From positions 157,679 to 221,678 of the forward strand of contig JAITVV010000092.1 of NCBI GenBank assembly GCA_031285625.1: 64,000 nucleotides of DNA, written 5' to 3'. The position numbers were made by a program, and so were the translations under genes. Within the stretch, counting starts at the first letter, position 1, and the number at the start of each line of letters is the position of its first letter. This document shows, in pieces, positions 1 through 64,000 of the stretch. Below the pieces are notes generated by a model, which saw only the letters and a program-made list of their open reading frames with translations, did no database searches and had not been told where the DNA came from. The stretch is from Prevotella sp. Its GTDB lineage: Bacteria; Bacteroidota; Bacteroidia; Bacteroidales; Dysgonomonadaceae.

Positions 1-302
1 GTTATGAATGCAGGCTTGCGGATATCGGTTGATATCCATTCGGGAGTGATATGTGTATCTAAGAATAGTTCACAAAAACGTTGTATCCATTGGTTCCGGA
101 TGGTTAAAGACGGGGCTAGTATTAAAGTCGCTTTATTGATGCGTATTGCTACTTCTAGTCCTAATACTGTTTTACCTGATCCTGGAGGTGCGATAACATG
201 CAAATGCCTGTCTTCCATATGGAAGTCTAATTCATCCAATACTTTTTGTTGGTATTTTCTCCAGGGATATTTAAATTTTGTATTGGATGGAAAGGTTTTC
301 AT
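1..302 (-). CDS. SF2 (DEAD/DEAH, ResIII-like) helicase, N-terminal part; runs off the window edge
   Basis: Not in the ORF track. Manual translation from ATG 302 gives MKTFPSNTKFKYPWRKYQQKVLDEL...HVIAPPGSGKTVLGLEVAIRINKATLILAPSLTIRNQW, with Q-motif, Walker A and motif Ia. TATCTTTG box on minus at 327-334. Confidence 0.8.
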   Translation of the reverse strand, partial: MKTFPSNTKFKYPWRKYQQKVLDELDFHMEDRHLHVIAPPGSGKTVLGLEVAIRINKATLILAPSLTIRNQWIQRFCELFLDTHITPEWISTDIRKPAFI

Positions 303-720
303 TTGTATTGTTTGAGTAATAAATCACAAAGATAATTGAAAAAAGGAATAACTCCTTGTTATCCCTTTAGTCTCTATCTTTTAAAATTCTCCATCCTGGT
401 TGGGAATACATTACTTCCATTATGAAAAGCAAAGGGGATTCTATACTCAGCAACTGGGTTATCAACGTAAAGGGATGAATAAACGTTTCCGGGAACGTTT
501 TAATCATGAAGAAACCTTTATATTTACCAGGAAGGATAATTTTGATTATGCCTATAAGTGTGTCAATTATTATTGGCATGATGACACAAAAGAAGATGTT
601 GATTTACGTAAAAATTCAAACATGATTTTATAGATAAATATATTGAAGGTGCAAGTTTTATGATGCCGGACTATTAAGTGTCTGATAAATTATTGTACTT
701 TTAAAAGAAATTATAATCAT

Positions 721-1473
721 ATGAGAGAAAAGAGGGATTTAAATCTGGCAGTACTGATTGATGCAGATAATGTACCGTATTCTAATATAAAAGGTATGCT
801 GGATGAAATAGCCAAAATAGGTGTACCAACAATAAAACGTATTTATGGAGATTGGACAAAGCCAACAGTTTCGGGATGGAAGCAGCCGTTACTGGAGCAT
901 GCAATCACTCCGATACAACAATATAGCTACACTACGGGAAAAAATGCGACCGATTCTGCAATGATTATTGATGCCATGGATATTCTGCATAGTGACAAAG
1001 TAGATGGATTCTGTCTGGTTTCCAGTGATAGTGACTTTACCCGACTGGCAGTAAGACTCAGGGAATCTGGTATGCAGGTGATCGGTATAGGAGAGAAAAA
1101 GACGCCGAATCCATTCATTGTAGCCTGTGATAAGTTCATCTATATTGAAATTATCGGTGATTCTGAGGATCAGCAGGATACAACAACTTCTGCAACAAAG
1201 AAAGATAAAGAAAAGAATATAGAGCCTGTAAATAAAAAACTTATCAATCTGTTAAAGAGCACAGTGCGTGATCTTGCCGACGATGACGGCTGGGCCTATC
1301 TGGGAGATATAGGTAATCTCATTATTAAAAAGCGCCCCGATTTTGATTCCCGTAACTATGGTTTCTCCAAGCTTGCAGCTTTAGTAAAGGCGCAAAAGAA
1401 GGTATTTGAGATAGATGAACGAAAGACTGAAAAAGGACACTCGCAATTGGTATATGTGAAAATTAAGGAGTAG
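721..1473 (+). CDS. NYN-domain (PIN-like) predicted RNase with C-terminal OST-HTH/LOTUS RNA-binding domain
   Basis: LIDADN, GKNATD, VSSDSDF, LRESG motifs; C-terminal DDDGWAYLGDIG...PDFDSRNYGFSKL is typical of OST-HTH. Confidence 0.88.
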   Translation: MREKRDLNLAVLIDADNVPYSNIKGMLDEIAKIGVPTIKRIYGDWTKPTVSGWKQPLLEHAITPIQQYSYTTGKNATDSAMIIDAMDILHSDKVDGFCLVSSDSDFTRLAVRLRESGMQVIGIGEKKTPNPFIVACDKFIYIEIIGDSEDQQDTTTSATKKDKEKNIEPVNKKLINLLKSTVRDLADDDGWAYLGDIGNLIIKKRPDFDSRNYGFSKLAALVKAQKKVFEIDERKTEKGHSQLVYVKIKE

Positions 1474-1474
1474 C

Positions 1475-2170
1475 TCAACCTGCTCCATTTATACAATAAA
1501 GCAGGATTTTTCCCTCTTTATTCTTTCGTATATAATATATTTCAGAAAATTCGGTGATACTTTCTTTTGGGTCTCCACTGTTATAGCTCAAATGATAATT
1601 TGAAATATACTCTCCTTGGTATTCCTCTCCGGTAAAGAGATGGATAGAGTGTATATAGCCATCGGATGTTTTTAGGGTCGGATTATATGCCTTGTCTTTT
1701 ATTGCTTTATCAAAATCATATTTAACTAATAATTGTATAAACTCCTTATCAAAGATTTTACTTGCATTCTCAATAAAGTCCTCTCTATAGAATTTACCAT
1801 CTTTGCTATTAGCTAGTGCCACCTGTTCATCAGTATAATCCGGCGCATAAACTTTAAATCGAAAAACATCCCCAAATAAGGGATATTGTACCATGTCGGC
1901 CAGTTTATGATAATCTTTTTTTAAGAGGTTCTTTTTGAACTCTTTCCAAAAACTGATTTGTTCTTCAGCACTCATTATTTCTGTGGAAGTCATCTCCTTA
2001 TAAGGATCGTCCTGAATATCTTTCCGTATAGTAGTTTCGGATATTATAGAATCAGTCAATGATACCACTGAGTCAATTTTTTCAACGGGAGCTGCTTTAC
2101 TTGTATTGCTCGTACATGAAAAACAAATCGCTGAAAATAGTATGAAAGAGAAATAAATCAGTTTGTTCAT
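1475..2170 (-). CDS. hypothetical lipoprotein
   Basis: 231-aa ORF, signal peptide with lipobox-like FSC. Confidence 0.65.
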   Translation of the reverse strand: MNKLIYFSFILFSAICFSCTSNTSKAAPVEKIDSVVSLTDSIISETTIRKDIQDDPYKEMTSTEIMSAEEQISFWKEFKKNLLKKDYHKLADMVQYPLFGDVFRFKVYAPDYTDEQVALANSKDGKFYREDFIENASKIFDKEFIQLLVKYDFDKAIKDKAYNPTLKTSDGYIHSIHLFTGEEYQGEYISNYHLSYNSGDPKESITEFSEIYYIRKNKEGKILLYCINGAG

Positions 2171-2205
2171 ATGTTTGTAAAGTATGTCTGTATAAAGATA
2201 GATAA

Positions 2206-2240
2206 AATCAGAGCTGAAATATTACATTTCAACTCTGATT
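2206..2240 (-). terminator. intrinsic terminator after Ro60 and its cognate Y-like RNA
   Basis: AATCAGAGCTGAAAT-attac-ATTTCAACTCTGATT inverted repeat with short U tail on minus. Confidence 0.6.
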
Positions 2241-2247
2241 ATTAAAA

Positions 2248-2329
2248 AAATCTTGTGAAGTAACTATCACAAAGAGGCTAGCAAATTTTAAGTCCGAAGG
2301 AACTCTATGCTACGACACTCACAAGATTT
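2248..2329 (-). ncRNA. minimal Y-RNA-like cassette (frame only, about 18-nt insert)
   Basis: Starts 5 nt after the TROVE stop; terminal stem AAAUCUUGUGA/UCACAAGAUUU; carries the GUGUCGUAG-CAU-AGAGUUCCUUCG...CUCUUU...GUUAC frame of the other six units. Confidence 0.75.
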
Positions 2330-2334
2330 CTCAT

Positions 2335-3849
2335 TTATAGTTCTATTTTTCTTACTTCGTCCAAAGCGTTCCCACCATTATCTATAGCCGATATGATGTC
2401 AAATATTTTATCGGACCAACCAGCTATCAAATACACATCGTTCTGAGTGATATCCAATGGAGTGTTTCCATAACCGGACAAGTCGAACAGATATAGCTTA
2501 CTGCTTGGTGATATCTTTTTATATTCATTCCATAGATCAGCTATTTTCTTGTCATTTTTGTTGTTCCACAATTGCAAATCAGTAAACATCATGACTTTAT
2601 CCATCTGTTGTTTTCTCTTTATCAGGTCTTCTATTACCAGATAACCGTTGGTTGCATAGCCTACTTCTCCTTCGCGGCGATAGAAAGCATCCACATTAGA
2701 CAATATACCTTGTGTAGGTACATTTATCACCTTCCACTTATCACCGAACATCCCGGTTATGGCATTTTCGCAGCGTGACTTCAATAGCATAGCCAGCATC
2801 AAACCTATATCATAACACAGTATTTTACTTTTAGCAGATACCGGACGTTGCATAGAGCCTGATACGTCACATGCTATCAGTACACTGGTGTCAGCATCAA
2901 AACCTTTTATATTTTCAGCAGATACAGCTACGGCTTTTTCCAATGCATCCAGTACACGGCTTGCATATGCAGACTTCACTTTAGATATTTCACGATACGC
3001 AGCCAGAAAACGGAATGGCAATTGTTTTGAACGACGTACAGCTTCCGGTGAAGCCAACGCACTGCATACTTTTATGATATGCTCTTTCGAAACATTCGAT
3101 TCCAGTATATTACGCAAGTTACGCATCAATGCCATATAGCCTATTTTACCACTATCTATCAGTTCTTCCCATTTGATGCGGAATGCAGTTCCCTTTTCAG
3201 CTTCGGAATCAAATTTTATTTGACCCAATGCAGAAAGTTCTGTTTCCCAAGTATATGGTGTTTCCAATGTATCATTTACTATCTTGTTGAACAAAGCCTG
3301 TTGGTCTTCATCCTTTGCCTTAGGGTGTACAAGAAATAGTGCATCACGAAGTTTTATTTCCGCATCACGATTATATTTTGCAAACTGATATTCATCAAAC
3401 CGGTTGAATGCATTCTGCAATCCGGCTTGTAGCTGTTTCGACAGACGATTTAGTTTCTTTGTGTCTTGTCTTTCATTAGCAAGCTGGTAGTAGGCCAACA
3501 GTTCTGTTATCTCATCTGCACGCTGCACCACTTGCAATACCATTTTGCTTACAGTAGAGTCTCCTCTGTGTATTTTAGCCAACTCTACAGCCAATACCAA
3601 TGGAATTGAACGCAGATTCATCTTCTGGCGTGTATATACAGCCAGCTGTGCTACAAATATCGGGTCACATCGTTTTATCAAACCACGCATTGTTTCAACT
3701 CGGGCTTGCGCGCTTTCGTAAAACTTGTCACTCAATGCAGAGGTAACGGCAGCAGTATACAATTGCCACTCTGGTGATAGACGGTATGCTTGTGCTCCTT
3801 CATAATTTACCACCTTGTTTTTTCCTTTGTTTCTGAAATTGAATTTCAT
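2335..3849 (-). CDS. rsr: Ro60/Rsr orthologue (TROVE + vWA domains)
   Basis: N-terminal NYEGAQAY, TPYTWETELS, GYMALMRNLRN, SKQLPFRFLAAY; vWA MIDAS DVSGSM and MFTD motifs. Confidence 0.92.
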   Translation of the reverse strand: MKFNFRNKGKNKVVNYEGAQAYRLSPEWQLYTAAVTSALSDKFYESAQARVETMRGLIKRCDPIFVAQLAVYTRQKMNLRSIPLVLAVELAKIHRGDSTVSKMVLQVVQRADEITELLAYYQLANERQDTKKLNRLSKQLQAGLQNAFNRFDEYQFAKYNRDAEIKLRDALFLVHPKAKDEDQQALFNKIVNDTLETPYTWETELSALGQIKFDSEAEKGTAFRIKWEELIDSGKIGYMALMRNLRNILESNVSKEHIIKVCSALASPEAVRRSKQLPFRFLAAYREISKVKSAYASRVLDALEKAVAVSAENIKGFDADTSVLIACDVSGSMQRPVSAKSKILCYDIGLMLAMLLKSRCENAITGMFGDKWKVINVPTQGILSNVDAFYRREGEVGYATNGYLVIEDLIKRKQQMDKVMMFTDLQLWNNKNDKKIADLWNEYKKISPSSKLYLFDLSGYGNTPLDITQNDVYLIAGWSDKIFDIISAIDNGGNALDEVRKIEL

Positions 3850-3903
3850 CTCTTTTAATTTTTAATGTTAAGGTCTTAACGACACTCTAATTGTTTGACA
3901 TTA

Positions 3904-3940
3904 CAAAGATTCAAAAACAAGTACGCAGCTTTTTTGCGTA
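3904..3940 (-). promoter_or_regulatory. Ro60 promoter (-7-like AATCTTTG) with palindromic operator TACGCA-N7-TGCGTA (3922-3940)
   Basis: Perfect 6-bp palindrome; recurs at 7402-7420 and 28990-29008 at the same spacing. Confidence 0.7.
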
Positions 3941-4064
3941 ACAAAAACTTTCTTTTAAAACTTCTCATTTTTAACAATTATCATAAAAAAGTAACAAGTT
4001 ACATCGATCTCCAATATTCAATTAATTATTTGATTATTAAATATATGATTCTAACATCAAGCAT

Positions 4065-4112
4065 AAAAAGTGACAAAAGTAACAGGTTTTGCCCATTTTT
4101 TATTGTAACCTT
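4065..4112. repeat. dispersed intergenic element AAAAGTGACAAAAGTRACA-N19-21-TGTWACYTT, copy 1
   Basis: Near-identical copies at 8730, 28487 and 31997. Confidence 0.7.
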
Positions 4113-4226
4113 ATTCTTTTATCGATATGCTGACCTAATAAGATAAAGTTTTTAAACAATCTCAAATCTGGTAATTTCATACTGATTATAAAAATAATAA
4201 GTGTATTTTTGGCTAAAATTTAACAA

Positions 4227-5138
4227 ATGTTTGAAAAGAAAATCAGTACGGCAATAGGCCGGTATTTCCCATTATTTATAGGATGGAGCCGATATATATT
4301 ATATAAACATCCCGACTGGCTGCTTCGAAAGGATATTCTTAAATATTATGATTCCGTATCTCCATCAGAAATAAATGAAGAACAAGCGGAAGCAGTTTCT
4401 TACATTCGTAAAAAAGGGGCGCATTATTTTCCCTATTCGTTTATTGAAAAGTATAATCCGGAAAAAATAAAAGTATATACAAATGAAAAATGTGGATTAA
4501 AGTATGTATTACATAATGAGAAACGGCTCTATTTTGCAAGAGAAACATCAGCTTTTAATATTCAGAGGATATATACCAACCTTTTGTACGAGCAGGATCG
4601 TAAATCTGCACATTGCTACCAGACTGAGACTTTTAGGATAGAAGAAGGAGACATCCTGTTTGATGTAGGTGCTGCAGAAGGTATATTTTCGTTAACAGTG
4701 ATTGAGAAGGTAAAGAAAGTCTATCTCTTCGAAGTAGAGGAGCGCTGGCTGGAAGCATTACGCGAAACTTTCAAGCCATGGCAGGATAAAGTGGAGATTA
4801 TCTGCAAATATGTATCTGATACGGATAGTGAGCAAACTGCCAAACTGGATACTGTTATAAAAAAGCTTAGTAATGAATCTTTATTTCTTAAACTGGATGT
4901 GGAAGGAGCCGAAAAATTAGTTATCAAAGGAGCAAACGAGATATTAACTTCAGGAAATAATAAAATTAAAGCTGCCGTATGTACCTACCACAATCAAGAT
5001 GATCATGAAGAACTATCGGCTATCATGAAGGATTTAGGATATAGGGTAAGTACATCTCCCGGCTACATGCTTTTTAAGCAACAAAATCTGGCTCCGCCTT
5101 ATCTGAGAAGGGGTTTAATTTATTGTAGTAAAGAATAA
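4227..5138 (+). CDS. FkbM-family SAM-dependent methyltransferase
   Basis: FDVGAAEG (motif I), LFEVE, LKLDVEGAE, CTYH. Confidence 0.85.
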   Translation: MFEKKISTAIGRYFPLFIGWSRYILYKHPDWLLRKDILKYYDSVSPSEINEEQAEAVSYIRKKGAHYFPYSFIEKYNPEKIKVYTNEKCGLKYVLHNEKRLYFARETSAFNIQRIYTNLLYEQDRKSAHCYQTETFRIEEGDILFDVGAAEGIFSLTVIEKVKKVYLFEVEERWLEALRETFKPWQDKVEIICKYVSDTDSEQTAKLDTVIKKLSNESLFLKLDVEGAEKLVIKGANEILTSGNNKIKAAVCTYHNQDDHEELSAIMKDLGYRVSTSPGYMLFKQQNLAPPYLRRGLIYCSKE

Positions 5139-5167
5139 TCTTTACATTATCAGAGAAATAATAGAAG

Positions 5168-6226
5168 ATGACAATACAAGAAATAAAGGACAAAGGGCTA
5201 TTACTATTTGAATGCATAAGTGGCAGTAAGGCATATGGTCTGGATACACCAACTTCTGATACAGACCTGAAAGGAGTATTTTATCTACCGAAAGACCAAT
5301 TCTTCGGACTGGACTATATTACTCAGATAAATAATGAGACCAACGATGAAGTATATTATGAGTTGGGGCGGTTTGTAGAATTGCTTTGTAAAAACAATCC
5401 TAACATACTCGAAATACTAGCTTCCCCTGAAGACCGTATATTATACAAGCATCCTATTATGGATAGCTTAAATATCGAACTGTTCTTATCCAAACTCTGT
5501 AAGGAAACTTTTGCGGGTTATGCTCATTCACAAATCAAAAAGGCCAGAGGCTACAAAAAGAAGATCGTAAACCCGATGGAAAAAGAGCGGAAGGATGTGC
5601 CCGACTTCTGTTATATTCTCGAAGGATATTCTTCTGTTCCGGTAAAAGAGTGGCTACAGGCGAAAGATTACCTTCAGGAAAGATGCGGACTGAGTTCTAT
5701 ACCTCATACTAAAGGAATGTACGCCTTGTTTTATGACGAAGATGATAAATTCAGATATAAAGGAATAGTACATAATCCCGACGCCAATGAAGTTGCTTTA
5801 TCTTCTATACAAAAAGGAGAGAAAGAAGTCGCCTATCTGTATTTTAATGTTGAAGCTTATTCTTTGTATTGTAAAGAGTACAAAGAATACTGGGATTGGG
5901 TTGCCAATCGCAATGAAATACGCTATCAGGGTAATCAGCAACATGGAAAAAATTATGATGCAAAGAACATCATGCACACTATCCGGCTGTTGCAGGTTGC
6001 CGAAGAAATATTGCGTGATGGGAAGCTAAATGTAAAGAGGCCTAATCGAGAACAATTGCTGAATATAAAAGCTGGAATGATGGAATATGATGAACTCTTG
6101 GTAATGGCGGACGACCTGATGCACAGGATAGAGCAATATGTCGGTAAAAGCCACCTGCAAGATATTCCTGATAAGAATAAAATAGAGGAAATATTGATCG
6201 GGATGAGAGTGAAATTATATAAATAG
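5168..6226 (+). CDS. RlaP/YcgL-like DNA polymerase-beta superfamily nucleotidyltransferase
   Basis: SGSKAYGLDTPTSDTDLKGVF (GS...DxD), YELGRF...NNPNILE, YDAKNIMHTIRLL. Confidence 0.85.
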   Translation: MTIQEIKDKGLLLFECISGSKAYGLDTPTSDTDLKGVFYLPKDQFFGLDYITQINNETNDEVYYELGRFVELLCKNNPNILEILASPEDRILYKHPIMDSLNIELFLSKLCKETFAGYAHSQIKKARGYKKKIVNPMEKERKDVPDFCYILEGYSSVPVKEWLQAKDYLQERCGLSSIPHTKGMYALFYDEDDKFRYKGIVHNPDANEVALSSIQKGEKEVAYLYFNVEAYSLYCKEYKEYWDWVANRNEIRYQGNQQHGKNYDAKNIMHTIRLLQVAEEILRDGKLNVKRPNREQLLNIKAGMMEYDELLVMADDLMHRIEQYVGKSHLQDIPDKNKIEEILIGMRVKLYK

Positions 6227-6228
6227 CT

Positions 6229-6657
6229 ATAGATCAGAATAATATATCAGAATTCCTATCTAAAGTTGAAAATATTATTAAGTCTCTTGATGAACTTTCA
6301 GGTTTATCAGACAATTGCATTAAAGAATTCGACGGTACTGAATTTGATGGACAAAGCCAGTTAGCTGGTAAGTTGGATGACCTGTTCCTTATAGCTAGCC
6401 ACGAAATGGCAACACAACTTGCTTTCGTAAAAGAAGATATTCTTATCCTTATAAAGTTCATAAAATTCAGAAAAGGATATCCCCAACTATCGGAAACAGA
6501 GCTCGAACAAATATTAGACACTGAGAATCTGGAACTTAAATTTAAAATGGAGATAAAACCTAAATTGAGAGACCATAGTATTCTTGAAATAAAGGAATTA
6601 TGGAACAATACATTCAACAATAAATCATTCAAGAAGATAATAAACCGGTTCAAATAA
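6229..6657 (+). pseudogene. hypothetical ORF, possibly 5'-truncated
   Basis: Frame is open from about 6223 to the stop at 6657 but has no ATG near its 5' end (track uses TTG 6373); no recognisable motif. Confidence 0.3.
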
Positions 6658-6661
6658 AAAA

Positions 6662-6785
6662 TCAGGGTAATAAGGCGAAAAGGCTGATATAAACCGGCGC
6701 TTTACTTTAAGCTACGAAATCGATAGGTCTTGCACCTATATAATCCGGATCCCAAATCGAAGAAATCCTCTTCTACGACACCTGA
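6662..6785 (-). ncRNA. Y-RNA-like cassette, array unit 5 (3'-most), permuted tRNA-like module
   Basis: Ends UCAGG/CCUGA; module CCGG-AUUAU-[AUAGG UGCAAGA CCUAU]-CGAUUUCG-UA-[GCUU AAAGUA AAGC]-G-CCGG. Confidence 0.78.
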
Positions 6786-6795
6786 AATTATAAAA

Positions 6796-6933
6796 AACAG
6801 AAGTAACAAGCGAAAAGAGCGAGCGGGGCATGGCTTGCCGGAGTCGAACCGGATAGTCTCGCCGGATTTACGACCTCACTATTCCTCCCCTAAAATTGGT
6901 AGCCGAAGTATCTCTCTTCTACGACATTCTGTT
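6796..6933 (-). ncRNA. Y-RNA-like cassette, array unit 4, with T-arm
   Basis: Ends AACAGAA/UUCUGUU; conserved frame; CCGG-UUCGACU-CCGG T-arm and an AUAGU/ACUAU stem. Confidence 0.75.
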
Positions 6934-6943
6934 ATATTTAATC

Positions 6944-7067
6944 AACAAGGCAACAAACGAACAGAGACTATAATAGCTTGCTCTACCCACTGAGCTACAC
7001 CCGAAGATGACAGGAATCGAACCCGTGACCCAGTTAACCGAAGTAACTCTATTCTACGGCACTTGTT
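6944..7067 (-). ncRNA. YrlA-like cassette, array unit 3, permuted tRNA module
   Basis: Ends AACAAG/CUUGUU; GGUC-[ACGGG UUCGAUU CCUGU]-[CAUC UUCG GGUG]-UA-[GCUC AGUGGGUA GAGC]-A. Confidence 0.85.
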
Positions 7068-7085
7068 TGTACTAATTCACAAATA

Positions 7086-7202
7086 AACAAGGTAACAAGC
7101 ATAAAGAGCAAACTTTGTCCAACCTCGGACGTTGCGGGAGTCGAACCCTTTTCATTAATTGGCGTTTAGCAAACGAAGTAACTCTTTACTACGACACTTG
7201 TT
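7086..7202 (-). ncRNA. Y-RNA-like cassette, array unit 2, with T-loop
   Basis: Ends AACAAG/CUUGUU; GGG-UUCGACU-CCC plus a GUCC..GGAC hairpin. Confidence 0.75.
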
Positions 7203-7210
7203 ATATTATT

Positions 7211-7352
7211 TAAACAAGGCAACAAACGAGAAAAGCCTTTTTGATCTGGTGTCCTATTTTACTAGACGACTACAACTTACATTGCTGGCTGTTTTTTCAA
7301 CAGCGTTTCCAGAGTGGATTACGAAGTATCTCTTCCCTACGGCACTTGTTTA
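7211..7352 (-). ncRNA. Y-RNA-like cassette, array unit 1 (promoter-proximal), degenerate permuted cloverleaf
   Basis: Ends UAAACAAG/CUUGUUUA; UCUGG-AAAC-[GCUGU UGAAAAA ACAGC]-acceptor-like hairpin-UC-[GUCU..GGAC]-A-CCAGA. Confidence 0.75.
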
Positions 7353-7384
7353 TTTATTTCAATGATCTTTTCTTATTTATACTG

Positions 7385-7420
7385 CAAAGTAATAACCTTG
7401 ATGTGCAATCTTTTTGCGCA
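7385..7420 (-). promoter_or_regulatory. array promoter (-7-like TTACTTTG) with operator TGTGCA-N7-TGCGCA (7402-7420)
   Basis: Same architecture as the sites upstream of Ro60 and of the 28.9-kb RNA locus. Confidence 0.7.
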
Positions 7421-7482
7421 ATGAAATATTTCTTGAAAAAAAGCTATTCTAACATATTGAAGATACTTACATCAAAACATTA

Positions 7483-8625
7483 TTATTTCCTATTGGGGTC
7501 ATATACAGCAACAGCCACACGTGAATCAGCACAGCCATAATACAGATACCATTTTTCATTATGTAATACCAGACCTTCAATGAACACTGTTCCTGCAGGA
7601 TATTGTCCACTCTTCTCAAAATCAGCTTCCGGAATATAGAAAGGCTTATCAAGCTGCCCGATCACTTTTGTCGGATCTTGCAGGTCGAACAATACCTGTC
7701 CTGCACAATAGGAGTTCGCAGTATATGCAGTATCACCTTCTGCTCCATCTGCATTTTTGCCATTATAAAGCAAAAGGATACCCTTGTCTGTCATTACAGC
7801 AGGTGGGCCACACTCTGTAAGAGAGCTATCAAACTTGCCCGGACGAGGCACTATCACTTTAAGGAAATCTCCGCTTTCTGTCAGTATTGGAGTCCAGTTG
7901 ATCAAATCATCGGAAGTTGCAACATTCACGAATTTTTCACCCCAATACATCCAGTATTTTCCATCAATTTTAGCAATTACCTGTTTTCCATCTACAATTT
8001 TAGTTATAATCGATGCCGACTTCGAAAAATCATCTTTAAAACGTCCGTCATAAGCTTTTGCAAATGCAGGCCCATGTTTTTCCCACTTTTGCAAGTCACG
8101 GGTAGTTGCTACAGCCAGGCGTGCCTGCTTTCTGTTCCATTGTGTATACAGCATCACATACATACCATCTTCAGTCATTGTAAGACGGGGATCTTCACAA
8201 CCTCCCGGCCATTCCAGCTCTTTCTGACTATCATTGTCAGGATAAAATGCCGGAGTAGATTTTCGTTGAAAATGCAACCCATCTTCCGACCATGCATATC
8301 CAAGGCGGGAAGTACGGCCACCTATACCCTCTCCCGATTTATCCTCTGCACGATAAAGAACTACTACCTTTCCATCATAAATAGTTGCTGCAGGATTGAA
8401 GGTATCATTCGATTCCCAGTCGACAGAATCTTTTCTCAACGGACAATAGAAACGGGTGGTAGCATCCGGTGAAATAATTGGATTTATCCCTTCCGGACGT
8501 TGAAAATCAGCCCATGCCCAATCCGGAAATTCCGAACCTTTTTCAGTTGGTTTCTTTTCATTACAAGAAACGAGCATAGCAGCTGTTGCTAAAAACAAGC
8601 TTACTTTAAAAATACTTTTTTTCAT
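7483..8625 (-). CDS. GH130-family mannoside-active glycosidase/phosphorylase, lipoprotein
   Basis: TFNPAA, LYRAED, GGCEDPR, ECGPP, YYGCADS; lipobox VSC. Confidence 0.88.
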   Translation of the reverse strand: MKKSIFKVSLFLATAAMLVSCNEKKPTEKGSEFPDWAWADFQRPEGINPIISPDATTRFYCPLRKDSVDWESNDTFNPAATIYDGKVVVLYRAEDKSGEGIGGRTSRLGYAWSEDGLHFQRKSTPAFYPDNDSQKELEWPGGCEDPRLTMTEDGMYVMLYTQWNRKQARLAVATTRDLQKWEKHGPAFAKAYDGRFKDDFSKSASIITKIVDGKQVIAKIDGKYWMYWGEKFVNVATSDDLINWTPILTESGDFLKVIVPRPGKFDSSLTECGPPAVMTDKGILLLYNGKNADGAEGDTAYTANSYCAGQVLFDLQDPTKVIGQLDKPFYIPEADFEKSGQYPAGTVFIEGLVLHNEKWYLYYGCADSRVAVAVYDPNRK

Positions 8626-8729
8626 TGGTTATATATTAATTATTTATTTGCAATGTATTTTACTTGTCTATCAAAAAGTAACATTAACACAAAACATCTA
8701 CTCATCTAATAATCAGGCAATATACTATT

Positions 8730-8778
8730 AAAAGTGACAAAAGTAACACTTTTTTGTATGTTTTTATATTGTTACTTT
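8730..8778. repeat. dispersed intergenic element, copy 2
   Basis: AAAAGTGACAAAAGTAACA-N21-TGTTACTTT. Confidence 0.7.
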
Positions 8779-8893
8779 ATTGCTAGATAACACGCTTGTT
8801 ATCTGTATTATATAGACAATATTGAAAATATAAAGTAACAGCTTTATTGGTAAAGAGATCCTTCGTTCCTCTGGATGACAAAATCTTCATTAC

Positions 8894-11044
8894 TTATGGA
8901 AATGAAGGCGGATCTACCTTAGTGCCCCATTGTAAATCAGGCTTGGAGGAAGTATTATATTCCAGTGTTGCTCCATTTGAGATATCCTTCCAGTCTATCC
9001 ATGTACTATCATATGGTTTGCCATCTATCTTTAAAGACCGTATATAAATATCTTTTTCCGACCCCCCTTTTATTACCAGGTCGCCATTCTTAAGCCGCAT
9101 CTTTATAGAAGGGAAGATGGGAGTGTTTATTGAGAAGCCTCCAACACCCGGAATCTCCGGATATAGACCCACACATGCAAAAACATACCATGCACCCATT
9201 GTTCCCAGGTCATCATTTCCAGGAAGCCCATCAATCTTATTAAAGTACTGCTCATTCAGCACACGATTTATTATTTTCTGTGTTTTATCCGGACGTCCTA
9301 CCCAGTTATATATCCATGGAATATGAAAACTAGGCTCATTTCCCGAAGCATACCAATCATCGTTATAACTTGCATCTAACCGTCTGAACAGATCATCAAG
9401 CCGCGCTTCCGCCTTGGCTTTACCACCTACGATATCTATCAGTCCGCCTATATCATAAGGAACCATCCAGAAATAATTTTTGTATGTGGATTCACGGAAA
9501 TCATCGCTTAATGGCTTCCATGAGCCATCCGCATTCCGGGATTGTAACCATCCTGTTTCAGGATTATACAGATTTTTCCACGATCGTGCAAAGTGAGTGT
9601 AGCGCCAGGTTGTAAATTCGTCACCACAGGCATATAATGAAAATCTGGCAATAGCAAAATCGGCAGAGGTATATTCCAGTTGTTCAGATGCATTGTAATA
9701 GCCTTTTTCCAGATATTGTTTCAATCCCGGACGCACTTCTATTTTTTGTGACATTGAACCGGGAATTTCGGCTCCATGTTGCATTATCTTGAGGATAGGC
9801 TTAGGATTATAATTTCTGGCACCAAATGCCCATGCATTTGAAATAAGTATCGGAGTAGGATCTCCCTGCATAATTCCGGTCTCTATATTTGCCATCGCCC
9901 AACGTGGAAATCCCTGTCCACCCGTTTCCTCTGCAAACAACTGATGAGAAATCACTATATCGGAAGCAATATCAGGATCGAGCATAGAAAGAAGCTGTAT
10001 CTGTGTGTGATAGGTATCCCAGTTACTGAAAGAAGTATAATGTTTAGATTTAGTTTTATGGATCTTAAAATCCGCGCCCATATATTCCCCATTCACATCA
10101 CTACAAACATTCGGATGAATAAGTACTCGATAAAGATGTGTATAAAACTGGATAGTGCGGTCAGGATTGGTTCCTTCCACTTCTATTCTGCCTAAATATT
10201 CATTCCATTTAGCTTCAGCCTGACTTTTCGTAATATTAAAATTCCATCCTGTATTCTCAGCTCTCAGATTTTCTCTGGCATTTTCAATAGATACATACGA
10301 AACCCCTACTTTATATTGTACTACTTTATTACTACTAACATCGAAAGTAAAATATACACCGGAGTTACTCCCTTCGGCAAAGGTTGATTTTTCTCTTATC
10401 TTATCGTCTTTCCATGTTCCTGTATCAACAGCTTTAGTATCAAATTCGGCAACAAAATATACCTTATACGGTGTAGGAGTTCCACAAAAATTACCTCCTT
10501 CGGCATACCCCTCACAAGTATTTGGACTTGTAATAATTACCGTGGCATTTTCTGTATGCGTTGCAGCTACACCTGCCCCGATTATAACAGTGCCTAAATT
10601 CTCACCCTGAGGATATTCATAGCGGGCCATACCTGTTCTTTCCGTAACAGTAAGTTCAGCTTTGATATCTTCCTGCACCATCGTTTCATAATAGCCGGCA
10701 TGTCCTTTTTCTTCAGATAAATTTATGCGATAGCTGATAATATCATCAGGGGACATTTGCAACCTTCCCTTTACCGGAAAAGTAGGAAAATTCCCCATAT
10801 GCTCGCAGCCTCCACCGCTTAACTGATTGATAACAAAACCCGACTGTTTGGAAAAATAAGACGGTGTAAACTGCACCATCCCGAAAGGATAAGTAGCTCC
10901 GGGATATACATATCCGGATGCCCAGCCTACCCCTTTATTACCGATGAGCGTATTTACCTTACTTGCATAGTCTGATAGTGCCGTTTGCGCATTCATTACT
11001 AAAAAAGGAATGATAAAAAGTAGACATATCAATCTGATTTTCAT
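8894..11044 (-). CDS. GH92 alpha-mannosidase
   Basis: PGATYPFGMVQ, SNWDTY, LEYTSAD, GNEPSFH, PGNDDLGTMGAWY. Confidence 0.92.
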   Translation of the reverse strand: MKIRLICLLFIIPFLVMNAQTALSDYASKVNTLIGNKGVGWASGYVYPGATYPFGMVQFTPSYFSKQSGFVINQLSGGGCEHMGNFPTFPVKGRLQMSPDDIISYRINLSEEKGHAGYYETMVQEDIKAELTVTERTGMARYEYPQGENLGTVIIGAGVAATHTENATVIITSPNTCEGYAEGGNFCGTPTPYKVYFVAEFDTKAVDTGTWKDDKIREKSTFAEGSNSGVYFTFDVSSNKVVQYKVGVSYVSIENARENLRAENTGWNFNITKSQAEAKWNEYLGRIEVEGTNPDRTIQFYTHLYRVLIHPNVCSDVNGEYMGADFKIHKTKSKHYTSFSNWDTYHTQIQLLSMLDPDIASDIVISHQLFAEETGGQGFPRWAMANIETGIMQGDPTPILISNAWAFGARNYNPKPILKIMQHGAEIPGSMSQKIEVRPGLKQYLEKGYYNASEQLEYTSADFAIARFSLYACGDEFTTWRYTHFARSWKNLYNPETGWLQSRNADGSWKPLSDDFRESTYKNYFWMVPYDIGGLIDIVGGKAKAEARLDDLFRRLDASYNDDWYASGNEPSFHIPWIYNWVGRPDKTQKIINRVLNEQYFNKIDGLPGNDDLGTMGAWYVFACVGLYPEIPGVGGFSINTPIFPSIKMRLKNGDLVIKGGSEKDIYIRSLKIDGKPYDSTWIDWKDISNGATLEYNTSSKPDLQWGTKVDPPSFP

Positions 11045-11196
11045 ATTGTTTTCTTATTATTATAGGAAACTATTCCTGTTCATACCTAACATTGTCGCTG
11101 TTCCGAAAAATTCAGGTATTCCGTGCGTTTACTGCATAAACCGCCAGAACAGCAAGCAGATGTTACTATTCATTTATTTAATTAACTTTATTCGCC

Positions 11197-13473
11197 TTAT
11201 TTCTTCGAAAGAGAGAATGGAGCAGCGTCTTTAGTTACACCTCTACTCCTATTTGGCTGCCCGCTCATTTCATATTTTATAGTTCCGCCGTTTACTATGT
11301 CTTTGTATGTGATATAATTTTTATTCAATGCATTACCATTCAGTGTAACCGATTGTACATACACATTGTCCTTGCTATTATTATTTGCTTCCACAACAAA
11401 TTTCTTTCCGTCTTCCATTGTAATGGTTGCTTTCTTAAATAATGGGCTACCCAATACATATTGGTCAGTACCCGGACAAACAGCATAAATGCCCAATGCA
11501 CTCAGAATATACCAGGATGACATACCTCCCTGATCTTCATCTCCCGGATAACCTTTTTCTGAGGAATTGTACAACCTGTCCATAATCTGGCGTGCCCAAT
11601 ATTGAGTCTTCCATGGTTGCCCTGCATATGAATACATATATATCATATGCTGAATAGGTTGATTACCTTGTGCATACTGTCCCATACCGGAAAGTTCCAT
11701 TTCTTTCATTTCATGGATTACACTTCCGTATGTACCCGGTTTGATAACATTAGGAACAGTAAATACCGAATCCATTTTTGTTGTCATCTTATCAGGTCCG
11801 CCAAACAGGTCGATCAAGCCCTGTACGTCATGAAATACAGACCATGTATAATGCCACGCGTTACCTTCACAATACGGTCCACCCCATACGAATGGGTCGA
11901 AAGGCTCCTGCCATTTACCATCATTGCCCCTACCCCTCATAAATCCTGTAGAAGCATCGAATACATTCCGGTAGTTATACATCTGTCTTTCAAAAACATC
12001 CATATAAAACTGATTTCCAGTCATTCTGGCCAGCTCATAACCACACCAGTCATCATAGGCATATTCCAGTGTCTGAGCACTAGATCCCGACGACTCAGGA
12101 TATGGTACATAGCCTAACTGGAAATATTCTTTCCAGAAGATGCGACCATTAGCCCCACCCCACGGGCCTTTATTCATAGCTTCATGTGCATAAGCTTTGA
12201 GAGCGCGTTGCGGATCGAATGTACGGATACCCTTTGCCCATGCATCGGCAAGAAGTGAGATTGCATGGTTTCCGATCATACCACCCGTTTCTCCGGGTTG
12301 CGACCATGAAGGCAACCAGCCGCACTGATCATGAGCATCAAGCAAAGCATTCATATATTGTCCCTGCATAGTAGGATGAAGAATATTTGTCAACGGAAAC
12401 TGTGTGCGGAATGTATCCCAGAATCCATTATCGGTGTACATATAGCCATTATAGATTTTACCATCATAAGGGCTGTAGTAATATGGTTCATTATTCGCAT
12501 TACGCTCGTAGAATTTGCGTGAAAAAAGATTGGCACGGAAAAGGCATGAATAAAATGTCCTCATCTGTTCATCTGTTCCACCTTCAACGACTACCCTGTT
12601 CAGCAATTTATTCCATGTCTCTGCACCACGGGCTTTTGTTTGTTCCAGATTCTTATCACTACCCAATTCCCTGTTTAACGTTAATAAAGCCTGTTCAGGA
12701 CTTATATAAGACGAGGCTGCTTTTGCCTGCACCTTTGTCCCTTTTTTGAACTTGATATATGCTCCAGCTCCCTTTCCTTTACGGTGGGCTTCACCAGAGA
12801 ATATCTCATCTTTCTGATTCTCCCATGTACCATAAGCTTCAAACGGTTTATCGAACTGAACAACAAAGTAGTTGCGAAAATTTTCCGCATGATTTACGAA
12901 GCGTTGATTGTTTACCCAACCTGTAATTTGTCTTTTCTGTGGGTCTATCGTAACCTCACTCATATCAGTATAGCCATCTAGTACCAGATAGGCATCGCCT
13001 TTAGGGGGAAATGAAAAACGAAGATGTGCTCCACGTGTAGTGGGAGCCATTTCGGTAGTAATTCCATTGTCAAGAGTAACCTTGTAGTAATTTGGTTTAG
13101 CTATTTCATTATTGTGGCTGAATTTAGAAGCTCGCTTTTCCTGATTTACAACTAATTCTCCCACCATCGGCATAAAAGAATATACAGCATAGTCGCTCAC
13201 CCACGGACTGCACTGATGTGCCTGCTGGAATCCGCGTATTTTGTCTTCAGCATATTGATATTTCCATCCTTCACCATTAGGCCCGGTCTGTGCCGACCAT
13301 GTATGCATAGCATAAGGCATAGCCGTAGTGGCATATGTATTCCCATAACTTAATCCGAAATTAGAATCTGTTCCCTGTAAGGTATTTACATATTGCACCA
13401 GGTCTTTTTGCTGTGAATGCACAGCAATAACTGATAATAAATAAATGAAAACGAATATTGCGATTTTTTTCAT
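11197..13473 (-). CDS. GH92 alpha-mannosidase
   Basis: GFWDTFR, TLEYAYDD, EGNAW, GNQPIQH, GDEDQGGMSSWY. Confidence 0.93.
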   Translation of the reverse strand: MKKIAIFVFIYLLSVIAVHSQQKDLVQYVNTLQGTDSNFGLSYGNTYATTAMPYAMHTWSAQTGPNGEGWKYQYAEDKIRGFQQAHQCSPWVSDYAVYSFMPMVGELVVNQEKRASKFSHNNEIAKPNYYKVTLDNGITTEMAPTTRGAHLRFSFPPKGDAYLVLDGYTDMSEVTIDPQKRQITGWVNNQRFVNHAENFRNYFVVQFDKPFEAYGTWENQKDEIFSGEAHRKGKGAGAYIKFKKGTKVQAKAASSYISPEQALLTLNRELGSDKNLEQTKARGAETWNKLLNRVVVEGGTDEQMRTFYSCLFRANLFSRKFYERNANNEPYYYSPYDGKIYNGYMYTDNGFWDTFRTQFPLTNILHPTMQGQYMNALLDAHDQCGWLPSWSQPGETGGMIGNHAISLLADAWAKGIRTFDPQRALKAYAHEAMNKGPWGGANGRIFWKEYFQLGYVPYPESSGSSAQTLEYAYDDWCGYELARMTGNQFYMDVFERQMYNYRNVFDASTGFMRGRGNDGKWQEPFDPFVWGGPYCEGNAWHYTWSVFHDVQGLIDLFGGPDKMTTKMDSVFTVPNVIKPGTYGSVIHEMKEMELSGMGQYAQGNQPIQHMIYMYSYAGQPWKTQYWARQIMDRLYNSSEKGYPGDEDQGGMSSWYILSALGIYAVCPGTDQYVLGSPLFKKATITMEDGKKFVVEANNNSKDNVYVQSVTLNGNALNKNYITYKDIVNGGTIKYEMSGQPNRSRGVTKDAAPFSLSKK

Positions 13474-13508
13474 TTGAATTTAATGTTATGTTTTTATGTT
13501 ATCGTAAT

Positions 13509-13650
13509 TTTGTCATCCTGACCATCAGAAAGGGTCTCGACCTTATAAGTAAGAACCAGAGAGAAAAGAGATTCTTCACTTCGTTCAGAAACAACTGTTA
13601 GCTCTGCTGATTCTTCGAATTCGGCAGAGCGAAGCATAGCCAATGACAAA
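13509..13650. repeat. REP-like palindromic element (TGTCAT...ATGACA ended)
   Basis: 8-bp terminal IR TTTGTCAT/ATGACAAA, internal AGATTCTTCACTTCGTTCAGAA and GCTCTGCTGA/TCGGCAGAGC hairpin. Confidence 0.55.
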
Positions 13651-13679
13651 GAGAAATAACTCTTATTAAAAATACCTTA

Positions 13680-16010
13680 TTATATTCCCCACTCTTTATT
13701 CGGTTGGTCTCCCATATACAACTCAAGTACCCCGCCTTTAGAAATCTCTGAAAAATCGATAAAACAATCTTTATATTCCTTACCATTTAGCAAAGCTTTC
13801 TGGATATAGATATTCTTAGAAGAGTTATTATGAGCTTTTATTGTAAATGTATCTCCTGTATAATATTTAGGATCAAGCTTAAATTCCACTTTATTAAAAA
13901 CAGGGCTGGTAATTTCTAAACGTGTATCTCCCGGGCATACAGGATGTAATCCTGATGCTGCTAATACATACCAAGCGGACATCTGCCCCACATCTTCATT
14001 TCCTACAAGTCCTTCCACCTTATTGGTATAAGCTTTGTCGCAAATATGTCGTGTCCATTTTTGTGTAAGCCATGGTGTACCCAAACGGTTGAAAAGGAAA
14101 GGAACATGATGGACCGGCTCATTGGCATGATTGTAATAATCATTCCATAAAAGGCTTTCAGGTGTTTTCTCAAACATATTTGTAAGGTCGGCAACAGTTT
14201 TCTCCTGTCCTCCCATCAGTTCGACCATACCCGGAATATCATGCGGAACAAACCAGCCTTGCTGATATGCATTGGATTCTATACATCCGTACCATTCTTT
14301 GATACGTGCATTTTCAGGCCATTCTTCCCAAGTACCATCTTCTTTTTTAGGGCGGAACCAGCCTTTTTCTTTGTCGAAAATATTCTTATATGCCTGCCCT
14401 TTCTCTGCGAATAATTTCTCATCATCTGATTTTCCTAATTCTTTAGCCAGGCGTGAAATACACCAATCGGTATAGGCATATTCCAAAGTATGGGAAATAC
14501 TCAAAGAACCTGCCGTATAACCAAGTTTATCATTACCAAATATCTTTGAAGTGTTTAAGGCATATTTATAAGCTTTCTCAACATCATAATTGCGAATACC
14601 TTTGGTATATGCATCAGCTAAAACAGATAACGCCGGATTACCGATCATGCAACCGGAATATGCGTTTACTATTTCCCAACGCTCATAATATTCGCGACTA
14701 CTTTCGTCAGCCAAAGTTATCAAAGAGTTTAACTGATCATTTACCAATTCAGGATTGATAATTGTCTGAAGTGGAAACTGACTGCGGAATACATCCCAGC
14801 CACTGAAAATAGTTCGTTTTGTAAAATCTGTTGTACCATGAACCTTTTGATCTCCCCCTATATATCGTCCGTCTACATCAGCATAGGCACGCGGGTCTAT
14901 CATTGTATGGTAAAGGGATGTGTAAAAAATCGTTTTCTCATCTTTTGTACCGCCTTCTATCTTAATACGTCCGAGTTCTTTATCCCAGAGGCTTTTTGCT
15001 TCTTTTTGAATCTGGTCGAAATCCTTATTCACCATTTCCGCTTTGAAATTTTTCTCTGCACCATCCATATCTACAAAAGATATTCCTACTCTCAGTATAA
15101 CTTCTTCGTCTTTCTGAGTTTCAAATTCAGTGAAGAAACCAAGATGTTTTCCTTCAAGTTCTTCTTTCCCTTTAATTACAGGTGCTTCGGAAACTCTTTG
15201 CAGATAAGGGATACCTGTTGCTTCATCTATTTTACGTTTCCAGTCGTCAGGTATATTAGCACTCCAAAATCCATAATTATTAAGCGGCTTACTAAACTGT
15301 GCATAAAAATGAACGGTGTAATCGGTCTTACCTTCGCCATTTCCCCAGCCTCCGCCATCAGGAGTACATTTCATCCATCCTTGGATAGTACTATCGTTCA
15401 CTACCTTAATATATTGGTAAACAGAAGTCCCACCTACCCTACGGGCCAAATCTATTTGAATGCGCGACTGTTTGTTTTCGGGGAATGTAAACTTTAATAT
15501 CCCACTATGTGGTGCTGCAGTAGCCTCTACTTTGATATTATAATCGGTAAGTTCAGCCGAATAATAGCCGGCTTTGGCAATTTCTGTATTCTTATTGTAT
15601 GATGAACGATAACCTTTTATGCTTCCATCCTCTTTACCTGCAATTGTTTTCAGAGATCCGGTGGTAGGCATTACAAGGAAATTACCTAAATCGCCATACC
15701 ATCCCACTCCACTCATTTGAGTAAATGCAAAGCCCTCAATAGTCTGATGCTCATAGCTATAACCGGGACTATTGTCTCCCCCAGTGATAGTATTAGGACT
15801 TACCTGAACCATACCATAGGGAGTAGTTACACCGGGGAAAGTTTTCCCCAAGCCATGATAAGTTCCGGCAGCACCAACACTGGTACTGGCTCCAATAAAA
15901 GGATTAACATAATCAGAAGGGCTAAAATCTTCTACAGGCTTCGTAGCTGGAGTGCAGCTTGCTGCTATCAGACATAATCCTACTATAGAAGTTATTATCG
16001 CTTTATACAT
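13680..16010 (-). CDS. GH92 alpha-mannosidase, lipoprotein
   Basis: PYGMVQVSP, SGWDVFR, TLEYAY, HANEPVH, GNEDVGQMSAWY; lipobox ASC. Confidence 0.93.
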   Translation of the reverse strand: MYKAIITSIVGLCLIAASCTPATKPVEDFSPSDYVNPFIGASTSVGAAGTYHGLGKTFPGVTTPYGMVQVSPNTITGGDNSPGYSYEHQTIEGFAFTQMSGVGWYGDLGNFLVMPTTGSLKTIAGKEDGSIKGYRSSYNKNTEIAKAGYYSAELTDYNIKVEATAAPHSGILKFTFPENKQSRIQIDLARRVGGTSVYQYIKVVNDSTIQGWMKCTPDGGGWGNGEGKTDYTVHFYAQFSKPLNNYGFWSANIPDDWKRKIDEATGIPYLQRVSEAPVIKGKEELEGKHLGFFTEFETQKDEEVILRVGISFVDMDGAEKNFKAEMVNKDFDQIQKEAKSLWDKELGRIKIEGGTKDEKTIFYTSLYHTMIDPRAYADVDGRYIGGDQKVHGTTDFTKRTIFSGWDVFRSQFPLQTIINPELVNDQLNSLITLADESSREYYERWEIVNAYSGCMIGNPALSVLADAYTKGIRNYDVEKAYKYALNTSKIFGNDKLGYTAGSLSISHTLEYAYTDWCISRLAKELGKSDDEKLFAEKGQAYKNIFDKEKGWFRPKKEDGTWEEWPENARIKEWYGCIESNAYQQGWFVPHDIPGMVELMGGQEKTVADLTNMFEKTPESLLWNDYYNHANEPVHHVPFLFNRLGTPWLTQKWTRHICDKAYTNKVEGLVGNEDVGQMSAWYVLAASGLHPVCPGDTRLEITSPVFNKVEFKLDPKYYTGDTFTIKAHNNSSKNIYIQKALLNGKEYKDCFIDFSEISKGGVLELYMGDQPNKEWGI

Positions 16011-16037
16011 AATAATTTGGCTAGGTTAATATATTAG

Positions 16038-18566
16038 TCAATTAGTTTTTAATAATAGTGTTTTTATCCCGAAACGAGGCATAGACATTGAAATATTTCT
16101 CTGATCTTCAACTTTTTTTGTAATGATATTTCCATTCAGATCAACTTCTTCTATACTGGAAACAGGGAATTCAAATTTAATTTTTTTTATTGAATCATCA
16201 CTCTCTGCATTAAAAAACCTGATGAGAATATTATTACCCTCAATTTTGAATGCAGTGACTTCATACCCCGGTTTATCTATACTCAGAAAAGATTTATCTG
16301 TCAGAGATATTTCTTTATGGAAAGAAGCTACTAATGGTTCATTCCATTTATTACTTTCTGTAGATATTGCAGCCTTATCCCACTTCCCACTATGAGTAAT
16401 AATAGCATATTTCATTTTTAGGGGACGTGTAATCTTATAATCCGGCCCCCATAGGCCAACACCTGAATACTGAACGGTGAGGCCAAGAGGGGAATCCTCT
16501 GCATAAGAGTAAGAAGTTGTGTGGTCGGAAAGTACTGCTAGTCCATGTTTCTGATCTTTCTGTACTAGATCTACCCAATTCAGGATAATATTGTGCTTTA
16601 TGCTATCCCATGTTCCGAAAAAAGTATTATCCAACTTACTTTCGCATACATCAAACGGGGCATTCTTATATAAAGTAGAAGATGATAAAGCTACAGGAAA
16701 CAATACGTTTAATTTAAACTCATCATTCGTATATGCTCTCCTGTTGTCGCGCCAGTTATCACCCTGTTTGTATTCGCCTATACCTACATTATTTTTCCAA
16801 TTTACAGTCAGGTCAAAATCAATACGCTTCTGGCCTTTGGTCAAAGTTATCATCTGACTGAAAGGATGTGAAGCAATTTCTCCTTCCACTTTTACTTTTG
16901 TACTGAAAGAATTATTTTCCAGTATAGTTATTTTAGCAGGGGAATCTGTTGTGGAATAGAATTTACCTTCATCATAGAAGTGTCCTCTGAGTTCTCCCAT
17001 ACTATATTTATTAGTTTTATCTACGTATTCCTTATTTCCTTCCGCCTTTGCAATGAGGCTTTTGATTATACCACCTTTTGCAGGATCGAGTACGATCCTG
17101 TACATATCATTCTCAAGGATATAATCCCCATTGGTACTGGTATGTACAGGAATACTCTTATTTACCGTAGCCTCTTTTCCTAAAACCTTAAATGTTGCAT
17201 ACCCTAAAGCAGGAACTTCTGCCTGAAAGGATACACAAATAGAATCTCCAACCTGCTCTGAATGAGAAGGTAGCAATTTATTACTTGAATTATATATAGC
17301 TACATCCCGCTGAACACCAGATATTGGTAAAACAAAATGAACCGGTTCGGTACGTTTTATGCCCAAAGTATTATATACCCTGATATAACCGTAACTATCT
17401 ACGCCTGAGAGATTATAAGAACCAACTGCTGCCTCAACCACATTATCAGCTATTTCATTTGTATTATTAGTCCATAATGTAATTTCCTGAGCCCATGTGC
17501 GACCCTTATATAAGCCGTTGTAAGGTACTATCCATGAGTCGTGATGCTGGGCCATCAATAAAGTACGCCACGCATCGTCAATTTTCTCCTGAGACGGATA
17601 ATATTTATTATCGATATTTGCCATAGCAGCTATCTTTTCAGCCATAACTATTTTATTCTCAGATACCCGAACTTCCTGTGCTATCTTTTGCAGTACCTGA
17701 CTTCCCCACATTAAATTTACCCGGACATCTTCCTGCGAAAAATGATAATTATCATCTGTTCTGCCATCAGAAATATTTTCGATATAATTCTTCCATGTAG
17801 TGTATATGGATTTATTTTTTATACTGTCACCAAAGCCTATCCACGGCCCATTATTCCATCCGGCATCCTGATAACACATCCCCACAGGGTTCTTTATTCC
17901 ATAGTCAAAGCTTGCCTTAAGATATAAATCTGAATTACCCCATGCCTCTGTCTGCCATGTAGAATTATCTTCCAGTCTTTCGCTGGCGTACCGCGGAACT
18001 GTAAGTATAGATGTACCATCAGGTCCTATCCAGTTAACCAACTGTCTGCCATACGGCGCAGTATAGCCACCCCAACATGTATTGGGGCACTTTAATACTG
18101 CATATTTGAAACCAAACAATCTCAATATTTGAGGTAGACTACTTGTAAAACAAGGTTCCTCTACCGAATAAGTTATAAAATTGACATCAGGGAAATGTTG
18201 ATGTATTTTCTTTATACCATATTCAAATTGACGTATAATACTTTCACCTGAAATATTGTAGCAATAAGGCTGTGCATAAGTAGGATTTGTAAATTCTATC
18301 CTTTTGTCCGCCGCCATTTTTTTGAAATTATTATAGGCAACCCATTCCTTTACTTTTACAGTATCCCACGTTTCAGGTTCTATCTCCAATCCTATCTGCC
18401 ATTCAGGATGCTTAGTAAGCCCATCTACCATAAATTGTGTGACCCACATGGGATAATGTCCATAAATACCTCCATGATAACCATCAACAAAATAAGCCTG
18501 CTTCTGGGAGAAAATATTACCGCAAAAAGAAAGAAAAAGTATCGCAATAGCAGCTGTTTTTCCCAT
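16038..18566 (-). CDS. GH38-like alpha-mannosidase
   Basis: WIGPDGTSIL, AWRTLLMAQHHDSW, VYNTLG, LENDMYRIVLD, C-terminal EVDLNG; PUL context. Confidence 0.75.
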   Translation of the reverse strand: MGKTAAIAILFLSFCGNIFSQKQAYFVDGYHGGIYGHYPMWVTQFMVDGLTKHPEWQIGLEIEPETWDTVKVKEWVAYNNFKKMAADKRIEFTNPTYAQPYCYNISGESIIRQFEYGIKKIHQHFPDVNFITYSVEEPCFTSSLPQILRLFGFKYAVLKCPNTCWGGYTAPYGRQLVNWIGPDGTSILTVPRYASERLEDNSTWQTEAWGNSDLYLKASFDYGIKNPVGMCYQDAGWNNGPWIGFGDSIKNKSIYTTWKNYIENISDGRTDDNYHFSQEDVRVNLMWGSQVLQKIAQEVRVSENKIVMAEKIAAMANIDNKYYPSQEKIDDAWRTLLMAQHHDSWIVPYNGLYKGRTWAQEITLWTNNTNEIADNVVEAAVGSYNLSGVDSYGYIRVYNTLGIKRTEPVHFVLPISGVQRDVAIYNSSNKLLPSHSEQVGDSICVSFQAEVPALGYATFKVLGKEATVNKSIPVHTSTNGDYILENDMYRIVLDPAKGGIIKSLIAKAEGNKEYVDKTNKYSMGELRGHFYDEGKFYSTTDSPAKITILENNSFSTKVKVEGEIASHPFSQMITLTKGQKRIDFDLTVNWKNNVGIGEYKQGDNWRDNRRAYTNDEFKLNVLFPVALSSSTLYKNAPFDVCESKLDNTFFGTWDSIKHNIILNWVDLVQKDQKHGLAVLSDHTTSYSYAEDSPLGLTVQYSGVGLWGPDYKITRPLKMKYAIITHSGKWDKAAISTESNKWNEPLVASFHKEISLTDKSFLSIDKPGYEVTAFKIEGNNILIRFFNAESDDSIKKIKFEFPVSSIEEVDLNGNIITKKVEDQRNISMSMPRFGIKTLLLKTN

Positions 18567-18579
18567 AATTATTAATCCT

Positions 18580-19968
18580 TTATTTAGCTTTTACCAAAGT
18601 TATTTTTCTCTTAACAGGAGAATTAATATCATAAATAGCCGAAAGGAGCATGTCCATTTCATCCTGCCATGCTTTTCTAATCTCAGGATACATTACTTTA
18701 CTATAATGATCACGCTTAGAATTCAACCAGAAGTTTTTTTCCTTATTTTCATCCACTACTTTAATAGCGTCTCTTGTACTAATATCGCCTGTTATACCTT
18801 TCGATAAAAAGAAATTAAACTTTATCCATGCATACTCCCTGAAACGACGCTCTATTTCCCAACGCTCTTCATTCAGAAACATTATTTTCAGTGCCTGCTG
18901 ATATTGTGGTGTATTTGTAAGGGTTGCCAGGTTGATTCCTTTAGCAAAATCACTGGCAGACCATGTACCGATTTCTTCTTCATCTATCAAAAGTCTGTAA
19001 TTCCCTTTAAGACCTTTTACTGTCAGCATTTCCTTATTCATTTCATCAATGAAAGGTACAATTTTTACAGCTTCTGCCTGGCTTTTCTTTTGCTCCCATC
19101 CACGGGCAATAGTATCCATCGGATATGGTAATGCATTTGCCAGATAATCGAATTCTATTCCTCTGGCTGTCTTTCTGATATCTGTTATTTTACAATTTGA
19201 TGATGAAGTTACAGAAGCCTTGGAAGCATCTATATTTATATCTGCCACTTCTTTTCCTGCAAGGCCCTGTGCTTTAAGTATTAGGTAAGCCATAACCATA
19301 TGTCCGTCATTATCAGGATGAATCCGATCTCTACCACAAAGAGTAAATGTAGGATCCTTCTGTTGGAATTGTTGGTTAAGGGCTGTCATTGGTTGATTAA
19401 GATCGAAAAACTGCCACCCATTTGCCTTTGCCGATTCCCTCTGAAAATCAACAATACGAAGCATTGCTTTATTCTTATTCCTCAAAGGTGTATTCCCTTC
19501 TATAACTGCAGTTTCGTCGAAAGGCGAGCTGCCCATTAGTACTATATTGGTATTTACCAGACTTTTAAACCGAGCTTCCATCTGCTTATAAGCATCATAG
19601 GATGCTTTCACTTTCTCATCCGCGAATTTCTCAGGTTGGTCACCATTATATTCCAGATAACCGGAGTCGTTCATTCCGAAGGTTGTGATCAGAACAGTAG
19701 GTCTTTTGCTGAAAACATCCCCATCGAGCCGTTTTACCATATCACTGGCCTGATCACCTCCAATTCCAGCGTTGAGAACAGTCAATCTCATATCAGGAAA
19801 ACGAGTCATATAATAGAGCCATATGTATGAATGGTAATGACCGCCGTCAGTTATACTATTACCAAGAAATACAACCCTGTCACCATCTTTAAACGGTGGT
19901 ATTTGTTGAGCCTTAACAAGTGAATTTAAGGAGAATAGAAGAACAATGGTTAAAAGTATATTTTTCAT
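18580..19968 (-). CDS. SGNH/GDSL hydrolase (probable carbohydrate esterase)
   Basis: FLGNSITD, NAGIGGD, FGMND, DRIHP blocks. Confidence 0.88.
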   Translation of the reverse strand: MKNILLTIVLLFSLNSLVKAQQIPPFKDGDRVVFLGNSITDGGHYHSYIWLYYMTRFPDMRLTVLNAGIGGDQASDMVKRLDGDVFSKRPTVLITTFGMNDSGYLEYNGDQPEKFADEKVKASYDAYKQMEARFKSLVNTNIVLMGSSPFDETAVIEGNTPLRNKNKAMLRIVDFQRESAKANGWQFFDLNQPMTALNQQFQQKDPTFTLCGRDRIHPDNDGHMVMAYLILKAQGLAGKEVADINIDASKASVTSSSNCKITDIRKTARGIEFDYLANALPYPMDTIARGWEQKKSQAEAVKIVPFIDEMNKEMLTVKGLKGNYRLLIDEEEIGTWSASDFAKGINLATLTNTPQYQQALKIMFLNEERWEIERRFREYAWIKFNFFLSKGITGDISTRDAIKVVDENKEKNFWLNSKRDHYSKVMYPEIRKAWQDEMDMLLSAIYDINSPVKRKITLVKAK

Positions 19969-19974
19969 TTCTTA

Positions 19975-20202
19975 TTATTTTGATTTCTTTCCTTTCTGAG
20001 CATATTCTACAAATTTAGAAAGTTTTATTTTAGCTATTGGCATATCTTTTTTGCGAAGAAGTAATTCTGTTAATCCTATTAAGTTTTGAGTTTCAATAAA
20101 CTCCTCTGTCAAATCAGTATCTTGGCTGATATGAATAAGAATGTCCTGCTTTTCTTTTTCAGTAAGTTCCCCGCTAAAGTATTTACAAATAAGATCGTCC
20201 AT
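19975..20202 (-). CDS. short protein resembling only the cytoplasmic N-terminus of a FecR-type anti-sigma factor
   Basis: MDDLICKYFSGELTEKEK pattern directly downstream of the ECF sigma; 75 aa with no TM segment. Confidence 0.6.
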   Translation of the reverse strand: MDDLICKYFSGELTEKEKQDILIHISQDTDLTEEFIETQNLIGLTELLLRKKDMPIAKIKLSKFVEYAQKGKKSK

Positions 20203-20264
20203 TCAACTTCTTTTTTTATTATGAACGATTCTCTAGTAAGATACCCCCAAAAAAGATTCAATAT

Positions 20265-20882
20265 TTACAAAGATAAATGCCCTTTTAGCTTTATCCTCAA
20301 TTTCTTTAAAGCTATACTCATTTGATTTTCAACAGTATTGACGGAGATACCAAAGCGTTCGGAAATCTCTCGGTATTTTAATCCTTCAATCCGGCTTAAA
20401 AGGAATATTTCACGACATTTGGGCGGTAAATTGTTTATTGCTTCGTTAACTATGTCTTCCATGCTTTTTTCGGACACGAACGAATCGTCAAATCTATCTA
20501 ACGATTGTATTTTAAGATTCATTTCTGCTTCGAATGAATTCTGAACAGTCTTGTTATATTTTTCAGTAGACAATCTGTATCTCAAATAGTCTACACATTT
20601 ATTCTTCACCAACCGGAAAAGATATGCATTAATATTCTCAATCAAACATATTGTATCTTGTCGCTCCCACACCCTTAGAAAAATATCCTGAACTATATTT
20701 TCAGCGTCTTCATTTATTCCTACATACTCTTTAGCAAACCTAATAAGCTTAGGGTAATAATTGATATAAATATTTGAGAATTGGAGACTGACAGTATCAG
20801 GGATAATTTCTTCTTTTGTTCCTTCGTTTTGATTACAGGCACATAAAGATATATTTTTATAAAGAGGTTTATTATATAACAT
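20265..20882 (-). CDS. ECF sigma-70 factor (Bacteroides expansion type)
   Basis: DAENIVQDIFLRVW, LPPKCREIFLLSRIEGLKYREI, SVNTVENQMSIALKKLR. Confidence 0.92.
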   Translation of the reverse strand: MLYNKPLYKNISLCACNQNEGTKEEIIPDTVSLQFSNIYINYYPKLIRFAKEYVGINEDAENIVQDIFLRVWERQDTICLIENINAYLFRLVKNKCVDYLRYRLSTEKYNKTVQNSFEAEMNLKIQSLDRFDDSFVSEKSMEDIVNEAINNLPPKCREIFLLSRIEGLKYREISERFGISVNTVENQMSIALKKLRIKLKGHLSL

Positions 20883-20939
20883 GGTATAGTAGATTAGATG
20901 TGGTTACTCCTCAAAAATGTATGGACAAAGATATATACA

Positions 20940-20975
20940 CAAAATGCCTACTTCTTTTTCGAAGTAGGCATTTTG
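20940..20975 (-). terminator. intrinsic terminator after the SusR-like gene
   Basis: CAAAATGCCTACTTC/GAAGTAGGCATTTTG perfect IR. Confidence 0.65.
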
Positions 20976-21075
20976 GTAAACGTTTTTCAAAACACAACCT
21001 ACATAACACAATGATTACAAATAAATTACCAAAAACACATAATTAGATTTTGGTAAATGATATTGAATCATTTTT

Positions 21076-22680
21076 TCAAGAAAAAGTACCTATTTTTCTT
21101 ACTTCTTCTTCAAAATTTTCACTTTCAATAGCCTTCCCTTTTACCTTACTTTTATAATTGTAGATAGTCTGCATAGAGTACCGGAGAAATACTGCTATCT
21201 GGTTCACATCGGTAATACCTAAACGTATAAGGGCAAATATGCGAAGTTCTGTATTCAACTGCCCTTTTTCCAATTTATAACGTTCATCTTCTTTCAATAA
21301 AGCATTAAACTTTTCTACGAAATCGGGATAAATCTTAAAAAATGCCTTATCAAATGTTTCATATAGTTCCTCTACATTCTTTTCCAGTCCGCGTGTAGAT
21401 GATGTAAGTTTATACAGGTCATCAATCTGGCCTGCTTTTATTTTTCTGTTTACATTTTTTCTATAATCATCCAGCTGATCGATATAGACAGCACACTGAT
21501 TCATAAAGTATCCGATGTACTTCTCTTTTATAAGATTTGCTTCATCCAGACTTTTATTTACATCCGATAGCTGTTGATTCATAGTTTTCAGGCTCTTCCT
21601 TGCTCTGGATACAATCTTTATTTGCCTATAGATAAAATATAAGGCAATGATAAGGATAACAACAAACAAACTTGTAAGTACAGCATAAGTACGAAGGTTT
21701 TGTTTCTGTTGCTCTATTTTCTGAAGATATGTGTCTTCTATAATGGGCTGTACCCTGGCAATAATTGTATTACGAAACCTGGAATTATAAAAATTTGCAT
21801 CATCCAAAGCAGCTTTGATATATGTATATGCCCTGTCAACATCCCCTTTTTCATACAAATTGATAGCCAAAGCCAGTAATGCTTCATTTTCCTTAACGGC
21901 TAGCCTCGTATCTGTTATCGAGGCCAGAATAAGATATTTTTCTTCCTGTTCTGTATTTTTCAGATTTCCGTGAACTATAGCAAGACTCATGGCAGCCATG
22001 GCATAGCTATGCGTATAAGGCTCTTGTTGTGAAAATATATCTGCCAAAATCTTATAAGCTTCCTGATACCTTCGCTCATCCTGCAGTTTAAATGCTTCTT
22101 CTTTCAGATACATTTCAGAGCTCTTATCAAGGAAAGACATGATAGTATCCCTATAATGCCTCTCTTCTTCCAGATATTTAATTCTATATTTGGAATCGTC
22201 TGTATATTTTATAAGATTGCCATAATATCTGATATAAGTCCAACAGTACATAAACTTCATATCCAGAGATAATCCTTCAAGCTTTATTGTATTCAATACT
22301 TCCAATGCTTCAGTAAATAGTCCGGAAAGAGATAATACAAATGAATACCTCAGACGGCTCTGACTGATAAGTTCCGGATTGCTCAATTTTTCTGAAATGA
22401 TTATATTCTTGTTTATATATGTTATAGCCGAATCACATATAAACGATTCATATTCGGCAATAATACCTTCATTTATATGGTACTCTTCTTCCAGAGGAAG
22501 ATTGTCTATCAGTTTGGATTTTAGTGTATTTATTTTTGAAATTTTTTCGGAAGCATATTGCGGGCGGTTGGATATAGTCTTATCCAATACTTTCAATAAT
22601 GAATCTATTTCATTTCCAAAACATGTATTTATTGGGATGTATGTAAAACAAAATATAAGGAGTAGAACCTTTTTCATCAT
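21076..22680 (-). CDS. SusR-like/DUF6377 membrane-anchored transcriptional regulator
   Basis: TPR-like periplasmic part, one TM helix, EANLIKEKYIG, FDKAFFKIYPDFV, ELRIFALIRLGI...YSMQTIYNY. Confidence 0.85.
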   Translation of the reverse strand: MMKKVLLLIFCFTYIPINTCFGNEIDSLLKVLDKTISNRPQYASEKISKINTLKSKLIDNLPLEEEYHINEGIIAEYESFICDSAITYINKNIIISEKLSNPELISQSRLRYSFVLSLSGLFTEALEVLNTIKLEGLSLDMKFMYCWTYIRYYGNLIKYTDDSKYRIKYLEEERHYRDTIMSFLDKSSEMYLKEEAFKLQDERRYQEAYKILADIFSQQEPYTHSYAMAAMSLAIVHGNLKNTEQEEKYLILASITDTRLAVKENEALLALAINLYEKGDVDRAYTYIKAALDDANFYNSRFRNTIIARVQPIIEDTYLQKIEQQKQNLRTYAVLTSLFVVILIIALYFIYRQIKIVSRARKSLKTMNQQLSDVNKSLDEANLIKEKYIGYFMNQCAVYIDQLDDYRKNVNRKIKAGQIDDLYKLTSSTRGLEKNVEELYETFDKAFFKIYPDFVEKFNALLKEDERYKLEKGQLNTELRIFALIRLGITDVNQIAVFLRYSMQTIYNYKSKVKGKAIESENFEEEVRKIGTFS

Positions 22681-22706
22681 GCAAGTTTAGGATATTGTAA
22701 AAGATT

Positions 22707-22800
22707 TAGGTCTCAGACCTATTTATTACTTTAATAGGTAAGCAACTATCAATCGTTATGATTTGAAAATGTATCATTAAATACTTATTACTAACATAAG
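22707..22800. repeat. about 90-bp intergenic element AGGYCWCAGACCTATT..., copy 1
   Basis: Aligns along its length with 33367-33458 and partly with 22933-23000. Confidence 0.6.
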
Positions 22801-22895
22801 CTTCGTACAAACTTACATAATTAATAGGAGAAATAATATCTTATTATAAAAAAATGCACCACGCTTATCAGCATAAGTGAAGGTAAAAAATAGTA

Positions 22896-22932
22896 AATCC
22901 GGCAAAGAGATTAATGTCTTCTTTGCCGGATT
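22896..22932 (-). terminator. intrinsic terminator after susD
   Basis: AATCCGGCAAAGA/TCTTTGCCGGATT IR followed by a U-rich tail on minus. Confidence 0.7.
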
Positions 22933-23000
22933 AAGGTCACAGACCTATTTCATTACTTTAGTTAGTAGAACAATTATCAGTTATGATTCGTATATACCAG
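22933..23000. repeat. same intergenic element, copy 2 (shorter)
   Basis: AAGGTCACAGACCTATTTCATTACTTTAGTTAGTA...GTTATGATT. Confidence 0.5.
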
Positions 23001-23002
23001 TA

Positions 23003-24817
23003 TTACCAACCCGGATTCTGTGTAAGATTCGGATTTGACATCATTTCGATATAAGGGAATGGCCATAACAATAGTTTGTCATTCCAAGAGCCCTTATCTG
23101 CTACGTCATCATACATTACATCATAATTACTCAAATCCCATGGATCAGCAGGACGTGGAGCATTCGGATTTTTAAATCCTGCAAGCCATGCAAAAGCTGT
23201 TCCCCAATAATCTCCAACTCCATTGTCTGTGGTATCAAGAATAAAATTCTTATAGTCTCCCCAACGGATTAAATCTACATAACGGTCACAATCTTCCATA
23301 CACAGTTCGAAACGACGTTCCGCCTTAATCCCGTAGGTAGCATTATTCATATCCAGAGAAGGAGCATTTGTAAGACCGGCACGATTACGTACTTTATTTA
23401 AAGCCTGTAGGCCCGTAATATTAGCAGTTCCTTCAGAACCTGATGAACATACTGCTTCTGCATATAAAAGTAATACATTGGCATAACGCATAAGAGGGAA
23501 ATTGGTACGGTTACCACTTGCCTGACCCGAAGCATAGCGGCCTTCGTCAAGATCGTCAAGATGGTTATAATATTTCATCCGGAAATATCCCTGATTACTA
23601 AATAACCTGCCACTTGTCATAACACCACGGGCAGCACTGTTTGCATAAGAAAAATCATTATATACTTCATAGTAGGTAGCCAAAGACATGCGACGGCGTA
23701 CACTATTTCCATCATGCTTGCAAAAAGCAGTACCAAAGGCACGGGTAGGATTAATGAATCCCCAACCATCAGCTTGAGAGTTAGTACAATCACCCGGAGT
23801 AAATAGCTGGTCGTTACGCCAGCCTGTATATGCCCAAAACCAGTAAGGTTCGGTATTGGTAATAGTATTGTTATCACCATCAGTGTCTATCTCCAGTAGA
23901 TATTCGTCGCAAAAGTCAGCCTCTGTACGGAAAAGTGTCAGATACTCATAACTTTCACTTCCATCAACCCATGTAGCAGACTTACTTTCTTTATACAGTG
24001 TAGTATTTGCTCCATAAGAGCTTGGGCCCATTGTTTTGGTTTTTGTCCAAAGGTCATATTTATTCGAATTAATAACTTTTGCCAGCCATACTTTAGCATT
24101 CTCATAATCATTCTGCCACATATAGCCTTGCCCCTTAAAGGCATAACAAGCCTCAGCTGTCCAACGTCCACCGATTTGCCTTTGTCCGCCTAATCCGCTT
24201 TTGGATGGAAGATCAGCAGCAGCTTCATCAAATTGTTGCATTATCCATATCCAACTTTCTGCCGGAGTAGAGTTTCCTGGTGTAAACGAATGGTTAATTC
24301 CATCCAGAACATGATCAACTAAAGGCGCTGATCCCCATAGCTGAGTAAGACGCATCATAGCCCATGCCCGCCATGCTTTAGCCTCAGCAATCACTCGTTT
24401 TCTTTCCGGTGAGCCATCATTCAACTTATCTACGATCATATTACTTTTGTAAATGATATTATAAAAACGTTGATACATATCCTTATATGCATTGTTCTCC
24501 GAATCATCTACCATCTTCGCCATCTTCTGATAGTCGCCACCATCACCCGAGCTAGAACCTCCAGGCCAGAAGTCTGCTGTTTTTACAGTAGTAGAAGCGA
24601 TATAGTGAATCCCCCAATCTCCGGTAACAAGATTCTTAGCAGTAGCATATATTTCACCTACCAATTGAGTAGCAGTTGCATCATCAGCATTTGCATATGT
24701 TTCATCTACCGGAATCACCCCCAATTGTGGAATGTCAAGTTCATTATCATTACAGGAAACCAACATGATACCTGTAAACAAGCTGATTATGACTAGTGTT
24801 ATAATATATTTTCTCAT
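23003..24817 (-). CDS. susD: SusD/RagB-family glycan-binding lipoprotein
   Basis: lipobox VSC; AEAKAWRA, MRYANVLLLYAEA, LNKVRNRAGL, ERRFELCME..RYVDLIRWG, C-terminal QNPGW. Confidence 0.93.
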   Translation of the reverse strand: MRKYIITLVIISLFTGIMLVSCNDNELDIPQLGVIPVDETYANADDATATQLVGEIYATAKNLVTGDWGIHYIASTTVKTADFWPGGSSSGDGGDYQKMAKMVDDSENNAYKDMYQRFYNIIYKSNMIVDKLNDGSPERKRVIAEAKAWRAWAMMRLTQLWGSAPLVDHVLDGINHSFTPGNSTPAESWIWIMQQFDEAAADLPSKSGLGGQRQIGGRWTAEACYAFKGQGYMWQNDYENAKVWLAKVINSNKYDLWTKTKTMGPSSYGANTTLYKESKSATWVDGSESYEYLTLFRTEADFCDEYLLEIDTDGDNNTITNTEPYWFWAYTGWRNDQLFTPGDCTNSQADGWGFINPTRAFGTAFCKHDGNSVRRRMSLATYYEVYNDFSYANSAARGVMTSGRLFSNQGYFRMKYYNHLDDLDEGRYASGQASGNRTNFPLMRYANVLLLYAEAVCSSGSEGTANITGLQALNKVRNRAGLTNAPSLDMNNATYGIKAERRFELCMEDCDRYVDLIRWGDYKNFILDTTDNGVGDYWGTAFAWLAGFKNPNAPRPADPWDLSNYDVMYDDVADKGSWNDKLLLWPFPYIEMMSNPNLTQNPGW

Positions 24818-24834
24818 AATGTTATTGTTTTAGA

Positions 24835-27800
24835 TTAGAATGAAAGATTGAGCCCAAATGTTACAGTTTTCGGACTTGGATAATCTCCGTAATCCATACC
24901 CATTGCTCCGGTTTCACTTAGAGTGCCTTTCGTATTCGGAGGAGTCACACTTACAGACTCAGGATCCATACCCGGATATTTTGTAAAAGTGAAGAAGTTA
25001 TCCAAAGAAGCAAAAACACGCAGTCTGGATATTTCAATCTTCCTTGTAAGTGAAGCCGGTATAGTATAGCCAAGTTGTAATTGTTTGATCTTGAAATATG
25101 AACCGCTCATAAGCTGTGCCGATGATTTGGCAAACTTATCGTCAGTTGGATTCGGATGCGGATATTTTGCTCCCGGACCTTTCACATCCCACGAATCTGT
25201 CCAGAATTCTGCCAATTGATTAGCAGTTGCCGATCCACGCATACTAACCACCATTTTTCCACCTGAGCTACCGCTACCAAAAGCTGTAAAGTCAAATCCT
25301 TTGTAAGCTGCGGATATTGTTAGCCCATAATAAAACTTAGGTATAGCAGAACCTAAGAATACTTTATCAGATTCATTTATTTCACCTTCTCCTGTTTGAT
25401 CTTTATATAGAGCTTTGCCAGTATCAGGATCCGGACCCAGATATTCATAGCCATAATAGCTCCACACCGGTTGTCCTTTGTAGAAATAAACGAATCCATT
25501 AGAATATCCATCCTCAATAGGTTTCTGAACTTCATCCAGTTTTGTAACCTTATTATGCAAAGTTGCCAGATTAGCACTCACACTGTAAGAAAAATCATCT
25601 ATTTTATCTTGCCAGCCCAGATCAAATTCAAATCCTGCGTTATTTACTTTACCCACATTCTTCCACATCTCTGTAGTTCCTGTAGAAAGAGGAGGTGTTA
25701 TTTTTACTAGCTGCCCAGTTGTATTCTTATTATAATAATCGACAGTAAGAGTAAGACGATCATTCAGGAATCTGGCATCAATACCCGCATCTATTTGTTT
25801 AGATTCTTCCCAGTTCAACATAGGGTTTGTCAATGTATTAGACGGAGAGATTGTGTTTACAAGGCTTCCTCCGATAGGATAATAACCCGGAAGGTTCAAA
25901 GATGAACTCCACCGATACCCGCTAAGAACATTTACGTTACCATTTACCCCATATGAAGCACGTACTTTCAGGAAAGATAAAGTTTTAGGACTTATATTCT
26001 CCATAAATTTTTCATTACTAACAGTCCATCCGGCAGATACAGAAGGGAAATATCCCCAGCGATTATCTTTTGATAGTTTAGAATTGTCAAAAGCATCTGC
26101 ACGGAAATTAGCTTGTATCATATAACGATTATCATATGCATAGCCTATACGTCCGAAGTAACTCATTTTCTTACTTTTACCTACTGATCCGCCTACACCA
26201 TCATTAGCGCCGCTTGAAGAATAGTCCAAATAATGGAAGTTTGGTGCACCATTTATAAATTCGTCTGTGGTACCTCTGGTATAGTTTCTCCAATTAGATG
26301 AATATGACATCCCAGCCATCGCATATACATTATGCTTGTTGAAAGTCTTATTATAGTTTGCAAAGTTTTCCCATTCATAAAATCTTTCAGTAGCTGTTTC
26401 TGCTTCGTAGCTTAGCTTCGAGCGTGGAGAAATAGAGAAATACACAGGAACTCCATAATATTTATAATCTTCGGATCCTAAACGGTAGCCCAAACGGGTA
26501 GTAAATACAAAACCTTTGATCGGTTTGAAATTCAATGATGTTACCCCTCTGATATTAAAATCCTTATGTTTACTGTTCTGACTATAATACCATGTCATAG
26601 GATTTGTATTATCAGCATTGTATTTAGGAACAGCAGCATAATCTCCGTTCTCATTTTTCATAAGCATATCATCACCTTTAGACGTAATCAGGTCTTTCAT
26701 ATATTGTGGCAAATTATCCTTATCATAGAAAAGAGGAGTCAACGGATCATAGTAATAAGCAGAGTTAAATCCTTGTTTATTAATTCCATCCCCTACTCTT
26801 GAGTATTCTGAGTTTTCGATTGAATTATTCGAAGAGAATTCGAGCCACGGCTTAATATTATAAGTAGCGTTCAGTTGGAAAGAAAGACGATTTATATAAT
26901 CTTTATCTCCATAGTACATACCATCATTTTTCATATAAGATACTGATGAGTATAGAGTACCATTATCATTTCCTCCTTCAAAACCTACTGTATGACGCTG
27001 GAAAGAGCCATTATCTCCATAGAGAGCTTCGCTCCAATCTGTATCTGTAACGCCATCCCAGTCATTCACCAAAGAGTTACCGGCTGCCTTGTTATAGTCA
27101 ACATATTGTTGAGCATTCATCATTTTGGGCTTGCGGGCCAATGAAGTAATCCCGTAGTTAAAATCATAGAAGATTTTGCTTTCCCCTTTTGTTCCGCTTT
27201 TGGTTGTGATAAGTACCACTCCATTACCGGCTTCTACTCCATAGATAGCTGCAGATGCACCATCTTTAAGTATCTCCATCGATTTTATGTTATTTGGATC
27301 CAGATAGGCAATATCTTTTACTTTAAGACCATCGACCACATAAAGAGGTTCTGAATTTCCTGAAGAGTTGGAGCTTATACCGCGTATACGAACAGCAGGA
27401 CTGGTTCCCGGTGCGGATGAACCACCCATGACTTGTACACCGGCTGCTTTTCCCTGAAGGGCTTGTTGTACGTTTTCAACAGAACGTGATCCAAGAGCAT
27501 CTCCCTTTACCGAAGTTATGGCTCCTGTTACATCGCTTTTCTTTTGTACACCGTAACCAATCACGACTACATCATCTAGCATTTTTGTATCTTCTTCAAG
27601 AATAATGTGAAGAGATGTTTGATTCCCTACAGATATAAGTTGAGGGCTAAATCCCAAAAGCGAGACTTTAATTTTTTGACTAGACGATACATTTTCCAAT
27701 GTAAATGTACCATCATCTAAGGTTAGAGTTCCCTGGGTAGTTCCCTCGATCACCACAGTTGCTCCAATAATAGGTTCTCCCGTATTATCGACAACTGTTC

Positions 27801-27903
27801 CTGTCAGATTCCTCGTTTGCGCAACAGTCTGGCTGCCTGCAAACGGAATTGCAAGAATCATAATCAGTGTTATTAAAGTCAATTTCAATAAGCTTTGTTT
27901 CAT
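24835..27903 (-). CDS. susC: SusC/RagA TonB-dependent transporter
   Basis: GEPIIGATV, LDDVVVIGYG, PLYVVDG, LKDGASAAIYG..AGNGVVLITTK, WGYFPSVSAGW, terminal GLNLSF. Confidence 0.95.
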   Translation of the reverse strand: MKQSLLKLTLITLIMILAIPFAGSQTVAQTRNLTGTVVDNTGEPIIGATVVIEGTTQGTLTLDDGTFTLENVSSSQKIKVSLLGFSPQLISVGNQTSLHIILEEDTKMLDDVVVIGYGVQKKSDVTGAITSVKGDALGSRSVENVQQALQGKAAGVQVMGGSSAPGTSPAVRIRGISSNSSGNSEPLYVVDGLKVKDIAYLDPNNIKSMEILKDGASAAIYGVEAGNGVVLITTKSGTKGESKIFYDFNYGITSLARKPKMMNAQQYVDYNKAAGNSLVNDWDGVTDTDWSEALYGDNGSFQRHTVGFEGGNDNGTLYSSVSYMKNDGMYYGDKDYINRLSFQLNATYNIKPWLEFSSNNSIENSEYSRVGDGINKQGFNSAYYYDPLTPLFYDKDNLPQYMKDLITSKGDDMLMKNENGDYAAVPKYNADNTNPMTWYYSQNSKHKDFNIRGVTSLNFKPIKGFVFTTRLGYRLGSEDYKYYGVPVYFSISPRSKLSYEAETATERFYEWENFANYNKTFNKHNVYAMAGMSYSSNWRNYTRGTTDEFINGAPNFHYLDYSSSGANDGVGGSVGKSKKMSYFGRIGYAYDNRYMIQANFRADAFDNSKLSKDNRWGYFPSVSAGWTVSNEKFMENISPKTLSFLKVRASYGVNGNVNVLSGYRWSSSLNLPGYYPIGGSLVNTISPSNTLTNPMLNWEESKQIDAGIDARFLNDRLTLTVDYYNKNTTGQLVKITPPLSTGTTEMWKNVGKVNNAGFEFDLGWQDKIDDFSYSVSANLATLHNKVTKLDEVQKPIEDGYSNGFVYFYKGQPVWSYYGYEYLGPDPDTGKALYKDQTGEGEINESDKVFLGSAIPKFYYGLTISAAYKGFDFTAFGSGSSGGKMVVSMRGSATANQLAEFWTDSWDVKGPGAKYPHPNPTDDKFAKSSAQLMSGSYFKIKQLQLGYTIPASLTRKIEISRLRVFASLDNFFTFTKYPGMDPESVSVTPPNTKGTLSETGAMGMDYGDYPSPKTVTFGLNLSF

Positions 27904-28253
27904 AATCTTAAAAAAATTAATAATTTATTGTTTAGTAGTTCATTGTATCCGGCGTCTATCACTCTCTCGTCAACCGGATGAGGTCGTAGTATGGATTTCT
28001 TAGTTACATTCATAAAGATTTATTGGTTAGTATTAGGTGAATTATTTCATAGCATAAGATATTTTAGTGTTATCATCTTATGAACGACTTAGGATTAAAA
28101 TACCACTAAAACATTTTTCAATTTCGTGAAAATAAGGGCTTAAAGAATTAAAAGGCCGGCTGATTAAATAAATAATCAATCGACCTGTATTTTAGAAGTT
28201 AATCTTACAATAACTTATTCTATTTTAGCTTTTTGTAAAACTCTGTAAGTTTA

Positions 28254-28466
28254 TCAACTGAATGATGCATCTTTGGATATAAAAGAGATCAGCTTAACAG
28301 TAAGACCCTCAAGAGCAGCAGCCTCTATTTTATGATGACCATCCAACAAACAGTTGGCAAATCCCCAATGTGATACAATTCCATCTTTAGGAGTTGTAAA
28401 ACTTAGTCTCGATTGTGATTTTCTGACTTCGAGATGTTTGTGATCTATATTACTTTCCATATTCAA
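28254..28466 (-). pseudogene. small ORF or gene fragment with a ParB/Srx-like LLDGHHK motif
   Basis: 70 aa; LLDGHHKIEAA resembles the ParB-like nuclease motif but the domain is incomplete. Confidence 0.35.
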
Positions 28467-28486
28467 TCTTATTTACCATACATTAA

Positions 28487-28534
28487 AAAAGTGACAAAAG
28501 TAACAACTTATACATATATTTTATCTGTTACTTT
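28487..28534. repeat. dispersed intergenic element, copy 3
   Basis: AAAAGTGACAAAAGTAACA-N20-TGTTACTTT. Confidence 0.7.
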
Positions 28535-28581
28535 TTCTTTCTGTCCCATTTATATTAGACAATCTTAATTATATATTCTTG

Positions 28582-28777
28582 TACTCCTAATGAGATTCGA
28601 ACTCATATTCCCTTTCGGGCAGTACGGCTCTAAATACGCTTCCCTACTTTTCAGTTAAGAATTTCGGTGCATCTGTAAAATCTACCCATAACAACGCGCA
28701 GCTATTACGGGGCTATCCATACACTCTATGGTAAGTCTAAATTTTGCCACAGGCTTTTCCTTTTAAGCTATAGGAGC
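28582..28777 (-). ncRNA. tRNA-like RNA (Leu-type body) with a 119-nt structured segment in place of the anticodon loop
   Basis: Acceptor GCUCCUA/UAGGAGU + A73; D arm GCUU/AAGC; anticodon stem UGUGG/CCGUA; variable arm CCC-GAAA-GGG; T arm AUGAG-UUCGAAU-CUCAU. Confidence 0.75.
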
Positions 28778-28784
28778 AAATTAT

Positions 28785-28935
28785 AAACGAGGTAACAGGC
28801 GAAAAGAGACTGTTTATCCTGCTCTACCACTGAGCTACACTCCCGTTAATTTGTATTACTGAGAGAGTGAGGGGACTCGAACCCCCGACCCGGGCATTAA
28901 AAGTGCGAAGTAACTCTAATCTACGACACTCGTTT
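28785..28935 (-). ncRNA. YrlA-like Y RNA with a complete circularly permuted tRNA module
   Basis: Ends AAACGAG/CUCGUUU; frame; GGGUC-[GGGGG UUCGAGU CCCCU]-[CACUCUC..18 nt..GGGAGUG]-UA-[GCUC AGUGGUA GAGC]-A. Confidence 0.87.
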
Positions 28936-28972
28936 TATGCTTTGTATATGAATGATCGCTTGTTTGATGATA

Positions 28973-29008
28973 CAAAGTAAAAGCACCGGAGCGCAGTGTT
29001 TTTGCGTA
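28973..29008 (-). promoter_or_regulatory. promoter (-7-like TTACTTTG) with operator AGCGCA-N7-TGCGTA (28990-29008)
   Basis: Third copy of the Ro60/Y-RNA operator at the same spacing. Confidence 0.7.
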
Positions 29009-29199
29009 CAGATATTTATTTGATAAATAATTTTAGAAATAGTTATGATAAGACTAATAATCAACATTTTGTACAAAACATTATATAAATAGTGAGACAA
29101 CTACAATTATCATATTTATAAATTTCATATGAGTTGTTAATTAAAAATACAAAGATAATGTCTTACTTTGTGCCACATTAATAACACAACTAACTACAC

Positions 29200-29886
29200 A
29201 TGATAAGAATAACCATTTTATCGATCCTTCTCCTTGTAATATCCCAAAATATACAGGCACAATCTGAAACAATCACAGACAGTATCTACATAAAAGCAGA
29301 TGAAATGCCTCAGTTTCCCGGTGGTGAAGAGGCTTTAGTCAGACATATATCATCCAATTTAAGCTATCCTCGAATAGCGATCGAGGCAGGCGTACAAGGC
29401 CGTGTGGTTGCACGCTTTGTTGTCGGGGCAACAGGTCTGGTCAGAGATATAGAAATTATGAGAAGTCTACACCCTGAATGCGACAAAGAAGTAATAAGGG
29501 TAATAAACCTGATACCACAATGGATACCTGGGAAAATGGATGACGAAAATGTCTCAGTCTACTTTACCTTACCTGTAATCTTCCGGCTACCGCATGATTA
29601 TATAACAGATGATGAAAATGATTCAACAGAGGAGTATGATTCAACTGAGGATATTATTTTGACCGAAAGTGAGTATGGACCAGCTGACTCAGCGGAAGAA
29701 TTCATTTCGAATTTCGAGCGCTTTATGAATGAGATTTATTTATTACCCGATCCCGATAATTATGTAAATGACTTTAATACAATAAGTAAAGACTATATAA
29801 AATTTCAGGATCAACTCAACGAAGAGCAGGTTATGCAATTAGTAAAAATACTGGAAGATGCACAGAAACAGGAAAAAGAAAAGTAA
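29200..29886 (+). CDS. TonB C-terminal domain protein with acidic tail
   Basis: MPQFPGGEEAL, YPRIAIEAGVQGRVVARFVV, WIPGK...VYFTLPVIF. Confidence 0.85.
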   Translation: MIRITILSILLLVISQNIQAQSETITDSIYIKADEMPQFPGGEEALVRHISSNLSYPRIAIEAGVQGRVVARFVVGATGLVRDIEIMRSLHPECDKEVIRVINLIPQWIPGKMDDENVSVYFTLPVIFRLPHDYITDDENDSTEEYDSTEDIILTESEYGPADSAEEFISNFERFMNEIYLLPDPDNYVNDFNTISKDYIKFQDQLNEEQVMQLVKILEDAQKQEKEK

Positions 29887-29894
29887 ATAGTTAT

Positions 29895-31742
29895 CTATTG
29901 TTTTTCTGTGGCTGCCTGAACAGCAGACATTACTCTTAAGAAATTGCCACCCCATATTTTTGCGATATCTTCATCCGAGTATCCTCTTTCCAGAAGCTTT
30001 ACTGTTATATTAATCATATCATTACTCCCATTGCAGCCAATGAGTCCGCCGCCGCCATCAAAATCGGAAGCGATACCTACATGGTCTATTCCTGCCACTC
30101 TGACTGCATAATCTATATGGTCGACAGCATCCTCTAATGAGGCTTTCTTCCTGTCCTTATTGATGAATAAGTCTACCAGACAAATCTGTACTACTCCACC
30201 ATTCTTGGCTATCGCCTGCATCTGCTTATCAGTCAGGTTACGGTCATTAAAACACAACGCTTTTACGGATGAATGAGAAGCAATAATAGGTTGGGTAGAC
30301 AGATTGATGACATCCCAGAAAGTCTTTTCCCCGGCATGTGATACATCTATCATTACACCCAGACGGTTCATTTCCCTGATAACTTCTTTACCAAAGGGAC
30401 TCAGGCCGTTCCATTCATGATTCGATTTACTTGAAGTATCGCATATATCGTTATCCCTCGTATGGCAGAGTGTAATGTAATTTACACCCATTTCTTTAAA
30501 CCGGGCTATATTTGATATATCCTTTCCTATTCCATAGCCATTCTCTATCCCGATAAATATAGCTTTCTTACCGAACTTCTTTATACGCATTAAATCTTCG
30601 GCAGTATAGGCTATCTCACAGATATCCTTATTATTCTCTACCTGAGTATGTATACCTTTTATCAGTCCTTCTATCTTATCAACAGCCTTTTGTGACGATA
30701 CCTTATCGCGCGGGCCCTGGCCTGTATAGGCAGCAAAGAAAATAGCATCAAGCATCCCCTCCTCCATCTTCGGGATATTCACCTGGTTAGCTTCACGTTT
30801 ACCGATATCAAAGCCTGCTTTCTTAAACTCTAATGGAGTGTCACAGTGTGTATCAATAGTGAAAATACGCTTATGCAGTTCTTTTGCCTTACGGAAAGTC
30901 TCTGCTTCATTTACAATAAAGCTGAACAGCTTCAGCATGGTTGTATCACCTCCCCAGACATGCCCTTCGGGGTGCCATTGCACGCCCATAATCTTCCGGT
31001 TGGGATAGGCCTCTATCGCCTCAACAATTCCATCAGAGGTCTTTCCTACAACGTTGAAACCAGGAGCAACATCTTTAACACCCTGATGATGGTATGTATT
31101 TGTGGAAACTTCCGTTAACCCTAGTATTTTAGCCAGTTGAGAATCTTTTGTAATGGAAACAATATGTGTACCGACATCTCTTGGTTCACTCTGACTGTGT
31201 TTTATACTTTTATCCTTGTGCTGGGTGGGTATATCCTGATAGAGTGTACCACCAAAAGCTACATTCATAGCCTGCTCTCCCCTGCAAATACCCAACAAAG
31301 GAATGTTACGGTCTGTAGCCATCTTTAACAGCACCAAATCGTAGATGTCACGTATAGAGTCTATATCATTCATATCGGGTATAGCCCGCTCTTTGTAATA
31401 ACGCGGGTCGAAATCCCCTCCTCCAATCATTACCAGTCCATCTAAATCCTTTATAATATCCCTTAATATAAGCCCATCTGACATCACCGGAATAATAACA
31501 GGTCTGCCACCTGCTTTAAGTACAGCATGAATATATGTACCAGCAACACTGGAGCCGCCACTTTGAGTATGGCTTGCAGATACACCAATAAGTGGTTGCT
31601 TCTTAGCCCTTAAATCTACAAAACGTGAATCGGTATACTCATATAGTTTCTGAAGGTCAGGTGTTAAAACGTCCTGCCCTCTTAGCGGTAAGAAACTTAT
31701 TAATAATACTATAACAGATATATAGAATATGACTTTTTTCAT
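29895..31742 (-). CDS. fusion of C26 gamma-glutamyl hydrolase (class I GATase) and M19 membrane dipeptidase
   Basis: LGICRGEQ, HHQGV, GVQWHPE; then IDTHCD, IENG, DVSH, ASHS, GIASDFDGGG, IWGGNFLRV. Confidence 0.9.
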   Translation of the reverse strand: MKKVIFYISVIVLLISFLPLRGQDVLTPDLQKLYEYTDSRFVDLRAKKQPLIGVSASHTQSGGSSVAGTYIHAVLKAGGRPVIIPVMSDGLILRDIIKDLDGLVMIGGGDFDPRYYKERAIPDMNDIDSIRDIYDLVLLKMATDRNIPLLGICRGEQAMNVAFGGTLYQDIPTQHKDKSIKHSQSEPRDVGTHIVSITKDSQLAKILGLTEVSTNTYHHQGVKDVAPGFNVVGKTSDGIVEAIEAYPNRKIMGVQWHPEGHVWGGDTTMLKLFSFIVNEAETFRKAKELHKRIFTIDTHCDTPLEFKKAGFDIGKREANQVNIPKMEEGMLDAIFFAAYTGQGPRDKVSSQKAVDKIEGLIKGIHTQVENNKDICEIAYTAEDLMRIKKFGKKAIFIGIENGYGIGKDISNIARFKEMGVNYITLCHTRDNDICDTSSKSNHEWNGLSPFGKEVIREMNRLGVMIDVSHAGEKTFWDVINLSTQPIIASHSSVKALCFNDRNLTDKQMQAIAKNGGVVQICLVDLFINKDRKKASLEDAVDHIDYAVRVAGIDHVGIASDFDGGGGLIGCNGSNDMINITVKLLERGYSDEDIAKIWGGNFLRVMSAVQAATEKQ

Positions 31743-31745
31743 TGT

Positions 31746-31976
31746 TTATTTTATCTCATTATTTATCAACGTTCCCAGTAAAGCAGCTAAAGTATTATCA
31801 TTTATACATTTATTAGCTATATTCCATTCCTCTCCATCAAATTTGGAAATTACAATCCAATTGCCTGCATCAAATCTGAATGTATAATACATAAAGTCTG
31901 TACATTTATCAACATTACCTTCAATAGTAACATTATATACTTTATTGTCAATCGTAATATTCGTTGTTTTCCGCAT
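31746..31976 (-). CDS. small hypothetical protein
   Basis: ORF abutting the C26-M19 gene; start probably at MRKTT. Confidence 0.5.
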   Translation of the reverse strand: MRKTTNITIDNKVYNVTIEGNVDKCTDFMYYTFRFDAGNWIVISKFDGEEWNIANKCINDNTLAALLGTLINNEIK

Positions 31977-31996
31977 TATCAAATACTTTATATACA

Positions 31997-32044
31997 AAAA
32001 GTGACAAAAGTGACAGTTTTTATATGTTTCTTTATTGTTACTTT
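31997..32044. repeat. dispersed intergenic element, copy 4
   Basis: AAAAGTGACAAAAGTGACA-N20-TGTTACTTT, extra TGTTAC half-sites to about 32068. Confidence 0.7.
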
Positions 32045-32107
32045 TTCTTCTTTTGTTACTTGTTAACTTGTATCTCGTACCTTGTCAACTTTCTCATTTA
32101 TAATAAT

Positions 32108-33352
32108 TTATTCCACTTTCATTACTTCTTTCCTTACCCAATCCTTTCCTTCTGCCAAACGTGTCACCATCATAGCACAAACAACATTCCCGGTAGAATT
32201 AAGCAAAGTAGCAGGCACATCTATTATCGTACTAATAATCATCAGGGTAGCCGCAAACTCAGGCGAAAAGCCAAAAATAGAACAGATGAGTAGTTCCCCG
32301 GTCATGCCTCCACTTGGGATAGCTCCGACAACAGCTGCCGCTAAAACCGCAACACCTATAATCATAAATATATTGGACGATGTGGTTATTTCCTGCCCGA
32401 ATATAGTAAACAGGAAGATAATCTTCAACACGCCACCTATGATAGAACCATCCTTGTGCATATTCGTACCCAATGGTATTACGGTTTCGGCAATACCTGC
32501 AGGAACTCCTATACGTTTCGAGGCCTCTATATTTACAGGAATACATGCTGCACTGGAAGATGTGGCAATTGCAGTAAGAGACGGGGTTATTATATTTTTC
32601 CAAAATTCAACAAAACCTTTCTTTCCCCCTGCCCAGAATACATAGAGGGAATTCAACCCGAAAAAGCTGATTCCGGTAAGAATAAGGAAAAGGATAAAAA
32701 CATGCATATATCCGTTCAATATCTGTCCGCCAAGTTTCCCGACCGTATCGGCAAAATAACAGCCAAGACCAATAGGCGCAGCCTTCATAATAATATCCAT
32801 CATCTTCATGATAACATGGGTTGACGCATTCAGGAAGTCGGCTACCAACTTCCCTTTATCCCCAGAAAAGGCTGTTGCCAGACCAAAAAAGATAGAAAAT
32901 ATAATCAGGGGTAACAGATTTGATTTGGTAAACAGTTGCTGAAAATCGGATACAGTAAAAATATTAACAAATATTTCGGCTGATGTCATTTGCTTTACAG
33001 TCTGTTCCGGTAAACCCAATAATAGTTCCGACTGATTAATCCCGTCAAGAGGATTGTATAATAATGTAAACAGATAAGATACGGCTGCTGCCACAATACC
33101 TGTAAACAGGAAGACAAAGACAATACTCCCGATAACTTTCCCTACCATATTGGAATCCCGCATATTGTATATAGAGGACACCACACTGAAAAACACAAGC
33201 GGCACAATAAGCACAAACATCAGGTTAAGGAATATATCCCCTACAGGCTTAACAACGGAAGTTGCTTCTCCGAAAATTATTCCGCAAATACCTCCTATCA
33301 GTATTCCACAAAGCAGAAGGATAGTAAATGCATAGTTTTTCAAAATATTCAT
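32108..33352 (-). CDS. dicarboxylate/amino acid:cation symporter (DAACS)
   Basis: PVGDIFLNLMFVLIVPLVF, TSSSAACIP, PLGTNMHKDG, LLNSTGN. Confidence 0.92.
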   Translation of the reverse strand: MNILKNYAFTILLLCGILIGGICGIIFGEATSVVKPVGDIFLNLMFVLIVPLVFFSVVSSIYNMRDSNMVGKVIGSIVFVFLFTGIVAAAVSYLFTLLYNPLDGINQSELLLGLPEQTVKQMTSAEIFVNIFTVSDFQQLFTKSNLLPLIIFSIFFGLATAFSGDKGKLVADFLNASTHVIMKMMDIIMKAAPIGLGCYFADTVGKLGGQILNGYMHVFILFLILTGISFFGLNSLYVFWAGGKKGFVEFWKNIITPSLTAIATSSSAACIPVNIEASKRIGVPAGIAETVIPLGTNMHKDGSIIGGVLKIIFLFTIFGQEITTSSNIFMIIGVAVLAAAVVGAIPSGGMTGELLICSIFGFSPEFAATLMIISTIIDVPATLLNSTGNVVCAMMVTRLAEGKDWVRKEVMKVE

Positions 33353-33366
33353 TCGTCAATTCTTAT

Positions 33367-33458
33367 TAGGCCTCAGACCTATTAATTATTTTGGTAAGTA
33401 AGACAATAAATCATTACAATTTAAATTATATCATCAAATACTTACTGGTACTTATAAG
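33367..33458. repeat. same about 90-bp intergenic element, copy 3
   Basis: TAGGCCTCAGACCTATT...TATCATCAAATACTTA...ATAAG matches 22707-22800. Confidence 0.6.
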
Positions 33459-33562
33459 TCAACAAAAATACTGTTTCATTCCGAAATAATTGTAGTAAAA
33501 GGAGATAGATTTAAGATAGGGTAATAACCTTTAAAAATAAAGAAGTTTTTTTCTCATAAGCC

Positions 33563-33592
33563 TTGCTATTATAAGAAAAATGCATATATTTG
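33563..33592 (+). promoter_or_regulatory. Bacteroidetes sigmaA promoter for tRNA-His
   Basis: TTG (-33) and TATATTTG (-7). Confidence 0.7.
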
Positions 33593-33610
33593 CACCGCAA
33601 TTGCAAAAAT

Positions 33611-33685
<75 letters not shown>

Positions 33686-33689
33686 CTGT

Positions 33690-33721
33690 AAAAGAAACTG
33701 TTAAAACAAACAGTTTCTTTT
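33690..33721 (+). terminator. terminator after tRNA-His
   Basis: AAAGAAACTGTT/AACAGTTTCTTT IR plus T run. Confidence 0.75.
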
Positions 33722-34208
33722 CTTTTTATAAGAAAAAACTGCATCTACAGCCATATTCCGCAAAAAAGAGTACAAGTAAAAGACTCTGATTTACTGACAA
33801 TTACAAAACTTAACTTTTTTTTCAAAAAAATAATTTACTTTTTATTCCCTTTGAATATTGTATTTGTAAAAATAATAACTACATTTGCAAAGATGATTTT
33901 AACACTAAATCATGTAAGACAACAAACTTTATAAAACTTAATTTAAAAACCATTCAAGAAATAGAGGAAACCCAGAATTAATATTTTAACACTAGAGGAA
34001 ATCAAATTGTAATTAACAATTATAATTTTTATATAAACAGATAATAGAAATCTATTATCACATATGATGATTTGTTTGTAAAAACAGTTGTCGGTGTACT
34101 TTGTGTACACAATAAATAAGGAAATCAGAGGAAATCAAATTTAAAACAACAAGACTAAAGTAGTAGGAAATCAAGACTTAAATACACAAACAATTAACTT
34201 TTACATTT

Positions 34209-35435
34209 ATGACAACAAGCAATTTTTTTAATTGGTCATCAGTCCGTTCTGCCGGATTAACAATGAAAACTAAAACAATGAAAACTAAGACATTAGCCTA
34301 CCTATGTATTGCTTTTGCCTGCTTTATGTTTATAGGTAATGCTAAAGCACAGGTAACAATAGGTTCAGGATTAGCACCTGAAGGAGGATCACTGTTAGAT
34401 ATGAAAGAAGACCCAACAGTTCCATTTGCAAATAATGCAACATCTACGAAAGGGATGCTTTATCCTCGCGTAGAACTTAATGATGCTTATAGAACAGATT
34501 TACATCCCATGTATGATGTAAGCAGTGCAGACTATAACACAAATAAAGCAAATTTAAAGAAAAGCCACACAGGACTTATTGTATTTAACGTAACCACAAG
34601 TTCATACTTCTCTCCTGGATTGTATTTTTGGAGTGGTATAGAATGGAGAAGAATGGATGATAGTCCTGCAGTGGAAGCTTCTGTAACAGATTTACTTTGT
34701 ACGAATGCCATAATGTCGCCTAGTAGTTATTCTACTGGAGTTCCATTTGATGGGATTGTAAAGATTCCATATATTGGAGGAACTGGTGGAGCATATGATG
34801 GAACAGTTCCTATTGGAGGTACAGCGGCGACAAACAATTTATATATTGAAAGAATAGGTGGTAAATTAAACTATGGAGGTGGGGAGGTTATGTACCGTAT
34901 ATCTGGTACACCATCTGTTTCATCCCCTACAACCACCACATTTCCAATTAACTTTTTAGGTAAAACTTGTAATGTAACTGTTGGTAGTGGAGTATCGTCT
35001 GTAAATATAAAGAATCTAACAAGTGATGCAGTAATTTCGAGACCTTTTGATCCAAATACTGATGATTCTGCAAATGCAAACACTCTCACTTTTGGAGAGA
35101 TAACTATTACAGAAGCTGGAAGTTATGCCTTTTCATTAAGACTCTACGGTCGCTTAAGTCAAGATGGAGCTGGTCGTTGGCCTTTCTATATATATCTACA
35201 AAAAAATAATAAATCTACAGTAATAGACGCTGCTGAGATTGATTTGGTAACAGTTCAGTTAGGTCATATCTACCGAGATTATAGTTATAGTGTAACATTA
35301 GGTGGGATTTATGAGGTAGGTGATAAAGTTATAATAAGTATGCATAAACCAGAAACTGGACCAAGTTGGACATTAAGCCAAGGACCAAATTCTACTTCCC
35401 CTGTGCGTACCAGTCTTATTTACTGGAAACTGTAA
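34209..35435 (+). CDS. secreted hypothetical protein; true start probably at one of the MKTKT codons (34263 or 34278)
   Basis: Signal peptide ending AKA-QVTIGS; GSLLDMK, KGMLYPRV, HTGLIVFN, PGLYFWSGIEW pattern seen in Bacteroidetes surface proteins. Confidence 0.75.
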   Translation: MTTSNFFNWSSVRSAGLTMKTKTMKTKTLAYLCIAFACFMFIGNAKAQVTIGSGLAPEGGSLLDMKEDPTVPFANNATSTKGMLYPRVELNDAYRTDLHPMYDVSSADYNTNKANLKKSHTGLIVFNVTTSSYFSPGLYFWSGIEWRRMDDSPAVEASVTDLLCTNAIMSPSSYSTGVPFDGIVKIPYIGGTGGAYDGTVPIGGTAATNNLYIERIGGKLNYGGGEVMYRISGTPSVSSPTTTTFPINFLGKTCNVTVGSGVSSVNIKNLTSDAVISRPFDPNTDDSANANTLTFGEITITEAGSYAFSLRLYGRLSQDGAGRWPFYIYLQKNNKSTVIDAAEIDLVTVQLGHIYRDYSYSVTLGGIYEVGDKVIISMHKPETGPSWTLSQGPNSTSPVRTSLIYWKL

Positions 35436-35858
35436 GAAATCAGAAACATACAGTTAACACACAAAGTTAACAGTTGGCAAAATAATAAAAAGAAACTACT
35501 TGATTTTAAGAAACCTCAGATAGTTTGTAATACTTTAGGTCGTTAAATGGAGTTGTTCTCGAAAGAGGCAATTCCATTTTTCTTTATTAGCTTTTATCAT
35601 ACAAACAAAGGAATATAAGTTGTAAGGAGGTAAAATATAAAAATAAATATTTGCAAAAAGTCATAGCAGCCACCAACTATATCACTATATATAAGCAAAA
35701 TGAGTAATTATTCTTTATAGAAAAGTCATATTTAAATTCTCTTTATTTTAACAATTAGAGTTTAAACTATCTTTGTATTTACATATATGAACTAGATATT
35801 GGATCCAACTTCTTATCAGAAAGTCAATACAAGAAAATTAATTAACCAGTAAAAATTT

Positions 35859-37826
35859 ATGAAGAATTTAACATTGGGCTTGATTAGCCTGTTTTTATTG
35901 ATGGTCTCATGTAGCCAAGACGACCAGTATGAATCTAACCTATCTGAAAATGCCCAATTACACACAATTACCAATCACTACTACGGAGTAAAACGATCGG
36001 AACAAAAAAACACAAAAGGTGTGGCCTTACGATCAAACCTATGGAGCAATAATACTGTAATAACAGTTAAGTTTCTGAATGAACCTGCAACACAAAAAGA
36101 CAAAGATATAGTTGTCACATATGCCAAAGAATGGGAAAAGTATGCAGGTATCAGTTTCAAATTTGTCGAAAGTGGTGATGCTATGATACGAATTGGCTTC
36201 GATTGGAACGAAGATCGTTATGTCACATGGTCCTATATAGGTACTGATGCAAAGATAGTAACTAACCAAAATGAGGCCACAGCCAGTTTTGCAGACTTCG
36301 ACTATCTGACGGATGCTGAAAAAAAAGGTGAAGTTCTTCGTTTATTTGGCCAGGTATTGGGATTAGAACTGGAACATAGACATCTATCGTTCGACGCAGG
36401 CTGGAGAGATCGTGTGCAAAGCCAATGGGAAGGAGATATTTCGGACATTCCATGGGAAACATTAAAGAAATATGTTTTCGATCCACTGGAAACAACCAAT
36501 GCAGTAATGACAGAAGATTACGATCCGCTATCTATTATGATATGGCCTTTTCCACGTACGGTTGCCACAAATACCGAACGTGACTTCAATCTGGAACTTT
36601 CGGAAAGTGATAAAGCTTTTATTGCAAAATTGTACCCGAAGGTAGAAGACGGTTGCATTTTTGAAGGGAAAATTACAGAAAATAGCCTTATGTATAATAC
36701 ATACTATTACAAACCTGGCTTCAAAATAGTATATCATTCACAAAACACTCCACTTATTATACAGTGGGATAATGAAACGAAAGAAAATCTGGGAACTGAC
36801 TTCAATGGTTTCGTTACATACAATGGTACTACACCTCGCAATGGATTAACTTCAATCAGAATATACGGAGATGCTATAGGAATAACAGAGTTTCATTCAA
36901 ATCTAATAGAAATGAATGATGACTATACAACTCCAAGAGGAATTCCTCTTACAGGAGATTATGATTTCTCGAAATTTATAAACTTAAAAAAATTAGGTTT
37001 TACTTGCATAAATTCCGAAGATATCAATCTTTTAAATAATCCCAATTTAGAGGAATTAACATTGATATCAGAGGATTATGTATGGATTGGTTCAGAATAT
37101 TTTACTTGGAATGGAGTAGAAGCATATTATGATTTTACAAAATTAACTAAATTAAAAAAACTCAATTTAGAAGGAATAACCAATACTGATTTTTCTGTAA
37201 ATACAGAATTAGTAGAATTAAATCTTTCTTATCATAATTCAGAAAAATCCGGTTATATTTTTGATTTTTCCCAAAATAAAAAATTGGAAAGTTTAACTAT
37301 ATCAGGAGAAACTAAATGTACAAGATTTGATATATCACAAAATACTAAATTAAAAAACCTAGAACTATATCTTAATAACGAATTTGATAATCTAGATGTA
37401 TCAAAAAATATTTTATTAACAAGATTGCGTGTATACTTGGATAATCCTTACCAATTAGATCTGTCTACCAATCGAACCTTAGAAGTGGTCGAATCTTTTG
37501 GACCCCTCAATAAACTAGTGCTCTCTACAGATAAAGAACAAAAATTAAAAACTCTAGGATTCTGGGGACCAAGTATCACTGAACTGAATGTATCCAATTC
37601 TACATATCTGGAGGAACTTAGTTTATGGTATTGTGCAAATCTGAAAGAAGTAGATGTGTCAAACAATAAATTCCTAAAAGTGATAAGTTCGTCGCCTTAT
37701 GACGGTCATATTAATATAATCGGGTGGAATAAACCTACAACTAAATCGATGCCTGCTTTATCAGCAGAAAAATACTCAATACTCGAAGAGTATGCAACTA
37801 AGCATAATTTGAAAATAGCAAATTAA
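35859..37826 (+). CDS. lipoprotein with a degenerate astacin/M12A-like ZnMc domain and C-terminal leucine-rich repeats
   Basis: lipobox VSC; WEKYAGISFKFV, IRIGF, WSYIGTD, DYDPLSIM; repeated LxxLxL..D(F/V)SxN units. Confidence 0.8.
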   Translation: MKNLTLGLISLFLLMVSCSQDDQYESNLSENAQLHTITNHYYGVKRSEQKNTKGVALRSNLWSNNTVITVKFLNEPATQKDKDIVVTYAKEWEKYAGISFKFVESGDAMIRIGFDWNEDRYVTWSYIGTDAKIVTNQNEATASFADFDYLTDAEKKGEVLRLFGQVLGLELEHRHLSFDAGWRDRVQSQWEGDISDIPWETLKKYVFDPLETTNAVMTEDYDPLSIMIWPFPRTVATNTERDFNLELSESDKAFIAKLYPKVEDGCIFEGKITENSLMYNTYYYKPGFKIVYHSQNTPLIIQWDNETKENLGTDFNGFVTYNGTTPRNGLTSIRIYGDAIGITEFHSNLIEMNDDYTTPRGIPLTGDYDFSKFINLKKLGFTCINSEDINLLNNPNLEELTLISEDYVWIGSEYFTWNGVEAYYDFTKLTKLKKLNLEGITNTDFSVNTELVELNLSYHNSEKSGYIFDFSQNKKLESLTISGETKCTRFDISQNTKLKNLELYLNNEFDNLDVSKNILLTRLRVYLDNPYQLDLSTNRTLEVVESFGPLNKLVLSTDKEQKLKTLGFWGPSITELNVSNSTYLEELSLWYCANLKEVDVSNNKFLKVISSSPYDGHINIIGWNKPTTKSMPALSAEKYSILEEYATKHNLKIAN

Positions 37827-37969
37827 AAACAGATAATATTATAAATGAAGGGTTGGATCTTTAAAATTCAACCCTTTATTTTTCCTATATTTAAACAATT
37901 CGCTTTGCCTATTGTTCTAAGTAAAGAAGAATACTATTATCACTTTACTAATTACTTAAATCTTTATTT

Positions 37970-39472
37970 ATGGAAGAGAATAAGAAAAGAATGACCACAA
38001 ATCAAGGGATTCCAGTTGATAATGATCAGGCTTCGATAACTACTCAAAATCCCAATTTGACACTATTATCGGATACACACTTAGTTGAAAAGCTGGCACA
38101 TTTTGACAGAGAGAGAATACCGGAACGTGTAGTGCATGCCAAAGGTTCAGGAGCACATGGTTATTTTGAAGTTACAAATGATCTGACAAAGTACACGTGT
38201 GCATCCTTTATGTCGCAGGTAGGCAAAAAGACAGAAATATTTGCACGTTTCTCCACTGTAGGCGGAGGTCGTGGATCTGCAGACACAGCAAGAGACCCGC
38301 GTGGATTTGCTGTTAAGTTTTATACAGAAGACGGCAACTATGATATGGTAGGAAACAACACTCCTGTATTCTTTATCCGTGATGCTATTAAATTCCCCGA
38401 TTTTATTCATACACAAAAGAAAAATCCAACCTCAAATCTGGATGATGCAGATGCATTCTGGGATTTTATGTCATTAACACCCGAAAGTGTACATCAGGCT
38501 ACAATATTATTTTCAGACAGGGGAACACCGTATTCATTCCGCCATATGCACGGATTTACCAGCCACACATATATGTGGTATAACGAAAAAGGTGAACATT
38601 ACTGGATCAAGTTACACTTCAAAACAGACCAGGGTATAAAGAACCTGACAAAAGAAGAAGCAACAATGTTGGCAGGTACTGATCCAGATCATGCAACCCG
38701 GGATCTTTTTAATAGTATAAAAAGAGGTGAATTCCCATCATGGAGTGTATATGTACAGATCATGAAACCGGAGGAAGCACCAAATTATAAATTTGATGTC
38801 TTTGATGTTACAAAAGTATGGTCGCAGAAAGACTATCCATTAATCCCTATGGGCAAAATGGTACTGAACCGTAATCCTGAAAACTATTTTACAGAGGTAG
38901 AGCAGGCAGCTTTCTCCCCGGGTAATCTGGTTCCGGGTATTGCTGTCTCTCCCGATAAGATGCTTCAAGGACGTGTATTTAGTTATCCTGACACACATCG
39001 TCACCGTTTAGGTACAAACTTCGATATGATTCCTGTAAATGCCCCAAAAGCACAAATAAATACATATCAGCGTGATGGAGCAATGCATATGCATAGTTAC
39101 ACTGGCCCTAATTACTACCCTAATAGTTTTAATGGAGCAAAACCGGATAAAAAGTATGCAGTTCCGCCGATTGATGTTGCCGGAATGGCTGCCCGCCACG
39201 AATATGTACTCTCTGATATGGATTATGTTCAGGCAGGTGATTTGTATGGCAGGGTATTATCTGAGTATGACAAAACGAATCTGGTAGGTAATATAGTAGC
39301 GCATATAAAAAATGCAGCCAAGCGTATTCAGTTACGCCAGACTGCTATATTCTACAAAGCACACGAAGAGTATGGAACACGTGTAGCCCAGGGGTTAGGA
39401 CTTGATATAAATGAAGTAAAAAGACTTGCAAACATGTCTAATGAAGAAAGAGTAAAAGCAACAGCTCAGTAA
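37970..39472 (+). CDS. katA: monofunctional heme catalase (small subunit)
   Basis: [50 protein letters not shown]. Confidence 0.95.
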
Positions 39473-39480
39473 TATGATTG

Positions 39481-39509
39481 AAAAAGAGGTGCTCTTGGCA
39501 CCTCTTTTT
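39481..39509. terminator. bidirectional terminator between catalase and the UvrA-like gene
   Basis: AAAAAGAGGTGC/GCACCTCTTTTT. Confidence 0.8.
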
Positions 39510-41793
39510 ATTTTAAGCTTTTCAATAAATATTTTGCAGTCAAAGAATTCTTCACTTTTATCAGTTCTTTAGGTGTACCTTCAAATAGTATCTCCCCTCC
39601 TCTTTTTCCACCATCTGGCCCCATATCGATTATCCAATCTGCCTGTTTGATAACATCGAGGTTATGTTCAATTACGATAACCGTATTACCATTACTTACC
39701 AAATGGTTCAGTAGATGCATAAGCACCGTTATATCTGCCATATGTAAGCCAGTTGTAGGTTCATCCATCACATAAATATTGCCTGTCTTTTTTAGTTCAT
39801 TAGCCAGTTTTACCCGCTGAAGCTCCCCTCCCGAAAGTGTATCGAGCGATTGTCCCAGAGTCAGGTATCCAAGACCGACATTATCGAGTGATTTAAGTTT
39901 CGGTAAAAATCTCTCTTTAGAGAAGAAATCTAACGATTGTGTAATGGTCAGGGAGAGGACATCTGTAATGGACTTCCCTCTTAATTTATATTTTAAGACT
40001 TCCTGTTTATATTTTTTGCCCTGGCAGGTTTCACAAATAGTAGTTACAGTTTCCATAAATGCCATATCTGAAGTAATTACCCCTCTCCCATTACAAGATG
40101 GGCAAGCTCCTTCCGAATTAAAACTAAACATACCGGAAGTAACATTGTTTTTGGCAGCAAACATTTTACGGATATCATCCATTATACCAAGATAAGTGGC
40201 CGAATTGGAACGTGTACTTCCCCTTATAGCTTTTTGGCTTACCTCTATAGCTTCCGGATATTGTTCAACAAAGACATTCGAGATAAGGCTACTCTTACCC
40301 GAACCCGCAACACCCGTAATACAGGTCAATACCCCTTTAGGTATCTTTACAGATATATTTTTCAGATTATGTAAAGTCGCATTTTGTATTTCCAACCAGC
40401 TGTCCGGATGATTCACCGAGTCTTTGAGTGGTATTTCACGATTCATCATTTCGGCAGTTAACGTATCCGCTTTGTATAAGCCCTGAACATCACCCTGATA
40501 AACTACTTCTCCGCCATGCTCTCCGGCCATTGGTCCCATATCGATCAGAGTATCCGCATGGCTGATTATATCCTTATCATGCTCCACAATGAGTACACTA
40601 TTGCCCTTATCCCGCAATGCAACAAACATATCCTTCAATAAGCCAATATCCCGGGGATGTAGACCTACACTGGGTTCATCGAATATATAGGTCATACCGG
40701 TAAGGCTACTTCCCAGATGTTTTACCATCTTTAAGCGTTGAGACTCACCACCCGACAATGTTGACGTCTCCCTACTCAGACTAAGATAGCCCAACCCTAC
40801 TCCTTTTATGCGTTTCAGATTTTCAGTAATAGAGAGTGCGACCGGCGTACCTAATTTATCATCTATCTGGGTCAGGATAGGAATGAGATCAGAAATTTCC
40901 ATATTTGAATAATCAGAAATGTTATATCCGTTTATTCTACTGCTTAACGCAGCCTTATTGAGACGTTCACCATGACAAACAGGACAGATCCCTTCTGAAA
41001 CAAATTTACTCACCATACTTATTGTCCTATCCGAAATCTCACCTGCCGGACGATTCAGATAAATACGATTAAAACGATCAATGATTCCTTCATAATCCAT
41101 CCGCTGAAATGTGGGAATACCTTTGCCCAAAGTAATAGGTACCTTTACATCTTTAATACCTTTTGCATACAAGAAAATATTCATTTCCTCTTCAGTATAA
41201 TCTTTCAGAGGCTTATCGTTATCAAAAAATCCAGAATTGGCATACTTCTGCCAATGCCATGTTCCCGTACGGAAAGGAGGAAATAGTATCGCCCCATTAT
41301 TAAGAGACTTATCCATATCAAATAATCTATCCATATCAAGTGCTATAGCCTTACCTAATCCCTGACAATGCGGACACATACCTGCCGGGTCATTGAATGA
41401 ATACCGGTTAGATGTACCAGCACTGGGTATGCCAGCTCTGGAAAACAATAACCTCACCAGAGGCTGAATATCTGTTATTGTACCTACTGTGGAACGGATA
41501 TTGCCGCCCATCTGTTTCTGGTCAATAACAATGGCCGGAGAAAGGTTACTGATGGACTTTACATCAGGCCTTTCATACTTGGGTAATCTATTACGGATAA
41601 AAGAAGAAAATGTATCATTTAATTGTCGTTGTGATTCTACGGCAACTGTATCGAATACAATCGAAGATTTACCTGATCCGGAAACTCCCGAAAAAACAAC
41701 TACTTCATTTTTGGGTATCTTAAGCGATACATTTTTAAGATTATTCAGCCTTGCAGATTCTATAATAATATATTCTTTATCTCTGTTTTCCAT
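39508..41793 (-). CDS. short UvrA-like ABC ATPase (UvrA2/DrrC class)
   Basis: Two ABC domains (GVSGSGKSS, LSGGESQR, GVAGSGKSS, LSGGELQR) and CxxC pairs; 761 aa, consistent with lack of the UvrB-binding insertion. Confidence 0.88.
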   Translation of the reverse strand: MENRDKEYIIIESARLNNLKNVSLKIPKNEVVVFSGVSGSGKSSIVFDTVAVESQRQLNDTFSSFIRNRLPKYERPDVKSISNLSPAIVIDQKQMGGNIRSTVGTITDIQPLVRLLFSRAGIPSAGTSNRYSFNDPAGMCPHCQGLGKAIALDMDRLFDMDKSLNNGAILFPPFRTGTWHWQKYANSGFFDNDKPLKDYTEEEMNIFLYAKGIKDVKVPITLGKGIPTFQRMDYEGIIDRFNRIYLNRPAGEISDRTISMVSKFVSEGICPVCHGERLNKAALSSRINGYNISDYSNMEISDLIPILTQIDDKLGTPVALSITENLKRIKGVGLGYLSLSRETSTLSGGESQRLKMVKHLGSSLTGMTYIFDEPSVGLHPRDIGLLKDMFVALRDKGNSVLIVEHDKDIISHADTLIDMGPMAGEHGGEVVYQGDVQGLYKADTLTAEMMNREIPLKDSVNHPDSWLEIQNATLHNLKNISVKIPKGVLTCITGVAGSGKSSLISNVFVEQYPEAIEVSQKAIRGSTRSNSATYLGIMDDIRKMFAAKNNVTSGMFSFNSEGACPSCNGRGVITSDMAFMETVTTICETCQGKKYKQEVLKYKLRGKSITDVLSLTITQSLDFFSKERFLPKLKSLDNVGLGYLTLGQSLDTLSGGELQRVKLANELKKTGNIYVMDEPTTGLHMADITVLMHLLNHLVSNGNTVIVIEHNLDVIKQADWIIDMGPDGGKRGGEILFEGTPKELIKVKNSLTAKYLLKSLK

Positions 41794-41813
41794 CTATGAT
41801 AAACTGTTTTTTG

Positions 41814-41848
41814 CAAAAGTAAATATGACGAATGACAACAGTATGTCA
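41814..41848 (-). promoter_or_regulatory. promoter (TACTTTTG) with operator TGACA-N6-TGTCA (41833-41848)
   Basis: 15/16-nt identical site at the same spacing at 45049-45064. Confidence 0.72.
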
Positions 41849-41914
41849 GCATTCATAAATAAAAAACACAGGCACTAATAATTACCTGTGTTTAAAATCA
41901 TTAACTATAATCTT

Positions 41915-42862
41915 TTATAGAGGCTTAACCGGAATACAAATATCAACAATATGTTTCTTCTCAGGATGAAGCTCATAATAATTATGATATAGCTCATAAG
42001 TATTACCCTCTCCCTGCTGATAGCCGCTCTCAGTAAACCATAGGCACATGGTATTCCATGCCTGCTGAAATTCATGATTATTTAATTCGAAATGACCCAC
42101 AGCATATTTACCACCGGGGATAATCATTTTACCTATTTCTCCCTCTACTTTAACATCCCCTTCAATCAGGATACAGGCACTTTGCCTGACCTTACCAAGA
42201 TCGGTAATAGACGGATCGTCATGTGTAACAGAAATTGTTTTGGTCTTTTCTGGATCATACAAATTACGTGGGATAGCCCATTTAATAACTTTCTCATAGG
42301 CTTTGTAAATCTGATCGAATGCACCGATATGACGGCAATAAATTACATTCATGTCAGGCATTTCTTTAACTTCGATTCTTGTTTTCATAATGATTAATTT
42401 ATTAATTTCTACATTACAAAATTCGGAATCTAATTCGAGCCGGGATTTCACATTCTTGCTGAGTAGTTGCCCGTTCTTGCTAAAAAGCAATCCATCTTTA
42501 GAAAATACTGCCTTTTCGGTTCTACTAAATTCACGGGCTGTTATTCCAAAATATTTTCTGAATGTCCTACTAAATAGGGATACACTACTAAAACCACAGA
42601 TATATGCTATCTCGGTAACAGACAAACTCTGGTCATTCCATATAAGCATAGCCGCTTTTTCGATCCGTATACGCTGAATAAAATCAATAGGAGTCTCTCC
42701 TATGAGAAATGTAAATATACGATGAAAATGAAAGGGTGAAAAGTTTGCAATTTGTGCTATTGTATTAAGGTCTAATTGTTGGTCTATATTAGTCTCAATG
42801 TAATCCATTACCCTGTTGATTCTCGAAATGTATTCCTGCTGGCTCTTTTCTTTTGCAATCAT
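41915..42862 (-). CDS. AraC-family regulator with GyrI-like effector domain
   Basis: FSPFHFHRIF, IAYICGFSSVSLFSRTFRKYFG; C-terminal HDDPSIT, IPGGKYAV, DICIPVK. Confidence 0.9.
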   Translation of the reverse strand: MIAKEKSQQEYISRINRVMDYIETNIDQQLDLNTIAQIANFSPFHFHRIFTFLIGETPIDFIQRIRIEKAAMLIWNDQSLSVTEIAYICGFSSVSLFSRTFRKYFGITAREFSRTEKAVFSKDGLLFSKNGQLLSKNVKSRLELDSEFCNVEINKLIIMKTRIEVKEMPDMNVIYCRHIGAFDQIYKAYEKVIKWAIPRNLYDPEKTKTISVTHDDPSITDLGKVRQSACILIEGDVKVEGEIGKMIIPGGKYAVGHFELNNHEFQQAWNTMCLWFTESGYQQGEGNTYELYHNYYELHPEKKHIVDICIPVKPL

Positions 42863-42926
42863 GATTTAGTTATTTTCACAAATATAGAAACAAGAGTGGA
42901 GTATACATTTTACTATTCTTGCTAAA

Positions 42927-43862
42927 TTATGTTTTTATACTATGCACCAGATTTTTCACTATATTTTTAAACTCCAACGGCTCTATAACCGTAGCCTGGT
43001 CTGCAAAGGATAGATACCATCGGGCAAGCCCTTCCAGTGAATGAGTTACATAATGCTGAATTACATAGTCATCAAAGTCTTCTTCATTCACCAATCCGAA
43101 TATATATTTTGTCATTCCCATAAAACGTAGTGCCGGTTTTTCCACCCTTACTTTTACATTATATACGATATCACTAGCATATATTTTATCAAGAAGAGCT
43201 TTCAATGTTGGATGCTTATTTTCAAAACCATTTTCTAGAGAAATCAGGTTCTGAATACGGCTCAGGTTAAAAGTCCGATAATCTTTTCTCAGTTTACACC
43301 AGGCCATTACATACCAGTTGTTCACCATGAAATAAAATCCGAGTGGTTCGATATCGCGAGTGGTTATTTCCCTGTTGTAGTTTGCATTATAATCTATCCG
43401 GGCTACTTTTTTATCTATAATACAATGTAAAAGCGGCTGAAAAACATTTACAGGCTCGCTTAATGGCAGGGTATGGTTCTCTAAGGCTTGTATATGACTA
43501 TCAAAATCTTCAAGAATATTTTTCTCAGCACTTCGTAACACTGCCCTTATCTTACCCATCCCGCTACGGTAAAACTTATAAGTATCCTTTTCGGTCTGAC
43601 GGCTTATCAGTTTTTCGGCCATAAGGAACGCAATAGCCTCTTCCGTGGAAAACATGAGTGGAGGCAATTTATATCCGTCTACCAGAGAATACCCCAATCC
43701 GGCCTCTCCCGTGATGGGAATACCCGATTCTTCCAAAACACGTATATCCCGATAAACAGTACGCAAACTAACACCAAATTCATCCGCAATCTGACGGGCT
43801 GTAACCACAGAACGTGATTGCAGCCTGACAAGTATTGCTGATATTCGATCGAGTTTATTCAA
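42927..43862 (-). CDS. YafY-family wHTH-WYL transcriptional regulator
   Basis: VSLRTVYRDI, GEAGLGYSL, LPPLMFS.EEA, RDIEPLG, WYVMAWCKLRKDYRTFNLSRI. Confidence 0.92.
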   Translation of the reverse strand: MNKLDRISAILVRLQSRSVVTARQIADEFGVSLRTVYRDIRVLEESGIPITGEAGLGYSLVDGYKLPPLMFSTEEAIAFLMAEKLISRQTEKDTYKFYRSGMGKIRAVLRSAEKNILEDFDSHIQALENHTLPLSEPVNVFQPLLHCIIDKKVARIDYNANYNREITTRDIEPLGFYFMVNNWYVMAWCKLRKDYRTFNLSRIQNLISLENGFENKHPTLKALLDKIYASDIVYNVKVRVEKPALRFMGMTKYIFGLVNEEDFDDYVIQHYVTHSLEGLARWYLSFADQATVIEPLEFKNIVKNLVHSIKT

Positions 43863-43902
43863 AATGTGAATTTGATATGAAATGTAAAGTTAATCATAAT
43901 AC

Positions 43903-44559
43903 TCATTGAAAGAATTCTTTCAGGTCGGGATATAAGATATCCTGATCTATTATGTAACTACCATGATCATGTTCACGCATAATCTTTAGTCTGGCATCCG
44001 ACAGTGTCTTTACTATATTCTGAAAAGTTTTTCTGTAATAAATATCATTCTGCGCAGCCACAACCAATGCCGGAACATGTATATTTGCTAATTCTTTTAA
44101 TTCTATATCAGGCTGCTCCAACATCATTTTCACTAAAGGATCTTTATTCTTTTCATATTCGAATAGCAAATAGTCATAAACACTTTTCTTAAAATCAGAG
44201 GGTTTTAGGTTTACACCAAGCAGAGCCATCTTACTAAAGGTATTCTTATACTTAAGCTCTAACAGTATGCTGATAATAGCTCCATCACTAAATCCTATCA
44301 CAGATACATTTTCCAAACTGAGTTTCCTGATGAACTGATAAATATCTTCAGCCATTGTTTCATAAGAATAGTCTTCAGTTTTTTGGCTTTCACCATGATT
44401 CCTGCTATCTATAGCATAGATAGTAAAATTCTGTTTTAGCTTAAAAATCAATTTATCAAATATATGATGATCTTCACCATTACCATGCAACAGAATTACG
44501 GGATTTCCCGTACCTTCCTTTATATAGTTAAGAACAGTGTTATTTATTTCTATTTTCAT
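43903..44559 (-). CDS. alpha/beta hydrolase
   Basis: LLHGNGE, DSRNHGES, GFSDGA nucleophile elbow. Confidence 0.88.
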   Translation of the reverse strand: MKIEINNTVLNYIKEGTGNPVILLHGNGEDHHIFDKLIFKLKQNFTIYAIDSRNHGESQKTEDYSYETMAEDIYQFIRKLSLENVSVIGFSDGAIISILLELKYKNTFSKMALLGVNLKPSDFKKSVYDYLLFEYEKNKDPLVKMMLEQPDIELKELANIHVPALVVAAQNDIYYRKTFQNIVKTLSDARLKIMREHDHGSYIIDQDILYPDLKEFFQ

Positions 44560-44566
44560 CTTAAAA

Positions 44567-44998
44567 TTACATTAACATTGCTCTGATACCAACAGGTTTA
44601 AATCTGACAATACAAAATAAATCTCCTTCAGGTCCTTCCGGAAAATGGTGAATCATATGGTCCATCCACTTAGACTTTTTTGTTCCTGCGTCGGTTAGTA
44701 CTTCTGCATTTCCTGTCAATATTACTTGTCCGTTCCCATCTGTATACATCAATTCACACAAAGGATTTTCACTGATATTCTTAACCTTCTGAGAATTTGA
44801 TTCTGTTGCAAAATAAAATTCTTGCAGACTTTGTCCCGGCAAGTGGCTAAATCCTGAAACCCGTGCTCCTTTCTCTTTACAGCTTGTTCCAATAACAGCA
44901 TGGTCACGGGCGGCAATAAACTCTTCTGCTATTTTTCTTTCCTCTGCTGACATACCTTCAGCCTCTCCTACATAAAACAATTTGAAATTCATAATCAA
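44567..44998 (-). CDS. pyridoxamine 5'-phosphate oxidase-like / general stress protein 26 family
   Basis: YFATESNSQKVKNISENP, LTGNAEVL, HFPEGPE. Confidence 0.75.
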   Translation of the reverse strand: MIMNFKLFYVGEAEGMSAEERKIAEEFIAARDHAVIGTSCKEKGARVSGFSHLPGQSLQEFYFATESNSQKVKNISENPLCELMYTDGNGQVILTGNAEVLTDAGTKKSKWMDHMIHHFPEGPEGDLFCIVRFKPVGIRAMLM

Positions 44999-45029
44999 TA
45001 ATTTAGTGTTAATACTTAATTGCTTATCA

Positions 45030-45064
45030 CAAAAGTAAGAGAGCAGAATGACAACTGTATGTCA
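45030..45064 (-). promoter_or_regulatory. promoter (TACTTTTG) with operator TGACA-N6-TGTCA (45049-45064)
   Basis: Heads the gene run containing the WYL regulator; twin site at 41833. Confidence 0.72.
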
Positions 45065-45134
45065 GTAGGACGAAGTATTTTTAAATAAAAAAGCCATCAA
45101 TAAATTGACGGCTTTTCTTTCTATTTATATAAGT

Positions 45135-47252
45135 TTATTTCTTCACTCCATTTCTTTCCAACAGTGCATTAACCGAAGGTTCCTGTCCCCTGAATTTGAT
45201 ATACAGGCTCATTGGTTCTTCTGTATTACCTTTCTCAAGTATATTTTCGCGGAACGAGCGCGCCGTTTCTTTATTAAAGATTCCTGTTTGTTTGAATAAA
45301 GCAAAGGCATCGGCATCAAGAACTTCTGCCCATTTGTAACCATAATATCCGGCAGCATATCCACCCGAAAATATATGACTGAATGAGGTAGACATGTTGG
45401 TACCATCCACAACCGGCAACAATGCTGTTTTGTCCATTGCCTTACGTTCAAAAGCAATTACATCCCCCGTATATGGCTGTTGTAATGTATGCCATGCCAT
45501 ATCCAGATATCCGAAAGATAGTTGACGATAGCATAGATAACCTGCATTATAGTTAGCAGCATCTACCAACTTCTTCACCAAGTCGGCAGGTATTTTTTCT
45601 CCTGTCTTATAGTGAACTGCAAACTTATCCAGATATTCTTTTTCAGTCAGCCAGTTTTCCATTATTTGCGAAGGAAGCTCCACAAAGTCATGCAAAACAT
45701 TTGTCCCTGATAAGGTTTCATAAGTACATTTGGTAAGGATACCATGCAGAGCATGCCCAAATTCATGCAGGAATGTTTCTACTTCGTCGAATGTAAGTAA
45801 AGCCGGCTCTGTAGCTGTCGGACGTGTAAAATTCATCACGATAGATACAAACGGACGTGAATCTTTTCCTTTTTCTATATACTGACCTTTAAACTCTGTC
45901 ATCCATGCTCCCTGGCGTTTCCCTTCACGTGGATGGAAGTCAGTATAAAGTACCGCAAGGAATTTTCCATTTTCGTCTAATACATCGAATGCTTCCACCT
46001 CCGAATGATATACAGGAATCTGGGTATTTTTTTTAAATGTAATACCGTATAGATCAGTAGCTAGTCCGAAAACTCCTTTCTTCACATTTTCCAATTCAAA
46101 ATAAGGGCGAACAAGTTCATCACTTACACTATATTTCGCATCTTTTAGTTTTTCAGAATAGAAAGCCCAGTCCCAAGGTTGCAGGTCAATCGCTTTTCCT
46201 TCCATACCCACTGCAAAACCTTCTACCATCTTCACATCTTCACGGGCAGCCTGTGCATATGCACTGAACAAATCGTCAAGCAAACCATAAACATGTTCTT
46301 TATCCTTTGCCATCTTGTTACGTAAAACATACGTAGCATAGTCAGGATAACCTAACAAATTTGCTATTTGCATACGTGTTTTTGCAATCTGTTTTACATT
46401 TTCCTGATTATCAAATTCTCCGCCTGCAACACATTTGGTATTATATGCCATATAAAGTTTCTGACGAAGGTCGCGACGGGTAGAATACTTCATAAATGCA
46501 ATATAGCTTGGCGCCGAAAGATCGAACATATAGCCATCTTTACCCTTACTTTTTGCTTTAGCTGCTGCCGCATCCTTCACCATCTGAGGCAGTCCTGCAA
46601 GATCACCTTCATCTGTTAAAATCATTTCAAATTTATTACCTTCCTTTAGTGCATTTTGACCAAAGGTCAGGGTAAGTTGACTTAGCTTCGTTGATAACTC
46701 CTTATATGTATTTCTGTCATTGCCAGTCAGGGTTGCACCACTATTTTCAAAACCTTGATAGGTTTTCTCTACCAGACGAATTTGCTCAGGTGTAAGATTA
46801 GACTCAAAACGTTTATCATAAACAGCTTTTACTTTCTGAAACAATCCTTCATTCAACATGATGGAATTCGAGTGTTCAGACAACTTAGGTTGTATACGCT
46901 GAGCAATCTCTAACATTTCGTCGTTACTTTCGGCACTCAGCATATTGAAAAATACTGATGTAACCTGGCTCAACAACTTGCCTGATTCTTCCAAGGGTAA
47001 TATTGTATTCTCGAAAACCGGTACAGACCGCACCATTACAATCCGGTTTATCTCGGTTTGATGATCTATTATACCTTTTTCTATAGCAGGTTCGTAATGT
47101 TCGTTCCTTATCTTATTGAACGGTGGTGTATTGTAAGGCGTTTTATACGCCGAAAAAAACGGATTTTGTGCTTGAATTGTAGTCATAACTAACATTAAAA
47201 GTGAAACTAAAAAAAAGTTCTTCTTCATATAGTATATTATTAAAGTTATCAA
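45135..47252 (-). CDS. dcp: M3-family peptidyl-dipeptidase
   Basis: KRQGAWM, HEFGHALH, DFVELPSQIME, FSHIFSGGYAAGYYGYKWAEVLD. Confidence 0.92.
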   Translation of the reverse strand: MITLIIYYMKKNFFLVSLLMLVMTTIQAQNPFFSAYKTPYNTPPFNKIRNEHYEPAIEKGIIDHQTEINRIVMVRSVPVFENTILPLEESGKLLSQVTSVFFNMLSAESNDEMLEIAQRIQPKLSEHSNSIMLNEGLFQKVKAVYDKRFESNLTPEQIRLVEKTYQGFENSGATLTGNDRNTYKELSTKLSQLTLTFGQNALKEGNKFEMILTDEGDLAGLPQMVKDAAAAKAKSKGKDGYMFDLSAPSYIAFMKYSTRRDLRQKLYMAYNTKCVAGGEFDNQENVKQIAKTRMQIANLLGYPDYATYVLRNKMAKDKEHVYGLLDDLFSAYAQAAREDVKMVEGFAVGMEGKAIDLQPWDWAFYSEKLKDAKYSVSDELVRPYFELENVKKGVFGLATDLYGITFKKNTQIPVYHSEVEAFDVLDENGKFLAVLYTDFHPREGKRQGAWMTEFKGQYIEKGKDSRPFVSIVMNFTRPTATEPALLTFDEVETFLHEFGHALHGILTKCTYETLSGTNVLHDFVELPSQIMENWLTEKEYLDKFAVHYKTGEKIPADLVKKLVDAANYNAGYLCYRQLSFGYLDMAWHTLQQPYTGDVIAFERKAMDKTALLPVVDGTNMSTSFSHIFSGGYAAGYYGYKWAEVLDADAFALFKQTGIFNKETARSFRENILEKGNTEEPMSLYIKFRGQEPSVNALLERNGVKK

Positions 47253-47267
47253 TTTCTTTCCTATTGA

Positions 47268-47906
47268 TTATTTCCATTGTGTAATCTCATCCACAGAGAA
47301 ACGAATAGAATCATTACGTGCTTCTGCTGCTTTACCAATCGATATAAGTATTATCGGAATATAGCGTTTGGCATCAAGATCCAATGCCTCAGTCAGTTCC
47401 TTACGCATAAATCCTCCTATCGGATTAGTGTCATATCCATATGCTTTGGCAGACAACATGAGCTGCATTGTAACAAATCCACAATCGATCAATACGGAAT
47501 TCCTCAATCTTTCTTCTGTAAAACTGGTATGAAAGCCAGCTATCATTTCAGACATTTTGTCTTTATATTCAGGAGTTATCAGATTGTTTTCCACTCCTGC
47601 AGATAATATTGGGTCTGTGTATGAAGCACATTCCATATCACCATATACAGCAATTATAGCCGACGAAGTCTCCCACTGCTGTTGGTTAAACATCATAAAG
47701 GGTTTAATTGTTTCCTTACCTTCAGGTGTATCAAAAACAAAGAATCTCCACGGTTGCAAATTCAGGGAAGAAGGAGCTGTCATTGCATCTTGGAGTATGT
47801 TGGACATTTCATCCCGGCTTATTTTAACAGATGTATCATAATTTCGGATGGATGCACGTTCAAGCAAAGCCCGATTGGCCTTATTTGCAATATTTTTTAT
47901 TTGCAT
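47268..47906 (-). CDS. nitroreductase family protein
   Basis: RASIRNY, APSSLNLQPWRF, YDTNPIGGF. Confidence 0.9.
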   Translation of the reverse strand: MQIKNIANKANRALLERASIRNYDTSVKISRDEMSNILQDAMTAPSSLNLQPWRFFVFDTPEGKETIKPFMMFNQQQWETSSAIIAVYGDMECASYTDPILSAGVENNLITPEYKDKMSEMIAGFHTSFTEERLRNSVLIDCGFVTMQLMLSAKAYGYDTNPIGGFMRKELTEALDLDAKRYIPIILISIGKAAEARNDSIRFSVDEITQWK

Positions 47907-48084
47907 AGCTTTTATATTTAAAGAGTAATGAGCAAAGGTATAAAAAAGTAATCCAAAATGTCTTATCTTTGCCGATTAAATAAAGAACTCAGAAAGATAC
48001 AATACTTACAAAAAGTTCATATACAAAATATACTTTTTTTAATGTTTTTTCGTTATAAATTAACTAGTAAAATTACAAATCATT

Positions 48085-48666
48085 ATGATTGACTATATAA
48101 GAGGGGAAGTTGCTGAATTGACTCCGGCTTCCGCTACGATCGAAACCGCAGGAATAGGTTATTTTATCAATATATCTTTAAATACATATGCAAGTCTTTC
48201 GGGACAAAAAAATGCTAAATTATTTATATATGAGGCTATAAGGGAAGACGCATATCAGTTATTCGGCTTTTTTGACAAGCAGGAACGTGAATTATTTATA
48301 TTACTGATAAGCGTTTCGGGTATCGGAGCCAGTACAGCACGAATGATGCTTTCGTCTATGACAGTGCAAGAGTTAACTAATGTTATAGCTTCCGGAAATT
48401 CCGACATACTAAAAACAGTAAAAGGTATCGGGCTGAAAACAGCGCAGCGTGTTATTGTAGACCTGAAAGATAAAATAAAGATCAGTGGTGTAGAACAAGT
48501 TGAAATGTTTGCGGCAAACAACCCTGCAGGCGAAGAAGCTATCGCTGCTCTGGTCATGTTGGGATTTCCACAACAAGCATCACAAAAAGTAGTCGCTAAG
48601 ATATTAAAAGATAAACCCGACAATACAGTAGAACAAGTTATAAAGACTGCATTAAAAATGCTCTAA
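48085..48666 (+). CDS. ruvA: Holliday junction branch migration protein RuvA
   Basis: [43 protein letters not shown]. Confidence 0.96.
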
Positions 48667-48696
48667 GATTAAATTCTTTTATTTAACATCATCAGG

Positions 48697-51600
48697 TTGA
48701 AAAAACGTATAAAATATTTATTCTTTGTAACGCTTTTTATAAGCTCAATCAGTTTGTTTTCTGGTATATCCGGTAAAACAGATGTTGATCTTGTTACAAC
48801 CGATGAGCCCTCATTCCAGCCGGAGGACACAATACCACGCTTTCCTGTAAAGAAAACCCAGATAGAAACATACAAAGACCTGAAAGACAATCCGCCACTA
48901 GACTTACAAGATCCTTCAAATATAAAAAAAACAATAGAATATGATCCGGTAAGTGGTCTTTATGTGTTTCGCACCAAAATAGGAGACCAGGAAGTAGCCA
49001 CACCATTCTCGTTGAGCCCCGACGAGTATATGCAATATACCTTAAAGCAATCTATGGCTGATTACTTCCGGGATAAAAATACTGAAGCCTACAATAATAA
49101 GGATGAAAAAGATGAGTTCTCTCTGAAAGATATTAAGCTGGATATTGGTGCTGCTGAAAAATTATTTGGCCCCGGTGGTGTAAAGGTTAGAACCCAGGGA
49201 TATGTGGAAGCTACAATGGGTATCAAACGGAATTCTACTGACAATCCTATCTTATCTGAGCAGACCAGAAGCCGTACTGCTTTTGAATTCAAAGAAGATA
49301 TTCAGATGAATGTGACTGCCTCGGTAGGTGATAAGATAAATTTCGGGATGAACTATGATACCAAAGCATTGTTTGATTTCGATTCTAAAAAATTAAAGCT
49401 GGGATATGAAGGTAAAGAAGATGAAATAATAAAACGTATTGAGGCCGGAAATGTAAGTATGAGTACCACCAACTCCCTGATCAACGGGGGAACAGCCCTT
49501 TTTGGTATCAATACAGAACTGCAATTCGGAAAGCTACGTGTGAATGCTATTGTTTCGCAACAAGAGACTCAATCACAAACGTTGAACTCAAAAGGAGGAG
49601 TACAAACCAGCGAGTTTGAACTAAAGGCCGACCAATACGACGAAAACCGGCACTTTTTCCTGAGTCAGTATTTCAGGGATAATTATGACAGGTTTATGAG
49701 TCGGATTCCTTACTCGATGTCATCTATCAAAATTACAGATATAGAAGTATGGATAACAAATAAAAGAGGTGATTATACCCAATCACGAAACATTGTCGCA
49801 TTTGCCGATATAGCAGAACACGACAAAATAAAGAACCCTAAATGGTTGCCGACAGGTACAGAGAAAGCCCCTCTCAACAATGGGAACAATTTACATTCGA
49901 CTGTTATAAATACTCTTCCCGCAGCAAGAGATATTAACCAGGTAACAGGCTTGTTTAATGGGAATGGACTGGAAAGTGGCCTTGATTACGAGAAGGTTGA
50001 GAATGCCCGTTTACTTAATTCGTCAGAATATACATTCAATGCGGAGATAGGCTATATATCACTAAATTCTGCATTACAGGCTGATGAAGTATTAGCCGTA
50101 GCATATAAGTATACAATGGGAGGCAGCACCCAGCAAAAAAACTATCAGGTAGGTGAAATGTCTACTGATATTGTTGATAAATACGACTCATCAAATCCTA
50201 AATCAGGAGCATTGTTTGTAAAGCTATTAAAACCCGTATCATTGTCTCCACGCTCATATACATGGGACCTGATGATGAAAAATGTATATTATATCGGGGC
50301 AAACGGAATACAACAAGACCGATTCAGGCTGAATATTTCTTACCAGTCGGACACACTGGGAACTTATATAAACTACCTTCCCGAAGGTAATATCAAGAAT
50401 CAGCTTTTGATAAAAGTAATGAATCTAGACCGGTTGGATTCAAGAAATAAAGAATTGCCAAACGGCGATGGTATTTTCGACTTTGTAGAAGGCTTTACAA
50501 TTAATGCTCAGAACGGGCGTATATTTTTTCCTGTAGTTGAACCTTTCGGCTCTCACCTTAAAGCGAAGATAGGTAGTCCAACTATTGCTGAAAAATATGT
50601 ATATCAGCAACTATATGATTCGACATTAACCGTTGCGAGACAAATTGCTGAAAAGAATAAATTTAAAATATACGGATCTTACCGGGGATCGATGACTGGA
50701 AATAACGCCGAAATAAACCTGAATGCAACAAATGTACCCCAGGGTTCGGTAAAGATCACCGCCAACGGTATGTTGCTAACCGAAGGAACGGATTATATTG
50801 TAGACTATACATCCGGTATTGCAACCATAATAAATCAAAGTATTCTGGATTCTGACGCCAATATACAAACCACACTCGAAGAAAGAGCGTTGGGCATGCA
50901 GCGAAAAACCTTATTAGGGTTGAATCTAAGCTATGATATAACCAAGAATTTCAATATAGGAGGTACAATCATGCATATGTATGAAAAGCCCCTGACCACG
51001 AAAACAATGATTGGCGATGAGTCTGTAAAGAATACACTCTGGGGATTGAATACAGCTTATAAGACCGAATCGATGTGGCTGACCAATCTTATTGATAAGA
51101 TACCTTTCGTGAATGCATCACAACCATCTCAAATCAGTTTTTCGGCTGAATTTGCTCAGATGATAGCCGGACATTATACTAATGGAAATACCGGAGGCTA
51201 CTCTTACCTTGACGATTTTGAATCGTCTCAGTCGAGCATAGACCTAAAGAGTCCGTATGCTTGGTCATTGGCAGCTACTCCATTAAGATCAGATATAAAA
51301 ATGGCCCATCCGTTTACAATAGCCATGACAACAAAAGAAGATAGCATTACGTATGCAAAAAACAGGGCTATGCTATCGTGGTTTATTATCGACCCTATAT
51401 TTACACGACAAGGGTCTTCTCTAAAGCCTAACCATATAAATAAGGACGACTTATCAGACCATCGTGTAAGAGAAATTGGGGTTGCAGAGATATATCCAAA
51501 CAGGGATACAAAACAAATGGATGCACCTACAATACCTGTTTTAAATCTCTCATATTACCCAAACGAAAGAGGACCATATAACCTGGATGTAACGCAAATA

Positions 51601-54600
51601 GATTCGGATGGAAAGCTGCTTAGACCAGAAGAAAGGTGGGCAGGGATAACCCGTAAAATGGATGTCAGGGATTTTGAAGCTTCTAACATTGAGTATATAG
51701 AATTTTGGTTGATGGATCCGTTTATTAAATATCCGGATACTGATCCTAATGAAGGAGGTAGCTTGTATTTTAATTTAGGTGAAATATCAGAAGATATATT
51801 AAGAGACGGAAAAAAATTCTATGAGAACGGACTTCCCGTAAATGATGATCCAACAGCATACATAAACACCGTATGGGGTAAAGTCCCAACACGACAATCT
51901 ACTGTATACGCCTTTGATGATAATCAGGGAGCTATTGCCCGTGAAAAACAGGATGTTGGGTATAATGGTTTAAGTTGGAGAGAAGAACAGGAGTACGATA
52001 CATATATAAATTTCCTAAATCAATTAAGTTTAAAAGTTTCCCAAAATGTTCTGGATCAGATGGTAAATGATCCACATTCTCCAATAAATTCACCCGCAGG
52101 AGATTTATATCATTTTTATCGTGGATCCGATTATGACAGAGAAGAGAAAAACATTCTCGATCGTTATAAATATTACAACAATACTGAAGGAAACTCAAAA
52201 GCTACGGATCAGAGTACCGAAAGCTATTCTACTGCTGCCCGTACTGTCCCGGATGTAGAAGATATAGACCAAGATAATACATTAAATGAAAATGAATCTT
52301 ATTTTGAATATAAGGTTGATCTCGATCCTAAAAAGATGGAGGTTGGAGAAAACTATATTGTAGAAAAACGGGAAGTACCGGTAACACTTAGAAATGGAAC
52401 TAAAGAAACTGTCATATGGTATCAATTTAAAGTACCGATTCGTAGTGGTAAGAAAGACACTAAAGGAACTATACAAGATTTTAAAAGTATTCGCTTTATG
52501 CGTATGTTTCTTCACGGTTTCAAGCAGCCCACTTTCCTTCGGTTTGGCACACTTCAGCTAGTGCGTGGCGACTGGCGTGTGTATGAACAATCATTAGCCG
52601 AAGATAGCTCTATAGGCAAAGGAACCATTGATGTATCTACTGTAAATATTGAAGAAAACTCAGAACGTGAACCCGTAACTTATGTATTACCTCCGGGACT
52701 TACCCGCACATTAGACCCCGAACAGACACAATTAACGAAGGAAAATGAACAATCATTATCAATGCGTGTACTCGATCTGGAACCGGGACAGGCACGAGCT
52801 ATCTATAAAAACACAACATACGACCTAAGGAGATATAAGCGTATTCAGCTATTTACTCATGCCGAGGACCTTATTAATGAAACTGACCTTAAAAAAGGAG
52901 ACATAACAGTATTCATGCGCTTAGGTTCCGACTACAAGAATAACTACTATGAATATGAAATACCGTTAACAATAACTCCGGCGGGTAGCTATAGCACAAA
53001 TAATCCGAACCATCAGTATGCAGTATGGCCTCAGGATAACATGTTCGATTTCCCTTTAGAACTACTTAAAAACGTGAAACTGAACCGTAACAGGGAAAAA
53101 AGGAAATCCGGGTCAACAATCTCTTACAATACTTTATATTCCGAGTACGATCCTGACAAGAAAGCAAACAGAGTAAGTGTTATCGGTAACCCGTCACTAT
53201 CAGACGTATATGTGATCATGGTAGGAGTCCGTAACAACTCGAGATATGCAAAATCGGGAGAAGTATGGATAAATGAATTGCGACTAACCGACTTTGATGA
53301 AGAAGGGGGATGGGCTGCACAGGGGAACTTAAATGTCGCCCTTTCCGATTTAGGTACAGTGAGTATCTCCGGGAGAAAAGAAACTGTTGGTTTCGGTGCC
53401 ATCGATCAGAGCCTGATGGAAAGACGCTCAGACGACTACTCTACATATAGTATTGCCGCCAATATAGAGTTGGGACGTTTCTTACCCGAAAAAGCGAAAG
53501 TAAGCCTACCACTATATTATTCATATTCTAATCAGACTTCCACACCTAAATATGATCCATTCGATCAAGATGTTACACTAAAAGAGTCACTTAGTTTGGT
53601 AGAGACCAAGTCTGAAAAAGATTCGATAAAAAGCCTGGCTCAGGAAAAGTCTACAACTAAAAGTATTAGTTTTAATAATGTAAAAGTAAATATTCAGAGT
53701 AAAACACCTATGCCATACGACCCGGCAAACTTTAGTTTCGGATACTCGTATAGCCAAACTGAGATAAAGAATCCGAGTACGGTATATGATCTGACTAAGA
53801 ACTATAATGCTACCTTTAGTTATAATTATACACCATTGGCCAAAACATGGGAACCATTCAAAAAGATAAAGAGTAATTCCGGTGCCACCAAATATGCAAA
53901 ATCATTAGGATTTAATTATTTACCAAGCAATATATCGTTCAATTCCAGAATCACACGTTATTATACAGAAACATTGCTACGCGATATCGAAAGTTATTCA
54001 CTCGGAGGTGCTAATAATAATGAATTCCTATCATGGAGCCAGTCTTTCTTATGGGATAGGGATTTTAGCATCAACTGGGATTTTACAAAAAATCTGAGAT
54101 TTTCATTCCAGTCCGGAACTCGTGCCGAAATTGAAGAACCATATCTTCAGGTTAATAAAAAATTGAACCGTGATGATTACGAAATATGGAAAGACTCTGT
54201 AATGCGCAGTCTGCGCAGTCTGGGGGATCCTCTCTCATACCGGCAAATTGCCAGAGTAACCTACCAGCTACCTTTCAAAAATATTCCTGTAATGGACTGG
54301 GTGACTTCCAATGCCAGCTATACCAGCGGATATCAATGGGACAGAGGAGCCTCTATTGAGGGAATAGAGATAGGGAATACTATAAGCAATAATATGACCC
54401 TTGATTTTACGAACAGATTGGATATGACCTCTTTGTATAATAAATGGGGATTCCTGAAAAAAGTGAATGACCGTTTCGATCCAAGGAGAAGACAATCACC
54501 AAGCCAGCGTCAACAGGAAAGGGAGAAACCTGAGAGAAGAAGATTCAGCCAGGAAATTACATTAAGAAAAGATACAACTTTCACATTAAAACATGGACTG

Positions 54601-56178
54601 AATACAAAAAAAATAGATGTTATTGCCAAAAAGGACGGAAAATCATATTCCATTAAGTTCAAAAAGAAAGACGATAACACTATACTGATAACAAATAAGG
54701 ATAGTGCAAACGTACAAGTGAGTATAATAAGTAAGGAAGGCGAGTCCGGCACTTCCCAGATCCTGACTGATATAGCTGAATACTCAGCACGTGGATTAAT
54801 GTCTTTGCGAACCATAAACTTCAATTATTCCAGACGCAACGAGACCCATCTTTCAGGATTCAGACCTGGTATAGGTGATATGTTCGGACAGAAAAATACA
54901 AATGAATATGGACTGGTTCCCGGACTTGGTTTTGCTTTTGGTTTGGAAGGCGGGGAAGATTTTATTCAAAAGTCTGTAGACAGGGACTGGATGGTTATAA
55001 ATGACAGTATGAGCATAAGCCCGGCTGTATACAGCACAGCAGAAACATTTGATATGCGGGCTCAAATTGAACCATTCAAAAATTTCAGAATAGAACTGAA
55101 TGCAAAATACCAGAACAACAAGAGGACGGAAATTAATTATATGTTCGAGGGTATGCCGCGCACACTCGGTGGAAGTTTCTCTATGACAACAATAGCCCTG
55201 AAAACAGCATTAAAGGGTAGTAATGCAAAGAATAATTACCAGTCTGACGCATTCGATAAATTCCTACAAAATAGAGAAGTAATAAGGAACAGATTACAAA
55301 ATCAATATGCTAATGTGAGTTATCCGGGAATGTCAACCTCCACCGAAGCCGTTAACCCAAATTCCGGGGATGTCCTTATACCAGCCTTCCTGGCTGCTTA
55401 TACAGGCCGTGATGCAGGTAAGATATCGTTAACTGCATTTCCGTCTTTACTATCTATACTGCCTAACTGGACTATTTCATATGACGGATTTATAAATATA
55501 CCATTCATAAAAGAAAAATTCAGGTCTTTACGTCTGGATCATTCTTACAACTGTTTCTATCAGGTAGGTAGTTATACCTCTTTCCCCGACTGGGTACAGG
55601 CTAGCGGTGGAGGCGATGACCTTGGCTACATCCGTGATGCCTTGAATGAGAATAGTATAATTCCTTCTTCACCTTACAATATTTCTTCAGTAGGTATCAC
55701 CGAACTATTTAAACCGTTGATAGGTGCCGAAGGTATACTAAATAATAATATGAGTATCAATGCTCAATATAATAATGCACGTACTCTCACATTAAATATG
55801 TCATCCTACCAGATAATAGAATACCTCGAAAGAGAATTTGTATTAGGATTCGGATACCGTATCAATGAGTTTAACCGTGTAGTAGGATTAACATCCAGAA
55901 CCCCAAAGAATTTCAACAACGACTTAAATATAAAAGCGGACATATCTCACAAGACAACTGAAGCTTTACTCCGCAAGATCGAAGAAAACTTCACACAGGC
56001 CACAAATGGCGTAACTATTTTCACATTAAAGTTCTCTGCGGACTATACATTAAGCCGTGCATTAACTTTGAGATTATTCTATGACCGGATACTTAACAAG
56101 CCGTTAATATCATCTTCATCATATCCAACAACGAATAGTAACTTCGGATTAAGCTTAAAATTTACTCTCGTACAATAA
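48697..56178 (+). CDS. sprA: type IX secretion translocon SprA/Sov
   Basis: 2493 aa; KLGYEGKEDEII, IEAGNVS, YDENRHFFL, WDLMMKNVY, IEFWLMDPF, LVRGDWR, VWINELR; follows ruvA. Confidence 0.93.
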   Translation: MKKRIKYLFFVTLFISSISLFSGISGKTDVDLVTTDEPSFQPEDTIPRFPVKKTQIETYKDLKDNPPLDLQDPSNIKKTIEYDPVSGLYVFRTKIGDQEVATPFSLSPDEYMQYTLKQSMADYFRDKNTEAYNNKDEKDEFSLKDIKLDIGAAEKLFGPGGVKVRTQGYVEATMGIKRNSTDNPILSEQTRSRTAFEFKEDIQMNVTASVGDKINFGMNYDTKALFDFDSKKLKLGYEGKEDEIIKRIEAGNVSMSTTNSLINGGTALFGINTELQFGKLRVNAIVSQQETQSQTLNSKGGVQTSEFELKADQYDENRHFFLSQYFRDNYDRFMSRIPYSMSSIKITDIEVWITNKRGDYTQSRNIVAFADIAEHDKIKNPKWLPTGTEKAPLNNGNNLHSTVINTLPAARDINQVTGLFNGNGLESGLDYEKVENARLLNSSEYTFNAEIGYISLNSALQADEVLAVAYKYTMGGSTQQKNYQVGEMSTDIVDKYDSSNPKSGALFVKLLKPVSLSPRSYTWDLMMKNVYYIGANGIQQDRFRLNISYQSDTLGTYINYLPEGNIKNQLLIKVMNLDRLDSRNKELPNGDGIFDFVEGFTINAQNGRIFFPVVEPFGSHLKAKIGSPTIAEKYVYQQLYDSTLTVARQIAEKNKFKIYGSYRGSMTGNNAEINLNATNVPQGSVKITANGMLLTEGTDYIVDYTSGIATIINQSILDSDANIQTTLEERALGMQRKTLLGLNLSYDITKNFNIGGTIMHMYEKPLTTKTMIGDESVKNTLWGLNTAYKTESMWLTNLIDKIPFVNASQPSQISFSAEFAQMIAGHYTNGNTGGYSYLDDFESSQSSIDLKSPYAWSLAATPLRSDIKMAHPFTIAMTTKEDSITYAKNRAMLSWFIIDPIFTRQGSSLKPNHINKDDLSDHRVREIGVAEIYPNRDTKQMDAPTIPVLNLSYYPNERGPYNLDVTQIDSDGKLLRPEERWAGITRKMDVRDFEASNIEYIEFWLMDPFIKYPDTDPNEGGSLYFNLGEISEDILRDGKKFYENGLPVNDDPTAYINTVWGKVPTRQSTVYAFDDNQGAIAREKQDVGYNGLSWREEQEYDTYINFLNQLSLKVSQNVLDQMVNDPHSPINSPAGDLYHFYRGSDYDREEKNILDRYKYYNNTEGNSKATDQSTESYSTAARTVPDVEDIDQDNTLNENESYFEYKVDLDPKKMEVGENYIVEKREVPVTLRNGTKETVIWYQFKVPIRSGKKDTKGTIQDFKSIRFMRMFLHGFKQPTFLRFGTLQLVRGDWRVYEQSLAEDSSIGKGTIDVSTVNIEENSEREPVTYVLPPGLTRTLDPEQTQLTKENEQSLSMRVLDLEPGQARAIYKNTTYDLRRYKRIQLFTHAEDLINETDLKKGDITVFMRLGSDYKNNYYEYEIPLTITPAGSYSTNNPNHQYAVWPQDNMFDFPLELLKNVKLNRNREKRKSGSTISYNTLYSEYDPDKKANRVSVIGNPSLSDVYVIMVGVRNNSRYAKSGEVWINELRLTDFDEEGGWAAQGNLNVALSDLGTVSISGRKETVGFGAIDQSLMERRSDDYSTYSIAANIELGRFLPEKAKVSLPLYYSYSNQTSTPKYDPFDQDVTLKESLSLVETKSEKDSIKSLAQEKSTTKSISFNNVKVNIQSKTPMPYDPANFSFGYSYSQTEIKNPSTVYDLTKNYNATFSYNYTPLAKTWEPFKKIKSNSGATKYAKSLGFNYLPSNISFNSRITRYYTETLLRDIESYSLGGANNNEFLSWSQSFLWDRDFSINWDFTKNLRFSFQSGTRAEIEEPYLQVNKKLNRDDYEIWKDSVMRSLRSLGDPLSYRQIARVTYQLPFKNIPVMDWVTSNASYTSGYQWDRGASIEGIEIGNTISNNMTLDFTNRLDMTSLYNKWGFLKKVNDRFDPRRRQSPSQRQQEREKPERRRFSQEITLRKDTTFTLKHGLNTKKIDVIAKKDGKSYSIKFKKKDDNTILITNKDSANVQVSIISKEGESGTSQILTDIAEYSARGLMSLRTINFNYSRRNETHLSGFRPGIGDMFGQKNTNEYGLVPGLGFAFGLEGGEDFIQKSVDRDWMVINDSMSISPAVYSTAETFDMRAQIEPFKNFRIELNAKYQNNKRTEINYMFEGMPRTLGGSFSMTTIALKTALKGSNAKNNYQSDAFDKFLQNREVIRNRLQNQYANVSYPGMSTSTEAVNPNSGDVLIPAFLAAYTGRDAGKISLTAFPSLLSILPNWTISYDGFINIPFIKEKFRSLRLDHSYNCFYQVGSYTSFPDWVQASGGGDDLGYIRDALNENSIIPSSPYNISSVGITELFKPLIGAEGILNNNMSINAQYNNARTLTLNMSSYQIIEYLEREFVLGFGYRINEFNRVVGLTSRTPKNFNNDLNIKADISHKTTEALLRKIEENFTQATNGVTIFTLKFSADYTLSRALTLRLFYDRILNKPLISSSSYPTTNSNFGLSLKFTLVQ

Positions 56179-56350
56179 AAAACATTTATAAGTTTGCATA
56201 AGAGAAAAATTTCTTTTAAGTTTATTTTTTCAAATGTTAAACAATATCTTATTCTCATTTGTTAAATATGTATTCGGAACCGAATTAGTTAATGTTTGGT
56301 AATTTATGGCATATTTAATTCGACTAAAGAAGACTGGGTTAAAATAAAAA

Positions 56351-57922
56351 ATGAAAAAGTCAACAATTTGGATACTAGCAGCAATAATGGCTGTCGCATT
56401 CTTTGGTCTATTGTATTTACAAATAACCTATCTCCGAGATTCAATAAAATTAAGGAGTGATCAATTTAATGAAGCGGTAAACCGAAGTTTATCCCAAATT
56501 TCCAGAAATTTGGAACTCGACCAAACAAAAAAATATCTGGATGAAGCGTTCATTGAAACTCAAAAAAAAGATGCAGCAGCTTACAATCGTTCTCTGGCAC
56601 TAAGAAATCAACCTCAGGAAGAAACGGTTACACATCAACAAAGAACTAAAATGACGGCACCGGATGGTACCGAAATTTATATGGAAAGTAATGTAACCAC
56701 AGTGCAATCAAAATTGCCGAAACAAGTTTTCCAATCGCCTAAGGAGGGAACAAATGCCATTTCTAAAACGTTCTTTGATTTACAGGAAGAGCAGTTGAAG
56801 AGATACCTCTACGAAAAGGATATAATGAATGATGTACTCAACAGGATATTCAAATCGGCGAGCGATGTACCCCTGGAAGAAAGAATAAACTTCAAGGACT
56901 TAGAGACAAAGATCAAGAATGAGCTAAAGAATAATAATATTGAATTACCTTTTCAGTATGAAGTTGTAAACAAGAATGATAAGCCTGTATACAGACAGGT
57001 ACGTTTCTCTGATCAGGATAAGAAGAATGTATACCAACAAGTATTGTTTCCTAACGATCCACCGAATAAAGTAACGTATCTGAAAGTTTATTTCCCGGAT
57101 AAAGGTAACTATCTGTCTAGTGAAGTGTCATTTCTGTATCCGGCCATCATATTTACATTTATACTACTGGTTACATTTATTATAATGATTTATATCACAT
57201 TCAGACAGAAGCGTCTATCAGAAATGAAGAGTGACTTTATGAATAATATGACTCATGAGCTAAAAACACCTGTATCAACTATATCTTTAGCTGCTCAGAT
57301 GTTAAAAGACGGATCTATAACAAAATCACCGGAAGTATTCAAACATATATCAGGAGTGATAAATGATGAAACCGAACGATTAAGTTTTCAGGTAGAAAAA
57401 GTGCTTCAAATGTCACTGTTTGAAAAACAGAAAGCAACTTTAAAACTGAAAGAATTAGATGCTAATGACATAGTCGTAAGTGTAGCAAATACATTCCAGA
57501 TCAAAGTAGAAAAATTCGGAGGAAATCTTGACATAGATTTAGAAGCTACGGATTCTTCTATAGAAGCCGATAAAATGCATTTTACAAATGTATTATTCAA
57601 TCTGTTGGATAACGCTGTAAAGTACAGGAAGGAAGATGTACCATTGGAACTGATGATCCGTACATGGAATAACAATAATAAATTGTACATCTCGGTAGAA
57701 GACAATGGTATAGGTATCAAGAAAGAATATGTGAAGAAAATTTTTGAAAGATTTTATCGCGTATCTACCGGTAACAGACATGATGTTAAAGGCTTTGGAC
57801 TAGGACTGGCATATGTGAGGAAGATCATAGAAGACCATAAGGGAACAATAAAAGCAGAAAGCGATTTAGGTAAAGGTACCAAATTTATTATTTGCCTGCC
57901 TATAATGAAGCCTAAAGACTAG
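56351..57922 (+). CDS. rprX: sensor histidine kinase
   Basis: Two TM segments, NMTHELKTP H-box, NLLDNA, DNGIG, GFGLGL; paired with RprY. Confidence 0.85.
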   Translation: MKKSTIWILAAIMAVAFFGLLYLQITYLRDSIKLRSDQFNEAVNRSLSQISRNLELDQTKKYLDEAFIETQKKDAAAYNRSLALRNQPQEETVTHQQRTKMTAPDGTEIYMESNVTTVQSKLPKQVFQSPKEGTNAISKTFFDLQEEQLKRYLYEKDIMNDVLNRIFKSASDVPLEERINFKDLETKIKNELKNNNIELPFQYEVVNKNDKPVYRQVRFSDQDKKNVYQQVLFPNDPPNKVTYLKVYFPDKGNYLSSEVSFLYPAIIFTFILLVTFIIMIYITFRQKRLSEMKSDFMNNMTHELKTPVSTISLAAQMLKDGSITKSPEVFKHISGVINDETERLSFQVEKVLQMSLFEKQKATLKLKELDANDIVVSVANTFQIKVEKFGGNLDIDLEATDSSIEADKMHFTNVLFNLLDNAVKYRKEDVPLELMIRTWNNNNKLYISVEDNGIGIKKEYVKKIFERFYRVSTGNRHDVKGFGLGLAYVRKIIEDHKGTIKAESDLGKGTKFIICLPIMKPKD

Positions 57923-57966
57923 ATATTAAACAAAACAAATAAAAATAGATTGTAAATAAGTAAGTT

Positions 57967-58683
57967 ATGGAAGAAAAATTGAAATTGTTTTTATGTGAAG
58001 ATGACGAAAACCTTGGTATGTTACTAAGAGAATATCTTCAAGCTAAGGGTTATGATACAGACCTCTATACCGACGGTGAAGTTGGCTACAAAGGGTTTGT
58101 GAAAGAAAAGTATGATTTGTGTATTCTGGATGTAATGATGCCTAAAAAAGACGGTATTACACTAGTGAAAGAAATCAGAGCTATTAATACAGAAATACCT
58201 ATTATATTTCTGACAGCTAAAAACATGAAAGATGACATTCTTGAAGGTTTTAAAGCCGGTGCTGATGATTATATCACTAAGCCATTCAGTATGGAAGAGT
58301 TGGTTCTTCGTATCGAAGCTATCTTCCGCCGTGTAAAAGGCAAGAGAAGCAAAGAACAGCAAATCTATCAGTTTGGTAATATGAACTTTGATACTCAAAA
58401 ACAAATATTGACTATCAATGGAGAAAGTACTAAACTCACTACCAAAGAAGCTGAACTACTAGCTCTGCTTTGTGCTCATGCAAATGACATCCTAGAAAGA
58501 AATCATGCTTTGAAACAAATCTGGGTGGATGATAACTACTTTAATGCACGTAGTATGGACGTTTATATCACTAAGTTGCGTAAGCTATTGAAACCTGATC
58601 CAAGTATTGAAATTATCAATATCCATGGAAAGGGTTACAAACTGATCGCACCTGTAAACGAAGAGGCTGAAGGAGCAGAATAA
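57967..58683 (+). CDS. rprY: OmpR-family response regulator
   Basis: EDDENLGMLLREYL, DVMMPKKDG, KPFSMEEL, DNYFNARSMDVYITKLRK. Confidence 0.92.
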   Translation: MEEKLKLFLCEDDENLGMLLREYLQAKGYDTDLYTDGEVGYKGFVKEKYDLCILDVMMPKKDGITLVKEIRAINTEIPIIFLTAKNMKDDILEGFKAGADDYITKPFSMEELVLRIEAIFRRVKGKRSKEQQIYQFGNMNFDTQKQILTINGESTKLTTKEAELLALLCAHANDILERNHALKQIWVDDNYFNARSMDVYITKLRKLLKPDPSIEIINIHGKGYKLIAPVNEEAEGAE

Positions 58684-58705
58684 TAAGTAAATTAATATAT
58701 TGAAT

Positions 58706-58738
58706 GAGCCGGTAGGATTTTTCCTATCGGCTTTTTTA
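58706..58738 (+). terminator. terminator after rprY
   Basis: AGCCGGTAGGA/TCCTATCGGCT plus T run. Confidence 0.75.
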
Positions 58739-59377
58739 TAATTTATTCAGCATATCAGTTGTTACTGATTTCACTTCTTTATTCTTAGTTTTAATATCTA
58801 TTTGCATCAAGACCTCTTTCAAACGCTCTGCTTGTTTCTCAGATATAAAATTATTACCATCATTATGATCATGAGCATAACGAAACCGTGCCAAGGTCAA
58901 ATAATCTTTTTCCTTTTGTAATACTATATGGAATGCATCCCAGGCTCTTGAATCCTGAAAAAAGGCTAATAAACCTGCAACTCCACTTAATATTAAAGGT
59001 GATTTACTATCAACAAATCCTTCAACAAAAGACTGCACCTCTTTCTTATAAACTTCTGCATCTGGCAGAGAGGAATATTTTTGCTCCCACCCTGCACGAA
59101 GGAAACAACTCCAATACAGTGTATGTAAAAGCTCTCCTACTAGCGATTCATCAGCCTCTCTTTTGATTATATCAAATATTTCTCTTCTATTTTCTTTTTC
59201 AAGAAACCAATTACTTACAACAATTGATCTATGATCACCAACACCAAACCGGCTCCGATCCGACAGGTGCTTTACACCTTTTTTTCTAAAAATAATATCA
59301 GTTGACCGCAAATTAAGCAAAGCTTCATTTAATTTATATTCCAATTCTTCTTTTATTTTTTGCTTTTTGTCTGCCAT
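58736..59377 (-). CDS. hypothetical alpha-helical protein (start MADKKQ)
   Basis: The longer track ORF overlaps thyA, so ATG 59377 is preferred; HEAT-like composition. Confidence 0.6.
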   Translation of the reverse strand: MADKKQKIKEELEYKLNEALLNLRSTDIIFRKKGVKHLSDRSRFGVGDHRSIVVSNWFLEKENRREIFDIIKREADESLVGELLHTLYWSCFLRAGWEQKYSSLPDAEVYKKEVQSFVEGFVDSKSPLILSGVAGLLAFFQDSRAWDAFHIVLQKEKDYLTLARFRYAHDHNDGNNFISEKQAERLKEVLMQIDIKTKNKEVKSVTTDMLNKL

Positions 59378-59485
59378 AAAGGTGCTTTTGTTTGTTAAAT
59401 CTGTGAATCTTGAATCAAACAAAGTTAAGTATTTTTTCACTATCTTATTTTTACCTATTTTTGTACTCAATAAATTATATTCATA

Positions 59486-60280
59486 ATGAAACAATATCAC
59501 GATCTGCTCAGACGCGTCCTTGATGAGGGCATACATAAAAGTGACCGTACCGGAACCGGTACTATCAGTATTTTCGGACATCAAAGCCGTTATAATCTGG
59601 CAGACGGATTCCCTGTACTTACAACAAAAAAATTACATCTAAAATCAATTATATACGAACTTCTTTGGTTTCTCGCAGGAGATACAAATGCCAAATACCT
59701 GCAGGATCATGGTGTACGTATCTGGAATGAATGGGCTGACGAAAATGGAGATTTAGGACATATCTATGGCTATCAATGGCGTTCATGGCCCGACTACAAT
59801 GGAGGATTCATAGATCAGATAACAAATGCAGTAGATACCATTAAGAATAATCCTGATTCTCGCCGGATTATAGTCAGTGCATGGAATGTGGCTGATCTTC
59901 CCAATATGAATCTCCCACCCTGTCATGCATTTTTTCAATTTTATGTGGCCGATGAAAAATTAAGTTTACAGTTGTACCAACGCAGTGCTGATATTTTTCT
60001 TGGAGTACCGTTTAATATAGCCTCATATGCTCTGTTATTAAAAATGATGGCCCAGGTTACAGGCCTGCAGGAAGGTGATTTTGTACATACTCTAGGGGAT
60101 GCCCACATATACACCAATCACCTGGATCAGGTAGAGTTGCAGCTTAGCCGCGACTTTCGCCCACTTCCCCAGATGGTAATAAATCCTGATGTAAAAAGTA
60201 TTTTTGATTTTAAATATGAGGATTTTCAATTGGAGGGATACGACCCTCATCCGCATATTAAAGGAGAAGTAGCTGTATAA
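59486..60280 (+). CDS. thyA: thymidylate synthase
   Basis: [48 protein letters not shown]. Confidence 0.98.
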
Positions 60281-60290
60281 CATCCAAATT

Positions 60291-60812
60291 ATGATAATCA
60301 GAAAAGGCACGATTTCTGACTTAGATAAATTAGAAGACCTATACAATGATTTGAACGATTATCTGAATGATAATACAAATTATCCGGGATGGATAAAACA
60401 CGTCTACCCTATAAGAAAAACTGCAGAAGAGGGAATTAATGAGGAAACCCTATTTGTATTAGAGGCAGACAATAACATTATGGGAAGCATTATTCTTAAT
60501 CATAAACCAGAGGATGCATATCATCAGGCCAAATGGAAAGTCGATACAGACTATGAAAACATCATAGTTGTTCATACACTTGTCACCAACCCCAATTTTA
60601 TGAAGCAAGGTATTGGATCCAGACTAATGGATTTTACCCGACAATATGCAATCAGCTTAAATATGAGATCGATACGATTAGATGTCTCTATAAATAACAC
60701 GGCTGCGATCGCCCTATATGAAAAACACAACTATGAATATATTGGAACAGTTGATCTCGGACTCGGATACGAACATCTGAAATGGTTTCGACTTTATGAA
60801 TATGTTTTATAA
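60291..60812 (+). CDS. GNAT acetyltransferase
   Basis: LVTNPNFMKQGIGSRLM, NTAAIALYEKHNY. Confidence 0.88.
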   Translation: MIIRKGTISDLDKLEDLYNDLNDYLNDNTNYPGWIKHVYPIRKTAEEGINEETLFVLEADNNIMGSIILNHKPEDAYHQAKWKVDTDYENIIVVHTLVTNPNFMKQGIGSRLMDFTRQYAISLNMRSIRLDVSINNTAAIALYEKHNYEYIGTVDLGLGYEHLKWFRLYEYVL

Positions 60813-61029
60813 AATATACCAATCCTTTAATGCACATAGTTTATACACAAAAATATCTTATTATTTTTTGCTAATTCGCTGAAAAAGTGTAATTTTGCGA
60901 GCCGATTATTACGAATAAAAACGTAAAAAATTGATTTACAAATCATTATCGCTTATTATATCTTAGCTCGATAAGCGGATAAACGTTATGTGAGTCAACA
61001 AGTCATTAACCAAATTAATTTTTAATTAA

Positions 61030-61485
61030 GTGGATACTTTAAGTTATAAGACCATTTCAGCGAATAAAGCAACTGCACAGAAAGAATGGGTTGTGATTGA
61101 CGCAACAGGCCAGACTCTAGGACGTATGGCTTCTAAAGTGGCAAAGCTTCTGAGAGGGAAGTACAAACCAAGTTATACTCCGCATGTAGACTGTGGCGAC
61201 AACGTAATCATTATCAATGCTGATAAAGTTGTTCTTACAGGAAACAAATGGAACGATCGTGTTTATCTAAGATACACAGGTTATCCTGGAGGTCAGAGAG
61301 AAGCAACTCCTGCCGTTTTATTGGAAAAAGGAGCTGATCGCTTGATGCATAAAGTAGTAAAAGGAATGTTACCTAAAAACCGTTTGGGTGCTGCTCTTTT
61401 AAAAAACCTTTATGTATATGCAGGAACTGAGCACAAACATGAGGCTCAACAACCAAAAACAATAGATATTAACGCTCTTAAATAA
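61030..61485 (+). CDS. rplM: 50S ribosomal protein L13
   Basis: LGRMAS..A..LRGKYKP.YTPHVDCGD, GMLPKN; GTG start. Confidence 0.98.
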   Translation: MDTLSYKTISANKATAQKEWVVIDATGQTLGRMASKVAKLLRGKYKPSYTPHVDCGDNVIIINADKVVLTGNKWNDRVYLRYTGYPGGQREATPAVLLEKGADRLMHKVVKGMLPKNRLGAALLKNLYVYAGTEHKHEAQQPKTIDINALK

Positions 61486-61491
61486 TAATTA

Positions 61492-61878
61492 ATGGAAGTA
61501 GTAAATGCAATAGGAAGACGTAAAGCTGCTGTAGCTCGCGTGTTCGTAAGCGAAGGAACCGGAAAAATAGTGATCAACAAACGTGAACTAGATAATTACT
61601 TCCCTTCAACTATTCTTCAGTATGTTGTAAAACAACCGCTAAACAAATTAGCTGTTGCTGAAAAATACGACATCAAGATTAACCTGAACGGTGGTGGATA
61701 TAAAGGACAAGCAGAAGCTGCACGTCTTGGTATCGCCCGTGCTTTGGTGAAAATGAACCCTGAAGATAAGGCTGCTCTTAGAGCTGAAGGATTTATGACT
61801 CGTGACCCACGCGTTGTAGAACGTAAAAAACCGGGACAACCAAAAGCAAGAAAAAGATTTCAATTCTCAAAACGTTAA
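61492..61878 (+). CDS. rpsI: 30S ribosomal protein S9
   Basis: GRRKAAVARV, TRDPRVVERKKPG, QFSKR. Confidence 0.98.
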   Translation: MEVVNAIGRRKAAVARVFVSEGTGKIVINKRELDNYFPSTILQYVVKQPLNKLAVAEKYDIKINLNGGGYKGQAEAARLGIARALVKMNPEDKAALRAEGFMTRDPRVVERKKPGQPKARKRFQFSKR

Positions 61879-62070
61879 TTTGGATATTATTTTACCCAAT
61901 TACGCTTTCACGGCTTATGCCGCTTAAAAGTTATAAGTTGGTTAATATATAATGATGAGTCGGCTCATCTCGAAATTACGTTTAGTATCTAAATTGCCGG
62001 GACTTCTAAAAATGAGCTACCCGACAATTCGCTAACAGAAAAAGAAAGTAAACGAAACAAAAAACTAAAA

Positions 62071-62922
62071 ATGGCAAAATTAGAATTCGACCAATTATTA
62101 GAAGCAGGTGCACACTTCGGTCACTTGAAAAGAAAATGGAATCCGGCTATGGCTCCTTACATTTTCATGGAGCGCAATGGTATCCATATCATTGACCTTT
62201 ATAAAACAATAGCTAAGACTGAGGAAGCTACTGCTGCATTGAAGCAAATAGCTAAATCAGGTAAAAAAATATTATTTGTAGCAACAAAGAAACAAGCAAA
62301 ACAAGTTGTAGCAGATCTAGCCCTATCAGTAAATATGCCATACGTGGTAGAACGCTGGCCGGGAGGTATGTTGACTAACTTCCCTACTATCCGTAAGGCT
62401 GTTAAGAAAATGTCAACTATCGATAAAATGATAAAAGACGGTACTTTTGAGACTTTGTCGAAAAGAGAAAGACTTCAGGTAACACGTCAACGTGCCAAAC
62501 TTGAAAAAACATTAGGTTCTATTCAGGATTTAACTCGTCTTCCATCTGCATTATTTGTAGTAGACGTAATGAAAGAACACATTGCGGTAAGAGAGGCTAA
62601 CCGTTTGGGGATACCTGTATTTGCTATGGTAGATACAAACTCTAACCCGGATGATATCGACTTTGTAATCCCAGCTAATGATGACGCTGCAAAATCTATT
62701 GAGTTAATACTTGGTACACTTTGCGAAGGAATTAAAGAAGGTCTGGAAGAAAGAAAGATCGAAAAAGCTGACAGCGCTGCTGCTGAAGCTCAACAGGACG
62801 AAGATGGCGCTCCTAGAAGAGAACGCAAAGCAAAAGCAGGTGCTAAAAAAGCAGTAACTAAAGAAGATCAGGAAGCAATCAATGCGGCTGTAGCCAGCAA
62901 GTTTGCTAAAGAGGAAGAGTAA
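62071..62922 (+). CDS. rpsB: 30S ribosomal protein S2
   Basis: LEAGAHFGH, WNPAM, RWPGGMLTN, DTNSNP, IPANDD. Confidence 0.98.
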   Translation: MAKLEFDQLLEAGAHFGHLKRKWNPAMAPYIFMERNGIHIIDLYKTIAKTEEATAALKQIAKSGKKILFVATKKQAKQVVADLALSVNMPYVVERWPGGMLTNFPTIRKAVKKMSTIDKMIKDGTFETLSKRERLQVTRQRAKLEKTLGSIQDLTRLPSALFVVDVMKEHIAVREANRLGIPVFAMVDTNSNPDDIDFVIPANDDAAKSIELILGTLCEGIKEGLEERKIEKADSAAAEAQQDEDGAPRRERKAKAGAKKAVTKEDQEAINAAVASKFAKEEE

Positions 62923-62928
62923 TAGTAC

Positions 62929-62986
62929 AAAGACTAAGAAAATAGCCTCTAAGACTCTTCTTAGGGACTATTTCTTAGTCTTTTTT
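62929..62986 (+). terminator. long hairpin or terminator between rpsB and tsf
   Basis: AAAGACTAAGAAAATAG...CTATTTCTTAGTCTTT plus T run. Confidence 0.6.
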
Positions 62987-63026
62987 CTTTGAAAATAATT
63001 ATAAACAAAAATAAAAGGAGAAAAAC

Positions 63027-63851
63027 ATGGCAATTTCTATGGCAGACATCCAACACCTTCGCAAAATGACAGGCGCAGGTATGATGGATTGTAAAAATGC
63101 TTTAACCGAAGCAGAAGGAGATTTTGATAAAGCAATCGAAATAATTCGTAAAAAAGGACAAGCTTTTGCTGCAAAACGTGAAGACCGCGATGCAACAGAA
63201 GGTTGTGTGTTGGCTGCAACAAACGGCGATTTCGCTGCAATAGTAGCAGTAAACTGCGAAACTGACTTTGTGGCAATGAACGGCGATTTCGTAGGTATGA
63301 CTAAGTCGATACTTGATGCTGCATTGTCTAACAAACCTGCTGATATAGATACACTGAAAGGTATTAAGGTAGGAGACCGTACAATCGCAGAACTTGTAAC
63401 TGACAGAATGGGTGTTACAGGTGAAAAAATGGAATTGAACGTGTATAAGCAAATCACTGCTCCTACAGTAGTGGCATATGTTCACCCGGGTAATAAGCTG
63501 GCAGCTGTCGTTGGCTTCAACAAACCGAATGTTGATGAGCAGGTAGCTAAAGATATAGCTATGCAAATCGCTGCTATGAGTCCTGTTGCTCTGGTACCGG
63601 AAGAAGTTTCGGAAGAAATAAAAGAAAGAGAAGTTAAGATTGCCAGAGAAAAAGCTGTTGAAGCAGGCAAACCTGAAAACTTAATTGACAGGATCGCTGA
63701 AGGCGCATTGCAGAAATTCTACAAAGAATTTACACTTCTTCAACAGGAATTTGTGAAAAACCCTAAGCAAACAATAGCTCAGTATCTTGCGCAACATGAT
63801 AAAGAGCTTGCTGTTACAGGTTTCCAACGTTTTACGTTGAATGCTGAGTAA
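63027..63851 (+). CDS. tsf: elongation factor Ts
   Basis: LRKMTGAGMMDCKNAL, NCETDFVA, IAMQIAA. Confidence 0.98.
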   Translation: MAISMADIQHLRKMTGAGMMDCKNALTEAEGDFDKAIEIIRKKGQAFAAKREDRDATEGCVLAATNGDFAAIVAVNCETDFVAMNGDFVGMTKSILDAALSNKPADIDTLKGIKVGDRTIAELVTDRMGVTGEKMELNVYKQITAPTVVAYVHPGNKLAAVVGFNKPNVDEQVAKDIAMQIAAMSPVALVPEEVSEEIKEREVKIAREKAVEAGKPENLIDRIAEGALQKFYKEFTLLQQEFVKNPKQTIAQYLAQHDKELAVTGFQRFTLNAE

Positions 63852-63876
63852 TAGGAGAAAATTCAGCTATATAAAA

Positions 63877-63910
63877 AATAAAAAAGGCTTCTTATGAAGC
63901 CTTTTTTATT
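63877..63910 (+). terminator. terminator after tsf
   Basis: AATAAAAAAGGCTTC/GAAGCCTTTTTTATT. Confidence 0.85.
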
Positions 63911-63955
63911 GAAAAAGGCTTATCCGTTAAATTTATTAATCAAGAGGGTCTAAAA

Positions 63956-64000
63956 ATGAAAACTATCCATTTATTGTTTTTACTATTGTTTTTATTGAAT
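63956..64000 (+). CDS. start of a probable secreted protein, truncated by the window edge
   Basis: MKTIHLLFLLLFLLN, signal-peptide-like. Confidence 0.45.
   Translation, partial: MKTIHLLFLLLFLLN

Follow-up and report, generated by a model that had tools for sequence, protein, structure and literature searches.

A tRNA-framed RNA with a conserved inner domain in the company of Bacteroidota RNA-repair genes

Introduction

Bacterial RNA-repair operons (RtcB, Ro60, Pnkp/Hen1) are widespread, and their substrates and the roles of their noncoding RNAs are largely obscure. Intron-bearing tRNAs include the bacterial tRNA-Leu(UAA) with its group I intron and archaeal and eukaryal tRNAs with protein-spliced introns, RtcB acting as the joining enzyme in the protein-spliced pathway. 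MALAT1 and mascRNA provide examples of tRNA-like 3'-end processing elements. [quoted passage not shown] This preprint was the only source on the b7a-tRNA that our literature search found.

Here we describe a strongly covarying RNA of ~200 nt, missing from Rfam 15, which in our window (the whole stretch of 64,000 nt analysed) directly follows a Y RNA. Across Bacteroidota it keeps the company of RNA-repair genes.

Results

A tRNA frame with a re-paired lower half

The gene runs on the minus strand from 28777 to 28582 and comprises 196 nt up to the discriminator A, with C74 following at 28581 (Table 1). A first-pass annotation had seen here a tRNA scaffold of normal order, and acceptor, A discriminator, D arm, variable arm with GAAA loop and T arm are indeed all present. 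The acceptor stem has 7 bp, including G1.U72; the D arm consists of a GCUU/AAGC stem with the loop AAAAGGAA, the extra arm of CCC-GAAA-GGG and the T arm of AUGAG-UUCGAAU-CUCAU. We aligned 73 diverse homologues of <90% identity, gathered with a fixed 21-letter core (alignment A1). In these, the upper half has the features of a canonical tRNA: paired cells make up 99.2-99.5% of helices 1, 2 and 11, which show changes on both sides, and all 7 acceptor pairs vary in this way. In 164 copies, the discriminator is A (139), G (22) or U (3) and the next base is always C (164/164), an N73-C74 end without CCA that is also typical of most tRNA genes in the same genome.

Table 1. Positions of the cassette features within the window, in order of transcription
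Feature	Position	Strand	Basis
Palindromic box RCGCA-N7-TGCGY, putative WYL-regulator operator, over the -33 region of the cassette promoter	28991..29007	minus	one of only 4 N7 boxes in the 4.84-Mb genome
TACTTTG, predicted promoter element	28973..28979	minus	read from sequence
YrlA-like Y RNA: terminal stem around a permuted tRNA-like module that consists of T arm, closed acceptor hairpin and D arm	28785..28935	minus	Rfam YrlA 34.3 bits, E = 1.4e-5, under the gathering score of 69
Whole tRNA-framed RNA	28582..28777	minus	covariance model (CM) R1 185.8 bits, E = 5.7e-55; 49 pairs 97.6% paired in 73 homologues
Acceptor 5' strand 28777-28771, U8 A9, D arm 28768-28753 with A14, G18, G19, A21	28753..28777	minus	invariant T8, A9, A14, G18, G19, A21 columns
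Hairpin A, at anticodon-arm position: 6-bp stem CUGUGG/CCAUAG, 15-nt loop starting C-AAAA	28726..28752	minus	covariation; A33-A35 invariant
Stem B 5' strand GUAUGG, partner 28627-28622	28717..28722	minus	helix paired in 99.8% of cells
Conserved inner domain	28628..28716	minus	helices 5-9 of the covariation analysis
Inner-domain contents: variable hairpin 28711-28685, segment UAGAUUUUACAGAUGCACCGAAA, small variable hairpin	within 28628..28716	minus	
Near-invariant core AGUAGGGAAGCGUAUUUAGAG(CC)	28648-28626	minus	alignment of homologues
Stem B 3' strand CCGUAC	28622..28627	minus	covariation with 28717..28722
Extra (variable) arm; T arm with loop UUCGAAU	28621-28607; 28606-28590	minus	helices 10, 11; GTTCGA invariant
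Acceptor 3' strand; discriminator A	28589-28583; 28582	minus	helix 1

A 5-bp anticodon stem carrying a 7-nt loop with U33 was not found in the 73 homologues. Instead, hairpin A has a loop of 12-21 nt, which begins N-AAAAG and then varies; position 33, U in a tRNA, is an invariant A here. The first-pass annotation had drawn an anticodon stem UGUGG/CCGUA and a hairpin CCAUA/UAUGG in this region. Both can be drawn in the single sequence; in the alignment they are 69.3% paired, which equals the shuffle mean (69.3%) and is reached by 297 of 500 shuffles. Re-paired as hairpin A and stem B, the same four strands are 98.3% paired with 152 double changes. The helix of hairpin A (columns 26-31 with 53-58) is paired in 96.8% of cells and three of its pairs change on both sides, while three pairs of stem B do so in 46, 44 and 33 sequences. 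Judged by covariation, stem B pairs 6 bp at long range and encloses a conserved domain of ~90 nt (~100 nt with the stem).

Within this domain, covariation bears out the previously drawn hairpin CCCCGUAAUAGC.../...GUUGUUAUGGG (helices 5 and 6). The helix AAAAUUUA/UAGAUUUU, thought to enclose it, falls away at 75.8% paired versus 75.0% in shuffles, and only three invariant A-U pairs in it are universal. The annotation had also pointed to two copies of AUUUAGA; the second lies within the invariant core, and the first is not conserved even inside the genus. An A-U to G-C switch at columns 122/169 (5/73) backs a long-range UGC/GCA pairing. Helices 7 and 8 rest on near-invariant letters, with one covarying pair (5/73 sequences). 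The invariance of the core in A1 is partly built in, because the search pattern fixed 21 of its letters. These 21 letters are also kept in nine full-length copies from the genus found by BLAST, and a copy found with the covariance model (in genome G182) differs in one core letter.

Over the whole RNA, the 49 pairs hold 826 double-change cells, and 37 of the pairs show compensatory changes; none of 500 shuffles matches this, and slid controls reach 35-43%, although the shuffle figures overstate independence because kin share changes. The fold of the single sequence is unremarkable (z = -1.76), and the evidence for structure beyond chance is comparative. When the 73 homologues were searched for further non-nested covarying column pairs, every signal was clade-linked and neighbouring pairs formed no run; we therefore claim no pseudoknot.

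An Rfam scan of the element, by gathering score and at E<=10, assigned neither the RNA nor its insert to any family, RF00005 included. Searched with blastn-short against the whole genome, the 130-nt inner part returned chance words only (<=17 nt at >=94% identity), so that we see no mimicry of rRNA or tRNA by sequence.

A 173-nt contig from one RNA run (X13) lies wholly on 28588-28760, unspliced and at a depth of 5.9. The library may contain DNA and the contig shows neither ends, strand nor level; it is a hint of expression. No joints and no mapped ends were present in four runs, one of which (X3) may be DNA. All four consist of contigs, which drop rare forms, and the absence of a spliced form is for this reason not taken as evidence.

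The Y RNA cassette and its promoter

Upstream of the tRNA-framed RNA, the Y-like unit noticed in the first pass is separated from it by a gap of 7 nt, counted from the closing stem of the Y RNA. This terminal stem (28935-28785) is seen in the fold and shows a compensatory change from AACGAG/CUCGUU to AACAAG/CUUGUU across six copies. The Rfam YrlA match covers 28818-28893 and thus falls on the neighbouring unit, not on the tRNA-like RNA. Beyond the window, the 18 kb on its upstream side yielded no additional noncoding RNA in an Rfam scan.

The predicted promoter element resembles the Bacteroidota -7 motif, TAnnTTTG. All four RCGCA-N7-TGCGY boxes of the genome lie on one contig (C37), before a WYL operon, Hen1-Pnkp, Ro60/RlaP and the Y RNA/tRNA-like RNA cassette. 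A TTTG motif 9-16 nt after the box is an arrangement shared with the other three. The cassette promoter region is homologous to that before the element in four operon-leading copies (G005, G014, G021, L048). The strict pattern detected a box neither ahead of the RtcB operon nor ahead of the second Y RNA, and the 21-letter promoter word (<=5 mismatches) has no second copy near other repair genes. The earlier suggestion of a tRNA-scaffolded noncoding RNA under the Ro60 regulon is largely supported, as the gene company and the shared rare box bear it out.

Gene company

At 128 of 164 loci, at least one gene for a WYL regulator, SPFH/Band-7 protein, RtcB, Ro60, RlaP or RNaseH-like protein lies within 3.5 kb, and of the 23 loci whose sequence extends 3 kb to either side, 21 have one or more of these genes. 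SPFH genes are found at 74 loci, WYL at 53, RtcB at 45, Ro60 at 17 and RlaP at 15. The RNA stands at or near the head of SPFH/Band-7, RtcB, Ro60 or RlaP operons. In the genus, for example, it leads genes for a 157-aa protein and RlaP opposite a divergent WYL gene (G014), or genes for a 162-aa protein and RtcB (G021).

In five genomes (G000, G023, G027, G024, G004), the Y RNA/tRNA-like RNA cassette lies among unrelated genes; its RNA is 82-90% identical there, and the BLAST match stops at the RNA ends. A conserved cassette that stands free among unrelated genes is evidence for action in trans. The neighbours in the window itself are SusC/SusD and a TonB-like gene, not Band-7 or RtcB. RtcB is encoded on another contig of this genome, in which an operon-type SPFH orthologue was not found with the query used. 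A 70-aa ORF downstream (28254-28466) matches no Pfam family and, among the loci compared, occurs otherwise in one species only (L014, L062). We do not count it within the unit.

Other RNA genes also adjoin the element. It follows a GOLLD-like RNA by 14-18 nt at 8 of 164 loci and a tRNA gene by 1-39 nt at 12. Same-strand tRNA genes occur at 75 of 164 loci, with up to 19 per locus, and their commonest anticodons include those for Gln, Arg, His, Asp, Tyr and Lys. In literature searches on GOLLD, RtcB, SPFH and related subjects, none of the papers listed brought GOLLD together with RNA repair.

Distribution

We found the core motif in at least 119 stretches of genome sequence and 62 of metagenome sequence, patchily spread across Bacteroidota. 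Flavobacterium, Aquimarina, Tenacibaculum, Dysgonomonas, Cyclobacteriaceae and Chitinophagaceae are among the taxa of the matches listed. Within the genus, 9 of 35 genomes carry the RNA; the window's genome and two complete chromosomes have one copy each. The sampled covariance-model searches scored 16 candidates per genome, and rarity may therefore be overstated. Four weak matches of 163-198 nt in other members of the phylum each turned out to be two adjacent tRNA genes and were rejected. Close SPFH orthologues were present in 17 of 201 genomes sampled, and the 11 proteobacterial loci scanned from these gave no match to model R1; they contain ordinary-size tRNA genes and YrlA-like RNAs instead.

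Discussion

We propose, with a probability of roughly 0.55, that this RNA acts in trans as a stable tRNA mimic of a WYL-controlled RNA-repair regulon in some Bacteroidota. It combines the upper half of a tRNA with a hairpin of oversized loop and a 6-bp stem closing a domain of ~90 nt, and in the window it forms a free-standing cassette with the Y RNA 7 nt before it. In the proposed sequence of events, RNA damage would lead the WYL regulator to turn on the cassette together with Ro60/RlaP and Hen1-Pnkp. RNase P would cut at the 5' end of the acceptor stem, which would also make the 3' end of the upstream Y RNA (or of the GOLLD-like RNA in some Flavobacteriaceae), and the 3' end would be trimmed as in host tRNAs. 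The tRNA-like half may then be held by the tRNA-handling repair enzymes RtcB and RlaP, and the conserved domain could bind a scaffold protein, namely SPFH where present and here another partner such as Ro60 or RlaP. An internal loop of this domain, GAAA opposite AGUA, presumably resembles a loop-E/bulged-G motif. By analogy with the Y RNA for Ro60, the RNA would serve as a tether or cofactor.

A bolder form of this proposal, which we regard as speculative and rather improbable, sees the ~90-nt domain (~100 nt with the stem) as a new functional RNA module grafted onto a tRNA scaffold. Its fold might be catalytic or sense damage, or it might serve as a dock for SPFH rings or GOLLD-type assemblies, and the RNA would be the specificity subunit that brings RtcB/RlaP to broken tRNAs. 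If true, Y RNAs, GOLLD, tRNA arrays and RNA ligases would all be parts of a single RNA-repair particle.

Several other explanations have to be weighed against the mimic. The element could be a sentinel or decoy, a bait for anticodon nucleases or ribotoxins whose cleavage spares real tRNAs or yields a fragment sensed by the WYL regulator as the cue to induce the regulon, with RtcB resealing the RNA. In favour of such a role are the likeness to a tRNA, with an oversized loop exposed where the anticodon arm would be, the site in RtcB operons under a WYL regulator and the tRNA genes that share many of the loci: tRNAs for Gln, Arg, His, Asp, Tyr and Lys are frequent nuclease targets. For the Salmonella rtc operon, the portion of the published account available to us reports induction by damaged tRNAs and suggests YrlA as a competitive inhibitor of a nuclease (PMC7790460). 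We still hold a decoy to be unlikely. Its loop is only partly conserved (N-AAAAG) and lacks U33 or a fixed anticodon-like triplet, conservation is highest in a compact closed domain better suited to binding than to bait, and no fragments were seen among the contigs analysed. It is more doubtful that the RNA is mainly a processing signal, with the tRNA frame as the RNase P/RNase Z site at which the 3' end of the preceding noncoding RNA is set and the released piece as a by-product. The short distances to the preceding Y RNA, GOLLD-like RNA or tRNA gene fit this idea, but the acceptor/T half would be enough for the purpose and ordinary tRNAs do the job. A signal of this kind would not preserve a covarying ~90-nt domain with a near-invariant core across classes, and many copies come directly after a promoter with nothing upstream to process.

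Two further readings take the tRNA frame more literally. A charged RNA with a role other than decoding, serving in rescue like tmRNA or donating an amino acid to a non-ribosomal reaction, could build on the intact acceptor stem, the D/T elbow, A73 and the host-type N73-C74 end, and to our knowledge LeuRS does not read the anticodon. We consider it very improbable. The first-pass annotation had rightly noted that the acceptor signature of tmRNA is missing: there is no G3.U70, columns 3/232 being CG in 61, UG in 8 and UA in 3 of the 73 homologues. ARAGORN -m reports nothing here, Rfam gives no tmRNA match above chance, no tag reading frame is present and a normal tmRNA lies on contig C30. The acceptor stem varies so freely that no fixed identity set is visible, and the gene company is that of repair, not translation. 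Hardly credible at all, in our judgement, is an intron-containing tRNA-Leu(UAG) whose ~112-nt insert is cut out by protein enzymes and whose halves are joined by RtcB, as the first-pass annotation had proposed. ARAGORN, which at default settings reports nothing at the element, makes exactly this call when introns are allowed (a tRNA-Leu(tag) of 85 nt with a 112-nt intron at 32/33). RtcB is among the gene company, and the A discriminator and extra arm suit a class II tRNA. Against this, the junction helix pairs at shuffle level and the real helices cut across the junction. The supposed intron is the best-conserved part of the RNA, and the homologues show four to five covarying or invariant helices inside it. 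Were the stem-B domain excised in its place, the 'anticodon' loop left behind would again measure 12-21 nt and carry A33. An EndA-type splicing endonuclease (PF01974) was not found in the 94%-complete genome (positive controls matched in 4 archaea), no group I intron or other Rfam intron family matches the element at E<=10, and a normal tRNA-Leu(tag) gene is present elsewhere in the genome. The four runs show no joint and one unspliced contig, and contigs cannot exclude a rare spliced form. On the alignment, the element is not a split tRNA gene, which corrects the mis-annotation as an intron-containing tRNA-Leu that intron-allowing ARAGORN produces.

Returning to the trans-acting tRNA mimic, its place beside Y RNAs, GOLLD-like RNAs and tRNA arrays suggests that one damage-response system may unite them.

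Comparison with known systems

Like MALAT1/mascRNA, the element is a tRNA-like unit directly downstream of another noncoding RNA (Y RNA, GOLLD-like RNA). It differs in being bacterial and in having a large conserved domain of its own, and its processing is putative. In common with intron-containing tRNA genes, it has a tRNA frame whose halves are separated by a long insertion; unlike these, it shows no conserved anticodon stem around the insert, group I core match or splicing endonuclease, and the insert is the conserved part. As in tmRNA, tRNA-like ends surround a large structured body and processing would be tRNA-like, whereas the D stem and extra arm are present and a tag ORF and a pseudoknot series are absent.

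YrlA (RF02553) likewise mimics the upper half of a tRNA and belongs to Ro60/RtcB repair operons, at the same loci and often adjacent. YrlA is thought to tether proteins, and it is on this point that we liken the tRNA-like RNA to it. The two are built in opposite ways: YrlA is a permuted tRNA, open at its Ro60-binding stem and closed at the acceptor end, while the RNA described here lacks a Ro60-type terminal stem, is open at the normal acceptor stem that its ends form and is closed at the opposite extremity.

The RNA is best read as close to the predicted b7a-tRNA and as carrying, in addition, a large structured domain, so far as the preprint's accessible text describes that prediction. Both are tRNA-like noncoding RNA genes near Band-7/SPFH and RtcB, occasionally with Rsr/Ro60, a neighbourhood that recurs across the 164 loci (SPFH, RtcB and Ro60 counts given above) and not in the window itself. 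In contrast to the b7a-tRNA of that text, the RNA here is 190-215 nt long, has no 7-nt anticodon loop and contains the closed domain of ~100 nt, its 6-bp closing stem included. Given the ordinary-size tRNAs and the lack of R1 matches at the proteobacterial loci, the 200-nt form may be a Bacteroidota variant, or it may already be the form drawn by Burroughs & Aravind 2016. Now that the RNA has a covariance model and a secondary structure, together with gene partners and a candidate operator, the 'tRNA-like cofactor' idea of 2016 becomes directly testable.

Structure of the tRNA-like RNA

By ARAGORN at default settings or Rfam at gathering score, the sole match in the whole window is a tRNA-His at 33612. 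With introns allowed, ARAGORN reproduces the call of the first-pass annotation for the 196-nt element, a tRNA-Leu(tag) of 85 nt with a 112-nt intron at 32/33. The acceptor stem, the D arm, the extra arm with its GAAA loop, the T arm and the A discriminator are all found as that annotation described them, so its tRNA-like body stands; the anticodon stem it claimed does not. An Rfam scan of 28400-29200 at E≤10, a check it had proposed for the insert, returned no family on the element itself. On the unit just upstream, YrlA scored 34.3 bits, below its gathering score of 69, and a tRNA-like match 28.7 bits.

The single-sequence fold of the element is not unusual (z = -1.76). In an alignment of 73 homologues, RNAalifold placed 49 pairs, and compensatory changes occur at 37; paired cells make up 97.6%, and double-change cells number 826. 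None of 500 shuffles reached any of five measures, and slid controls were 35-43% paired. The homologues bear out the covariation that the first-pass annotation had proposed to look for: the insert region is conserved and its structure covaries.

Four short strands of the window's element can pair in two alternative ways. The anticodon stem of the first reading (27-31/178-182), together with its hairpin 53-57/63-67, is 69.3% paired across the alignment, which is shuffle level. The alternative, a hairpin at the anticodon-arm position (hairpin A, 26-31/53-58) with a long-range 6-bp stem (stem B, 62-67/178-183), is 98.3% paired with 152 double-change cells and was reached by 0/500 shuffles. The Flavobacterium strands CUACAG/CUGUAG and UGCGG/CCGCA are compatible only with hairpin A and stem B. 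The earlier observation is therefore real, but its key helix was mis-paired.

The architecture that follows from this pairing test begins with the acceptor stem and D arm. Next comes hairpin A, whose 12-21-nt loop opens with N-AAAAG and carries A in place of the U33 of tRNAs, and the linker GAGUG leads to stem B, which closes a domain with a variable hairpin. After this hairpin come the segment UAGAnUUUGCAGAnGCACCGAAA, a small variable hairpin and the core AGUAGGGAAGCGYAUUUAGAG, followed by the extra arm and T arm. Across the inner domain UGC would pair with GCA, which is supported by a G-C to A-U switch at alignment columns 122/169 in 5/73 sequences. An internal loop, GAAA opposite AGUA, resembles a loop-E/bulged-G motif. 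In two sequences, one of them in the alignment (L141) and one outside it (L060), a longer hairpin replaces AGAAG. The core letters of the collected set were fixed by the search pattern itself; independent of the pattern, nine full-length copies found by BLAST in the genus retain all 21 specified letters, and a copy found by covariance model (in genome G182) is one letter off. We consider the structure model solid.

At the 3′ flank, N73 is followed by C in 164/164 copies, without CCA. Most tRNA genes of the window's genome likewise end N73-C74 and continue A/T-rich with CCA not encoded, and this shared arrangement suggests tRNA-type end processing of the element.

Distribution

A query of Y RNA plus element (401 nt) matched 15/61 related genomes, and the element alone 9/35 genomes of the genus, the window's own included. 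Among the related genomes, four species hold both RNAs, four the element only and three the Y RNA only; in the closest relatives the match starts at the Y RNA and stops at the 3′ end of the element. Scanning genome_contigs and metagenome_contigs for the core of 21 specified letters gave at least 119 and 62 stretches, respectively. The matches listed include Flavobacterium, Aquimarina, Tenacibaculum, Dokdonia, Dysgonomonas, Apibacter, Chryseolinea, Cyclobacteriaceae, Chitinophagaceae and Bacteroidales MAGs, as well as two oddly assigned bins, a Limnohabitans and a Peribacteria MAG. Both element ends were obtained by a fixed rule for 164/181 stretches, the other 17 being incomplete or ill-fitting. 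Among these 164 copies there are 151 different sequences, and most measure 190-208 nt. Thinning the 154 sequences in the 185-215 nt range to below 90% identity left 74 representatives; all but L060 were aligned, which gave the set of 73.

The covariance model was run on sampled genomes at least 90% complete. Only 16 candidates were scored per genome, so its counts are lower bounds: an even sample of 150 genomes across the phylum yielded, besides the copy in the window, one true copy (G182, 163 bits), and 150 genomes of the order yielded none. The other matches in the phylum sample were single tRNAs or adjacent tRNA pairs. The window's genome and two complete Flavobacterium chromosomes each have one copy of the element. 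Its high identity across classes and patchy spread fit an accessory gene that moves laterally.

In genome G024 the tandem occurs a second time in divergent form, with a Y-like RNA ahead of a shortened tRNA-like RNA. The latter retains the ACAGAUGCA...AGUAGGGAA core without the two 5′ hairpins and scores 31.7 bits; its 5′ boundary is approximate.

Gene neighbourhood

The 831 ORFs that lie no more than 3.5 kb from one of the 164 copies were clustered, and Pfam supplied the cluster names. SPFH/Band_7 genes stand at 74/164 loci (65 downstream on the same strand, 537-921 nt off), WYL+WCX regulators at 53 (52 upstream, divergent), RtcB at 45 (38 downstream, same strand), Ro60 (TROVE) at 17 (9 ending ~40 nt upstream), RlaP at 15 (mostly downstream, same strand) and RNaseH_like at 14 (mostly upstream, same strand). 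At least one of these six families occurs at 128/164 loci, and at 21/23 where 3 kb of flank is known on both sides. One or two YrlA-like RNAs lie in the gap between element and SPFH, and the Cytophagales-type order is Ro60, element, Y RNAs, three tRNAs, RtcB. Within the genus, G014 has a divergent WYL gene, the RNA, a 157-aa ORF and RlaP, and G021 the RNA, a 162-aa ORF and RtcB; both ORFs, directly 3′ of the element, are family-less. By contrast, where the Y RNA is fused upstream, in five species, the cassette sits amid unrelated genes (efflux protein, integrase, thioredoxin).

Same-strand tRNA genes accompany 75/164 copies, with a maximum of 19 per locus. RNA-repair/SPFH loci in two phyla (L242-L253, proteobacterial; L043, L045, L150, L057, L175) hold arrays of up to 19 ordinary-size tRNAs. 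Leu(tag), Gln, Arg(acg), Phe, His, Asp, Tyr and Lys are their most frequent anticodons, and among the tRNAs are 73-nt 'Leu' forms that lack the long extra arm. Such arrays may be spare tRNAs against anticodon nucleases. At 8/164 loci the element lies 14-18 nt downstream of the end of a GOLLD-like RNA; three of the eight score 127-136 bits against RF02032 (gathering score 150). GOLLD is thus possibly linked with RNA-repair islands. The GOLLD-like loci also hold tRNA arrays, YrlA-like RNAs and an SPFH gene.

The window's genome and a putative regulon

In the window's genome the Y RNA-element cassette has no adjoining repair-protein genes; its neighbours are SusC/SusD, a family-less 70-aa ORF and a TonB-like gene. 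Ro60, an RlaP-like gene, a WYL regulator and RtcB lie elsewhere (see table), and the query used for an operon-type SPFH found none.

Features of the window's genome and of related loci
Feature	Position	Strand	Remarks
tRNA-like element	window 28777 down to 28582	minus	196 nt
Ro60	window 2338-3849
N7 box	window 3923-3939		Ro60 / methyltransferase-RlaP divergent promoter
RlaP-like gene	window 5168-6223
Second YrlA-like Y RNA	window 6955-7055	minus	35.2 bits, E = 8.3e-5, below gathering score
Two further N7 boxes	contig C37: 143133 and 150038		outside window
WYL regulator	~16 kb before window start
RtcB	contig C29
ORFs flanking RtcB	L216:5391-6170 and 7560-9267
Odd tRNA-like genes	C91:51991-52160 and C80:14147-14219
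Divergent tandem copy (G024)	L006:2085-2319	plus
GOLLD-like RNAs	L045:2282-2759, L150:5453-5939, L118:5108-5608, and five more loci	minus

The promoter 5′ of the cassette Y RNA is homologous to that of the operon-leading element in G005, G014, G021 and at locus L048, and holds the palindrome RCGCA-N7-TGCGY. This palindrome has four sites in the 4.84-Mb genome, all within a 45-kb stretch on the window's contig and each 9-16 nt before a TTTG-type -7 motif; with N6-8 spacing there are 7 sites versus 13-23 in shuffles. Besides the cassette and the Ro60 promoter, the boxes precede a UPF0167-121aa-WYL operon and a Hen1 / Pnkp-ligase / Pnkp-kinase-phosphatase operon. The palindrome is likely an operator of the WYL regulator that defines an RNA-repair regulon. 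The second YrlA-like RNA, between the RlaP-like gene and a GH130 gene, has no strict box of this form upstream.

ORFs of 260, 163, 263 and 146 aa surround RtcB, followed by a metallophosphatase; the 263-aa ORF has only sub-threshold Pfam matches and the other three no family. Three unusual tRNA-like genes in the ARAGORN output have 'anticodons' of two or four bases (ca, cttt, ctgg), and two of these genes are neighbours. ARAGORN called no tRNA-Leu(taa) in the assembly, which is 94% complete.

Intron-bearing tRNA or tRNA-scaffolded RNA

Four sequencing runs aligned to 28300-29100, all as contigs, bear on presence only, without ends, strand or level. From RNA run X13, a 173-nt contig falls entirely within the element (28588-28760) and spans the supposed intron. 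A 251-nt contig from RNA run X11, over 28737-28944, takes in the Y RNA together with the element's first 41 nt. These contig-only runs showed no joints.

The first-pass annotation had offered two readings, a tRNA-Leu(UAG) with an intron or a tRNA-scaffolded non-coding RNA of the Ro60 regulon. We reject the former, although the intron-tolerant ARAGORN call agrees with it: its junction helix fails covariation, the supposed insert is the very part that is conserved, no group I match appeared in the Rfam scan at E≤10, and the genome already has a normal tRNA-Leu(tag). The EndA family was not found in this genome either, with controls matched in four archaea. The evidence supports a tRNA-scaffolded non-coding RNA of a Ro60/RNA-repair regulon.

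Relation to b7a-tRNA

[quoted passage not shown] The literature searched contained no further mention of b7a-tRNA, or of GOLLD combined with repair genes. Close SPFH orthologues (45-57% identity) occur in 17/201 genomes sampled from the class of the proteobacterial Limnohabitans bin (G210). Eleven of these loci were scanned; YrlA-like RNAs and ordinary-size tRNA genes lie upstream, and the covariance model had no match. The 200-nt form therefore looks like a Bacteroidota variant of the b7a-tRNA idea, as far as the citing paper describes it. On that description, b7a-tRNA is a predicted, unvalidated kind of RNA, of which the element would be a variant.

Follow-up and report, generated by a model that had tools for sequence, protein, structure and literature searches.

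A probable YrlA-type Y RNA carrying an anticodon-arm-like hairpin, encoded 25 kb from rsr in a Bacteroidota genome

The window analysed here, a stretch of 64,000 nucleotides from contig JAITVV010000092.1 of a Prevotella sp. assembly (GCA_031285625.1), carries rsr, the sole TROVE locus of the genome, together with a series of cassettes that share a common sequence frame (Table 1). The 5′ part of this frame is matched seven times in the window, against 0.01 expected, and eight times in the whole genome, always on the contig and strand of rsr and within about 32 kb of it, with no match in the reversed control; it is conserved in every one of the eight genomic cassettes. Five frames make up an array and one follows the rsr stop codon; the seventh, ‘cassette 7’, is our subject here, whilst the eighth lies 2.7 kb beyond the window. 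The first-pass annotation, which had placed a seventh cassette 21 kb from the others, was right as to the frame and the distance (measured spacing 21584 nt, or 21.6 kb, from the array), its count differing slightly from ours. Cassette 7 is on the same strand as rsr, 25 kb away; its sister array sits 2.8 kb from rsr, with a gene for an RlaP-family nucleotidyltransferase between the two, and an RtcB gene is found on another contig. One cassette of the array, at 6941-7069, has the form of a standard YrlA and lacks the hairpin described below (model R1, 101.3 bits); its stretch 6955-7055 aligns to the Rfam YrlA model over the whole length of that model, at 35.2 bits.

Upstream of cassette 7 stands a promoter-like leader of three sequence blocks; the same blocks precede the first cassette of the array (at about 7375-7440) and, in three genomes that lack cassette 7, are located directly upstream of element X, a tRNA-ended RNA that here lies just downstream. 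We infer that the leader acts as a promoter; cassette 7 and element X are probably co-transcribed. Of 35 genomes of the genus, 9 contain element X, which, like the 214-nt cassette outside the window, finds no match in Rfam. As a weak sign of expression, short contigs from RNA libraries span cassette 7 (251 nt in X4, 298 nt in X7), although these contigs have no readable ends, strand or level and cannot prove transcription; the long contigs of run X2 suggest DNA within that library, and gaps in cover (e.g. 28229-28463) carry no meaning.

Table 1. Features of the rsr locus and of cassette 7; positions are those of the window, and strand is that of the feature.
Feature	Position	Strand	Remarks
Short Y RNA, frame only, with an insert of about 18 nt	2255..2332	-	Begins 3 nt past the rsr stop; U run at its end
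rsr (Ro60 orthologue), 504 aa, presumed protein partner	2335..3849	-	Pfam TROVE (6.5e-31) and vWA_Ro60
Five-cassette Y RNA array, same frame	6658..7352	-	Model R1 39.5-48.8 bits, except 6941-7069
Element X, 197-nt tRNA-ended RNA	28581..28777	-	Starts 6 nt after the Y RNA
Cassette 7, whole probable YrlA-type Y RNA	28783..28936	-	154 nt as aligned
UA and D arm, GCUC-AGUGGUA-GAGC	28821..28837	-	Aligns with the Rfam YrlA D arm
Acceptor-like stem, CACUCUC / GGAGUG+G	28838..28869	-	7 bp; 18-nt A/U-rich loop at 28845-28862
T arm, GGGGG-UUCGAGU-CCCCU	28870..28886	-	Aligns with the Rfam YrlA T arm
Variable loop, GGGUC	28887..28891	-	5 nt; last C occupies the C48 place
CC, top of the anticodon-like stem	28892..28893	-	Pairs with GG at 28818-28819 (42-43 with 27-28)
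Anticodon-arm-like hairpin, GCA[CUUUUAA]UGC	28894..28906	-	Loop at 28897-28903
UUAC, the conserved YUAY of YrlA RNAs	28910..28913	-	Unchanged in 8 of 8 orthologues
P3, 5′ strand AGAG	28914..28917	-	Pairs with CUCU at 28805-28808
GUCGUAG, variant of the published Rsr-binding motif	28921..28927	-	Pairs with CUGUUAC at 28792-28798 around a C/U mismatch
Basal stem P1, 5′ strand AAACGAG	28929..28935	-	Partner at 28785-28791
Promoter-like leader, ACGCAAAAACACUGCGC ... TTACTTTG ... GATCATT	28951..29008	-	

With GUCGUAG..AGAG.UUACUUCG as 5′ frame and CUCUUUUCGCCUGUUACCUCG as 3′ frame, the minus strand reads (28906..28816) GCA-CUUUUAA-UGCCC-GGGUC-GGGGG-UUCGAGU-CCCCU-CACUCUC-(18 nt)-GGGAGUG-UA-GCUC-AGUGGUA-GAGC-A-GGAUA, exactly the permuted string, with its canonical spacing, that the first-pass annotation had reported. 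The insert presents, in order and in canonical tRNA spacing, a 3-bp hairpin, a variable loop, a T arm, a closed acceptor-like stem and a D arm; the earlier description of a circularly permuted, near-complete tRNA holds, its anticodon-like, T, acceptor-like and D elements all standing at tRNA distances. Nucleotides that make tertiary contacts in tRNA are also in place: U8, A14, G15 with C48, the GG of the D loop and UUCGA in the T loop. Homologues close the acceptor-like stem with loops of anything between 4 and more than 100 nt; in cassette 7 the variable loop is that of the host tRNA-Lys(UUU), and the UA and D arm region includes a 20-nt run identical to the host tRNA-Thr(GGU).

Full-length orthologues of cassette 7 occur in seven other genomes of the genus, at 79-90% identity; model R1 scores these at 169-185 bits and cassette 7 itself at 167.6 bits. 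Aligned together, the eight sequences form standard pairs in 99.7% of pair cells, and five pairs are compensatory: P1 exchanges G-C for A-U (three sequences against five), alignment pair 11-151 in the GUCGUAG stem appears as U-A, U-G or C-G, pair 22-137 in P3 as A-U, G-U or G-C, and two of the five pairs of the T arm change in compensation. Across 33 Bacteroidota sequences, in an alignment fitted to the model, pairing stands at 97.7% and 24 of 38 pairs are compensatory, a result equalled by none of 500 shuffles; here both sides change at five of the seven P1 pairs, with compensatory changes at three of four pairs in P3 and at all seven of the acceptor-like stem. The T arm, the closed acceptor-like stem and the D arm, in that order, are 98-100% paired with compensatory changes. 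Folding of the single sequence is uninformative for cassette 7, since the minimum-free-energy structure scores no better than shuffles (z -0.30); nor does it recover the cloverleaf.

The association with rsr extends to the relatives. All seven genomes with an orthologue possess rsr: in three the orthologue lies 1.7-2.9 kb downstream of it on the same strand, in two the strands are opposite and some 19-21 kb separate the genes, and the remaining two have it on another contig; the orthologues themselves sit inside Y RNA arrays. Outside the genus, homologues that share the lysine-type loop (see below) have rsr 0.8-1.5 kb upstream on the same strand in five of the five checked.

Taken as a whole, the locus is best explained if cassette 7 encodes a YrlA-class bacterial Y RNA, a conclusion we hold with high confidence. 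It is carried by direct observations: the sequence itself, a conserved and covarying fold, co-occurrence with rsr and similarity at the level of the family. The best Rfam match over the 551 nt searched is YrlA (RF02553; 34.3 bits, E 9.5e-6), a local alignment to model positions 24-84 that takes in the T arm, the closed acceptor stem and the D arm, and that falls short of the gathering score of 69 bits. The same model matches 17 of 20 homologous loci across the phylum at 32-50 bits, and evidently omits the Bacteroidota subfamily; for annotation, this means that the Rfam threshold misses the whole subfamily. In the frame, GUCGUAG, or GCCGUAG, agrees at six of seven positions with GNCGAAN0-1G, the Rsr-binding motif (a putative Rsr contact) of Chen et al. 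2014, with U in place of the first A, a departure that counts against the assignment; this variant is unchanged except at N in all eight orthologues and all 33 phylum-wide sequences. YUAY is given as a conserved element of YrlA RNAs in the legend to figure 2 of Chen et al. 2014, and in Table S1 of that paper Bacteroides thetaiotaomicron and other Bacteroidetes have entries for YrlA RNAs next to rsr. The first-pass annotation had thus correctly seen a tRNA-like permuted element, without naming it as a YrlA-type Y RNA of the Rsr/Ro60 system.

Tools built for tRNAs and their derivatives do not claim the element. ARAGORN calls neither a tRNA nor a tmRNA at cassette 7, and the Rfam tRNA model reaches 28.7 bits against a threshold of 29 through a chimeric reading that takes the frame as acceptor and D arm and includes four non-standard pairs. 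A permuted, two-piece tmRNA was considered and rejected: in addition to the silence of ARAGORN, the tmRNA-family models give no match on cassette 7 at E up to 10, and on the array copy the tmRNA model scores 11.3 bits against a threshold of 47.

With YrlA of Salmonella Typhimurium and Mycobacterium smegmatis (RF02553), cassette 7 shares its encoding with rsr, a GNCG-type basal-stem motif followed by YUAY, a T arm, a closed acceptor-like stem and a D arm with a GCUC/GAGC stem, and the locus likewise holds several Y RNAs. It differs in scoring at half the Rfam threshold and in its distance of 25 kb from rsr, both points against the assignment; Chen et al. 2014 set a limit of about 4 kb, with YrlA and rsr on one strand. 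In the RNA as we envisage it, the two ends would pair into a long bulged stem (the ‘frame’) whose 5′ strand would offer GYCGUAG, a one-letter variant of the motif thought to dock Y RNAs on Rsr, and the apical part would adopt a tRNA-like, presumably L-shaped fold with its acceptor stem closed by a loop; this closure puts the T arm ahead of the D arm along the sequence, the permuted order that defines the topology of YrlA. As in other Y RNAs, Rsr would grip the stem, while the tRNA-like module would bind a factor that recognises tRNAs or vie with tRNAs for such a factor, and the RNA would probably be made from its own promoter, jointly with the downstream element X.

What mainly sets cassette 7 apart from other YrlA RNAs is found just before the T arm. 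Cassette 7 is a member of a Bacteroidota subfamily in which a hairpin has been kept in the place and with the geometry of an anticodon arm, in this case with the loop of tRNA-Lys(UUU). Three contiguous pairs close the loop C-U-UUU-A-A and two further pairs are contributed by the strand after the D arm; stacked on these CC/GG pairs, the hairpin would form a 5-bp stem with a 7-nt loop. As in an anticodon arm, we find five pairs (three plus two in trans), a 7-nt loop with U33 and a purine at 37, and 5 nt before the T stem, where an anticodon arm would have 4-5 nt. The CC/GG pairs are formed in eight of eight orthologues and change from C-G to G-C in 2 of the 33 phylum-wide sequences. The hairpin stem is unchanged in all eight genus members, and so is without covariation support there, but becomes UCG/CGA in 2 of 33 sequences of the model-fitted phylum-wide alignment, with the 7-nt loop kept. 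All 25 genome matches have a loop of 7 nt, in a search that permitted 5-11 nt. A long helix between ACUUUUAAU and AUAAACAGU, which would bury the loop, was tried and rejected, its middle pairs being broken in 6-8 of the eight orthologues; no conserved partner thus buries the loop, burial being one of the outcomes that the first-pass annotation had named as refuting its proposal, though the outer three pairs of that helix (ACU/AGU) could still form, in competition with the hairpin's A-U pair.

The letters of the loop are less constant than its shape. CUUUUAA is present in four of the eight genus members, the others differing by one or two letters to give the triplets AUU (twice), UCU and CUU; positions 34 and 35 thus drift within the genus, which argues against a strict requirement for UUU. 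Across the phylum, CUUUUAA or CUCUUAA is found in 11 of 25 homologues, among them rsr-adjacent ones in Dysgonomonas, Tannerella, Bacteroides, a Bacteroidales MAG, two Flavobacterium species and a Saprospiraceae MAG, and in these the acceptor-loop sequences are wholly different while the anticodon-like loop is kept. Conservation of CUUUUAA, on which the first-pass proposal leaned, is accordingly partial: retained in some members over long distances, and drifting by one or two letters in half of the genus. Triplets elsewhere in the family include GAU, GUU, UUG, UGU, UAG and CAU.

The arm was also assessed in 119 unique family sequences from metagenomes, picked without regard to the hairpin region. 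A naive scan for the best hairpin proved noisy: 36 of 124 sequences favoured a 7-nt loop, against 10.6% in shuffles, and many settled on 4-nt loops; a fixed-register test took its place. At least three loop-closing pairs in exact tRNA register are present in 50 of the 119, compared with 15.7 ± 3.7 in shuffles (maximum 26 in 200). The loops of those 50 have C32 in 36, U33 in 42, a purine at 37 in 48 and A38 in 40, the corresponding frequencies in shuffle-derived hairpins being 25%, 27%, 53% and 24%. These arms carry 21 different triplets, some of which are not used by tRNAs.

Wang et al. 2018 state that Salmonella YrlA ‘lacks the anticodon loop’, whereas in the subfamily of cassette 7 there is a hairpin whose geometry is that of an anticodon arm and whose 7-nt loop reads C-U-NNN-R-A. 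Chen et al. 2014 mark a ‘V’ stem-loop upstream of T in YrlA and read it as a variable arm; they also model Yrn1 of Deinococcus radiodurans, an Rsr-bound Y RNA that shares tRNA-like features with cassette 7, with a potential ‘anticodon arm’ on a 5-bp stem. In Yrn1, however, that arm carries a loop of 6 nt and is placed between the T-like and D-like arms, a V arm is absent, and the orientation to the ends differs; in cassette 7 an acceptor-like closed stem separates T from D, with the anticodon-like arm standing ahead of the T arm. Apart from Table S1 of Chen et al. 2014, the literature searched describes no anticodon-arm mimic in YrlA or Bacteroidota Y RNAs, with the caveat that the supplementary figures of that paper, outside the search, may show the hairpin in Bacteroides. 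The Y RNA family itself is known, and the permuted order, an origin from tandem tRNAs and the idea of a nuclease competitor are already in print, so that both inferences of the first-pass annotation, on origin and on a decoy or sensor role, had been anticipated for this family; what may be new here is the hairpin of anticodon-arm geometry.

Wang et al. 2018 expected the partner of the bacterial Y RNA tRNA-like domain to be a tRNA-binding protein that reads the elbow. Since this subfamily also keeps the anticodon-arm hairpin, its partner probably reads the anticodon loop as well; the tRNA-grade loop signature, and a lysine-type loop held across orders in this lineage, narrow the candidates to anticodon-loop readers such as modification enzymes, synthetases, anticodon nucleases and repair enzymes.

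One such reading, compatible with identity as a Y RNA, casts the Lys-like arm as bait: a competitor, decoy or sensor of an anticodon nuclease specific for tRNA-Lys, or a guide bringing repair enzymes to such damage. We regard this as unlikely. CUUUUAA/CUCUUAA is held in rsr-adjacent homologues across the phylum while acceptor loops diverge, the loop bears the U33 and purine-37 signature and has no conserved burying partner, and the RlaP-family gene lies between rsr and the array; a 2025 preprint reports RlaP acting on ribotoxin-cleaved tRNA mimics. In Hughes et al. 2020, the possibility is raised that YrlA competitively inhibits an anticodon nuclease. Against this must be set the drift of the triplet within the genus, the diversity of triplets family-wide, a stem of only three contiguous pairs with two in trans, the placing of RtcB on another contig, and the report in Hughes et al. 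2020 that the nuclease studied there does not cut Salmonella YrlA. With such an arm, the published competitor idea would become directly testable with defined loop mutants. In its broadest form, which we likewise regard as unlikely, Bacteroidota Y RNAs would be near-complete permuted copies of particular tRNAs whose canonical anticodon arms, with triplets that vary among paralogues and lineages, are displayed by Rsr as a panel of anticodon-loop baits, with element X a further, co-transcribed component. The Lys UUU/CUU arm of this lineage is held from Dysgonomonas to Flavobacterium and Saprospiraceae; were the broad reading true, the displayed baits could competitively inhibit or sense anticodon-directed ribotoxins or guide repair of the RlaP/RtcB type, and Bacteroidota Y RNAs would not be generic ‘elbow-only’ tRNA mimics.

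A further reading takes cassette 7 for a decaying, functionless relic of tandem tRNA genes, a tRNA-Lys followed by another, which we consider very improbable. Positions 31-122 of the cassette model do match genuine tandem tRNA genes of other genomes in part, the match spanning the first gene from its anticodon arm onwards and the second as far as its D arm, and 14 of the 29 loci so matched hold tRNA-Lys (8 Gly, 3 Val, 2 Phe and 2 none). The Rfam tRNA reading at 28.7 bits likewise joins 5′ frame, hairpin, T arm and 3′ acceptor strand into one tRNA. Compared with the 42 host tRNAs called by ARAGORN, the 3′ half of the module scores best with Lys(UUU) at 44, followed by Lys(CUU) at 41 and all others at 38 or less. 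This affinity, proposed in the first-pass annotation, is real but narrow: it is driven by an 11-nt identity covering the loop and two closing pairs, and once the hairpin is removed Asp and Gly score best. Unlike a tandem tRNA gene, cassette 7 has outer halves made of Y RNA frame, yields no ARAGORN tRNA, and its 3′ frame shows no tRNA similarity in Rfam at E up to 10. A relic also sits poorly with 79-90% identity in eight species, compensatory changes in frame and T arm, recurrence of the frame beside rsr across the phylum and a conserved promoter-like leader upstream.

That the cassette might instead be a permuted tRNA gene, to be opened at the acceptor loop and joined at the anticodon stem to yield a working tRNA-Lys, is exceedingly improbable. 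The topology resembles that of permuted pre-tRNAs—3′ half first and acceptor stem initially closed, as in some algae and an archaeon—and Wang et al. 2018 raise the possibility for YrlA generally; according to Chen et al., RNase P cuts the YrlA of M. smegmatis, to which CCA is also added. The break in cassette 7, however, falls inside the 5′ strand of the anticodon stem, and its flanks form a conserved, putatively protein-binding stem. GGAUA (or GGAAU) after the D arm pairs with UGCCC at only two positions, both G-C, in most orthologues, so that a normal anticodon stem cannot form from that strand; the host already has genes for tRNA-Lys(UUU) and tRNA-Lys(CUU), and the triplet becomes AUU or UCU in close relatives. 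Lastly, tRNA 3′ halves are common attachment sites of integrating elements, but the chance that the partial copies are attachment-site duplications at the ends of an integrated mobile element is vanishingly small, the halves deriving from different tRNA-like sequences, 3′ half first and 18 nt apart inside a conserved paired frame, with neighbouring open frames that, where scanned, belong to TonB, peptidase and SusC/SusD families and include no integrase, and with orthologues located in Y RNA arrays.

That YrlA arose from dimeric tRNA transcripts is a proposal which the Discussion of Wang et al. 2018 attributes to Sim and Wolin 2018, and cassette 7 would represent a living intermediate on that path: its 5′ frame, hairpin, T arm and 3′ acceptor strand can still be read as one tRNA, at 28.7 bits here and, in one metagenome relative, at 33.4 bits, above threshold. 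The band-7-associated b7a-tRNA of RNA-repair loci (Burroughs and Aravind 2016, via Wang et al. 2018), a tRNA-like RNA tied to RNA-repair genes and sometimes beside rsr, is said to resemble an authentic, unpermuted tRNA, unlike cassette 7, and so is more relevant to element X. When the cassette model was run at the level of the order, most of what it picked up were genuine tandem tRNA genes, with only a few real homologues; one homologue from this search, L071, has a 5-bp stem with the loop CUCAUAA.

On re-reading the minus strand, we recover exactly the string and tRNA-like spacing that the first-pass annotation had reported for cassette 7, in which paired 5' and 3' ends (the 'frame') enclose an apical tRNA-like 'module'. 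ARAGORN and Rfam (gathering thresholds) make one call, a tRNA-His at 33612; with permissive thresholds the best Rfam match to cassette 7 is YrlA ('Y RNA-like'; 34.3 bits, E 9.5e-6), spanning the T arm, closed stem and D arm, and one copy (6955-7055) in the array of five further cassettes matches the YrlA model along its full length with 35.2 bits, both scores lying under the curated cut-off of 69 bits. In Chen et al. (2014), the criteria for YrlA include a position near rsr on the same strand; further hallmarks given are the 5' motif GNCGAAN0-1G as a putative Rsr contact, a conserved YUAY, T and D stem-loops that hardly vary and enclose an acceptor-like stem-loop, and in many cases a fourth ('V') stem-loop preceding T. 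Examples beside rsr are listed there for Bacteroides thetaiotaomicron and other Bacteroidetes. Set against that description, cassette 7 has GUCGUAG, one letter from the published motif, contains UUAC, and shares both the order T / closed stem / D and the stem-loop upstream of T. On these grounds we read the frame as a Y RNA stem and the 'permuted tRNA' of the first-pass annotation (an observation we confirm, and whose topology is that of YrlA) as the known YrlA tRNA mimic; cassette 7 is very probably a Y RNA and falls within the known YrlA/Y RNA family. The sole TROVE locus of the genome combines a TROVE domain (6.5e-31) with the Ro60 vWA domain, and is therefore the gene for the Rsr/Ro60 orthologue. 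Rfam YrlA matches at 17 of the 20 subfamily loci tested likewise score 32-50 bits, under threshold; cassette 7 belongs to a Bacteroidota Y RNA subfamily that this threshold misses.

Features of cassette 7, the rsr locus and their surroundings (window coordinates)
Feature	Position	Strand	Remarks
Weak NYN-domain match	721-1473	+	rsr neighbour
Minimal Y RNA	~2255-2332	-	frame + ~18-nt insert; starts 3 nt past rsr stop codon
rsr	2335-3849	-	Rsr/Ro60 orthologue
FkbM-type methyltransferase gene	4227-5138	+	beside rsr
RlaP-family (PF10127) nucleotidyltransferase gene	5168-6226	+	beside rsr
139-aa ORF, no family	6234-6653	-	rsr neighbour
Array	6658-7352	-	five cassettes
Array cassette	6941-7069	-	standard YrlA
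Element X	28581-28777	-	197 nt; starts 6 nt past Y RNA
5' frame of cassette 7	within 28936..28783	-	AAACGAG-U-GUCGUAG-AUU-AGAG-UUAC-UUC
Module of cassette 7	within 28936..28783	-	GCA-CUUUUAA-UGC-CC-GGGUC-GGGGG-UUCGAGU-CCCCU-CACUCUC-18 nt-GGGAGUG-UA-GCUC-AGUGGUA-GAGC-A-GG
Linker + 3' frame of cassette 7	within 28936..28783	-	CUCU-UUUCGC-CUGUUAC-CUCGUUU
Promoter-like leader of cassette 7	28951-29008	-	blocks ACGCAAAAACACUGCGC, TTACTTTG, GATCATT

The 5' frame pattern occurs seven times in the window against 0.01 expected, and eight times genome-wide (4.84 Mb; reversed control 0), always on one contig and one strand: five copies in the array, one after rsr, cassette 7 itself at 21.6 kb from the array, and one lying 2.7 kb outside the window. 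Full-length orthologues of cassette 7 are found in 7 of 34 other genus genomes (79-90% identity), and a covariance model built from the eight sequences scores 168-185 bits on those eight and lower on other cassette types. In the eight-sequence alignment the proposed structure pairs 99.7% of cells (slid controls, 42-58%), and compensatory changes mark the basal stem (G-C/A-U), the flank of the Rsr motif (U-A/U-G/C-G), the AGAG/CUCU helix and the T stem; across 33 Bacteroidota sequences, fitted to the model and with 25 rows retrieved by a pattern that fixes the hairpin stem, 97.7% of cells are paired and both sides change at 24 of 38 pairs, a result equalled by 0 of 500 shuffles. All seven genomes with an orthologue also have rsr; three keep the orthologue on the rsr strand, within the array and 1.7-2.9 kb downstream of rsr, two have it 19-21 kb off on the other strand, and two carry it on a separate contig. 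From these placements, cassette 7 appears to be the usual rsr-linked YrlA of these bacteria, displaced in some species, this one included.

Upstream of the T arm, GCA-CUUUUAA-UGC is followed by CC, which pairs with GG past the D arm; stacked together, hairpin and CC/GG would reproduce the tRNA pattern of five pairs, 7-nt loop and 5-nt variable loop, with the Y RNA stem leaving through a break in the 5' strand of this anticodon-like arm. The hairpin stem is invariant across the genus orthologues, hence shows no covariation there. The lysine-type loop noticed in the first pass is retained letter for letter in four of eight orthologues, the others reading CUAUUAA, CUCUUAA, CUUCUAA and UUAUUAA, one each. 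A rival helix that would bury the loop has its middle pairs broken in 6-8 of the 8.

Scanning one genome per prokaryotic species for the frame followed by GCA, 5-11 nt and UGCCCG returned 25 matches (six duplicating genus relatives already collected), with a loop of exactly 7 nt in every case: CUUUUAA in seven and CUCUUAA in four, from records titled Dysgonomonas, Tannerella, Bacteroides, Bacteroidales, Flavobacterium (2) and Saprospiraceae, and other loops in Sphingobacterium (UUUGGGU and similar), Pedobacter, Taibaiella and second copies. Outside the genus, the lysine-loop copies have rsr 0.8-1.5 kb upstream on the same strand in 5/5 checked, and second copies at those loci, which lie outside the pattern selection, have stems UCG/CGA (2), GUU/AGC or GCG/UGC and retain the 7-nt loop. 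A metagenome scan whose sole requirements were the frame and, 12-32 nt beyond it, a T loop gave at least 120 loci and at least 124 unique sequences, 119 of them long enough for testing. Among the matches listed, 50 of these 119 have an arm with at least three loop-closing pairs in exact tRNA register (all five pairs in 25), against 15.7 +/- 3.7, maximum 26, in 200 shuffles; these arms have C32 in 36, U33 in 42, a purine at 37 in 48 and A38 in 40 (25%, 27%, 53% and 24% respectively in shuffle-derived hairpins), a middle triplet of at least 21 values (GAU 8, GUU 8, UUG 6, UGU 4, others) and, for 24 of them, a 5' strand formed by the frame's own conserved UUCG. Judged by these register and loop statistics, a predicted anticodon-arm mimic is a common feature of this Y RNA subfamily. 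Salmonella YrlA, in contrast, 'lacks the anticodon loop' (Wang et al. 2018), and the stem-loop upstream of T that we read as an anticodon-arm mimic was interpreted as a variable arm by Chen et al. (2014). No description of such a mimic in this subfamily emerged from the papers searched; relevant material may exist in Sim and Wolin (2018), in Burroughs and Aravind (2016) and in the supplementary figures to Chen et al.

A more distant YrlA-like RNA (L071, 288-431, plus strand, genome G087), lying 10 nt past a genuine tRNA-Lys(UUU) gene, has a hairpin with a full 5-bp stem and loop CUCAUAA, the triplet CAU being of Met/Ile type. Two cassette 7 homologues titled Tannerella (L119, L122) have an A/U-rich insert of >100 nt, as against 4-24 nt, closing the acceptor-like stem.

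Compared with the 42 ARAGORN tRNAs of the genome, the 3' half of cassette 7 is nearest tRNA-Lys(UUU) (score 44; Lys(CUU) 41, the rest 38 or less), a margin owed to 11 identical nt spanning the loop and two closing pairs, and to an identical variable loop; with the hairpin removed, Asp and Gly fit best. In the D arm, 20 consecutive nt match tRNA-Thr(GGU) exactly. Taken together, 5' frame, hairpin, T arm and 3' acceptor strand register as a single tRNA under the Rfam tRNA model, scoring 28.7 bits where the threshold is 29; the score for one metagenome relative is 33.4 bits. Partial matches of the cassette model in other orders are true tandem tRNA genes (n=29; Lys in 14, Gly 8, Val 3, Phe 2, none in 2), the Lys excess being partly expected because the model includes the Lys loop. 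Both the affinities and the tandem-gene matches fit an origin of YrlA from dimeric tRNA transcripts; the capture of halves from tandem tRNA genes envisaged in the first pass agrees with our data and is already a published proposal, one that Wang et al. (2018) cite in their Discussion and to which cassette 7 adds a YrlA form still retaining the anticodon arm of the first tRNA. Outside the window, on contig C91 (~51991-52065 and nearby), ARAGORN places a cluster of tRNA-Trp and tRNA-Thr genes together with tRNA-like ones whose anticodon loops have 8 or 6 nt; its labels for the latter are (cttt), (ctgg) and (ca).

The context of the rsr locus is RNA repair; RtcB is encoded on a different contig (C29). 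In a 2025 preprint, RlaP is reported to add nucleotides to ribotoxin-cleaved tRNA mimics. By analogy with the Y RNAs studied in Chen et al. (2014), Wang et al. (2018) and Hughes et al. (2020), Rsr would hold the basal stem of the cassette 7 RNA and the tRNA-like module would engage, or compete for, a tRNA-binding factor; competitive inhibition of an anticodon nuclease is explicitly raised by Hughes et al. (2020). Retention of the lysine-type loop across orders argues for selection. Positions 34 and 35 drift among the genus orthologues and many triplets occur family-wide, both of which speak for the loop framework mattering more than any one triplet. A role as bait, sensor or guide for anticodon-directed enzymes strikes us as unlikely.

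The leader of cassette 7 runs in the order GCGCA...TGCGC-like block, TTACTTTG, GATCATT; its three blocks recur upstream of the first array cassette (~7375-7440, minus strand) and, in three genomes without cassette 7 (L250-L252), directly upstream of element X, a tRNA-ended RNA that follows cassette 7 in the window. This common leader suggests one regulon, the blocks possibly being an operator. In element X, an insert of ~130 nt is framed by tRNA-type ends: an acceptor stem of 7 bp showing G-U/G-C/A-U variation, a D arm and a T arm reading UUCGAAU. There is some covariation, both sides changing at 6 of 54 predicted pairs in five sequences. The element lacks an Rfam match, is single-copy here, and occurs in 9 of 35 genus genomes and in none of 46 genomes searched outside the genus. 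Its insert contains a stretch resembling the Y RNA 5' frame (GCGUAUUUAGAGCCGUACU). Short RNA-library contigs, which cannot prove transcription or ends, span cassette 7 (run X4, 251 nt; X7, 298 nt), and one of 173 nt from a metatranscriptome (X5) lies wholly within element X.

The array cassettes have a common frame and differing modules, each module type with orthologues genus-wide: besides the standard YrlA, one has GGGGAGGAAUAGUGAGG...CCGGUUCGACUCCGG, one a CAGGUGCAAUUCCUG arm with GUAGUUGAGAGUAAAAC, and one a T-arm-like hairpin only. The eighth cassette (L003, G000:C37:154759-154972, minus strand), present also in two relatives, places the common frame around a conserved ~160-nt module without an Rfam match at E up to 1. 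Motif UGUUACUUUUGUCACUUUUU, read on the minus strand, lies at 4063-4103, 8727-8767, 28484-28524 and 31994-32034 (plus coordinates), upstream of four minus-strand genes (rsr, GH130, SusC-like, peptidase); within it, TACTTTTG would fit the Bacteroidetes -7 promoter box. The minimal Y RNA has a basal stem of 9-10 bp followed by a U run, so that it probably shares the rsr transcript and also serves as the rsr terminator.
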